Assembly: GCF_009914755.1 (NCBI RefSeq)
Contig: NC_060925.1
DNA from: the human T2T-CHM13v2.0 reference genome, Homo sapiens
Length of the DNA: 64,000 bases
Direction: 5' to 3' (one strand)
The position numbers were made by a program, and so were the translations under genes. Below are positions 1 to 64,000 of the stretch, in pieces (the stretch's first letter is position 1; each line of letters starts with the position of its first letter). The notes below the pieces were generated by a model. That model worked only from the letters and a program-made list of their open reading frames with translations. It did no database searches and was not told the DNA's origin.

Positions 1-1834
1 ATGTATACATACATATATATGTATATATAGTTGTGTATATATTTGTGTACATATAGTGTGTATATATAGTTACTGTTTATTGAAAAGTTATTAAATTAAT
101 ATTTTCCTTGAAAATTGTCTACAATTTGAAATTGAGGACATACAAAACAAGTTTATAGGGATGCAAACATATTATCATTATGATATATAAGCATATATAC
201 AATACACCTATTCAAAATATTAGGCAAATTGATGTGCATTTATTAACAAAAACTTAGTAGTTAACACATTGGTTAAAAAGACACAATACATTTTCATATA
301 CATATGTGCATCATTGATAGATATAAGTTGAAAATTTTGAATATATTATTTTTAACCGTAAAGCATATTGAATTAAATATGTATAAAGATTTCCTGCTTC
401 CAAGTCTGTCTATTTTAAATTCACACATGTGGTATGATGAGTAATAAGATTAAAAGAGACCTGAATTCTTGTCATGTTCTGACACAGCTGTTTTAAGTTG
501 GGGAACCTACAAATACATTTTAATTTCAATTTACTGAAACGTAAAACTACACTCAACAAGATGGCCTCTGCTGCCCCACCTCTGAGAGCATTTGTATCTA
601 ATCTATATGAAGCCTTTTTACTTCAGTGTAGTTTTCTCTGAGTGGCCTGATGCTGAAGAGCTGCCCTTTATCCCACTTATATCAAGCAAAAGAGCAACAC
701 TGAGGAACAAAACCAATACACACTGCACCATGAGCTGCTTCCACTCTAGTCTCAAGCTAAAAATAGATCTCTCCAAAACTGATTAAAATGATAAAAATTC
801 AAGCAAACTGAATGCACTATTTTGTTTGCTTGTTTCATTGGAAAAAAATATGAAACATAATTACTAAGAGAACAATTAAATCACTTTAAGCAAACATGTC
901 TTGATTTTTTTCTCATAAAAAATTTGAAATGATTGCTTACATAAATCTCATGTAGACAAATTCAATTTCCTTATTGGGTAAATATCTGAGAAATACAAGA
1001 CCAGCAATACCTTGATTAAATAACATGTAGCTTCTCAATATGTATTCACTGTCTGGACCAATGATGATAAAGAAACAGTTCTGAAGTTTTCCTCTGTGTC
1101 TCACCAGAAGAAGTGACCCAATTTAACATGCAAACTCAGTGATAGAGAAAACCTGATGTATAATATATCAAGGAGACAATCTTCTCTGTTAGTTTCCCAT
1201 AGAGACTGGGCCGCCACAGTCTGGAGGAGATTGGCTTCCAGAAGGAAGCCTGGGGGACGCTGGTCTCAGGAGGATGCTGCCTCCTCTGGGTTAAATTGTA
1301 AATTACCTGCTGAAACAGAAAGCAGAATATGGAGTAGGTGCCAACTGAACTCAGAGTCCGTGAGGAAGTGATGAGCATGAGATATAGAGATTTTCATTAA
1401 GAGAGTGAGGAGAGTAAACAGTGAAAAAAGTAAAGGATTTATATTTTCACATTTCATAAAATAATCTTCGATAAAGTACAAAACCCAGACATTTAAGTAC
1501 TCAGAAAATAATAAATTGTTTTACTTCATCACTATGCCTAGTCAGTATGCCACATGAGAGCAGTTAAGTGCGTATACTCAGTTTACTTTGCAGTTACAGC
1601 AGCCTGTTTCTGTATTGCACATAGACTCTCAGAAAATTATTGGCTTAATGGAGACAATCATCATGCTTCTCATCTTCCTCCAAATCTATTTGTTCCACAA
1701 CCAGTCACAGACCAAGAGGATGGGTAGATCTCACTAAATACGATCATTTGAAAATTAGAAGTGAATAGAAAAATCTGGCAGAAATTTAGGAGATATATAT
1801 TTTATCATTTCATTTTTCAAATGAGGAAAGTGAG

Positions 1835-3908
1835 TCTTAATATAAAAACTTAAGACAAATTAAACTTAGCAGACTTTATTTGATCAAAGAATGATTCATT
1901 ATCAGATCGCACTACAGATCAGAAGAAATTCAGAGAGCTCTGCCCAGCAGTGTGAACAAGCTTTTATGGGCCAGACATAGGAGCAAAGTAGAAAAATCAC
2001 CTGCTTGCCTACAGCTAGACATCCGTCTTGTTTGAACATGGTGTTATTTAATTTTGGCAATACTATAAGGCAGTAGAAAAATATTGCACATATGTACATA
2101 CATCCAGATATAGATAGACATGTAACAGAAACATTACAAATTTTTAGCCATGTGCCAGGTACAATAATACAAATCTCACTAATTTATTAAAGAATATCTG
2201 GATCTAAATTGTTTTTGGCTAATGCCACTTAAATGGCTAAAGCTTCTTACTAATATTTGTGAAAAAGATCATTAATGTTTTTTTATTTGCTCAGTTTCCA
2301 AATATCTATTTTTCTTACTTCTACTTCTGATGAGTTATCTACCCTAAACTTGCATTTTAAATAGATACCTATTAAACTCTAGAGAAGACTGTGTAGAAAA
2401 TTTATATCTCAAAAGCACAGAGCTTGGACTTCCAGCTTAAATGCTTTAATTTGCCCAAACCAAGAAAGAAAGATGTAAAGACCCAGTTAGGGCAAGACAG
2501 CTAGGAAAAGCACTTTAAAGGCAAGGCTTCTGTAGATTTAAGCCAACGCTTTCTTCCTTATCAGAGTTTCCAGTGTTCTCTGTCCAGAGAGGTAGACCTT
2601 CTTACAAATGGAGATTCCCTTTAGGGATGTAAATTTCTCTTACAAAGAGTCCTCAAAATAAGCAGGTGAAAATAGTTTTTCTGCCAAAAAGTTGTATTTT
2701 GGAGATTTATTCTGCTAAATCAGTGGTTTCCCAACCCACCTTCTGTCTTTTAACTAAAATACTAAGTGGGTGGAACCCACTGAAGACTAGAACAAATATT
2801 TTGTGTGCCTGACTCACCATGGTTACTTCTAATCTTGCTCTATAATCACAGACTGGTACAACTTTTCTCTCCTGTTTTGTTTTCAAGATTGCAAGACTGA
2901 ATAATATTTCCCCCCACCCACCAGAAAGAGTTTGGGGCATAGCAAAGATCATGACAACAAGAAAGAATTGGCAGAGTATGTGTTTAGCGGGAAGTTTCAT
3001 AAGAGGTGTTTCAGTTGACTGCAGGGTTCCCATGGGAGAAGCAGGATTAAAGAGAGAAAACAGAAAAGACTCATTCTTACAAATGTTTTTCTAAATATGA
3101 TTCAACTGTCAGTCAGATAGCTTCAGGTATGGGGACTTCCACATTTGATTTGAAACTTCCATTTTTTTTCTCTGGGGGATTGGTTGATTATTGCCCAGGG
3201 AGTGTAGCCCTTGGGGGCTTTCTCTAGTAGGTAGACAGGCCAGGTCCATCAGATGACTGGTATAGAAATGAAAAATTTCTTATGCAAAGGCCTGACTATT
3301 TAAAATACAGGTAAACTTCTTGGGACACGCGGTCCTTTACTTTTGAGGCAACTCCTCTGGGGTTCAAAATAGCTACAAGGAGGTCTTCTCAGTCCCCATA
3401 GCTGGCGTATTATAAAGGCATGCACCTCTTTGTCCTTTGTAAAAAGTCTCCCCACTGTGGCCTTTGTAACTTAAAATTACCTTTGGTCAGGTTCACTCAT
3501 TTTTCTAGAAAAACACATGTTCTGGGTCCATGGTTCTTATACATAAAATATGCTGCATTCCCACATGGAAGAGTTCTAGAGCCCTTGGATTCAAAAAACA
3601 CATGATATGCTGTCTTCCAGGAACCTTACCTACCGGAGGCCTCCTACTGGACCCAGTCTGGTTTCTTTACCAGATCCATTCCAATTCTGAACCCAGTCCA
3701 GTCAACAAATTGCTCAAACAAAGTTAGAGCTCAAAACATAAATTTGCAGAGTTTGAATCCAAGAGGAAATTTACCCATAATCTTCAGTTGCAGCGTGAGA
3801 GCAATGGGCCCTAGTGGGTATCTACACTTGGGCATTCCTTGTTCCGGGGGGCCACTGGGTATCCTTCAAATCTTACTTCTAACACCAAATAGTTAAAAGA
3901 AAAACTTC
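1835..3908 (-). mobile_element. ERV1 (MER4-group-like) remnant: LTR-like segment, internal sequence and PBS-like junction
   Basis: LTR-edge motif 'aaaacttaagacaaattaaacttagcagactttattt' at ~1846 recurs as 'gttaaaagaaaaactt' at ~3891, next to a minus-strand PBS-like TGGTGTTAGAAG; no long ORF. Confidence 0.55.
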
Positions 3909-3910
3909 AC

Positions 3911-5278
3911 CAATGAGACAGAAAATTAACAGGCCTATTCAGGACTTGAACTCAGCTCTGGACCAAGCAAACCTAATAGACGTCTACAGAACTCTCTACC
4001 TCAAATCAACAGAATATACATTCTTCTCAGCACCACATAGCACTTATTCTAAAGTTGACCACATAATTGGAACTAAAACATTCCTCAGCAAAGGCAAAAC
4101 AATGGAAATCATAACAAACAGTCTTTCAGACCACAGTGCACCAAATTAGAACTCAGGATTAAGAAACTCACTCAGCACCACACAACTACATGGAAACTGA
4201 ACAACCTGCTCCTGAATGACTACTAGGTAACTAACAAAATTAAGGCAGAAATAAATAAGATATTTGAAACCAATGAGAACAAAGACACAACACACCAGAA
4301 TTTCCGGGACACAGCTAAAGCAGTGTTTAGAGGGAAATTTATAGCATTACATGGCCACATCAGAAAGCAGGAAAGATCTAAAATCGACACCCTAACATCA
4401 AAATTAAAAGAACTAGAGAAGCAAGAGCAAATAAATTCGAAAGCTAGCAGAAGACAAGAAATAACTAAAATCAGAGTAGAACTGAAGGAAATAGAGAAAC
4501 GAAGAAGCCTTCAAAAAAACAATGAAATCAGGAGCTGGTTTTTTGAAAAGACTAACAAAATAGATAGACCACCAAGCTAGGCTAATAAAGAAGCAAAGAG
4601 AGAAGAATCAAATAGACATAATAAAAAATGGTAAAGGGGATATCACCACTGATCCAACACAAATATAAACTACCATCAGAGAATACTATAAACATCTCTA
4701 TGAAAATAAACTAGAAAATCTAGAAGAAACGGATAAATTCCTGGACACATACACCCTCCCAAGACTATACCAGGAAGAAGTCGAATCCCTCAATAGACCA
4801 ATAACAAGTTCTGAAATCCAGGCAGTAATTAATGGTCTACCAACCAAAAAAAAAAAAAAAAAAAAAAAAAGCCCAGGAAAGGAAAAGACGGATTCACAGA
4901 GGTACAAAGACTAGCTGGTACAGTTCCTTTTGAAACTATTCCAAACAACAGAAAAAGAGGAACTGTTCCCTAACTCATTTTATGAGGCCAGCATCACCCT
5001 GATACCATAACCTGGCAGAGACACAACAAAAAAAAAAAAAAGAAAGAAAATTTCACACCAATATCGCTGATGAACACTGATGTGAAAATCCTCAATAAAA
5101 TACTGGCAAACTGAATCCAGCAGCACATCAAAAAGATTATCCATCACGATCAAGTAGGCTTCATCCCTGGGATGCAAGGCTGGTACAACACATGCAAATC
5201 AATAAACACAATCCATCACATAAACAGAACCAATGACAAAAACCACATGATTATCTCAATAGATGCAGAAAAGGCCTT
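3911..5278 (+). mobile_element. L1PA fragment (ORF2 endonuclease to early RT), disrupted
   Basis: ORF pieces 'IQDLNSALDQANLIDVYRTL..YTFFSAPHSTYSKVDHI' and '[30 protein letters not shown]' match L1 ORF2p; stops and frameshifts present. Confidence 0.92.
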
Positions 5279-5879
5279 TTTTAAGGCTGAGTAATATTTC
5301 ATCTTAGGTAGATATCACATTTTCTTTATCCATTTATCCATTGATGGATATTTAGGTTGCTTCCAAAAAGAATTAGAGCTTCTGCAGCTGCCAGAAAGTA
5401 AGCCATCAAAACAGCAGTTGGGTAACAGGAAGAATTCTAACACTCTTGAGCTCATAGGTAGAAGGGACCCTTCATTCATTCAACACACACTAACAATGCA
5501 TTTATGTCCCAGGTACAGTGCTAAAGGCTGGAAGTATGTGGATCATGCATACATACACAGTCCCTGTCCTTTCAAAGTGTTCAGTCTCAAGGAGGTGTGG
5601 GTATGTTAGAAAATATTCTGAGGTGCCAGAATTGCACTAGATGCATTGATGACTTGGAGGGTATTGGTAGGGTAGAATGTTCCCGTCAGAGAATTAAGTA
5701 TATAGGTACCCTTTCCTCAAAAATGCTTAGACTAGGTAGGGAAGAGGGTGAGGCACAATAGCATATCTTTAATTGGGTGGGGTGAGAACCAAAGAATCGG
5801 AAAAACAGACATTCCAGCTCCTCCAAGTTCTTCCAATCGTCAGAACTGTGGAACTAGCCCACCAGGCTTTCTCCAGTCA

Positions 5880-6520
5880 CGTGAGCCGGGAGCCACCAGG
5901 ATCTCATTGGCCAAGGCTCCCAGAGGGCGGGAAGAGCGGGAAGTGAGGACCAATGGGGCAGGCCAAAGGGACTGTGGAGGCCGACGCATGCGCAGTGCCC
6001 TCCGGCCTAGCCCGGCCAACCCGCCTGTCCCGGACCGCCCGGCGTCAGGTACGGGTTCACCAAGCCACCCCGCCCACCTCAGGACGCAGCTGCCGGTCCA
6101 GCTGCTCCCGCGGGCCCACAGCGCGCTGTGGAAAGGAGCGGACAGGCCAGAGGCTCTCTCGGGCCTACAAGTCTAGGCTAGGCAGTGTTTCCGAGTCCCA
6201 GGTGCCTCCAGAGGCCGAGCTCACAGCGCGGCCCACCCAGCATCCGGGGGCGCTGTGAGGGGCGCTCGCCCAGCAGCGGAAAGGCCATTCGCGTGGCGCG
6301 GGAGCGCGGGCCCGGCCGCCTGGGCGTGTCCCTTTCGCGGAACTGAGCTCACTGGCTCCTCTCTTCCAGACGGAGCGACGGGGCCGGCCGCAGCCTCAGC
6401 CACGCGTCCCTCGGTGGCGGGCAGGCTCCTCTTGGCCTGCAGCCTTACTTTCATGCCCTTCTTCACAGGTGAGCGGATGGCTTGGGGTCCTCCCGCATTT
6501 CCCGCAGCGTCGCTCTCTGC
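5880..6520. promoter_or_regulatory. CpG island / promoter
   Basis: High GC and CpG density in an AT-rich background; NRF1-type ACGCATGCGCAG at ~5984-5995; CCAAT on both strands (~5906, ~5950); GC box GGGCGG at ~5925; GGAAGTG at ~5939. Confidence 0.85.
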
Positions 6521-6830
6521 ATTCCCGCATTCCCAGGTTCCTGCTGCATTCGTGAATTCCTTCCTGCATTCCTGTACTCTCCACTCTTCCAGCCTGCATT
6601 CCCACATTTCCACCCTCATTCCTGCATTCCCAACTGCATCCCCCAACGTTGCCACTTTCTCCCCATCGTTCCCACCTGCGTTTCCGCATTCCCACATCCC
6701 TGCTCTGATTCCCACCCGCATTTCTGAATCCCCACCTGCTTTCTCTACCCCAGTCCAGCCTTTATTCCGGCATTTCTGCCTTCATTCTCGCGTTCCCAGC
6801 CACATTCCCCTTTGCATTCTGCAGACCTCC
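6490..6830 (+). repeat. Degenerate C/T-rich repeat built on (CCTGCATTC)-like words
   Basis: Recurrent GCATTCC/CTGCATT words, about 8 CATTCC copies. Confidence 0.75.
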
Positions 6831-7435
6831 AATCACCTTTCTTTGTTGGGCAGTGTACTCATCAGCACGGCATAAGGAAAGAGCAGACACGGCTCCTGCC
6901 CTCATAATGCTTACAGTCTACAGAACAGTGCTGGGGACACAGTCCTGAGTGTTGCCTCCTGATCAACCACTTACTGACTGCCTGGCCTCAGGAAAGCAGC
7001 TGAGCTTATCTGTTCTTAGGTATCCTTATTAGAGTACTAAGAATATTGGTTCCTGCCTATTATAGTTGTAAGGAACATGTGAGCTAGTAAAGGGCTGACA
7101 CAATGCCTGGCATTTAATAAGCTCTCATTAAAGAGAGCTTTAATGTTTGTCTGTCTTTCTCCAGAGACCACTTCATGTTGGGAGAATTGTGGGGAGAGAA
7201 AATGTTCACCAGTGAAACGTGAATCATGAGCCCTCATCCAAGTAGTTCTACTTCCCCGATTTCCCTGAAGGTTATAGGGTACTGTGTGAGCAGCCTCTAA
7301 CTCTCCCTGGTTATTCACAGAAGTAAGATGTTCTGGGTCTGCTTATCGGGAGGAGTCATTCAGTTAGTGCCACATAATCATTTTAACATTTCTCCCATTG
7401 CTGCCAGGGCATCCTGCATCACCTCCCAAGCCAGC

Positions 7436-7549
7436 CTCCCACGTCACCTGGGTGGTGTACTAATTCACGGCCAGGAGCACTGACTGTTCCTGCTCCCACG
7501 TCACCTGGGTGGTGTACTGATTCACGGCCAGGAGCATTGACTATTCCTG
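7436..7549 (+). repeat. 57-bp tandem duplication (2 copies)
   Basis: ctcccacgtcacctgggtggtgtact.attcacggccaggagca.tgact.ttcctg at 7436 and 7493. Confidence 0.9.
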
Positions 7550-9149
7550 GCCACCTCCTTGCACCTTTCCTGGTTCCCTCAGCCTCTCAAAGTTCTCATC
7601 TTTCCTTTGATGAGAAAGAGAAGGGCAGACTGAAAATAGACTCACCACCCACCTGTCCTTTCCCCCTGCCCCATACTGGTGGACCAGCATCACAGTAAAA
7701 ATAGTTACCACTTAGTAAGAATTCATTATGAGCCAACTTAGGATTTTTGATAAGATAAAAGAGTTCAGCATAATTTTACATAAAATTAGTTTTTTCTTGA
7801 TATATTTTCTTCTCTTCTGCTTTCCACACCTAATAAAACATTACAGAAAGTCTTGTTTTATTTATTTTGAGGACAGGCCTTAGGTAAAATGTGGAAGTTT
7901 ATCTTGGAGCTTCCAATCTTCAAGTTCTCTTCTCCTTTCCCCATCCTCTGTCTTCTCCACTCTATCCTATCTTATCTCCTCTAGAGCCCAAACCCAGCCC
8001 CACTGATTTTTCTCAATCAAAGCTCATTTAAAAAAAAAAAAAGGATGGGAAAATCGTCGTTCCTCTCACTATGAATAGCTAAGAACAGTGCTATTAACTT
8101 GCCTGGTATGCTCTGCATTTTAACAGAAATCAAAGTCCAGAACTTTTTAAAAAAAAAAAAAAAAACCATTTACTGGAATATTGGGCTTAAGAGTGTTTGT
8201 GCATTTGGTTGAGAGGGCAGGAAGACCTATCAGTCTGCATGTGGCACACACTCTAATAATTTTCTTCAAGTTCACATGCCATTGCCTTGGGACATCAGGG
8301 CCCCAGCCAGGCACTGGAGGGGCAGAGGGAGGCATGTGGGCAACTTTGAGGGGAGTGGGAGAAAGTGATACTTAATCTCATACTTAACCAGGTGACCACT
8401 TGTTTCCTCAAAAGTGCCCTCCTTTGCTCTGCTGATCAGAGATTGCTTAGTGGTTATGATTAGTAGTGAAGTTTGTTTGAATATAATATTTTCTGTAACA
8501 AGCCTTTTTTTTCGGGAGCAAAAACAAATTTTAAAACTTTTTTTCATATATTGTCCCATTTTAAAAATTTACTTACATTTGTTTTTAATTGTGTAACTGT
8601 AAAAATAAATAATATATGCCTATGACGTATATTATCCTACCCTCTTCAGCCCCCAACACAACTCCTGTTTAGCAACCATAGTTATTCCTTTCTTGTTTAC
8701 CTTTCCAGAAATGGTCTGTTACTTACAAACATATCCAAATGCATCTTTTCTTTCCATTGGCAGCATTTTATATCAAATGCTCTACATCTTGTTTTTTTCC
8801 CCTTAAAAGTACATCTTGAAGAGCTTTTCATTTCATCAGAATATGGCCATATTCTGTCTATGGTGGTATTCATCTCTGTTTCATGGATATGACAGAATCT
8901 ATCTAACCATGAGAATTTCAGTCACTTCTGATCACTTCTTATCACAGAGGATGCTACAATGAATGACCTTGTACAAATGCATGTAGGAAAATACCTAGGA
9001 ATTGCTGGATAAAAGAGCTTGTGCAAATTGTTCTCAAAAAGAAGTATTACTAATTTACCCACCAGAAATAGATGAGAATACCTGTTGCCCCTCATTGCAA
9101 TTTTAATTTACATTCATCATTACCTTCTGCAGTGATCAAAATGTCTATG

Positions 9150-9290
9150 CCTGTGCTGTCCAGTACAGTGGCCACTAGCCATGTGTGGCTATCCAGCATT
9201 TGAAATGAGACTGGTGTGACTAAGGAACTGAATTTTTAATTACATTTTATTTTAATTAATTTTAAATAGATACATTGGACAGAGTAGCTT
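9150..9290. mobile_element. MER3/MER33-like hAT DNA transposon
   Basis: 'ctgtgctgtcca..gtggccactagccatgtgtggcta' start, AT-rich core, 'ttggacag' end. Confidence 0.7.
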
Positions 9291-9420
9291 CAGAGCAGAG
9301 TAGGGTATGAAAGAGTTTGGAAAGAGACAAAAGGGGATATGAGACATATTGCTGAGAAATTATGAATTGGAAGGTCTCTCTAACGTTAACCATTGAAATT
9401 TTCGTTATTTTGTCTTTTAA

Positions 9421-9781
<361 letters not shown>

Positions 9782-10879
9782 GAATCTATGCGTTTTTAAA
9801 ATTACATTTGGATTGTGCTTCCTCAAACAAGACTCTCCAGAGAAAGCAAGCCTGGTTAGCCCTGGATCTCTAATGGTTGTAGTGGTGGAGAGGCATGTGG
9901 GCGTCTCTAGTCTCTGCTTCTCCTTCTCTTCATGGCAGCACCCAGCTCCCAGGCCTCAGCACTGCCTTCCCAACCCCTTCTCCTACCCCGGGTGGAGGGC
10001 CAGCTGCCCTCACATTTGCAGGGCCCATGGTAATATGTCACAATACTTAAAAGAAATACAGTAAGCTAAAAACAATAATAAAATATTTTCCATCCTTTTA
10101 CTTACACAAATGTGTCCTCAGAATGACCTAAAAGGTTTGGAATGTTCGCAAGAGTTTCATGCCAGAGAATTGCAGCACTGAGAAATCTGGATCCTGGTCT
10201 CCAGCCCATCTCCTTTCCCCATTCCACACTCCCCTTCAACTGTGAAGGCCATCGCGATCATGTGTGTGGACACGCCAATGCTGAAGTTTAAACTCCCCAC
10301 TCCCACCACCTCTGACAACTGCTAGGTTAGATCTCAGTCTGTTTGAGCAAGAAATCCCAGGATTCTTGGTAGCCAGGCAAAGTGGGGAAAGGGCATACAG
10401 GATCTGGGTGGGCATGTCCCCTTGGTGTCACATACTACTCATCCCATAGGGGCTAACAGAGGCAGAAGAGGCCCTGGTCTGGGGGAGGTGAACAAATCAA
10501 AACTACCTTTTGATAGCCTAAGGAGAATTCTTCAGGGAAATACCATGGCTTTTACTCCTTTTTTCCCCTTGCTCTTAATTTTCCACAGATTTCCACCTCT
10601 TTATTCATAGTCCCCACCATTCTCTGCTCTGTGCCTGGACATCTTTTACTGGAACAGCCAAGCCCAGTCTTTGCCCATGACAGCAGGTGGCAGCAAGAAC
10701 ACTTGAATGGAAGCGGGGAATCAGTCGACTTCTGTTCACTAGGACATTATTATGGAGCCCCAGAGGCAGATAGTGCAGAAGAAGCTAAGGCTCTTTCTTG
10801 TTAGGGCCCCTTCTTTGAGTATCCTGTGCATTCTGCCACCCGTGACCTTTACTTGTAAGACCACATTTTTCTGTGTAAG

Positions 10880-11130
10880 TGTTTGGAAGTAGACCTTTTT
10901 CAGGCCTCCACTCAAAAAATGTCCCTTTTTCTGTGAGGCCTTTCCTGACCAACCCCGTGAATTATCCCTACCCTGCACATCCTGTCCTGTTTTGTCTCTC
11001 TCCGTAGTATTTATCATCATCTGACATATCATATTTTTTTCTTCTTTGTTTTTTTCTGCTTCCTCCATCTGAAAATGAGCTCCATAATGGCAGGGATTTT
11101 TATAGTAACTCTAGTGTTATTGGATGCGTT
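10880..11130. mobile_element. L2 fragment
   Basis: 'ctcaaaaaatgtccctttttctgtgaggcctttcctgacc...gagctccat..ggcagggattt' resembles the L2 3' region. Confidence 0.55.
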
Positions 11131-11751
11131 TGAAAGTGTCACATGAGGAAGGCAGGGGTGAGGATTAGGGAAGGGTGAATGGGGTGGGTGGATCTAGTTC
11201 TAGCGGCTGTTCTATGAGAATGAGTACATTTGCTTGTCAATGGCAAATAACTAGCCAGTCTTCTATCTTTTTTTAACAGTCTCCTGGGAGATTAAGATGA
11301 GTGATCTAGAGGAGGAAGATGTTGATGAATTCAGCTCCAGTGGTTTTAAGTGCCCAACATGCTTTGCAGTGCAAGGAAGGAAATGCGATACAGAACTCAA
11401 ATGGTGTGCAGCAGATAAAATAAAGTGTATTGAATTCTCTGGCATCATAAACACAGGTACTTTTCTAGGATGTACTGGTATTCTCTCACAAGCTTATGGG
11501 GTATGTGTTCCAAGGGTAGGGTTGAGGAGAAATCAGCTTTTGTCCAAATCTCTTAGAAATGAGGACACAGCAGTGGTCTGACTCTGTAAATATGTCCAAC
11601 TGGCTTTCACATTCACTTATTTTTGAATTGATACATGTATTCATTGACAGGCTCTCTACTAGCTTTGAGGAAGTTGGTTCAGCATATTGGAGGAATCTTC
11701 ATCTTCTGCAAATTTTGGTTAGGTTTAAAAAAAAAAAAAAAAAAAAAACAT

Positions 11752-12053
<302 letters not shown>

Positions 12054-13995
12054 CCACGGGGGCAATGTGTGCTTTTTTCCTCTGTTGTTGTTGTTGAAAT
12101 TTTCAAAATAAGAGCTCTGGAGAGAGGCAATGACCAAGCTTAAACTTTCTTCAAAAAGATTGCAAATTATATTTTACTATGCTTGCTTTAAGAAAATACA
12201 ATACAAAATTCTAAATTAATTGAAGACATTTAAATGAGAAATGATTTAGGAGTGATAGTGTGGAATAGCACGAAATGCAGTGGGCTGAGTTCCGTGAGGG
12301 TTGGGTTGTTTCCATAATTCCTCTTTACCTGCTCACTTCCTCCTGCTGACGCTGGGGAGCTCCACCTTCCTGAAGTTCATCTAAGTGAGGTAATTAGAAG
12401 GCTAACCATGTTGGTTGGTCTCTTGGATTCTTATGTTTCTACTTTCTGTAATTTGCATAATAAAAGAGATGTATTTGCTTTAAAATAGCAATCACTCGAT
12501 TGCTATTGACACTGCAGAAGAAGTAAGATGAAATCATCGAGAGCGTAGAATATGTGCCATGTGAAAGAATATGTCTGAAGGTGCTTTGAAAGGCAGGGAA
12601 CACAATCACAGTCGTAGCTTTTTTATGGCTATTGCTAGTTCTTAAATGATAACTCAGACCAAGAATAAGAGATTAGATTTATGTTCCTAAATTTACAAAG
12701 AGTCTACATAACTGAAACACAGACATACCCCCTCCCCTGAGTATCAGTAGCATACAGGATACCCCTAACAAAGTCATTAGGACTTCTTACTACCATTGGC
12801 ATAAAGGGTCTATAAAAGCATATGCTATCTCAAGTGGTAATGTAAGTTGGAAAAAAGTTCATATAAAGTTTAGAAAATATGCCAATATGTGATTGACATA
12901 GATTTTGAGAAGATTTAGGAATTTGGAAGTCCCATCTTTGGAGGACACATTTCTAGCTCATTGCCTCTGCTGCAGAGAGCCCTGTCAGATGGATCACACC
13001 AGAGTGTGACTTGACTTATATCCTACTCCAGCCCAGTCTGTATGAGTAAAATGCAGAGTATAAGGAAGGAGGAGGAGAGTGGAAGTCTCACTTACAGTTT
13101 CTTGCAGGTATTCGTGACGTAGCCATTGAAATGAAGAGATGCACACAAGCAGACCTATGCAAAGAGACGATAACTTCTTAGATGGGTTTTCCAATTGCTA
13201 ACAAGAGTAGAAATTGCAAATCAGCCATCAGAAATGGGGCCAGAATCAGACCCCCATCTCCCATCTTCTTTGTTCTTTTCCTGGGGAGGGTACTTCATGG
13301 AGCTCTGGCAAGAGCCTAGCCACTTCCATTTATGAATTAAACCTGAATTTTTTTGTTAATGTATTCTTTCATGAGTGTTAATTTCTCCATAGTTATATTC
13401 AGTTGTCCATTTGTTTACTCATTCAATGAGTTTACTTGTTGTGTATCCAGCCTTGCATAAAGTGTGTTAGGGTCAAAGTGAATCAGCTTTGGGTCCCTGC
13501 CTTTAAGGTCCCAAAGCATTTAGAGAATGAGGACGTGTGCAGTTAAAATGCTGAGAAAGCAATTTAAGAAGAACATAAAAGAGCAGAAGCACTCTGCTTA
13601 AGGAGCCTGAGGGATTGGTTTGGACATAGGGTAAAAGTAGAAGACTGTGGGTTTGATTAAGGAAAGATTGGGATTTTAGATGGACTTTGAGGAGACCTTT
13701 ACTATATGGCAGCAGAAATAACATGCACTGAGACATGGACATGGGGAGATGGGTGGAGGCTAAGATGCAGTAGCTGAAATTAATGGTAGGAGGAGTGGGG
13801 GAGAGGAAAATGTCAGCAAGTATATGGGCCTGGCTGGAAGCATCTTTCTGAGAGGGATGGAAAGTGCTGCCCTGGATGAACACAGTGGACTCACTGAGCT
13901 GAGGACAGGCCAGCTCTGTGATGGAAAACAGTTTCCTTCAATCCACCAGAGAGATGATCAAAAGCCAAGGTCCCTGGTTCTCACTGCTGACTACT

Positions 13996-14309
13996 TTTTG
14001 TTTTGTTTGTTTGTTTGTTTGTTTTGAGACAGAGTCTCGCTCTATCGCCCAGGCTGGAGTGCAGTGGCGCAATCTCGGCTCACTGCAAGCTCTGCCTCCT
14101 GGGTCAAGCAATTCTCCTGCCTCAGCCTCCCAAGTAGCTGGGACTACAGGCACGTGCCACCACGCCCAGCTAATTTTTTATATTTTTATTAGAGATGGGG
14201 TTTCACCATGATGTTAGCCAGGATGGTCTTGATCTCCTGACCTCGTGATCCGCCTGCCTTGGCCTCCCAAAGTGCTGGGATTTCAGGCCTGAGCCACCGC
14301 GTCCGGCCC
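13996..14309 (-). mobile_element. Alu (AluSc/Y-like) with TSD
   Basis: (TTTG)n tail; TSD cactgctgactactt on both sides. Confidence 0.93.
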
Positions 14310-14324
14310 ACTGCTGACTACTTA

Positions 14325-14490
14325 GTACAGAATCACCCAGGAGCTTTAAATTAGAATGCGCATCCTAGGCCCCCTGCCAGAAATTCAGATTCAGCTGATT
14401 TGGGATGAGCCTGGCCTTGCTCCCGCATTTTTGTCCTTTGTGTTGTTTTAAATGCTCCCCAACCAGGGTGACTTTAATTTTCAGCTACTA
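14325..14490. mobile_element. MER5A-like DNA transposon
   Basis: 'agaatcacccaggagcttt...ccagaaattcagattcagctgatttgggatgagcctgg...ctcccc..ggtgac'. Confidence 0.6.
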
Positions 14491-14499
14491 TTTTTTAAA

Positions 14500-15950
<1,451 letters not shown>

Positions 15951-16077
15951 ATCAAGAGAGCGATATCACCAAGATGACAGAGTAGGACATACTGGCCTTC
16001 ATTCCCCTTGCTCCCCTGCACCCCTCCAAAAATAGCTATCCACAAATCAACATGGCACTGACAGGTCTCAAAGACCC

Positions 16078-16640
16078 TGTGTTAGTCTGTTCTTGCACTG
16101 CTATAAAGAACTACCTGAGACTGAGTAATTTATAAAGAAAAGAAGTTTAATTGGCTCACGGTTCTGCAGGCTGTACAGGAAGCATGGCTGGGGGGCCTCA
16201 GGAAACTTACAATCACGGTGGAAGGTGAAGGGGAAGCAGGCATGTCTTTCATGGCTGGAGCAGGAGGAGGAGAGCAAACGGGAAGGTGCTACACATTTTT
16301 AAACAACCAGATCTCATGAGAATTCACCCACTATCATGAGAACAACAAGGGAGAAATCCACCCCCATGATCCTGGTCACCTCACACCAGGCCCCTCCTCA
16401 CATTGAAAAATACAATCATCCTTTCTCAACGGTCCCCCAAGTCTTAACTCATTTCAGGATTAACTCAAAAGTCCACAATCCAAAGTCTTATCTGAGGCAA
16501 GAAAGTTCCTTCCACCTATGAGCCTGTAATATCAAAAAACAATTAGTTACTTCCAAGATACAAAGGGGTACAGGCATTAGCTAAATACTCTCATTCCAAA
16601 AGGGAGAAATTGGCCAAAACAAAGGGACTACACTCTACAC
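16078..16640 (-). mobile_element. MaLR (MST-type) LTR plus adjoining internal fragment
   Basis: 'tgttagtctgttcttgcactgctataaagaactacctgagactg' LTR end, followed by 'aaagtcttatctgaggcaag..ttagttacttccaagatacaa' internal sequence. Confidence 0.8.
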
Positions 16641-16699
16641 AAGTGCTCCCTCACTGGTAATTAAGAAGAAATTCTATCTATTTATTGTCCCTCTTTTCT

Positions 16700-18035
16700 C
16701 ACATTCCACATCAAGCCCATTAAAAAATCCTGCTGTATCTACTTTCAGAGTATCTTTAGAATTCTACTTTTTTTTGCCTTTCCCACTGCCACCACCTCGA
16801 TCCAAGCCTCATCTCTCACTGTAGTATTGCCATAGCCCTTCTGTTCTCCCAGCTTCCAGCCTTAGTCCCCTAGAGCCTACTCTCATCTCAGCAACCAGGT
16901 TCATGTCATATGGTGTACTGCCTCTGCTCAAAATCCTCCAGTGTCACCCACCTCACTCAGAGCAAATGCCAAAGCCAGAATGATGTGGGCCTGCTGTTCT
17001 CCTAGTGCTCTGCTGCTTGCTCACCTTCTTGGTTATCCTCCTACTCATCTTCTTGTTCTTCTTCTTGCTCACCTCCTTGCTCACTCTCATTGCTTATCTA
17101 CTTGTTCTCCTCCTTGCTTACCTTCTTGCTATTCTGCATGCTTTCTGTTCTTGCTCACCCTCCTTTCTCACCTCCTTATTCTCCCCCTTGCTCACCTCCT
17201 TGCTTACCTCCTTACTCTCCTTACTCATCTCCTTGCTTACCTCCTTACTCTCGTTGCACACCTCCTTGCTCATTCTCATTGCTTACCTCCTTGCATGTTC
17301 TCCTGGATCACCTCCTTGCTCAACTCACTGTTCTTTTCCTTGCTTATCTCCCATCTTCACCTCCTTGTTCTCCTCCTTACTCACCTCCTTGCTTATCTCC
17401 TTACTCTTTTGCCCACTTTTCTTTCTCTCCTCCTTGCTCACCTTCGTCCTCTTCTTCTTGCTGTCCTCCATGCTCTCCTTCTTGCTTTCTCTCTTTGCTC
17501 TTTTCCTTACTCACCTCCCAGCTGTCCTCCTTGCTCACTACACTCCAGCCCCAGTTGATCTTTTTGCCATTCCTTGAGCAGCCACACTCCCACTCAAAGC
17601 CTTTGCACTGGGTTTTTCCTCTTCCTGAATCGCTCTTCCCCTACATATCCATGAGGTTTCCTCCTTTTCTCTCTCCTACCCTTTCTTCAGGCATTCACTA
17701 AAAAGTCACTCTTTCAGTGAGACCTTCCATGATCACTCTACTGAAAATATTAACTCCATCTTCCAACAGCCTTTCATATTTCCTTCCCTACTTTATGTTT
17801 TCTTCTTAGCATTATGCAACCTAACATTATACTTATCTAATTTACTACACATTATACTTACCTAATTTACCACCCATCTGCCCAACTGGAATGAAAGCTG
17901 TACAAAGACAGGGATGTTCATCTGCTTTGTTCACTATCTTATCCCCAACACTAGAATAGGACCTGCCATATAGCATGAGCTCAAGAATATCGGTTGCACT
18001 GAAGGATGAATGCATGAAAAGGTGGATGGATGAAT
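16700..18035. mobile_element. L2 element containing a pyrimidine-rich expansion
   Basis: L2-like 'ctctgctcaaaatcctccagtg..cacctcactcagagcaaatgccaaa' and 'cactacactccagcc..' flank the repeat; tgaatgaa-like tail at ~18005. Confidence 0.65.
17005..17540 (+). repeat. Degenerate ~12-mer (CTCCTTGCTCAC)n pyrimidine-rich repeat
   Basis: Repeated ctccttgctcac/ctccttactc words; stop-free in all three plus frames. Confidence 0.8.
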
Positions 18036-18329
18036 AAACAATGGAAAAAGAAACTTGACTTAATTAGTAGCTACATTATGAATAACCACAAGATGGAGAC
18101 ATTCATTAATAAAATGTTATCCCTCTGTTTTTTTGTTTGTTTATCTGCTTCTTCCTGTCTGTATTTGTGTGTCTTGTTTACCTCTGTTTCGCACTATCTG
18201 TTCATATCTGTATGGGGCATGTGTGTGTCTTTTCTTCCCTTTTTTATTTTGTGTCATTTCTTGTAGAGTTGGTTATATTTTTCTTTCTCTGTCCATGTAG
18301 TCTGCATTTGGCAATACAAAATAAAAGTC

Positions 18330-19537
18330 AGCACTGAAATTTATTTTGCCAAGGTTAAGGATGCATCCAGGAGACAGGTCTGTACTTATCTCCAAAGATG
18401 ATTGTGAGGGCTTCAAAATTTAAAGGGGGAAAGACAGATACTGGGGAAAGAGGAAAAAATGTTTTAAAGTGTGGGTAAATAGGAGGCAAGCAGTGGCATG
18501 CTTTCGAGTCTTTGATAAGCCCTTCACTTGTGAGAAGTAGGTAGAGGAATAGTCACTTATGCATTCATCTGGCTCAATTAATCTGCATTTTTATATAATA
18601 TAAACATAAGGCAGAATGTTGGGGTGATCAGACCCAACACCAGGTCACGGGAGTGAGAAAGTCTGGCAGAGTCAAAGGACTGAGAAAAAGACAGTTGGAG
18701 AAGTAAAGTGGGACCACGGGACCATCACAATTGTGGAGGCTGTGAAGGCCCGGAGCTCTGGGAGCCCAGTGCTATTTATTGGTAATCCAGCAAAGAAACA
18801 GGTGGTAAGAATGTGGAGGCTGAAAGGGCGTGTTGCATTAAGCACATGATTTACAGCTGTGATGGTTTAGCATCTGCTCTGCTACTTGAGAAAATGGAGA
18901 GCAGGTTCTTTTAACTCAAGGTACTGTTGATCCTGGGAGGGCAAGGAGCAAGGAGCAAGGAGCCAGCAAGTCTAGACACATTCCAGAGCTGCGAGCCCTG
19001 GATTCTGTCCAAGCCATGAGGGATTTTATGCCCTGGGCTTAGATTATGGTGCATCAGGGTAGCCTTCCACCCATTAGCACAGAGCTTGGTGTTCCAAAGA
19101 CCACAAGGGGATTTAGACCCTGAACCCTGGACATGTTCCAGAGCTCTTTTACGTTATGTCAGATATGCAAGCCCCACCTCAGCTTCTCCCAACACTCAGC
19201 TTTTCCCAACACAGAGGAAGAAATCTGATATGCATTTGTCTCAGGTGGGCAGAAGAATGACTTTGAATTCTGCCCTTTGTCCCATACCTGTGAAGATACA
19301 CTATCAATTTACATTTTCAGGCTAAAATTCAGCAGAACTATTTTAGGGTAAAGGAATTTCCTAATGTACAAATTGTGAAGGAGGTATGTAGCTTTTCTTT
19401 TCTTTTTTTTTTTTAATCTTTGAGGTTATCTTATTTAGGAATAAAATGGGAAACAAATTTCCCTGATGCAGTTCCCAGCTTGACTTTTCGCTTTTGCTTA
19501 GTGAGCCCGGAGTCCTGAGATTTATTTTCCTTTCACA
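18330..19537 (-). mobile_element. MER4-group ERV1 LTR, interrupted by an ERVK-type LTR
   Basis: Right end is the reverse of tgtgaaaggaaaataaatctc..aaaagtcaagctgggaactgc. Confidence 0.7.
18617..19211 (-). mobile_element. Solo ERVK-type LTR (LTR14-family-like)
   Basis: TG...CA termini (tgttgggg ... cccaaca); reverse start tgttgggaaaagctgagtgttgggagaagctgagg; near-TSD cagaa/cagag. Confidence 0.65.
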
Positions 19538-19714
19538 GTTCCCATGTCAAAGTTGGACATGGATTTGCTGGAGTGGAGGCAAGAGGCACAGATACCAAAG
19601 GACCTTTGGGGCTGAGTGTTGGATGGGTCATCTACACAGATTTGAAAGGGGGCAGGCCTGGGGTTGGGAGAGCACCATGCTTTTGTCTTAGAGACCTGAC
19701 CTCTGAGAAGGATC

Positions 19715-20822
19715 GTCATTGACCCGAACTGGGGTCTGCCCACCCAGCTGGTAAGACCAGATATATACACTGAGGTTTGCAGCAGTAAAAAGGAAGGCAG
19801 TTATTTGCAGAGCACCAAGCAAGGAGGACCAGGAAGCTAATGCTTAAATCCTGACCTCTGAGGTGGCTTGCAGGTAATGGTTTTTAAAAGCGGGGTAGGC
19901 CAGCGCGGTGGCTCACGCCTGTAATCCCAGCACTTTGGGAGGCCAAGGTGGGCAGATCAGCTGAGGCCGGGAGTTCAAGACCAGCCTGACCACCATGGAG
20001 ATACCCCATCCTTACTAAAAATACAAAATCAGCTGGGTGTGGTGGCAGAGCCAGCTGTGGTGGCGGCGCCTGCAATCCCAGCTACTCAGGAGGAGGCTGA
20101 GGCAGGAAATCACTTGAACCTGGGAGGTGGAGGTTGCAGTGAGCAGAGATCGCACCATTGAGGCGGACGTTGCGGTGAGCCGGGGTCATATCATTGCACT
20201 CCACCCTGGGCAACAAGAGCGAAACACCATTAAAAAAAAAAGAAAAAAAAAAGCAGGGGTAAATTTCAGGAAAGCTACAGGCAAAGTTGTAAATCAATCC
20301 TGGAGGTTACACATTGGTTTTGACCTAAACGGGTGGGATATCTTGAAGTGGGGCTTACAGGTCGGGGTAGATTCTAAGATTTTCTGATTTGCAATGGTTA
20401 AAGAGTTTTGTTTAAAAATCAAACAAAAAAGAATATTAGTGCTGGCTCATGGGTATGACCTTCTCCAGGCCCCTCAGAAAGAAATTTCTAATGGCAATCA
20501 CAGTTCAGTCCTTAGTTCTCCCTTATCTGAGGTCTGTGTGTCTGCAGTTCCATTTTGTGGGGCTCCAGGTTTCTGAAAACTAGCTCAGGAACATATGTTA
20601 AGATATTATCTTTAATTTCTATGGGGAGCCAAACATCTTCTGGCTCTAGTTTCTTTGGCTATTGTTTTAAACTACTATTACCTTCTTGCTTATCAAATTG
20701 TTCATTTACTTTTCTAAGCTAGCTAGGTGCCTGGAATTTTCCTTGAAGGTACTCAAGAATTTCTTTTATGTCCATGCCTGGGGGACCCAGAGACCCCTAA
20801 GAGGGGTCCCTGCTCTGTCTCA
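19715..20822 (-). mobile_element. ERV1 LTR (MER39-like), interrupted by an Alu
   Basis: Reverse start tgagacagagcagggacccctcttagggg. Confidence 0.6.
19898..20252 (+). mobile_element. Alu with internal duplications
   Basis: Extra gtggtggc segment and a doubled 'gg..gttgc.gtgagc..gat' block; flanks aaaagcggggta / aaaagcaggggta. Confidence 0.88.
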
Positions 20823-21072
20823 GGATCCAAGAGCCAGAGCAATGAGGAGCCAGAAATTAGCTGCGGTCATCAGCCTTTGTCTGTGGAAAGCGAAGAACAG
20901 CCTCTACCTGAGATTACGACAGGGAAAATCGTTCCTCCCTTCATCTTTAAGCCCCTCAAGCACGCTGCATTATGTTCAGTTACCTGGAGCAATGGTCTAC
21001 ATTATATTTCGTACTCTTTTCTGCAGGAGGCAACAGAAGATTGGTTCTGCATTTTTGTCAAATTTCTTGTAG

Positions 21073-21376
21073 GGCCAAGCGCAGTGTGGCTCACACCTGT
21101 TATCCCAATGCTTTGGGAAGCCGAGGCAGGAGGATCACTTGAGGCCAGGAGTTTGAGACCAGCCTGGGCAACATAGACACCCTGTCTCTACCAAAAACAT
21201 AAAAATAAAAAATTAGTCAGGCATCATGGCGTGTGCCTGAAATCCTAGCTACTTGGGAGACTGAAACAGGAGGATCGTTTGAGCCCAGGAATTTGAGTTT
21301 ACAGTAAGCTATGATTGTACCACTGCACCCCAGCCTAAGCAACAGAATGAGACCCTGTCTTTAAAAAAAAAAAAAA
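21073..21376 (+). mobile_element. Alu (AluJ-like)
   Basis: 'ggaggatcacttgaggccaggagtttgag' and 'gaggatcgtttgagcccagg'. Confidence 0.9.
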
Positions 21377-21622
21377 TCTAGTAGGACATCATCCATAATG
21401 TTCAGAGTTCCATATAAAAAGATTCCTATAATCTCTCTCAAAAGTTTGTTCTGTTGATGATCTAAACTTGCTTTGTGTGTGCTAATTCCCTCTCAAAGAC
21501 AGCCACAGCCATAAATTAGTTTCCTGGTACAGTGACCCTCCCCTTCACCCATTGTATAACACAGCTTTGTAATATTTTCCTTAGTGTAACAGTTCCAATA
21601 GTCCTCATTTATAGATACCTTT

Positions 21623-22030
21623 TGTTGACAAAAAATATATATTTGAAGAGATTTTATTCTGAGTCAAATGTGAGGGCCATGACTCATGATGCAACTTCAG
21701 AAGGTCCTGAGAACACGTGCCCAAGATGCGTGGGTTACAGCTTCATTTTACATATTTTAAGGAGACCTAAGACATCAATCAATACATGTGACATATACAT
21801 TGGTTCAGTCCTAAATGGTGGGACAACTCAAAACGGGGCTCACGGGTCACAGGTGGCTTCAAAGATTTTCTGATTGGCCGTTGGTTGAAAGAGTTATGTT
21901 ATTATCTAAAGACCTGGAATCACTAGAAAGGCGTGTCTAGGTTAACATAAGGGGTTGTGGAGACCAAGGTTCTCATTATGTACAGAAAGCCTCAAAGGTG
22001 GCTGCCCTTGGAGGCAAGAGGTGGCATCTT
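21623..22030 (-). mobile_element. MER4-group LTR fragment
   Basis: 'gaaggtcctgagaacacgtgcccaag..atacatattttaaggagac..gacatcaatcaatacatg'. Confidence 0.65.
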
Positions 22031-22243
22031 TAACACATGTGATGCTGATACTTAGTTGGTGCTTGTTAATTTTTGTTGGTGAATGATTCTTATTCTTGAT
22101 CTAAGATGGCAATTTTCTGTTATTTGAGGCTTTCTATGTAACTCTTCAAACATGGAAAACAACATGGAGTACTATGTGATGATAGATTTCAACTTTAGGG
22201 GCAACATTTATTGATTTTAGACTTTTAATAGAAATCAGCTGTC

Positions 22244-22394
22244 AAAAAATTAGCTGGGCATGGTGGCGGATGCCTGTAATCCCAGCTACTCAGGAGGCTG
22301 AGAATCGCTGGAACCTGGGAGGCAGAGGTTGCAGTGAGCCCAGTTCGCGTCACGGCACTCCAGCCTGGACAAGAGCGAAACTCCATCTCTTAAA

Positions 22395-22430
<36 letters not shown>

Positions 22431-22440
22431 ACAGAAAGAA
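22244..22440 (+). mobile_element. 5'-truncated Alu (right arm) with (CAA)n tail
   Basis: aaaaattagctgggcatggtgg... followed by about 11 CAA units. Confidence 0.88.
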
Positions 22441-22899
22441 AGAGATCACCTGTCAAACCCCAAAGACTAATGAGGCAATGTGCCATAGTCAACATAAAGT
22501 TTTTATTTCAGCTAGAACTACTGAGATGAACAGGTCATGTAGAATCGGCCACACTCCTCATCTCCTCAAATGCTGGAGCATCTTCTGTCCCTAGAAATGT
22601 GTGCGGACAAGAGATTACAGGCTTGTTTTTTATTCATTATCACCCTCCCAAACGTAAAGCAATAGGCAACTATTCTGCAACTTCTCCTCAGTCACTGGTT
22701 CCCAACTCAGCACAAAAAAGCACTTTCAAAATTCCATTTTCTGACCTGAAGTTTCACCAATTGGGTGTCCCCAGTCTTTGAATTTTCACCTCCTCTAAAC
22801 ATTCCTGATTGTTGTGTAGAAATAGAATATATTCGGCAGCTCATGTACCCAACTTTTACACATGTGGATAGACTAACAGAAGCATGTAAACTAAGCATT

Positions 22900-23785
22900 A
22901 TTGGTTGTTATGACTGAATGTTGCCCCTAAAAATGTATATATTGAAGACCTAACCCCCAGTACCTCCAGATGTGACTGTGCTTGTGTTACTGGAAGGAGG
23001 GTCTTGAGTGAGTTGTCTGGGTCCTTGGCGTTTTGAACAAAGAATTGGACAAAATGCACAAAGTAACAAAGGAATGAAACACAGGAATGAAGTAGCAAAC
23101 GCAGGGATTAAAGTGAGAAAGCACTCCGCAGGGTGGGAGCGGGTCCCAGCAAGCCACTCAAGGACCCAGTTACAAGGTTTTCTGGGCTTCAAGTACTTCT
23201 TTTGAGGTTCCTATGGGTAACCCCTTATCTGGATGAAGGATTTGGTCTGTGGCTGAGGCTGAGGTGAACTGGCAACCTGTGCAGATGCAGGGATGGTCCC
23301 TGCTTGGCCCTCAGGCAGTTCAAGGCACTCTCCCTTTCGCTGTGAGCCTTGGTGGAGTGGGGAGGTGGTAAGGAGAGTAGCCTTTGAGCCTTTGTTATCG
23401 GTGTGGGAAGATGGGGTTTTTCCTTTGGGTTTAGCTGTAGGAAGTTTAAGTTAATTGGCCTTAGGGTCCCTGCCCCCAGACACAGGTGTTTTCCTTTTGA
23501 TCCAGCTTTATGAAATTATCACGAATCGGCCTCATATTCCCTGCCCCCAGACCTTGGTGTTTTCTCTTTTAGGAAGTTAGCACAAATTGGCCTCAGATTC
23601 CTTGCCTCTAGACCTTGGAGATTTTCCTTGATTTGGCATGAATTGGCCTTAAGTTCCCTGCCTCCAGACCCTATTTATTCTCCTGCCCCCAGACCCTATT
23701 CTCCTGCCTCATTTGGAGATAGGGTCTTTACAGGGTAATTAAGTTACAGTGAGGTTATTAGTGTGGGCCCTAATTCAATATGTCG
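22900..23785. mobile_element. MLT1A-like MaLR LTR split by a MER51/MER61-like ERV1 LTR (22985-23711, minus)
   Basis: 'ccccagtacctccagatgtgactgtg | tttggagatagggtcttt' is interrupted by an element whose reverse start is tgaggcaggagaatagggtctgg. Confidence 0.65.
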
Positions 23786-23799
23786 ACAAAAAAATTATG

Positions 23800-24560
23800 A
23801 ATGTTGTTATGTTGTTTTCATAAACGTTTGTGTACAAGTTTTTGCGTTTACATGTTTTCAGATATCTGGGGTATATACCTAGAAGTGGAACTTCTGAATA
23901 AGATGGTAGCTCTGTTTAACTTTTTGTAAAATTGCCAGTGTTTTACAAAGTAGCTGCACTATTTTATATTTCCATTAGTGTGCAGGGGGTTTTGCATTTC
24001 TCCACACCCTCACCAGCATTTGTTATTGTCTTTTTCCTTGTAGCCATCCCAGTATTGGGCCCCAGGACAAGATGTGCTCTGGTGGTGGCTCCAGTCCCAT
24101 TCCTGAACGTGCCATGCTGCAGCAACCTGGGTCCTGGGCCACTGGGGGAACCCAGCATAAATTCTTTCTCTGGAATAATAAAGTCATATGGACTCTAGGC
24201 AGCACCCTCTACTGCACTTAGGGACTGTGAGCAACCTTGGGCTGTGAGGTATGAAGTATCATCTCGTTGTGGGTTTTTTTTTTTTTTTAAGACAGGGTCT
24301 CACTCTGTCACCCAAGCTGGAGTGCAGTGGTGCAATCAGCTCACTGTAACCTCAATCTCTTGGGTTCAAGCGGTCCTCCTGCCTCAGCCTCCCAAATAGC
24401 TGGGCCTACAGGCACACGCCACCATTCCTGGCTAATCTCATTGTGGTTTTGATTTGCATTTCCGTGGTGGCTAATGATGTTGAGCATATTTTCATGGGAT
24501 TTCTGGCCATTTGTATATTTTCTTTGGAAACGTTAACAGTCTTTTGTTACCTTTCCTTTT
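23800..24560 (-). mobile_element. Old L1M fragments with an embedded L1 5'UTR piece (24050-24250) and an Alu monomer (24273-24436)
   Basis: 'ctcattgtggttttgatttgcattt', 'ccacaccctcaccagcatttg'; reverse Alu arm. Confidence 0.65.
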
Positions 24561-26642
24561 TACTTTTAATGGCTAAACACAATCTTTTCCCTTTTTAAGC
24601 TATTTAAGAAAAGCAACACCTTAAAATAATACAACAACAATTAGATGAAACTGAGGTCCAGATAACTCTCCTTTGCTGATTCTATTCTTTGTACTCAGAA
24701 GTGCCAGTGTTCATGAAGACCTGTAGTCCCCACATGATGAGAGGCAAAAACATGAGAATTATTAGTTTAGGTCACATTGTACACTGAGTTTTGTGGTGGG
24801 TGGTTTTTATCTTATTTAGGGAAGTTTAAAACAATCTTATTTAGGGAAGTTTTCTCTTATTTAGGGAAGTTTATTTTATTTAGGAATGTTTAAAAAAGTT
24901 TAAAACAATTAGGGAAGTTTAAAACTACATATTTCATCCTACTGACAGAGTTAAGCTTGCTTCATCTGCCTAGTGTCCTGAAGAAATTTCACAAGAGGTT
25001 ACGAGAAAATGTAGTTTCAAAACCAGCAACGGCAGCAATATCCACAGCCGGTTATGGAGATTTTAAGCTTTTGTTTGAAAACCAGTTTCTAAAAATGAAT
25101 CCAGTTGCAATAGCGTATGTATTTTAAAGAGAATGATAATTATATAGGGCAGTAGAAGAAAAGCTGGAAAAAGAACACAACAAACTTGAATGTTGATGCA
25201 ATTTCATGCTGCTCTTCATTTATATCTTTGTATCTTATAAAGATAAAATAGGGAGATATAAATAGGGAATCAAAAATGTACATAGTTGAGTGAAAATTAA
25301 GCATAAGCACAATTATTTAATGTGTAGAGTTTGTGTTTGAGATTGTGAAAATGTTTCAGAGATGAATAGTAGAGGTGGTTACACAACGTGGTGAATGTAC
25401 TTAATGACACTAAGTTATACACTTGAAAATGGTTTCAATGGCAAATTTTATGCTATGTATATTTTGCCACAATAAAAAGGTTTTTTAAGAGTCAGTAGCT
25501 CAAAAGAAGACAGAGAGATCAAATGGCTAGAGATGCCTAGCACTCACCTTCTCCACAAAGAAGGACCAAAGTAACAAATTGATAAACACACATTGACTAG
25601 AATGTCTAAGGAAGAACACTGGAATTCAGCAGATAGTGTTCAAATTCAAAGAAAAGAAACTTTGAGGCACAAAAACTCAGGATGACAGCATAGAGAGGTA
25701 AGCAATGCAGCCTACCGAGATGTGCTTGGAGCCAGGAGGGACTCCCTCCCCATTGCGGAGAAAAGGTTAGCAGGAGGTCCCCAGAAGTCTATATTTCCAC
25801 CAGACACCTGCAGTCATAGCTACAGGAGAGCCCTCAGCCCTCACAGTCCCTTAGTCTAGTATAGGGTACTGCCTAGAGTCCACATGACTTTACTACTCCA
25901 GAGAGAGAATTTATGCTGGATTCCCCCAATGTCCCAGGACCCAGGGCTGCAGCATGGCACCATTTTGGGAGTGGAGCCATCACCAGAGTACATACTGTCC
26001 AGGGGCCCAATTGCTCCTTCATCTCCACATCCATCCCTGGGGTCTCATCCACATCCCACCACAGGTACCCAGAGTGTTGCTGCATAAAGACACAACTGAG
26101 ATCTGTTATAGCTGTGCAGCTGTGACCCTGGCACCTGAGCCCATGCAGCCCCTTATACCCTGTGGAGCCAGAAGACTGGTGTGTGTGCTCCCCAGACCCT
26201 GAAAGCCACCTGCCTGGGCTTTTGCTGCTTCTGCTGCAGGACACATCCACTCTAGTGGTAGTGTCATCTCACACCTGCACATACTGCCCAAGGGCTAAAG
26301 GAATGGCCTGCCCAGAGCCTGCTACCACCAACACCAGCACCCATGAATGCCACCAATGGGATGAAGACTGACAGTAAAGGGATGGAAAATAATATTCCAT
26401 GCAAATGGAAATCAAAAGCATCCAAGAATAGCTCTATTTATGTCAGACAAAATAGACTTTAAGTCAAAAAACATAAAAATAGACAAAGAAAATCATTAAA
26501 TAATGATGAAGAAATAAATTTAGCAAGAAGGTATAACAATTATAAATATATATGCACCCAACACTGGAGCACCAATGTAAAGCAAATACAATTAGATCTA
26601 AAGGGAGAGATAGACCCCTAATGTAATAATAGTTGGAGACTT

Positions 26643-29600
26643 TGTGAAAGGAAAATAAATCTTGGGGCCCCAAAATCACTAAGCTAAAGGGAAAAGTCAA
26701 GCTGGGAACTGCTTAGGGCAAACCTGCCTCCTATTCTATTCAGTCACCCCTCTGCTCACTGAGATAAATGCATATCTGATTGCATTTGGTCTTTGGAGGG
26801 GCTAGTCAGAAACTCAAAAGAATGTAACCATTTGTCTCTTATCTACCTATGACCTGGGAGTTCCCTCCCTGCTTCGAGTTGTCCTGCCTTTGCTTCGAGT
26901 TGTCCTGTCTTTCCAGACTGAACCAATGTTCATCTTACATATGTTGATTGATGTCTCATGTCTCCCTAAAATGTATAAAACCAAACTGCGCTCTGAGCGC
27001 CTTGGGCACATGTCCTCAGGACAACCTGAGGCTATGTCCTTTGTGTGCATCCTCAACCTTGGCAAAATGAACTTTTTAAATTAACTGAGACCTATCTCAG
27101 ATATACAGGATTCACATTTTGTTAACTGTGGAGGGATTCTGAATGGAGATGCCCCTTGACCTTTGAAAAATCTCCTATTGGTGCTTGGTACCCGCATGAG
27201 CTAACTTTATGGCTCAAACCAATAGGACAATTTGCTGAGGTCTGGGAGCACCCCCTCCAGATGATACAGGAGCTAGAAAGAAATTATTTAGGCAGTTAAT
27301 GAGGGTAAGAGAGTCCTTAGCAAGGTTTTGCTTTTAATAAAAAGCAGACCCCAAATCATTTCTTTTCTAACAAAGAGCAGCCTGAAAAATCAAGCTGCAG
27401 ACATGGAAAAGCAAGCTAGAAGCTTGCATGGGTGAGTGCTGGCAGTTGTGCCAATAGGAAAAGGCTACCTGGGGGCCAGGCATGTTCAACATGGAGGCTC
27501 CATCTTCCCTTTTCTCTTTCAATCACATGTACAGTAAAGGAACAGACAACATGGTGCCAGCCAGGTAGGGGACCCATCTGCATAATAAAAGATTAGGATG
27601 GGGCTGCCAGCTTCTTTGTGTGCTATGTAAATGGCACACCTGCTCCTCCCAATCTCTCGTCTCCTGTGTAAATCACACTATGCCTCCTCAAGCTAATCCA
27701 TAAAACCACATGCATTTCATCACGAAACCAGAAGACCCACTTGGAACCCCTTCTCTCTCTGGAGAGAGAGTTTTTTTTCTTTCTCTAGCCTATTAAACTT
27801 CCACACTTAACTTCACTCTGGTGTGTTTGTGTCCTTGATTTCCTTGGTGTCAGGCAACAAACCTCAGGTATTACCCCAGACAAACAATACTGCTTCACAG
27901 AGAATACCTGATCTCCCAAAATTTGGTTAAGATCTGAAGTTTATTTTGCCGTACAACTCCATTTTTTGAAGTTTTACTTGCTTCCAACAAGGAAGGCAAG
28001 ATTTCTTGCTTCCATGATGATGGAAGGCAGGTAATTCCTCTATGGAGTTGGAGCTCGCTCCCAACAGGGAAGATGAGTTTGAGTTTTATTCCTGACTCTA
28101 GGATGGTAGAGGCTGTCTTCAGCCTGAGACCCATCCCTAAGTAAGTTAACAACCAGCTGTTCCTAATTTCTCTTTACCATTAGAGTGCCCAGTAATCATA
28201 TTGTTGGGTTTTTTTATTGTTTTTTCCAGACTTTCTTCCATCAGATTTGGTCAAATCTGAGTGAGAATTTCAAATTTTGGGTAACAAAGCCTCTCTAATT
28301 TGGCTAAAATTCCTCTCCACTGCACAGGAAGGGAAAAAAACAAACACGTGCTTGGTTTCTGAGCTTGCTTCCTGTCTTAGAAAACAAATATTTTTTCATT
28401 CACTTTTCTTTCACACTATACCTCCTTCCCCCTTTGCCATATGCAGTACTACAAAATCTAGAGAAGACTTCTAGTGACTTGAACCCCTTTAAAGAATTCA
28501 GAACAAAGGCACCATTCACCCCTTTGGGCGTATTTTTTGGTAAGAAGCTTAAAGAGAAATAATTTTATATGAGAAAGAATCTTGTATGGTATATTTAGTC
28601 CTAGAATAAAATGACTGGTTGTTTAAGGAAGAGGGATATTCAGGAGAAAAAAAAAAAAAAAAAAAAAAAGAATTTGAACGTTCAAGCATGTCGTGAATGG
28701 TCTGCATAAGTGACAGTAAGAGGATTTACTTAAAAAAAACTGTTATATGATCAAGTTGTCTATTAATTAAAATAAAATTATGATAGTCTATCTAGAGATT
28801 GGGCTTGAAGTAAAAAAAGGAAACACACACTAATTAGTTAGAATGATAAAATTTTCTTAGGGGATTGATTTACTCTCAATTATGAAAGAATTTAATTTTT
28901 TTAACCAAAAGTTCAAATTTTATTGCATCTTGCCATTTTGGTTTTCTCTGCAGTTTTAAAGGGTGAGAAATAGTAATGCTCTCCAGCTCATTTTTCAGCT
29001 TATATAAATTCTTTTCCTCAAGTTCTGTTTGTTGAGGCCTGATGCTAACAATGTTTTCTTAAAGGTCTAAAGGAAATGTTTTCTTCCAACAGAATACTGT
29101 ATGCAGTACAGCAGGTCTTTTCTTTTGCCTTTTGGTAATTGTCATAACAGATTTTAGGGTTTGTGAAAGCAATTTCTATGCTATTATTATTATTATTAAG
29201 TTTTTGTTTGCTTAGGGGAAAAACCAAAATTAAAAGAATTTTTTTATTTAAGGTTATTACATTTGTGTATCTTTCCGTATGGGCTTTTAGAGTCATTGTG
29301 ACATTGAGTTACAGAGCTTTGACTCCTGGGTCTAAAAAGGACACCAAGTTCTGCTAAATCTTAAACACTGACAGGAATTAAAGCCTCATCTTCAGGCCTG
29401 GTAAAAGAAGCCAATCAAAATAAACTGCAATCCAGAGACATAGGGCCAGAAATTAAAGCTATTCAGCTCCTTAAGGCCCAGGGGCTATCATGGAAGAGAC
29501 AGGCATGTGAGATTGTAAGGGGTGATTTGAAAGATAAAACAAGTTTAGTTTTTCTATAAATTAATCCTTAATGTCAAAGTCACACTGATGCAAGACCGAC

Positions 29601-32260
29601 ATATGGGCCCCTGTGTCAGATAACAAAGGTTTTCTTGAAGCATTAACTGACTCTTTAATAAAGGTTATAAATGTTATAAAAGACTTATGGAAGTTATATC
29701 TTATGATCAAGACTAAAATTTTATAGATTGTTTATAAAATTTTGAGAAACAAATTTAATTGGCTTAATGTTGTTTTTATTAGGGCTTACTGTTTGGGAAA
29801 TTGAGTCTCCTCTCTCAAAGAATGAAGATTTTCACCTTTTTTTGAAATCCTTGAGTTATCACTTTGGTCAAATGAATGACTTATTTTACAATGACCTGTA
29901 ATGTCAAATGTTTTAAATCTTTGATATTTGACAAACTTTCCAAAATAAAGATATAAATTATGTCTTTTTCTGACTTAATCCTTTAAGATATTAGGTTCCT
30001 TAAAGTTCAAAAATGACATAATTTGCTTATTTGGAATAAACGTTTTGTATATATATATATTATATATATATTATATAAGCATTATATATATAAATAAAAT
30101 ATATGAAACATTGTCAAATATAAAATGGTGTTTAAATTTCTTTGGCCTATGTTTGTAGAAATATGTTATTGGTATGTATTCCAAAATTATGGGAAACTCC
30201 TGTAATTCTCATATGAATTAGTGTACATTATTAGTAATAATTATAATTATGTTAAATTATCATGTGCCACAAAGGTAACAACTTTCCCTGTCTATTGACT
30301 ATGACTATGACTATAGTCTTTGACTATGGTTGCCCTAAAACATTTTGTCATCCATGGACAATTGTCTTGTTTTGGTCCTCTTTAAAAGGTAGTTTTCTAA
30401 TCAGCTATAAAATTCTAACAGGTACTCTTGAATACAAGTTTCTGATAACTTTGGATATTGTGACATTGGAATAGAAGAAAAACTTTTAGGACTTATGGAG
30501 AACTGAAATGTTCATGACTATCAAGCAGAACAGGAATTAACTACATGGGGTGAACTAATAGAAGACTAAAGTAATCTTTTTCACTTATGCTTAAAATGTT
30601 TCTGATTCTTTGTTTTGTTTTTTCGGTGGCAAATAAACTTTTCTTTTGAGCTACTGACAGCTTTTAACAATTTAATATACTCCTATGAACAAAATTTAGA
30701 ATATATTTGTTTCTCTCTACCTGATTTATCCAGAATTTGAAAACTATTTGTGAGTATCTTTAACTCATGTCAATACAGTTATTTGCATAAGTTCAATAAG
30801 AATCTGTTTTTATTTATAACAGGGCACAATAAGGGAAACTGGTTATTTTATGAAGGCTTTGGCTGGAATGGTGTGCTTTCCTTTAAGGAATCAAACTTGA
30901 CTTATGGAGCCAATAAAAGCTACTTGGGAAAACTGGCCTCATACCTTGTCTACACAGTCCCTGTACAGGATTCCTGATGTGTGGTAAGTAAAGCATGTCA
31001 CTTTCTGACAGGCCCAGGAGCCCCAAGTTTATCTTGGAATCTCAAGAGTAAAAGAATTCACCCAACTCATAGGTACTTGATGCTACAAACCCATGGCTGG
31101 GCTTGGCTTTAAAAAAGTCTTATTTGAGACTCCTTCTATAGAACAAAGTTCCATCAAAGCCAATTTAAAAGCCTGTGTAAAAAAATTATTCTTTCTGCAC
31201 TTTATACACATAATTAGGCCAAGTATAATAAAGCAAATTAATCCTACCATGATTTGTCTTTAGTAAAAGTGGGAAACTGGAGAGAGAAAAATTCTATTTC
31301 AAAAACTATAGTACAACTGTTGTTAGAGTCTAGTCTTGCCTAATGTTTTTCCATTTTTATTATTTTCTACAATTAGGACTGAATTCTAATGTTTCTGGGC
31401 TATAAGTCTTCAAAATGTTTTCAGTTTTTTTTCTTCTTTTTCCCCCATTTTTCCTAATTTGGAGTCATTGAAAACTAAGCTGTACTTTCATAAAGCCCTG
31501 TGAACTGAAGCTAGACAACTTAAACTTTAGAAGAAAATAACAGCAACCTATTTACATACATAACCCACTTTCATACCTGCCTACTAACATATAGACTTCA
31601 GAGTAATGTGGTCTATATCAATTCTCCAGGATTGTTCTTTTGTTATTGTTGCTTTTCTCCCTTTCTCTCCCTATTTTCCCTTCATAGAACATGAGACTTC
31701 ACAATCTGCCAAAAATGAATTTTCCTAATAACTCAGGACCTACCCATCTAGGAATAAACCATCCTAGCCATGAGAGATCAGATAAAACCTGAGGACAAAG
31801 ACTAATTTTCTTCTAATATGCTTTCTCCAAAAGATTTTGAGAAATAAAAAGGAGAAAATGTGAAAGGAAAATAAATCTTGAGGCTGCAAAATCACTAAGC
31901 TAAAGAGAAAAGTAAAGCTGAGAACTGCTTAGGGCAAACCTGCCTTCCATTCAATTCAAAGTCACCCTCTGCTCACTGAGATAAATGCATATCAGATTGC
32001 CTCCTTTTAAGAGGCTAATCAGAAACTCAAAAGAATGCAACCATTTGTCTCTTATCTGCCTATGACCTGGAGGGTCCCTCCCTGATTTGAGATGTCCCGC
32101 CTTTTCAGACCAAACCAATGTTTCATCTTACATATGCTGAATGATGTCTCATGTCTCCCTAAAATGTATAAAACCAAACTGTGCCACCTTGGGCACATGT
32201 TGTCAGGACCTCCTGAGGCTGTGTCATGGGTATGCATCCTCAACTGTGGCAAAATAAACT
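26643..32260 (+). mobile_element. MER4A-like non-coding provirus with two LTRs (26643-~27115 and 31858-~32260)
   Basis: Both LTRs begin tgtgaaaggaaaataaatctt; purine tract before the 3' LTR; AT-rich internal region without long ORFs. Confidence 0.82.
27262..27897 (+). mobile_element. MER50-like solo LTR nested in the provirus
   Basis: tgatacaggagctagaaagaaattatttaggcag ... tgcttca; 4-bp TSD caga. Confidence 0.7.
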
Positions 32261-32789
32261 TCACTTTCATCACTGTAAAGATTAAGCAGAAAGTCAACAA
32301 AAAAAAATCAGATCTAAACTACACCATAGACCAAATGCACCTAACAGACATTAACAGAACTTTTTATCCAACATCTGCAAAATACACATTCTTCTCAGCA
32401 CATAGAACATTCTCCAGGATAGACCACAGGTTAGGCCACAAAAAAAAAAAACTCAATACTTTTTAAAAATCAAAACCATATCAAGTATCTTCTCAGATCA
32501 CAAAGGAATAAAACTAGAAATCAACATAAAAAAAATTTTTGGAATCTGTAAAAACACATCAAAAAAGTAAAAAGATTTCAATTAAACAATCTAACAATTC
32601 ACCGCAAGGAACTAGAAAAGGAAGAACCAACCAATCCAAATATGAGTAGTAGGAAATAAATAATAAGGATCAGAGTAGAACTAAACAAAATAGAGACAAA
32701 AACAAACAATACAACAAAATAAAACATTTATTTTTTTGAAATAACAAAATCAACAAGCCATTTTCTAGAGTAACTAAGAAAGAAAAGAG

Positions 32790-33085
32790 ACTGGGCATAT
32801 TGACTCATGCCTGTAATCCCAGCATTTTGGGAGGCCAAAGTGAAAGGATTGCTTGAAGCCAGGATTTCAAGACCAGCTTAGGCAGTAAAGTGAGACATCC
32901 AACTTTGCAAAAACAATTTTTAATCAGCAAGACATAGTGGCTCATGCCTCTAGTCCCAGCTATTCAGGAGGCTGAGGTGGGAGGATCCTTTGAGCCTAGG
33001 GGTTCAAGGCTGCAGTGAGAGATGATTGAACCACTACACTCCAGAACGACAGTGAGACCCCATCTCTAAAAAAAAAAGAAAAGAA
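32790..33085 (+). mobile_element. Alu (AluJ-like)
   Basis: Diverged Alu dimer. Confidence 0.85.
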
Positions 33086-34002
33086 ATAGAAGAACCAAGT
33101 AAATAAAAACAGAAACAAAAAAGAGACATTACAACTGATACCATAGAACTACAAATGATCATTGGAGACTATTATGAACAACTACATGCCAACAAATTGA
33201 AAGGCCTAGAAGAAATGGATAGATTTTTGGACACATGTAAGCTTCCAAAATTTAACCATGATGAAACAGGAAGCTAGAACAGACTGACAATAAGTAATGA
33301 GATCAAAGCAGTAATTAAAAGTTTTCCATCAAGGCTGAAGTGGGAGGATCGCTTGAGCCCAGAAGTTCAAGGCTGCCAGGAGCTACAATCATGCCACTGC
33401 ATTCCAGCCTGGATGACAGAGCAAGATCCTGTCTCTATTTTCTAAAAAAGAAATCCCATCAAAGAACTCAGGACTGAATGGCTTCACTGTTCAATTCTAC
33501 CAAATTTTAAGGAAAAACTGATGCAATTCTTCTCCAACTATTTCAAAAAACTGATGAGAAAAAAATCTTTACTAACTCATTCTACGAAGTCAGCATTACA
33601 CTGATACCAAAACCAGAAAAGGACACACACATACACACACACACACACACCAAAGAAAACTACAGGCTGATATCCATCATACAGGAATGGATCAACATAT
33701 GCAAATCAATAAATGTGATATATCACATCAACAGAATGAAAAACAACCCATATGATCATCTCAATAAACACAGAAAAAACATCTGATAAAATTCAACATT
33801 TCTTCATGATAAAAACTCTAAACAAATATGATACAGAAGGAACACACCCCAATACAATGTCTATATATGACAAATCAACAACTAACATGATATTGAACAG
33901 GAAAAAGCTTTTTCTCTAAGAACTGGAACAAGACAAGAATACCCACTTTCACCATTCTTATTCAACATACTACTGAAAGTTCTAGCTAATCAGGCAAGAG
34001 AA

Positions 34003-34329
<327 letters not shown>

Positions 34330-35485
34330 TCAAATTGTCCCTCTTTGCAGATAATGTGATCTTGTATATAAAAAGAAAAAAACTAAGAACTCTGCAAAAA
34401 AAAACGCTTAGAACTGATAAATTCAGTAAAGTTGCTGGATACAAAATCAACATACAAAAATCAGTAGCATTTTTATACAGCCAATAACTAACTAGATGAA
34501 AAAATCAAGAAAGCACTCTCATTTACAATAACTACAAAAGAAATAAAATACCTAGGAACAAATTTAACCTAGGAGGTGGAAGAGCTCCACAATGAAAACT
34601 ACAAAGCAATGAAAGAAATTGAAAAGGACATACACACACAAAATGAAAAGGGATTCTACACTCCTAAATTGGAAGAATTGATATTGTTAAAATGTCTACG
34701 CTACCCAAAACAACCTACAGATTGAAAAATACAAATGGCATTCCACACAGAAATAGAAAACACAATCTTAAAATTTGTATGAAACCACAAAAGATCTTGA
34801 ATAGCCAAAGCAATACTGAGTAAAAAGAACAAAGTTGTAGCATCACACCACCTGACTTGGAAATATACTATAAAGCTGTAGTAACCAAAACAACATGGTA
34901 CTTGTATAAAAATGGATACATAAAGGTCAATGAAACAGAATGGAAAATCCAGAAATAAATCTATGCATTTATAGCCAACTTATTTTTAAGAAAGGTGCCA
35001 AGAATATACATTGGGGAACGGACAGCCTCTTCAATAAGCAGTGCTGGGAAAACTGAATATCTCTATAAAGAAGAATGAAATGAGACCCCTACTTCTTACC
35101 ATATACAAAAATTAACTCAAAATGGACTAAAGACTTAAAAGCAAGACCCAAAACTACTAGAAAAAAAATAATAGGGGAAATAGATGACAACATTGGCCTA
35201 GGCAATGATTTTATCAGTAAGACTTCAAAAGCACAAGCAACAAAAGCAAAAATAGACAAATAGCCTGTATCAAACTAAAAACTTTCTGCACAGCAAAGAA
35301 CATAATCAATAGAGTGAAGAGACAATCTGTAGAATGGAAGAAAATATTTGCAAACCACTCATTCTACAGGGGACTAATATTCAGAATATAAAAGGAATTC
35401 AAATAACAACAACAATAATAATAATAATCTGATTTAAAAGTGGTCAAAGGATCTGAATAAACATTTCTCAGAAGGAGAAATATCA

Positions 35486-36459
35486 TTTCTTTTTTTCTTT
35501 TAGGGAGTAATATTTTTACTTACCCACCTTTCTGCTTTCTTTCAACATTATAAACCAAATTACTATCTTTTTGACCCAGAGTTATGATAGGAACCATCTT
35601 GCTACAAAGTGGTAGCAGATATATGTCTGATTGTATGTTTTTATGGCCCCTCTCAACCTCTGGCTGTCACTTCTCTGTCCTTTCTCAGTTGTCCCTTAAT
35701 AGTCTATTCTAACCCCTGTAAAATAGGGACAAATCTCATTGTTCTGATGTTTAAGGGAAGGCCCAGCAGTAAGTCACGTGCTCAGGAAAATTCAAAGAGT
35801 TCCTCATTGTTCTTCAGTATAGCTCCTTCCATTTGTCATGGTCTGAGGAACTACTGAACCAGTAAACCAAGCACACGGGTGTAAGTCCACAGACCAGGTG
35901 AAGGCCTAGATGGTAAAGTACATGGGCTTTGTGACTCCATGACCAACTTCCAGGCTAAGGAAGGACTGACTTAGTGAGCAATTCCAAGACCACTGAGCTC
36001 ATGGTTCCCTGTGGATGTCTCCCTTGTACCTTCATCATGACCAGAGCTTGAGGGGGGGGGGGCTTTTCAATTCCCCCTGCCACACTTGCAACAGTATGAG
36101 GGATGCAGTAGAGGCCAAAACCTAAGTGACCAGCCCCAGGGAGTCAATGGGGGACACTGAAAACAATCACAAAGTTGGTGTCATTTGCTCTTAGGGGAGG
36201 CAGGGCCAGGGCAAGGACAGCAGCTGGTAGGTGAAGGGCAGGCCTGGTTCTCAGTAGTGGTAGTCATCCAGTTTGAAGGGGCCATCACAGGACATGCCCA
36301 GGTACTGGGCCTGCTTCTCAGTCAGCTTGGTCAACTTCACATTTAGCCTGTGCAGGTGGACTTCAGCCACTGCCTCATCCAGCTTCTTGGGTAGGAAGTG
36401 AACCCCAAGGGGGTATTTGTCTAGGTGAGTCTACAGCTCAATCTGCACCATCACCTGGT
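35486..36459 (-). pseudogene. 5'-truncated processed pseudogene of adenosylhomocysteinase (AHCY); C-terminal coding part 36459-36251 plus probable 3'UTR
   Basis: Minus strand reads [67 protein letters not shown], matching the AHCY C-terminus; in-frame TAG at 36433-36431; T-run near 35486 may be the poly-A remnant (3' boundary uncertain). Confidence 0.88.
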
Positions 36460-38811
36460 GTTCCTGAGGAAGAAGAGAAATATAAAAGTATGGAAAACAT
36501 ATTATGGAAATAATTGAAGAAAACTTCCCTGGCCTTGCTAAAGACCTAGACATCCAAATACAAGAAGCCCAAAGAACACCTGGGAAATTCATCACAAAAA
36601 GATCATCACCCGGGCACATTGTCATCAGGTTATCTAAAGTCGAGATGAAGGAAAAAATCTTAAGAGCTTTGAGGCAAAAGCACCAGATAACCTATAAGGG
36701 AAAAACCTATCATATTAACAGTAGATTTCTCAGTAGAAACTCTACAAGCTAGAAGGGATTGGGGCTTTATCTTGAGCCACCTTGAACAAGCAATTATCAG
36801 CCAAGAATTTCATAACCAGCAAAACAAATAAACAAAGGAAAGATACAGTCTTTTTCAGACAAACAAATGTTGAGAGAATTCACCACTACAAAGCCAGCAC
36901 TACAAGAAATGCTAAAAGAAGCTCAAATTCTTGAAACAAGTCCTGGAAACACATCAAAACAGAACCTCTTTAAAGCAAACATCCCACAGGACCTATAAAA
37001 CAAAAATACAACAACAATAACAAAAACCACAAGCTATACAGGCAACAAATAGCGCAATGAATAGAATAGTACCTCACATCTCAAAATTAACATTGAATGT
37101 AAATGGCCTAAATGTTCCACTTGAAAGATACAGAATTTCAGGATGGATAAGAATTGACCAACCAACTCTCTGATATCTTCAAGAGACTCACCTAACACAT
37201 AAGGACTCACATAAACTTAAGGTAAAGCGGTGGAAAAAGACATTCCATGCAAATGGACACCAAAAGTGAGCAGGAGTCACTGTTCCTAAGTTAGACAAAA
37301 CAAACCTTAAAGCAACAGTGGTTAAAAAAGAACAAGAGGGACTTTATGGAATGTTAAAAGGCTTTGTCCAATGGGAAATATCACTATCCTAAATACATAT
37401 GCACCTAAAACTGGAACTCCCAAGTTTATAAAACAATTACTACTAGACATAAGAAATGAGATAGAAAGCAACACAATAATAGTGGGGGACTTTAGTACTC
37501 CACTGACAGTACTACACGGTCATCAAGACAGAAATTTAACAAAGAAACAATGAATTTAAACTATACCCTGGAACAAATGGACTTAACAAATATTTACAGA
37601 ACATTCTACCCAACAACTGCAGAAAATATGTACTCTTCATAAGTGCATGGAACTTTCTCCAAAATAGACCATATGATAGGCCACAAAACAAGTCTCAATA
37701 AATTTAAGAAAATTGAAATTATATCAAGTACCCTTTCAAAACACAGTGGAATAAAACTGAAAATCAACCCCAAAAGGAACTTTCAAAACCACACAAATAC
37801 ATGAAAATTAAATAACCTGCTCCTGAATGATCACTGGGTCAACAATGAAATCAAGAGACAAATTTAAAAATTCTTTGAATGGAATGATAATAGTGACACC
37901 ATTTATCAAAACTTCTGGGATACAGCTAAGGCACTCCTAAGAGGAAACATAGTCTTAAATACCTACATCAAAAAGCCTGAAAGAGCATAAATAGACCATC
38001 TAAAGTTACACCTCAGAGAACTAGAGAAACAAGAACAAACCAAATCCAAACCCAGCAGAGGAAAGGAAATAACAATGATCAGGGCAGAGCTAAATGAAAT
38101 TGAAACAAACAAAAAGAAATACAAGAGATAAATAACACAAAAAACTGGTTCTTTGAAAAGATGAATAAAATTGATAGACCTTTAGCAAGATTAACCAAGA
38201 AAAGAAGAAAGAAGATTCAAATAAGCTCAATTAGAAATGAAATGGGAGATATGACAACCAACACCACAGAAATACAAAAGATCATTCAAGGCTACTGTGA
38301 ACACCTTTACATGCATAAACTGGAAAACCTAGAGGAGATGGATGAATTCCTGGAAAGATACAACCCTCCTAGCTTAAATCAGGAAGAATTAAAAACCCTG
38401 AACAGACCAATAACAAAAAGTGAGATTAAAATGGTAATAAAAAAATTACCAACCAAAAAACTCCAGGACCAAATGGATTCACAGCTGAATTCTACCAGAC
38501 ATTCAAAGAAGAAATGATACCAATCTTATTGACATGATTCCACAAAATCGAAAAATGGGAAATCCTCCCTAAATCATTCTAGGAAGCCAGTGTTACCCTA
38601 ATACCAAACCAGGAAAGGACATAGCAAAAAAAGAAAACTACAGACCAATACCCCTAATGAACATAGATGCAAAAATCTTTAATAAAATACTAGCTAATCA
38701 AACCCAACAACATATCAAAAAGATAATCCACCATGATCAAGTGGGTTTCAAATGCAGGGATGGCTTAATATATGCAAGCCAATAAATGTGATACACCACA
38801 TAAACAGAATT

Positions 38812-41032
<2,221 letters not shown>

Positions 41033-42268
41033 TCAATAGATGCAGAAAAAGCATTTGACAAAAGCCAGCATCCTTGATGATTAAAACCGTCAGAAAAATC
41101 AGCATCAAAGAAACATACCTCAATGTAATAAAAACCATCTATGACAAGACCACAGCAAACATAATACTGAAAGGGGATGAGTTGAAGGAATTCCCTCTGA
41201 GAACTAGAACAAGACAAGGATGCCCACTCTTACCACTTCTATTCAACATAGTACTGAAAGTCCTAGCCAGAGTAATCAGACAAGAGAAAGAAATAAAGGG
41301 CATCCAAATCAGTAAAAGTCAAACTGTCACTGTTTGCTGATGATATAATTGCATACCTAAAAAATCCCTAAAGACTCCTCCAAGAAAGCTCAAAACTGAT
41401 AAATGCACTCAATAAAGTTTCAGGATACAAAATTAATGTACACAAATCAGTAGCTGTGCTATACACCAACAGCAACAAAGCTGAGAATCAAATAAAAAAC
41501 TCAACCCCTTTCATAATAGCTGCAAAAAGTCAAATAAAATATTTAGGAATACACCTAACCAAAGATGTGAAAGACCTCTACAAGGAAAACTACAAAACAT
41601 TGCTGAAAGAAATCATAGATGACACAAATGAAAACACATCCCATGCTCATGGATGGGTAGAACCAATATTGTAAAAATGACCGTACTGTCAAAAGCAATC
41701 TACAAATTCAGTGCAATTCCCATCCAAATACCACCATCATTCTTCACAGAACTAGAAAAAATAATCCTAAAATTTTATATGAAACCAAAAAAGAGCCTGC
41801 ATAGCCAAAGCAAGATTATGCAAAAAAAAAAAATCTGGAGGCATCATATTACGTAATTTCAAAATATAAGATGACGGTGACCAAAACAGCATGGTACTAG
41901 TATAAAAATAGGAACATAGACCAATGGAACAGAATAGAGAGTCCAGAAATAAACCCAAATATTTTCAGCCAACTGATCTATGACAAAGCAAACAAAAACA
42001 TAAAGTGAGGAAAGGACACCCTATTCAACAAATGGTGCTGGAATAATTGACAACCCACATATAGAAGTACGAAACTGGAGCCTCATCTCTCAATTTATGC
42101 AAAAATCAACTCTAGGTGAATCAAGGATTTAAATCTAAGACATGAAACTATAAAAGTTCTAGAAAATAACATCAGAAAAATTCTTGTAGACATTGGCTTA
42201 AGCAAAGATTTCATGACAAAGAACCAAAAAGCAAATGCAATAAATACAAAGATAAATAGGAGGGACTT

Positions 42269-42616
<348 letters not shown>

Positions 42617-42968
42617 TTAGATTTCATATATTCTTAAATATGACACCAAAAGCACAAGGAACAACAAAAATTTTCTTAAAGAATTGGACTTCATCAAAAT
42701 TTAAAACTTCGTGCGTCAAAGAATACTACTGACAGTAAAAAGAACCCACTGAATGAGAGAAAATATTTGCAAATCACATATTACAAGGGTCTAATATCTA
42801 TAATACATAAATAATTTTTACAAGCCAATAACAAAAAGACAAATAAATCAATTTTAAAATGAGCAAAGGATTTGAATAGACATTCCTCCAAAGAATATAT
42901 ACAAACGGCTAACAAGCACATGACAGAGTTTTCAACATTATTAATTGATAAATGCAAATCAACACAAT

Positions 42969-44175
42969 TGTCACAGGCAGAGGGTGTTCAGGTTCTTGGT
43001 GTCCTGAATGAAGAATTGGAAAAAATGCATAAACAAAGCAAGGAAGGAATGAAGGAATATACTGAAAATGAAAGTACACTCCACAGTGTGGGAGCGGCCC
43101 GAGCATAGGGGCTCAAGGGCCCCTTTACAGAATTTTGGGGAGTTTAAATAACCTCTAGAGGATTGCATTGGTTACTTCGGGTGCACTCTATGTAAATGGA
43201 GAGACTAAGTTACAAAGTTAGTTACTTGGCCTACACTCTATGGAGAGGATATTTCCTGTCATAGCTGAAGTGTGAATTGGCCTTATGTTCTCTGTCCCCA
43301 TACTCTATTTTCCTGCCTCATCTCCCCCTGAGAAATGTGATCCCCATAAATCTTTATAGGAAGTAGAGGGAACAATGGTATTTTTTCTGTAACTGCCTCA
43401 TGCTGGCTTGGGGCATAGTCTCTACCTATTGGGGATCATGGAACTCTCACCCTGCTCTGTCTAGTGGAGGCAGGGTAGCTCTTTCATGGCCAGCAGTGGT
43501 GTCTTCACCTAGAACTGGCTGGAACCTTTGTTGCACGATCATCTGAAGCTTGATGGTCTCTAGGCAAGAAGAAATGAATTTGATTAAAAGATTTAATGGG
43601 AACTTTAGGGGTTGGATACCCATGCTGTCAGGAATGTTTGTTATAGAGATTTAAAGGAGAAAAACAAAACCTGGTCTCTTCTAGAATCTATGCATTTCCT
43701 TAAAATCTTAGCATAAATGACCCCAGTTTGGTTCGGTTTGGTTTAGTCTGTTGGGGCTTAGTAAATGAGCTTAGTCCAAAACAATGGCCTCCCAGAATTT
43801 TGTTTAAAAAATTCCCCCATTGTGATCACACTCTCATAGCACCACTCTCAGTTACCACCATTTTGGGTTTCCAGTCTCAGCACATTATTTATAGGTTATG
43901 GTGCCCTCATGGCTGCACATTTCTTTCAGCTCCTGTCATTCCAATTGAAGAGAGCTCATATGACATTCTAGAGATGGCTGCATGCAAGCATTTAAAACCT
44001 TTGAGAGAATACAGCGCACCAGGGAGACTATTATTATGACTATTGGGAGGATAATACCAAGAGTTTGGAGTATGCTCTTTACCCAAGGTCCCCATAAACC
44101 AAACCTCCTACAATCAAATAAACCAAAGAGTGGGCTAAAGAGTTTACTCACTTGACTAAGCATTTTTTTTGTTCC
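42969..44175 (-). mobile_element. MER61-like 3' LTR (42969-43320) with adjacent internal env-tail remnant
   Basis: Reverse LTR start tgaggcaggaaaatagag, preceded by PPT-like agggggaga; 43936-44181 'GLWGPWVKSILQTLGIILPIVIIIVSLVRCILSKVLNACMQP' resembles an env TM anchor and tail. Confidence 0.7.
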
Positions 44176-44325
44176 CAACACAAAGAAATGAGAATATTCA
44201 AGCTGATGAATGTCCTAAATATCCTGACTTTCTCATTACATATTGTATGCATGTATCAAAATATCACATGCACTCCATAAACATGTAAAATACCAGCAAA
44301 AATAAAAATAAAAAACAAGTGACAG

Positions 44326-44649
<324 letters not shown>

Positions 44650-45067
44650 TTATCAGTATAATGTTGTTTCTATGCCTATTAAATTAAAATTTTTTTTTAA
44701 ATGAGGGACAAAAAAACTGAAGTCCAATAGAAAAATAAATAAAATAAATCCAACAGAAAAGTAGGTAAAAGACATACACAGATAAATTATATATAAAATC
44801 TTAATGGACTTCAAATACATGAAAAATGTTCAAACTCCATAATTAAAGAAATGCAAATTAAAACAACCTTGAAATCTTATTTCCCAGCTGTCTGACTGGC
44901 AAACATTAAAATGGAAAATGGAACATTCTTTGGCATAACTGCTGTTAGGAATGCACAGGTCAGCACAATCTTTCCGTAGGGGAATTTGGCAAACCTAACA
45001 AAACTACCTGTGCATTAATGACCCAGCAATCCAACTTCTAGGAATCTGCTCTGAAGACATACCTTCA

Positions 45068-45745
45068 GTGTTAGTGGCAGCAGAGATCTGAGATACCCTG
45101 AGTTTTCCGCGGCATCCACAGGAGCCCACAGGAACTTCAGCTCTTGCTTCCTCAGGAGAAAGAATTCGACTGAGGTGCATAAAGCAGGAAAAGAGACCGA
45201 GGCAAGTTTCAGAGCAGGAGTGGAAGTTTATTTTAAAAGGCTTTGGAAAAGGAAAGAAACGAAAATTTGCTTGGAAGAGACCCAAGGGGGCGCCTGAAGG
45301 TCCAAGAGAGAAAAAAGGAGGCCTTTAACCTTAATCCTAGAACTCTATAGACTCGCCTCTTTCCCATGATTCTTCCCTTAGGGCGGGCTTTCCGCATGCC
45401 CAGTGGTCTCCTTGCCCTTTGAAACTGAGCATGCGCAGTGTGTTTAGGGAGTAATACGCATGCCCATCTCAGGCTTGCTTTCTTTTTCCAGTGGCGTGTA
45501 CCAGTAATGTCATGCTTGACATTTTTGTCTTCTTAATGTGCATGTCCAGGAAGTTTCTCTTCCCTGGGGTCTTCATTCAATGAACACTTCAATGTTTAAC
45601 AGCTGTGGATCATGAGGAGATCTTCCTCTCCATGGCTCCGGAATTATCATTTTTAGACAGGCAGTTTGATAATTGTTGAACCAGCACCTGACGTTTCTAG
45701 TGGGTGAGGGAGAACGCTCTCCTGCCCCACTCATGGCTATCTACC
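45068..45745 (-). mobile_element. ERV1 LTR (LTR9-like) within an old L1
   Basis: 'gaaagaattcgactgagg..gagaccgaggcaagtttcagagcaggagtggaagtttatt'; reverse start taggtagatagccatgagtggggcaggagag. Confidence 0.65.
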
Positions 45746-46626
45746 TATAAAATTCAGCAATAGAAAAATACAAATGCTCAAGGGTATTCATTGAAACATT
45801 GTGATTGCAAAATATTGGAGCAAACTGAAAGCCCATACAGCACAGAGCAGTTGAAAAGCCACACTGTGGACTCCGGTGACGCACTGCGGAAGAATGGCAG
45901 ACCCCATGAACAGAAGCAACAGATTTCCAGAATATACTATGAAGTGAGAAAAAGCGAAATTGCATAAGGGTATCTACAGTAGACTACTACTCAGGTGGGC
46001 CGCTCTTAATTGGTTGCTGTTTATAAAGCTGAGATGACCAGCTGGAGTGATCTGGACAACAGACAGGCCCAGGAGAGGCCCAAGTACCCCAGGGCTCTTC
46101 CAGTGGTGGGAGTGTGCCCCCACCAAAGTGTCGATGAGCAACCCCTGGAAGGACACACCAGAAGGTGAGCCCTAAGGCAAAGCGCACACACCATCTGCAA
46201 CTCAGCCTGGGCCGTTCCCAAGCTCTCTGGAGTGCTCAGGCCCCAAAAGGGGCGGAAATGGAGCGTGGAAAATTCTTTTGGCCAAGAACGTCTCTGACCT
46301 TCAGGAGGAAAATGAATGAATAAGCAAGCAAACAAATAAAAGCTAGAACCATCCAGGTAAAAAGTGACTACTTTAGCTTATACAGAAAAATATATAAACT
46401 ATTCAATGTAAGAAATAAAAAAGATAAACTTTAGTGCTATATTATGGTCACAGGGGAAGAAAAAGTGAAAGCAGGTGAGATGGGGTTGGAGAACACAAAT
46501 GAGGCACTGAATTCCAAAAGAAAAAAGACAAATAGTGAGACGAAGACTTGGAGGCAGGAAGAAAGACAGCTGGGAGTCCACTCTTAGCCAACACAAGATT
46601 GAATATACTGGGGTGCACAAGTACCT

Positions 46627-47190
46627 TGTAAACCAAAAATAAAATTCTAAGGCCTCCCAACCATCTGAATGGACTTCTCGTCAGCCAGGGCTCTTTTAAA
46701 ATTTAACCTAAGAGACTGTTTTAGGCTATGACTGTTTTAGGGGGTTGGACATGTCTCATTATACCTCTCCAGCATTAACATGGACACAGACTTTAAGTCT
46801 GATAGGAAACAGTTTACAACCTATCCTCTCCGAAGCCTACCACCTGAAGGTTTCCTCTGCAAATAGGAACTTGGGTCTCCACAATCCTTTATCTTAACCC
46901 AGACATTCCTTTCTATTGATCCCACGTCTCTAGACAAACTCAACAAATTGTCAACCAGAAAATGTTTAAATTTACCTGTAGCCTGGAAGCCCCCATTTTA
47001 AGTTGTCCTGCCTTTCTGAACCAAACCAAGGTACCTCTTAAATGTATTTGATTGATGTCTCATGTCTCCCGTAAATATGTAAAATCATGCTGTGCCCTAA
47101 CCACCTTGGGCACATTTTCTCAGGACCTCCTGAGGGCTGTGTCATGGGCCATGGTCATTCATATTTGGCTCAGAATAAATCTCTCCAAAC
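46627..47190 (+). mobile_element. MER4B/D-like LTR
   Basis: tgtaaaccaaaaataaaattctaaggcctcccaaccatctgaatggac ... tggctcagaataaatctct. Confidence 0.75.
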
Positions 47191-47520
47191 CCCAACTCTG
47201 TTCCTCCATTGAGGAAGAAGTATGGCTGTCTCTAGGCCCCTAGGCCACTGTGTTCACTTGAAGACGAGTTCTCAAATTTTGTATTGTCCCTTCCTGCCCA
47301 CCTTGAAGCCCATAGGGGATGATATCCAAGCCCAAGTCCCCACTGTGGCTAAAAGGTTCTAAAGGAACAGAAGCTGAGAGGAACCTGAGGGATCCCGAAA
47401 TCACCATTTCACAGATTCTATAAGGAACTAGAGACAGAAGGAAGCAGACTCACCCAGGGCACTCAGCTGCCAGCACAGAGCTGCAACCACTCACTCAGGT
47501 CTTTCCCTGGGGTTCTGTGA

Positions 47521-47655
47521 TCAGGGAGAATTGCATGAAATCTCAGGACCTACCTCCTCGGCTGTGTGACCTTGGGCTAGGCACTGGGTCAGGGAGAAAT
47601 GTATGAAATCCCAGGACCTACCTCACTAGCTGTGTGACCTTGGACAAGGCACTGG
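47521..47655 (+). repeat. ~67-bp tandem duplication at a MIR 5' edge
   Basis: tcagggagaa..atgaaatc.caggacctacctc...gctgtgtgaccttgg..aggcactgg twice, then the MIR core. Confidence 0.75.
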
Positions 47656-48615
47656 CCTCTGCCAGGCTTAGTTTGCTCATCTGAACAACAGGGACATGTA
47701 ATACCTACCTCTATGGGTTGTCATGGGAATAAAATATGGCCAAAGCCCGTTACTCAAAGGGAGTATTGACTTCTACTACCATCACAGCTGGTACCATCAT
47801 TGTAGGTAATAATACTGGGTTGACTCCAAATCACACATAGTTGGGTGGGGCCTGTGCTCATGTCTGGGGGAGTTTGTCACTGTATCTTAGGGACTCTAAA
47901 TCCCCTGATTCATGCTCCCTAACCTTCACCTTTATGGACTCTTCCTGGTTTTCCCTCCTACCTTCTGGTCTCGCTTCCTTAAGAGCCCTCCCTCTCAGCA
48001 GGAACGATCCCCGTAAGATGTCAGCTGACAGTGATTAGAGTGTGACTCCCACTGAGAACTAGTTAATGGGAAATAGATGGCTCTTCAAGGGCCAAGAGAA
48101 TGGCTGGAATTTGAGACTCTCTGACAGTCCCTGCAGAAAGTGTGGGTGGCAGCGGGTCCCAATTTATTTGTGCTGGCCAAAGCTCACCAGCACTATTATT
48201 CTGCGCTTGTAAATTCTGCTGCTGGGGCTGGCAGTAGGAGACCTCCCTCCTGCTTCTGGGTTAATGTGCAAGAGTCTGAAAAAGTCCCAACTCATCCTCA
48301 TTCAAAACTGGCTCTGGTAATCATCCACTATGATTTGCTGGCACTGTATTTCTTGAAGCCTTACTTTTCTCTGTAACTTGGCTGGTTGGAGCACTTTTGG
48401 GGAAACCAGAAGCCCCAGAATCACTTGACACAAGTAGCTGCTTTCTCAAGCTTAAGAGCAACCCTGCCCAAAGTCCACTGCCCATTCTGCCTGGAACCTC
48501 CCGTCTCTGAACCCTCCTCACTCTTGTTCTCAGATCTAAAGCCAGATTTGGGTGCTTAAGGACTCGGCAAAACATTTCTAGGTTCACTCGTTGAGTTAAA
48601 TATGTACATTGAAGA

Positions 48616-50220
<1,605 letters not shown>

Positions 50221-53200
50221 AAAATGTACATTGAAGACACATAGTGATAAGTGGTTTTTACTTTGGTTCAATTTATATTTCAGATTAAAGGTTATTTGGA
50301 GATTTAGTTCAAGAAACTTTTAGCTCAGACGTGCTAAACCCAGTCTTGAGCACAAAGAAAGGAACCCTACACCCTCCTTTTGTCTTCCTGGCTGAGGCAG
50401 TGAGAAGGGGTCAAAAGGGCTTGGGGGTCTGATGGAAACAGTACCTTATCCTAACCCCTTCCATGAGGCAGAATTGTTGCTGGGAAAATCTGACCCCTGG
50501 GGACTATTCTGCCTGTTGTCTTGAGCCTGGGTGTTGCTGAGTGAATGCTGAACTCAATGGGTTGTGAGCAGGGTGTTGCCTGTCATTTCAGGAGGGGAGA
50601 GTGGAGATGCCTGGGGCTAGCGTGGAGTGAGCTGCGTAGCAGCCCAGGGGAACTACTGGAGAGGCTTTCATGTCTTCACTGGGGTGGAGGGTAGTTACAA
50701 GGGCAAGTTTGGTGATACCCATCAGACTGCACACATACATTTTATTGTATGTAAATCCTGCCTAAAATGTGATTGTGTATACAATTTCATTCTAAATAAA
50801 ATAAACCAACATGGGCAAAAGAACTTTACAAATTTTAAAGTACTGTGGAAAGACAAGGCCACTGTCATTAGTCCAGCCACACAGTGTGAGTGTAGAATTC
50901 TGTGGAGTTTCTCAGATATGGGGGCTTATCCTAGACCCCAGGCTGGGTCTAATGAAGAATTGCCAGTAAGGGGCTTTAGCTTAGGTGCAAAGTATGAGAC
51001 CCGGCTCAGGGGCCAGAGGACAGGAGTCTAGAGTTAAGCATGAAGAGCCAGGAGGAAAAAAAGGTAGACACACGGGCAGGAGTGGCACTCTGCTCAATTC
51101 CCTGCTCTGGGTAAGGAGGTGGGAGCCAGTAATGCAAATGGAAGTACATTAGGGTACTAGTTTATACTCCATTAATGGGATGAAAAGCATCTACCCCTGG
51201 GCAGTACCCACTACTTCTGTTTAACTTTCTTGCTGCCCTGTCTTTCTACCTTCATCCTGCAGTCTAGGCAATCTTCCCAGAATGGAAACCCAATCCACTC
51301 TTACTATCTCACTTAACTATACATTGACTCCCCATGGCCTTCAATCTAAAGCCAGAGTCATCTACAATGCTGTGGAGGCCTCCTGGGCTCTGGTCCTACT
51401 TGTCCTTCAGGCAGGCTCCCATGTGACCCTTTGCAGTTCCCCAAACATGTCGCTGCTTCCTCACATCAACGTGGAGCACTGGGGCTTCCAGAAGATTTTA
51501 AGAACCAGTTAGCTGGTAGTTCAGACAATGCAGATGAGAGGCAGAGAAGCCCCCACTGCGTTCTGTGAGGCCATGGTGTCAGCAGCCACAGAGGGTCTAG
51601 GAAGGGTGAGTGAAGTGGATACGAGATTCTGAGACTGAAACAGAAGCAGCTGTAACCTTAGTGAAGTTGGCATCGTCAGAGGGAGCTGAGCAGGGACAGT
51701 TCCTTCTACATCAGCATTTCTTGTGGCCTCTCCTCCTCCTACTGTCCTTAGGGAGCACCCTCCAGACTGTAATCTTCTGCTGTTAACATTTACTCCTTGC
51801 CAAGCTCTTCGCTAAGCTTCACAGGGAGAACTATGTTGACAGACCTCACAACCCCAGGTAGCAGACCTTATCACTATCCCCATTATACAGGTGGAGAAAC
51901 TAAGGCCCAGAGAGGAAAAGTCTCTTGCTCAAGGTCCCACAACCGGATTTATGAGCATAAGTGATGGATGTCACTGCCAGCCCTGGCCCCTGGGCCGTTC
52001 TGCACAGCCCTCCAGGCGCTCTCTCTTTTTACTTATCAGCCGGCTACAGACAGAGCACTTAACCGAGAGTCCAGTGGGTCATGGGGGATGGTGGAACTGT
52101 GGGGTTAAAGAAGCATGACGCCTTCCTTACTCTTGGAGAAGAGCAGCCCTGGACAGATGTCCAACCAGGAGCATCTATATGGAGTTTAAGTTGCTGAGAA
52201 ATAAACTCCCATTGTGTGATTTTTTTTTTTACTAAGGTATATTTGTTATAGCAGTACAACCTAGCCTATTATATTAAGAAGTAATAGCAACTTTACAATG
52301 GAGAAACCTGAAAGCTACTAACCTTAACCAAGGTTAACATCACCAGTAATATGACACATCGACATCAAGTATCTCCTGATAAAATGCACCGAGACGGGCA
52401 TATCATTGCCGTGGTTTTCTTGCCAAAAATGCATAACCTCAATCTGATCACAAGAAAACTTCAGACAAGCTCAGATTGGGAAACATTCTACAAAATGGCC
52501 AATAATCTTCTTAATTATCAAGGTCTTGGTAGATTCCAGAACTGCCGCTGTTTGAAGGAGACTGAGGGGACATGACAATTAAATGCAAAGAATTGGATCC
52601 TGGATCAGGAAAAAAAAGACATTCATAGAAACTGGTGAGATGCAAATGAGGTCTGTTCGTAAACAATATTGTTTCAGTGAACATTTCCTGCTTTCAGTAA
52701 CTGTATCGTGATTATCTAAAATGTGAACGTGAGGAGAAGCTGCATGAAGGAGACAGTGGAACTCTGTGTACTCATTTTTGCAACTTTTCAGTAAGTCTAA
52801 AATTCCATTTCAAAATACCAAGCTGAAATAGGTAAGAGCACATGTGGTGATGAGTTGCCATCAGAGGACCTTTATGGTGGCTTTGTCCATGGTGCATTGC
52901 CAGCAATCCTGGCTAATGTTGACCCACATCAGTTTACAAAAAAGTATTTATTACAGCAAACCCCATTTTTCCAAGTTCAGCTCAAGGCCCTCCTTATTTA
53001 CTAGACCTGGGCCTCTGGGCATATTCTATTGAATGGTTTTCTTCCTCCCTTGGCATTTGATATAGAGTTATTTACTCTGTGTTTGATTATAAGCTCTCTG
53101 AGGGGCTGGACTGGTGCTCTGTAGCCACATTCCATTCTGCACAAGGCTGCAGAAAACCTCCTCAGCCGGGAATGGAGCCTGGCATTGCAGGTTGCTCAGT

Positions 53201-53696
53201 GACTTACTCATGTCCCTGCCTGGGAAGGCTAGACAGTAGGAGCATGCTGGTCTTCAGCAGCCCCTCCAACCCTCTTTGGGCCCCCATCGTGATAGGACCC
53301 TGAGATGATGCTGTTTTCTTCACTCGCTGTGGACTTCTGACCACAATCAGGACAACTGTTGAAGAGCCATATATTGGCCAATACTGAAGGAGCTTATGTG
53401 TTGGTACTGGGGTCAACACAGGCCTTATAAAGTAGGCGGGGGAGCTCCTTGTGTGTGACAGTGTGGATGGTGGCATGTCCGTCCCCAGAGGTGCAGGGCT
53501 GCAAGGTCAAGGGGTCGGCTTCCTAGAAGCAAGATGAGCAGGGATGTCCTCAGATCCCAGAAACAAACGTGCACAGGTTTCAAAGGCAAGGACCCCACCT
53601 GCAGCCCAGAAGTGGGAGGCGATGCTGGATAGCAGCTCAAATGAAGCCCAGCCCAGAATGCATCAGGACAGATTTGGGCAGTGAATGAACCAGTGC

Positions 53697-53702
53697 TTTA
53701 AT
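53697..53702 (-). terminator. LYPD8 polyadenylation signal ATTAAA
   Basis: Plus-strand tttaat about 165 nt past the stop codon. Confidence 0.7.
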
Positions 53703-53868
53703 AATGAAGAACAAGGCAGCTGTCGGCATTGCCTGGAGACCTGTGACTCCCACTTACTGGGCAGTTAAACGGGGCAGAGCAGGGAAAGAGGGTGTCAGCA
53801 CCGCAGGGGGTGCTCTGGACCTCAGAGAAGCAGAAATGGGGTGCTGGGCAAAGTGCAGCCCCAGGACC

Positions 53869-54107
53869 TCAGGGCAGCAGTCCCCGAAGAAGGAGGCTGG
53901 CAAGGGCCAAGAGGTAGAGGGAAGCTTTGGAGCCCACGTTGTGGGAAGTGGTTGGTGCAGACGTGGGGGTTAAGCTGTTTACATTTGCACACTCAAACTT
54001 TCGAAAGATGACTCCTCCAAGAGTCTTGTTTTCACCAGACAGGAACTGACAGGTGGCGTTACTGACGTTGGAACAGCCTTTCAGCACGAGACTCTTAGAC
54101 TCAATGT
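53869..54107 (-). CDS. LYPD8: LYPD8 last coding exon (end of LU domain 2, Ser/Thr stalk, GPI signal)
   Basis: Acceptor ..cag|AC; (D)IESKSLVLKGCSNVSNATCQFLSGENKTLGGVIFRKFECANVNSLTPTSAPTTSHNVGSKASLYLLALASLLLRGLLP*. Confidence 0.96.
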
Positions 54108-54882
54108 CTGTGAATGCAAAGGAGACAGGAGGGACGCCACTCAGTCCTTTGTCCTTCCACCCACGCCTGCTCTTAGTTCTTCACCTGCAGCACGGTGGCC
54201 CGGTGACCAGCAAGAGCTGGTGTGCTCCTGAAGCCCAGGCAGGAAGAAGGAGCCTGCGTGTTCAGAGTCAAGAACACCACGCGGTAATGGTAGAGAGACC
54301 CTGGAGGTCAGAGGCCTAGACTCCCACCGCCACCTGACCCTGGAGGAAGCAGACTCCTGGAGGTGAGTGGCAAGCCCAGGCTAAACAGTGAAGGTCAGAG
54401 CTGGACCTGGGACTCACATCTCCCGTGTTCCTGTGTAGCTGGAAGGTGAGGAAACCAGGAACAGATTCAAAAGGCAGTTCTCTGTTCTCAGTTCAGGAAG
54501 GGGCCAGCACCTTGGACTTCCCTGTCCCCTTCCAGGCTTTGCTTTCCGTCCTCACTCCTCTCTGGACCTGAGTCCTCCCTGCCTGAGTTTTCCCTGAGAA
54601 GAAGGAAGGGCCACCAGGAGGCATATAAGAGACCACGGCATGTCTCTGCCGTAAATTGGGGTTCTGCTATGTTTAATCGTGTTTTGAGATTCATGTACTA
54701 GAAAAAGGCCTGGGGCATTTGGACAAAAGACATAGTTACGATAGCAGCTACCTGTTATTGAGCACTTACTGTGAGCCCCAATTGCTCTGTCAGCTGCAAT
54801 TCAAACAGCCCTGGAGACAGGCACCTCACAGAGGCCAAGGGACTCACGGAGGTGAAGTGACTCCACTCACCACTTGTCAGAG

Positions 54883-55116
54883 GCAGGGCCGCAATTTGAG
54901 TTCAAGGCCGGCTCTAGGACCAGGCATGAAGCAGGGCCGCAATTTGAGTTCAAGGCTGGCTCTAGGACCAGGCATGAAGCAGGGCCACAATTTGAGTTCA
55001 AGGCTGGCTCTAGGACCAGGCATGAAGCAGGGCTGCAATTTGAGTTCAAGGCTGGCTCTAGGACCAGGCATGAAGCAGGGCTGCAATTTGAGTTCAAGGC
55101 TGGCTCTAGGACCAGG
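54883..55116 (+). repeat. 48-bp VNTR, about 5 copies
   Basis: gcagggc(c/t)gcaatttgagttcaaggctggctctaggaccaggcatgaa at 54883, 54931, 54979, 55027, 55075. Confidence 0.95.
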
Positions 55117-55390
55117 TGTCTCACGCCTGTAATCATGGTACTTTGGGAGGCTGAGGTGAGAGGATTGCTTGAGGCCAGGAGTTTGAGACCAGACTGGGAA
55201 ACATTGTCTCTACAAAAAATTAAGTTATCCAGGGGTGGTGGCACATGCCTGTAGTCCCACTACTTGGAGGCTGAGATGGGAGATTGGCTTGAGCCAGGAG
55301 TTCGAGGCAGCAGTGAGTCAGTGATCGCACCCCTGCATTCCGGCCCGGGCGACAGAGCGAGACCCTGTCTTGAACAGCAACAACAACAAA
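55110..55390 (+). mobile_element. Alu (AluJ-like)
   Basis: Diverged dimer that starts inside the last VNTR unit. Confidence 0.85.
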
Positions 55391-55466
55391 GGCTGATTCT
55401 AAACTTGTTTGGAAAAGGAGTTAGAAACCTCCAAATGCTGTTTTATAGCAAGCATCAGTGCTGAAG

Positions 55467-55763
55467 TTTTTTGTTTTGTTTTGAGATGGAGTCTCGCTCT
55501 GTCATCCAGGCTGGAGTGCAGTGGTGCAATCTTGGCTCATTGAAGCCTCTGTCCCCCAGGTTCAAGTGATTCTCCTGCCTCAGCCCCCTGAGTAGTACGG
55601 ACTACAGGCGCGTGCCACCACATCTGGCTAATTTTTGTATTTCTAGTAGAGACAGGGTTTCACCATGTTGGCCAGGCTGATCTTGAACTCCTGACCTCAA
55701 GTCATCAGCCTGTCTTGGCCTCTCAAAGAGCTGGGATTACAGGCGTGAGCCACCGCACCTGGC
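55467..55763 (-). mobile_element. Alu (AluS)
   Basis: Reverse dimer; TSD cagtgctgaag. Confidence 0.92.
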
Positions 55764-56084
55764 CAGTGCTGAAGACTCAGAGTGAGTTAAGGAGGTGTGT
55801 TTCATGGAACATTTCTACTGTATTAAAAAAAGTGATCTTGAACAAAAAGAAACAAAAATACCCCTACATTTATGATAGCTTTGATCTGTCTGGCTTTCAG
55901 CTTAAGTCAAGTCCTATGAGAAAGAGGAAAATCGATCCCTTTTATCAGAGCTGGGGACAAGATAAGCAGAGAGAGAAAAATCTTTCTGATGTCATGTTGC
56001 CCTAGGACACAGTTTTAGAATTAAAAATCATAGCAGCTTAGACATCCCAGAAATTTTAAAAGTGAAAGGAGCTTTAAATGGATA

Positions 56085-57757
<1,673 letters not shown>

Positions 57758-58234
57758 TCAGGATAAGCATGGTGCTTGACGCCGCTGAAAAATCCATGAT
57801 TACAGTTAAACACTGATTCATGATGCTATAATTGACACTTAACAAATATTAAAATCAAACTGTACCTGGATACTAGTGCTCTTAAACTCTTACGCTTTTG
57901 AGCCACATTTTGGCAGAGCCTGACTATCTCAGCCTCCCTTACAGCCAAGATGACTGTCTTACCGGGTCCTAGCCAGTGGAATGTGGGAGGAAGTGATGCA
58001 TTCACATCCAGGCCCAACCCATAGAAACTCACCTGCCTTCCTCCACTACCTCTCTTTCCTACTGCTGGCAAGATGCAAAGGATACAGCACAGAGCTGCCA
58101 AGACCCGGTGAGTGGGGGCCAGAGCTACAAGACAGAAGGAGCGCATGGCCTGGACTCTGCAATGAACTGCTCCAGCAAGGAATAAACATCTATTGTATTG
58201 AGCCATAGGCTTTGGAGGTTGTTCTTTAACTTTT

Positions 58235-58660
58235 TAACTAGTTAAGGTTTCTAAATTTTCTTAGCTTTAATTTCTAAGACAGTGTATACTGATAGATGGA
58301 GTCCACATAAACAAAAGTTCTTTGGGGTCCTCAATAATTTTTAAGACATAGAGTCTTAACAGAGGGCCTGAGATCACAAGGTTTGAGAACTACTGATGGC
58401 CACTAATGTCCCTCTCACACAACCTGAATCACTAAGAAAGAGGGGAGGCATAGTGAAGTGCTGGTTTTCCCCATTTGTTTCCTGTGTAATTGCTGTAAGT
58501 CACATGTTAATGCCATCCAGATACTCACTGAAGTGCCTGGGCTTGAGATGTCCACCCAAGGGAAAGGAGAACAGGTGAAAAAGGAAGAGCCAGGGCTGGG
58601 AGGACACAAGAAGCCCGCCTGCATGGCCAGCACCCACCCAGGGCATCACTGGTATTGTTA
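58235..58660 (-). repeat. Intragenic duplicate of the LYPD8 exon end, donor site and proximal intron (paralog of 60409-60845 plus 62516-62537)
   Basis: Collinear match by eye; contains one copy of the 31-bp unit. Confidence 0.92.
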
Positions 58661-58723
58661 ACAGCAATTAACTTACCTTAACTAATAAATGTATTAACCT
58701 TTAACTGTTTGGGCAAATGTTAG

Positions 58724-58922
58724 AAATGTGTATTTTACAATGGTTAGTATCAAATGTGGATCTCACAATGGGTAGCGTCAAATGTGGATCTCACAATGGG
58801 TAGCGTCAAATGTGGATCTCACAATGGGTAGCGTCAAATGTGGATCTCACAATGGGTAGCGTCAAATGTGGATCTCACAATGGGTAGTGTCAAATGTGTA
58901 TTTTACGATAGTTAGTATCAAA
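58724..58922 (+). repeat. 28-bp VNTR, about 7 copies
   Basis: aaatgtggatctcacaatgggtagcgtc core copies with AT-richer outer copies. Confidence 0.92.
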
Positions 58923-59399
58923 CTGCTTTTGTAGAAAAGCACAATTGGTTGGATTTAAGGCCCAATTTGACTCTTTCTGCCAGGTGATCCAAGCTACCAA
59001 AAGCCAACACCTCTTAGTGACAACTAGAGAATAAAAGTGTAGATATAAAAGGAAATAAAAGTTGCACCACCCTCACCTATAGAATGATGCGACCTGGTAA
59101 AGAAGTGAATGTCAGGAGGGGTGTGATGCGCTTAGACAAATGTGACTGGATTACAAGCCACAGGAGAATAGAGTTCAAGGGAAGGGTAGCCCAGGAGAAA
59201 CAGCTCTGCTCTAAGAAGGCAGCAATAGCAGCGAGCTCAAGGCTACATGAGCAGCCACTGTATTTAAAGACATTATGGCCCTTATCCCCCTTGTCCCACG
59301 ACTCCCCTGGTCCTTCTGTGTTAACCCAGAATTTATGAACCAAGACTTGACATGTTTCCAGCCCAAGTCCCATAGAGGAATTAGAACTCCAAGACTTAC

Positions 59400-59537
59400 C
59401 ATTCTTAAGTTCTGCAACTAGAAAGACACACTGTTCTTCTTCATAGCATTTCCAGGGCTTCCCACGACAGGAAGTTCCATTAGATTCATAACAAGCAGGG
59501 CACTCTGCGTTGCTGGACACGTTCTTCAGGGGAGGGT
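59400..59537 (-). CDS. LYPD8: LYPD8 coding exon (first half of LU domain 2)
   Basis: ccag|AC ... G|GTAAGT, 138 bp, phase 1-1; (D)PPLKNVSSNAECPACYESNGTSCRGKPWKCYEEEQCVFLVAELKN. Confidence 0.96.
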
Positions 59538-60058
59538 CTGGAAGAGTCAGAGTCATTACTCAGGACAGTGTTATCATACAGAACATGGGAGGAAGGGGAT
59601 AGGCAAGCAAAGAAAGCACCAAAGAGATCGGAGAACGGAGCAATGACATCCTTGGGAATCTCAGATCTAGCCTTGAAAACACCATGTCTCCTCAAAATAT
59701 TTACTACACACAGCTCCACAGATCTGCTCTAACAGACTATCTAGCCTTTAAGAACTGTGGCCCATCAGTGTGTTTGGGTATAGACTGAGAAAGGTAAGAT
59801 TTTGAGCTAAAACCAAACTATAGTCAACATGAACATTAGCTAGCCATCCTGAACATTTGCCAATAAGTGGGTGAGTGTTACTAAATCCTGCTCTGAACAA
59901 ATGAACACAGGCCACTATTTAACATTATGACTAGAAGAAAAAAATTTACAATGAGACCAGCTCTGCTCTTAATTAACTGTGCTTTATGACCATGGCCAAT
60001 AAACTTTGCCGTTTCAGCCACATTTTCTGTTTTTCAAAAAGAGAGCTTTGGTCTAGAT

Positions 60059-60567
60059 CAGCAGGTCTCAAATTGTGGTGCAGGAAGCCTTGAGTCCCTG
60101 AGACCCTTACAGGGAGTACTACAAGGTTCAAACCATACTCATGATAATACTAAAATATTATTTACTTATTTCACTCTCTTTCTCTTGTGAATGTAAAGTG
60201 GAGTTTCCCAGAGGCTCCATGATGTGTGAGACTGTAACAGACTAAATGCACAAGTAAATATGAGAATCCAGCTGTCTTTTATTAAGTCAGAAACTAAAGA
60301 ATTTCCAAAAGGTATAATAACAATGCCACCCTTCCCGTTGTATATGTTTCTTTTGGAGAATATAGTTATATTACTGTTGATGTGTAATGTGTTTTGGTTA
60401 TTTTGGCAAACTAGTTACAATTTGTAAATATTATTAGCTTTAATTTCTAAGACAGTACATATTGATAGATGGAGTCCACATAAACGAAAGTTCTTTGGGG
60501 TCCTCAATAATTTTTAAGACATAGAGTCTTAACAGAGGGCCTGAGATCACAAAATTTGAGAACTACT
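60059..60567. mobile_element. hAT-Charlie DNA transposon (Charlie4a-like)
   Basis: TIR-like cagcaggtctcaaa ... tttgagaactactg. Confidence 0.65.
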
Positions 60568-60816
60568 GACGGGAACTAAAGTCCCTCTCGCACAACTTGC
60601 AATGTCTGTCTTCACTAAGAAAGAGGGGAGGCATGGCGGAAGTGCTGGTTTGCCCCATTTGTTTCCTGTGTAATTGCTGTAAGTCCGATGTTAATGCCAT
60701 CCGGATATACACTGAAGTGTCTGGACTTGAGATGTCCACCCAAGGGAAAGGAGAACGGTTGAAAAAGGAAGAACCAGGGCTGAGAGGACACAGGAAGGCA
60801 GGAAGGCTGTCCACAT

Positions 60817-62527
60817 GGCCAGCAGCACCCACCCAGGGCATCGCCCGCACGGCCAGCACCCACCCAGGGCATCCCCCGCACGGCCAGCACCCACCCAGGG
60901 CATCGCCCGCACGGCCAGCACCCACCCAGGGCATCGCCCGCACGGCCAGCAGCACCCACCCAGGGCATCGCCCGCACGGCCAGCAGCACCCACCCAGGGC
61001 ATCGCCCGCACGGCCAGCACCCACCCAGGGCATCGCCCGCACGGCCAGCACCCACCCAGGGCATCCCCCGCACGGCCAGCACCCACCCAGGGCATCCCCC
61101 GCACGGCCAGCACCCACCCAGGGCATCGCCCGCACGGCCAGCACCCACCCAGGGCATCGCCCGCACGGCCAGCACCCACCCAGGGCATCGCCCGCACGGC
61201 CAGCACCCACCCAGGGCATCGCCCGCACGGCCAGCACCCACCCAGGGCATCGCCCGCACGGCCAGCAGCACCCACCCAGGGCATCGCCCGCACGGCCAGC
61301 ACCCACCCAGGGCATCCCCCGCACGGCCAGCACCCACCCAGGGCATCCCCCGCACGGCCAGCACCCACCCAGGGCATCGCCCGCACGGCCAGCACCCACC
61401 CAGGGCATCCCCCGCACGGCCAGCACCCACCCAGGGCATCGCCCGCACGGCCAGCACCCACCCAGGGCATCGCCCGCACGGCCAGCACCCACCCAGGGCA
61501 TCGCCCGCACGGCCAGCACCCACCCAGGGCATCCCCCGCACGGCCAGCACCCACCCAGGGCATCCCCCGCACGGCCAGCACCCACCCAGGGCATCCCCCG
61601 CACGGCCAGCACCCACCCAGGGCATCGCCCGCACGGCCAGCACCCACCCAGGGCATCGCCCGCACGGCCAGCACCCACCCAGGGCATCCCCCGCACGGCC
61701 AGCACCCACCCAGGGCATCGCCCGCACGGCCAGCACCCACCCAGGGCATCGCCCGCACGGCCAGCACCCACCCAGGGCATCCCCCGCACGGCCAGCACCC
61801 ACCCAGGGCATCGCCCGCACGGCCAGCACCCACCCAGGGCATCGCCCGCACGGCCAGCACCCACCCAGGGCATCGCCCGCACGGCCAGCACCCACCCAGG
61901 GCATCCCCCGCACGGCCAGCACCCACCCAGGGCATCGCCCGCACGGCCAGCACCCACCCAGGGCATCCCCCGCACGGCCAGCACCCACCCAGGGCATCGC
62001 CCGCACGGCCAGCACCCACCCAGGGCATCCCCCGCACGGCCAGCACCCACCCAGGGCATCCCCCGCACGGCCAGCACCCACCCAGGGCATCCCCCGCACG
62101 GCCAGCACCCACCCAGGGCATCCCCCGCACGGCCAGCACCCACCCAGGGCATCCCCCGCACGGCCAGCACCCACCCAGGGCATCCCCCGCACGGCCAGCA
62201 CCCACCCAGGGCATCCCCCGCACGGCCAGCACCCACCCAGGGCATCCCCCGCACGGCCAGCACCCACCCAGGGCATCGCCCGCACGGCCAGCACCCACCC
62301 AGGGCATCCCCCGCACGGCCAGCACCCACCCAGGGCATCCCCCGCACGGCCAGCACCCACCCAGGGCATCGCCCGCACGGCCAGCACCCACCCAGGGCAT
62401 CGCCCGCACGGCCAGCACCCACCCAGGGCATCCCCCGCACGGCCAGCACCCACCCAGGGCATCCCCCGCACGGCCAGCACCCACCCAGGGCATCGCCCGC
62501 ACGGCCAGCACCCACCCAGGGCATCGC
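60817..62527 (-). repeat. 31-bp GC/CpG-rich VNTR, about 55 units, each containing the LYPD8 exon end and splice donor
   Basis: Minus-strand unit GATGCCCTGG|GTGGGTGCTGGCCGTGCGGG(C/G); 62515-60832 = 54x31 + 3x3. Confidence 0.97.
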
Positions 62528-62680
62528 TGGTGTTGCTGCATTCCTTTCCTTGGCAGCACTGGCTTACAAAATGAAAGTGTTCTTCAGCAGACACGTGGAC
62601 AGTGAAGGCTGTAATGTGTGTCTCCTCACTGCAGTTCTCCGCTGAGCAGAACATATTCTGGTATAATCTGACTGGTGTCT
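62516..62680 (-). CDS. LYPD8: LYPD8 coding exon (second half of LU domain 1)
   Basis: tgtgtag|AG ... CTGG|GTGGGT, 165 bp, phase 1-1; (E)TPVRLYQNMFCSAENCSEETHITAFTVHVSAEEHFHFVSQCCQGKECSNTSDAL. Confidence 0.95.
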
Positions 62681-63084
62681 CTACACAAAGACAAACACAG
62701 ACTGTCAGCCCCTGGTAAGGAGGAGGTGTGGGGAGGGTGGAGACCCAGAATAGCAACTGTTTCAGGCAAAGGCAGAAAATGCAACCTCAGTATCATGCAG
62801 TTTTGAAGACACTGGAGAGGGTTTTCCGGAAAAAATAATAATAATTCTTCCCATCGGGTAACCCCTCCTTTGAGCAGGAGGCTATCAGAGGTGCAGGTTA
62901 AACTCCAGGCAAAAGTCTGATTGGGAGCCTGAAAATGGTTGGTCCAAGTGGACAGTCCCTGAAGCCTTCAATAAGTCTTAAGAGCTGTAAAAATGATCAA
63001 ACAGACATGACGAGCCTTATGTGCAATATGACATCCACAGTTCCTGCCTAAAAATTGAACCTGAATCCAGTCAAGCTTCTAGCC

Positions 63085-63280
63085 AGAGCTATCTAATATG
63101 GTAGCCACTAGCTATTTGTGCCTATTTAAATTTAAATTTTATTAATTAAAATAAAATCAAATTTAAAATTAAGCTCCTCAGCCATAGTAGCCATATATCA
63201 AGTGCTCAGTAGCCATATGTGACTACAGTATGGCACAGTGTTAATACAGATACTTTCATCATTGAAGAAGGCACTGCTAG
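63085..63280. mobile_element. MER3/MER33-like DNA transposon
   Basis: 'aatatggtagccactagctatttgtg..tttaaatttaaatt..caagtgctcagtagccatatgtg'. Confidence 0.65.
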
Positions 63281-63624
63281 TCAGCCCTGATTACCTATAC
63301 AAGAAACACTGAGAACAGGAGAGCAAGTTATATGAAACCAGCAGGAAGCAATCAACCACAGCTAGAATATGGGACAGCTACAGGACAAATGACCCATTTC
63401 TCTAACAAACCAATAGGATTGAACAAAAAATGATGGAAGCTGTTATAAAACAAGTTAGGCTTAACAGACCTAACAGCAAAATGGGGGATTTGGCTGGGAT
63501 CCTAATTTCGCACATAGACCACATCATGACATCTTTGAAACAATTAAGAAATGTTTAAGATGGCCTGGATATTAGAAGAAATTAAAGAATTACAGTTAAT
63601 TTTCTCAGGTATGATAACAGTATG

Positions 63625-63992
63625 TGTCTTAGTTCATTTTGTGTTGCTATACCAGAATACCATGGATTGGATAACCTATAAAGAGAATAAATTTATTATT
63701 TACAGTACTAGAGTCTGCAAAGTACAACATCAAAGTGCCAGCCTCTGGTGAAGACTTTCTTCTGCATCATCCCACGGCAGAAGGGCAAGAGAGGGTGAGA
63801 GCAAGTGAGGGAAAGAGGGGCCCAGACTCCTTTTTATCAGGAACCCACCTCCACATTCATGACATCAATGCATTCACAAGGGCGGAGTCCTCACAGCCTA
63901 ATCACTTCTGAATGGTCCCACCTCTTAATACCATCACGGTGGCAATTAAGTTTCAACATTAGTTTTGGAGGGAATATTCAAACCATAGCAAT
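63625..63992 (-). mobile_element. MaLR LTR (MST/MLT1A-like)
   Basis: tgtcttagttcattttgtgttgctata ... attcaaaccatagca. Confidence 0.75.
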
Positions 63993-64000
63993 ATGATAGT

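What the first reader, a model, noticed from the sequence alone, without database searches (positions are those of the whole stretch)
60817..62527. A minisatellite made of about 55 tandem copies of the LYPD8 splice donor
Seen: the exon ends ...AGC GAT GCC CTG G|GTGGGT (GT at 62515). The VNTR unit is the last 10 exonic nt, this donor, and downstream intron, so an identical donor context recurs every 31 nt (62484, 62453, 62422 ... 60832; 55 sites). The unit has no stop codon in any frame and 31 mod 3 = 1, so every third donor (18 sites, including the last) is in frame with the next exon. Each 93-nt step would insert GGCWPCGRCPGWVLAVRGMPWVGAGRAGDAL (3 Cys) between the two LU domains, up to 561 aa. 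The other 36 donors would frameshift and probably trigger NMD. Established: LYPD8 is a GPI-anchored colonic protein that binds flagellated bacteria. Inference: copy number could set the yield of correct mRNA through competing U1 sites, or create a ladder of linker-extended isoforms. Short-read aligners would tend to misassign such junctions.
Basis: partly seen in the sequence, partly recalled or inferred. Interest (0 to 1): 0.92.

Follow-up and report, generated by a model that had tools for sequence, protein, structure and literature searches.

The report
Repeated splice donor minisatellite in LYPD8
A 1.7-kb run of 55 near-identical 31-base repeats starts at the end of a LYPD8 exon, so the exon's splice signal is copied 54 more times into the intron; a few other human genes are known to have this arrangement, and there the extra copies mostly stay silent.

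Summary
TRF finds a 31-nt array of 54.7 copies at 60823-62527. On the LYPD8 sense strand, 55 identical donor contexts GATGCCCTGG|GTGGGT run from 62515 to 60832. The frame arithmetic holds: 19 donors are in frame, and 36 give a stop in exon 4.

One correction: three units are 34 nt, not 31.

The kind is not new. Borensztajn et al. 2006 (PMC1557585) describe boundary-spanning minisatellites that reiterate the donor in F7, IFI6, CBS, LMNB2 and PDGFA. F7's donor, UGG/gugggu, is the same 9-mer as LYPD8's. In F7 minigenes only the most upstream site is used, whatever the copy number from 1 to 12.

At LYPD8 both RefSeq mRNAs use the first donor. No public protein in three length classes carries array-encoded peptide. 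The donor is weak, at the 12.8th percentile.

A single unexpanded copy of the exon end, donor and intron lies in intron 4 at 58236-58657, showing the pre-expansion state.

Verdict: a new and unusually large member of a known kind. The isoform ladder and yield-setting ideas remain untested, because no RNA or population data could be reached here.

The parts
60823..62527 (-). 31-nt minisatellite of 54.7 copies (51 intervals of 31 nt, 3 of 34 nt). It is G-rich on the sense strand, and its first 12 nt are the last 12 nt of LYPD8 coding exon 3.
   Evidence: TRF. Unit census. Composition: GC 77%, G 903 against C 415, 138 CpG with observed/expected 0.63, 164 G-runs.
62516..62680 (-). LYPD8 coding exon (165 nt). 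It encodes the C-terminal half of the first LU domain and ends ...SDAL + G.
   Evidence: RefSeq rows. Translation. The human protein P0001 has ...NTSDALDPPLK.
62510..62518 (-). Authentic 5' splice site TGG|GTGGGT, the most upstream of the 55 copies.
   Evidence: RefSeq exon end at 62516. PWM log-odds 0.58, the 12.8th percentile of 352 annotated chr1 GT donors. Same 9-mer as F7 IVS7.
60827..62487 (-). Span holding the 54 reiterated pseudo-donors, with GT at 62484 ... 60832. All share GATGCCCTGG|GTGGGTGCTG.
   Evidence: Their upstream context is intron-like by 4-mer score: -13.1 for the one pseudo-donor scored (no. 11), the 2nd percentile of exon sides.
59400..59537 (-). Next LYPD8 exon (acceptor side of intron 3). 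It starts AC CCT CCC, giving D-P-P with the G carried over from exon 3.
   Evidence: RefSeq rows. Junction check by script.
60409..60835 (-). Last repeat unit plus the unique intron sequence just after the array. It is homologous to the intron-4 copy.
   Evidence: BLAST: 427 nt, 86.2% identity to 58640-58236. Alignment A2.
58236..58657 (-). Unexpanded paralogous copy in intron 4. It holds 20 nt like the end of exon 3, one donor, 22 nt of the unit, and then the post-array intron sequence, so it adds a 56th donor-like site.
   Evidence: Local alignment of 62535-62494 with 58657-58616, 38 of 42 identical.. K2P 0.104 over 414 aligned sites.

Best explanation
This is a GC-rich, near-telomeric minisatellite. 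It grew by tandem amplification of a 31-nt segment that straddles the boundary between LYPD8 coding exon 3 and intron 3. As a side effect the weak donor TGG|GTGGGT is present 55 times in the pre-mRNA.

The spliceosome uses the most upstream copy. Only that copy sits at the end of a properly defined 165-nt exon with exon-like sequence upstream. As shown experimentally for the F7 IVS7 minisatellite, which has the same 9-mer donor, the first functional site in a run of identical sites is selected and the rest do not compete.

The other 54 copies are removed with the intron. The array is therefore mainly an intronic repeat with latent splice sites. The next copy would be used only if the first were damaged, adding 31 nt, a frameshift and a stop in exon 4.

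Shown here: the anatomy, the frames, the weak donor, the exon-like versus intron-like context, annotation of the first donor only, and the unexpanded paralogue.

Inferred: that the pseudo-sites are silent in colon, and that position decides the choice.
For: - Anatomy.
- Both RefSeq mRNAs use 62516 and there is no Gnomon alternative. All seven full-length orthologue proteins keep DAL followed directly by the exon-4 sequence, except one bear model.
- No array peptide in named public proteins: 8 hits of 445 scored are all LYPD8 orthologues, 0 of 989, 0 of 1.
- The donor is weak, at the 12.8th percentile of 352. The other two GT sites per unit score far worse.
- The 50 nt upstream of the first donor score +9.6 (63rd percentile of exon sides). 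Array sequence scores -7.1 to -13.1.
- F7 precedent: same 9-mer, only the most upstream site used, pseudo-sites functional when upstream ones are inactivated, exon skipping rising with distance, and no change from 1 to 12 monomers (PMC1557585: Introduction, Results sections 6 and 10, Discussion). F7 array seen in this genome.
- In mice, the F7 +5 mutant gives inclusion of one 37-bp repeat.
Against: - No RNA data could be examined, so silence of the pseudo-sites at LYPD8 is inferred.
- Out-of-frame products would be removed by NMD, so they would be missing from curated mRNAs and proteins even if made.
- IFI6 and CBS constitutively use two proximal pseudo-sites. RefSeq shows this for IFI6, although IFI6's donor is strong, at the 94.6th percentile.
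- Classical in vitro work (recalled, not checked here) can favour the donor nearest the acceptor when all are occupied.
- RNA accessibility modelling gave no consistent advantage to the first site. With local context its 9-mer is less open (4e-5 against a median of 0.002). In a co-transcriptional prefix model it is more open (0.44 against 0.26).
- F7 minigenes had at most 12 units, not 55.
Confidence: 0.68

Rival explanations
1. Leaky use of the nearest pseudo-donors. As in IFI6 and CBS, the second and third copies (+31 and +62 nt) are used at a measurable level. Both shift the frame and place a stop in exon 4, so the products are degraded by NMD and a fraction of LYPD8 output is lost. The loss would depend little on total copy number.
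For: - IFI6 and CBS use their two most proximal pseudo-sites, and RefSeq has three IFI6 mRNAs with donors 12 nt apart.
- A cited title (Yang et al. 2000, seen only as a reference) says a substitution in the second CBS repeat prevents multiple alternate splicing. LYPD8 has no such difference: 55 of 55 donors share -10 to +10.
- The stops lie 89 and 129 nt upstream of the last junction.
Against: - F7, with the same weak 9-mer, shows no use of pseudo-sites in 50 additional clones per construct.
- No alternative LYPD8 model in RefSeq or Gnomon.
- IFI6's donor is much stronger than LYPD8's, and its steps are in frame.
Confidence: 0.2
2. The array acts through its length, not through splice-site choice. 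It is 1.7 kb of G-rich non-template DNA that is dense in CpG. It could slow or modulate transcription, for example through R-loops, long-loop G-quadruplexes or methylation, or it could load U1 or hnRNP proteins. Allele length would then tune LYPD8 mRNA level, as an expression QTL.
For: - G 903 against C 415 on the sense strand; 164 G-runs; 39 non-overlapping four-run motifs with loops up to 12 nt; 138 CpG with observed/expected 0.63; GC 77%.
- A review reports that more CBS boundary repeats go with lower CBS activity.
- G-runs bind hnRNP H/F and can enhance or silence splicing (passages).
Against: - No canonical G4 motif with loops up to 7 nt: 0 found.
- No RefSeq functional element overlaps the array.
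- In F7, changing monomer number or mutating G triplets did not change splicing.
- No expression or population data were available here.
Confidence: 0.2
3. Every third donor yields a stable protein with 31-aa blocks, up to 561 aa, inserted between the two LU domains, giving linker-extended LYPD8 isoforms that have a function.
For: - 19 of 55 donors are in frame, and there is no stop in the array.
- The junction is in the inter-domain linker.
Against: - The absence of stops is a composition effect, with one A per unit.
- The peptide is low-complexity (G 140, A 83, and C, W, P and V at 54 each, in 561 aa), with 3 Cys per block, an odd number next to disulphide-rich LU domains. It matches no Pfam family.
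- No public protein carries it.
- The nearest in-frame site is the fourth, beyond two frameshifting sites.
- In F7 the in-frame pseudo-sites are not used.
Confidence: 0.03

Closest known systems
F7 (coagulation factor VII) intron 7 37-bp minisatellite
   Same: - The first monomer spans the exon/intron boundary.
- The donor 9-mer TGG|GTGGGT is identical; in this genome the identity extends to TGG|GTGGGTGC from the second F7 monomer on.
- The unit length is 1 mod 3, so the next site frameshifts.
- The donor is weak: consensus value 74 in the paper, 12.8th percentile here.
- The most upstream site is the one in the mRNA.
   Different: - F7 has 6.1 copies here and 5-9 in populations, against 55.
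- The rest of the F7 unit is C-rich and unrelated in sequence.
- The F7 pseudo-sites have been tested experimentally; LYPD8's have not.
IFI6 (6-16) intron 2 12-nt minisatellite
   Same: - A boundary-spanning array with about 25 reiterated donors.
- It lies on the same chromosome.
   Different: - The unit is 12 nt, so every step is in frame.
- The donor is strong (CAG|GTAAGG, 94.6th percentile).
- The first three donors are used and annotated as three NM records. LYPD8 has one annotated donor.
CBS exon 13/intron 13 31-bp VNTR
   Same: - The same unit length (31 bp), and the array spans the exon/intron border with 15-20 repeats.
   Different: - Two pseudo-sites are reported to be used.
- No sequence similarity to the LYPD8 unit was detected in the genome search.
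- I did not read the CBS sequence itself.
LMNB2 (100-bp) and PDGFA (81-bp) boundary minisatellites
   Same: They reiterate the exon/intron junction, and only the authentic donor is used.
   Different: The units are much longer and the copies fewer (10-18). They were not examined here.

Membership tests
Exon/intron-boundary minisatellites that reiterate the 5' splice site (F7, IFI6, CBS, LMNB2, PDGFA; Borensztajn 2006) | A tandem array whose first monomer spans an annotated exon/intron boundary | tested here: met
   The array is 60823-62527 and the exon ends at 62516, so 12 nt of overlap.
Exon/intron-boundary minisatellites that reiterate the 5' splice site (F7, IFI6, CBS, LMNB2, PDGFA; Borensztajn 2006) | The authentic donor sequence is repeated identically in downstream monomers | tested here: met
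   55 of 55 sites share GATGCCCTGG|GTGGGTGCTG.
Exon/intron-boundary minisatellites that reiterate the 5' splice site (F7, IFI6, CBS, LMNB2, PDGFA; Borensztajn 2006) | The mature mRNA uses the most upstream copy | tested here: met
   2 of 2 RefSeq mRNAs use it. The human protein reads SDAL-DPPLK. This rests on annotation only, with no RNA reads.
Exon/intron-boundary minisatellites that reiterate the 5' splice site (F7, IFI6, CBS, LMNB2, PDGFA; Borensztajn 2006) | Downstream copies are silent, or only the one or two nearest are used | not testable with these tools
Indirect evidence: no protein carries the array peptide.
Exon/intron-boundary minisatellites that reiterate the 5' splice site (F7, IFI6, CBS, LMNB2, PDGFA; Borensztajn 2006) | Pseudo-sites become active when the upstream site is inactivated | not testable with these tools
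   This needs minigenes. It has been shown for F7.
Hypervariable GC-rich subtelomeric minisatellite (VNTR proper) | Unit of 10-100 bp, GC-rich with strand asymmetry, near a chromosome end | tested here: met
   The unit is 31 nt, GC is 77%, and G is 903 against C 415. The window ends at chr1:248,188,000 of 248,387,328 (one search gives the contig length).
Hypervariable GC-rich subtelomeric minisatellite (VNTR proper) | Copy number varies between people | not testable with these tools
   There is only one haplotype here and the assemblies look-up is off. Supplements of VNTR catalogues are closed.
Protein-coding VNTR | The repeat lies within the annotated coding sequence and its peptide is present in proteins | tested here: not met
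   Only 12 nt overlap the CDS. No public protein has the peptide, and there is no Pfam match.
Ly6/uPAR (LU) two-domain protein, the host gene LYPD8 | Two UPAR_LY6 (PF00021) domains with the exon 3/4 junction between them | tested here: met
   6 of 7 aligned proteins match PF00021. There are two stretches each, at 20-108 and 124-185/195, in P0002, P0005 and P0008. Human P0001 itself gives no hit at E<=10. The structure predictor was closed.

The most novel reading that the evidence does not exclude
LYPD8 carries the largest reiterated-donor array that I came across: 55 sites, against 26 or fewer in the cases listed in PMC1557585. With that many identical weak U1 sites and G-runs, array length could act as a cis dial on a gut-barrier gene. 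It might do so through leaky frameshifting splices that feed NMD, or through U1/hnRNP loading and slowed transcription. Array alleles would then be splicing or expression QTLs for LYPD8 in colon.
Probability: 0.15. Interest if true: 0.6.

Novelty: new member of a known kind. Interest (0 to 1): 0.35.

Why it matters
LYPD8 helps to keep flagellated bacteria off the colonic epithelium (review passages).

The array puts 54 latent splice sites directly behind a weak authentic donor. This has three consequences.

1. A variant that weakens the first donor would most likely shift splicing by 31 nt and destroy the reading frame, as happens in F7 deficiency.
2. Short-read junction callers may place reads with short overhangs on any of the 55 sites.
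3. The locus is a natural, extreme test of the rule that the most upstream site wins.

If the array is polymorphic in length, it is a candidate cis variant for LYPD8 expression. Because the general phenomenon has been described since the 1990s, the value is that of a new and large example, not a new mechanism.

Tried and rejected
- Coding repeat: rejected. Only 12 nt overlap the CDS. The lack of stops follows from one A per unit. The peptide has no Pfam family, and no public protein carries it.
- RNA structure hiding the pseudo-donors: inconclusive. Two ways of modelling gave opposite signs. The F7 authors also found nothing.
- G-runs as the reason the first site wins: I considered this. The array has 6 GGG per 50 nt, against a mean of 3.37 on intron sides, but 24% of intron sides have as many. 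I downgraded it because mutating G triplets in F7 changed nothing and G-runs can act either way.
- Clustering of the C/G unit variants: not significant (25 runs against 27.9 +/- 3.6, P = 0.26).
- Other copies of the array in the genome: none. A chr13 match that I suspected to be F7 is about 1 Mb away from F7 and is not in a gene.
- Known RNA family in 58000-64000: none.
- LYPD9P as a source of the unit: no BLAST match in the window outside LYPD8.
- Solved structures: no hit for P0001 and only a chance hit for the profile.
- Literature on LYPD8 with VNTR, tandem repeat or structural variant: nothing about this array. The unit motif is not in the searched texts. One search was a poorly built query and gave nothing on LYPD8.
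- Supplementary tables of VNTR catalogues were closed and may list the locus.

Full report
**What is there.** Reading the minus strand of 60600-62800 shows LYPD8 coding exon 3 ending ...AGCGATGCCCTGG, followed by GTGGGTGCTGGCCGTGCGGG(C/G)GATGCCCTGG repeated many times. Tandem Repeats Finder gives one array at 60823-62527: period 31, 54.7 copies, 97% matches, no indels scored, score 3154. A script finds the context GATGCCCTGG|GTGGGT 55 times, with the GT at 62515, 62484 ... 60832. 51 of the 54 intervals are 31 nt and 3 are 34 nt. The 54 full units are 26 with C at the variable site, 25 with G, and 3 with a GCT insertion. The statement that the site recurs every 31 nt needs the small correction that three units are 34 nt; this also leaves 1 mod 3. 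RefSeq places the exon end at 62516 in both LYPD8 mRNAs, NM_001085474.2 and NM_001291283.2, and there is no Gnomon alternative.

**Frames.** Scripts confirm that the array has no stop codon in any of six frames and no AG on the sense strand, so it holds no acceptor. Because the array has 55 A in 1705 nt, one per unit, the absence of stops follows from composition. Because 31 is 1 mod 3, all three frames read the same 31-aa repeat, shifted by a unit. Joining by coordinates shows that 19 of 55 donors, the authentic one and the last one included, stay in frame with exon 4. The largest insertion would be 561 aa. The other 36 reach a stop in exon 4, 89 or 129 nt upstream of the last exon junction. 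By the usual 50-55-nt rule (recalled, not from a call) these would be NMD targets. Full intron retention would read on to a stop at 60617-60615.

**The host protein.** A word search with exon 3 read through into the array (240 aa) returned 8 proteins at E<=0.001 among 445 scored; 7,555 sample-only candidates were left out. All 8 are LYPD8 orthologues. Human P0001 (237 aa) reads ...NTSDAL-DPPLK. Pfam UPAR_LY6 matches 6 of 7 aligned orthologues but not the human protein, even at E<=10. In P0002, P0005 and P0008 there are two stretches, at residues 20-108 and 124-185/195. The structure predictor was closed, and no solved structure matched. One bear model (P0007) reads DAL-GGCW-Q, which is the read-through translation of the first 12 intron bases. 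This hints that the start of the intron is old, but it rests on four residues only.

**Is any downstream donor used?** I could not look at RNA. There are three indirect tests.
- Annotation: LYPD8 has one donor here. IFI6, the one case where reiterated donors are known to be used, has three curated mRNAs with exon ends 12 nt apart at 27510528, 27510516 and 27510504.
- Proteins: none of the hits in the 132-420-aa class carries array peptide. A 687-aa read-through query (378-1202 aa class) gave 0 hits among 989 candidates, with 7,011 left out. A 75-aa query (41-131 aa class) gave 0 of 1.
- Family searches: the repeat peptide matches no Pfam family.

Frameshifted products removed by NMD would escape all three tests.

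**Strength and context of the donor.** From 200 kb of gene-dense chr1 I took 359 annotated donors of RefSeq Select mRNAs, 352 of them with GT, and 20,001 background GT sites. The log-odds score of TGG|GTGGGT is 0.58. That is the 12.8th percentile of true donors, and 10.7% of background GTs score as high. 10 of 352 true donors have GTGGGT, and none has the same 9-mer. The two other GTs in each unit score -5.18 and -2.45. A 4-mer exon-versus-intron score, trained on 316 donors and cross-validated, gives +9.6 for the 50 nt upstream of the first donor (63rd percentile of exon sides). It gives -7.1 to -13.1 for array sequence (2nd to 5th percentile of exon sides). So only the first copy has an exon behind it. 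Predicted RNA accessibility did not separate the first site from the rest in a consistent way.

**Origin.** BLAST of the sequence after the array against the window found a second copy in intron 4: 60835-60409 against 58640-58236, 86.2% identity over 427 nt. The alignment shows that the copy begins with ...CAATACCAGTGATGCCCTGG|GTGGGTGCTGGCCATGCAGGCG and then continues directly into the post-array sequence. It therefore holds 20 nt like the exon end, one donor and one unit, and no array. This is the unexpanded state. Over 414 aligned sites, 374 are identical and K2P is 0.104. With recalled neutral rates of 0.5-2.2e-9 per site per year, that means tens of millions of years. The units of the array are 97% alike, so the expansion, or its homogenisation, is younger than the duplication. 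In the single-copy form a GCG lies at -12 and again at +20, 31 nt apart, which could have seeded the first duplication by slippage; that is my inference from the letters. The array is unique in the genome. It is not soft-masked in the annotation file, and no RefSeq functional element overlaps it.

**Comparison with what is known.** A full-text search led to Borensztajn et al. 2006, PLoS Genet (PMC1557585). I read its abstract, Introduction, Results sections 6 and 10, and Discussion. It states that several genes have minisatellites whose first monomer spans an exon/intron boundary, so that the donor is reiterated in the intron:
- IFI6 (6-16): 25 pseudo-sites, with the two nearest used.
- CBS intron 13: 15-20 repeats, with two pseudo-sites used.
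- LMNB2: 10-15 repeats of 100 bp, with only the authentic site used.
- PDGFA: 16-18 repeats of 81 bp, likewise only the authentic site used.
- F7 intron 7: 5-9 repeats of 37 bp.

The F7 donor is UGG/gugggu, the same nine bases as in LYPD8. I confirmed this in the present genome, where the F7 array has 6.1 copies at chr13:112,369,2xx. [quoted passage not shown] Inactivating sites one by one moves splicing to the next site and increases exon skipping. Constructs with 1 to 12 monomers splice alike, and mutating the G triplets changes nothing. A mouse study of the F7 +5 mutant shows inclusion of one 37-bp repeat (passages). For CBS, a review reports that more 31-bp repeats go with lower CBS activity (passage; table entry). 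The IFI6 array in this genome has 24.8 copies of 12 nt, with a strong donor at the 94.6th percentile.

**Reading.** LYPD8 meets the defining anatomy of this class. It resembles F7 most closely: a weak, identical donor, a unit length of 1 mod 3, and one annotated donor. The most likely behaviour is that the first site is chosen by position and exon definition and the 54 others leave with the intron. The F7 experiments speak against copy-number-dependent site choice, while CBS and IFI6 keep leaky use of the nearest sites alive as a rival. A length effect through the G-rich, CpG-dense DNA is a separate rival.

**Novelty.** Searches for LYPD8 with VNTR, tandem repeat or structural variant found nothing on this array, and the unit motif is not in the searched texts. 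Supplements, where VNTR catalogues would list it, were closed. I therefore rate this a new member of a known kind, notable for having about twice as many reiterated donors as any case listed in PMC1557585.

Noticed in passing
window 58724-58922: A second tandem repeat lies in LYPD8 intron 4: 28-nt unit, 6.2 copies, 95% matches, also scored as an 84-nt period. It sits immediately upstream (in the sense direction) of the unexpanded paralogue of the exon 3 end and donor.
   Followed up: partly
window 58236-58657 and 60409-60835 / 62494-62535: An intragenic duplication. The end of exon 3, its donor and about 430 nt of intron 3 are present a second time in intron 4, at about 90% identity over aligned sites (K2P 0.104).
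   Followed up: yes
window 60823-62527: The 1.7-kb array is not listed among the masked repeats of the annotation file. The nearest masked stretches are at 55113-57740. It meets the usual sequence criteria of a CpG island: GC 77% and CpG observed/expected 0.63.
   Followed up: partly
P0001 (human LYPD8 protein): Human LYPD8 gives no Pfam UPAR_LY6 hit even at E<=10, while 6 of 7 aligned sequences (monkey and carnivore orthologues) do, with two domains each.
   Followed up: partly
P0007 (Ursus americanus), P0004 (Saguinus oedipus), P0003 (Rhinopithecus bieti): These look like gene-model oddities. The bear model reads 4 residues (GGCW) into what is intron in human. The tamarin model has a 23-aa insertion in the second LU domain. 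The snub-nosed monkey model has an unrelated C-terminal half.
   Followed up: no
LYPD8 gene as a whole (literature): Mao et al. 2021 (PMC8172381, passages) report that a 24.3-kb deletion fixed in bonobo removes LYPD8 entirely. A hominid can therefore lose the gene.
   Followed up: no
G000 chr14:99770333-99772046 and chr17:47765210-47765292: Other places where TGGGTGGGT recurs at 37-nt spacing, found while locating F7. The chr14 one is a long array with a 37-nt unit. I did not check whether either touches an exon boundary.
   Followed up: no
G000 chr13:113364459-113364632; chr22:18926134-18926285 and 19248477-19248628: The only non-self matches to the LYPD8 array (68-70% identity). The chr22 pair lies in FAM230E/F and LOC128966596. 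They are probably unrelated GC-rich minisatellites.
   Followed up: partly
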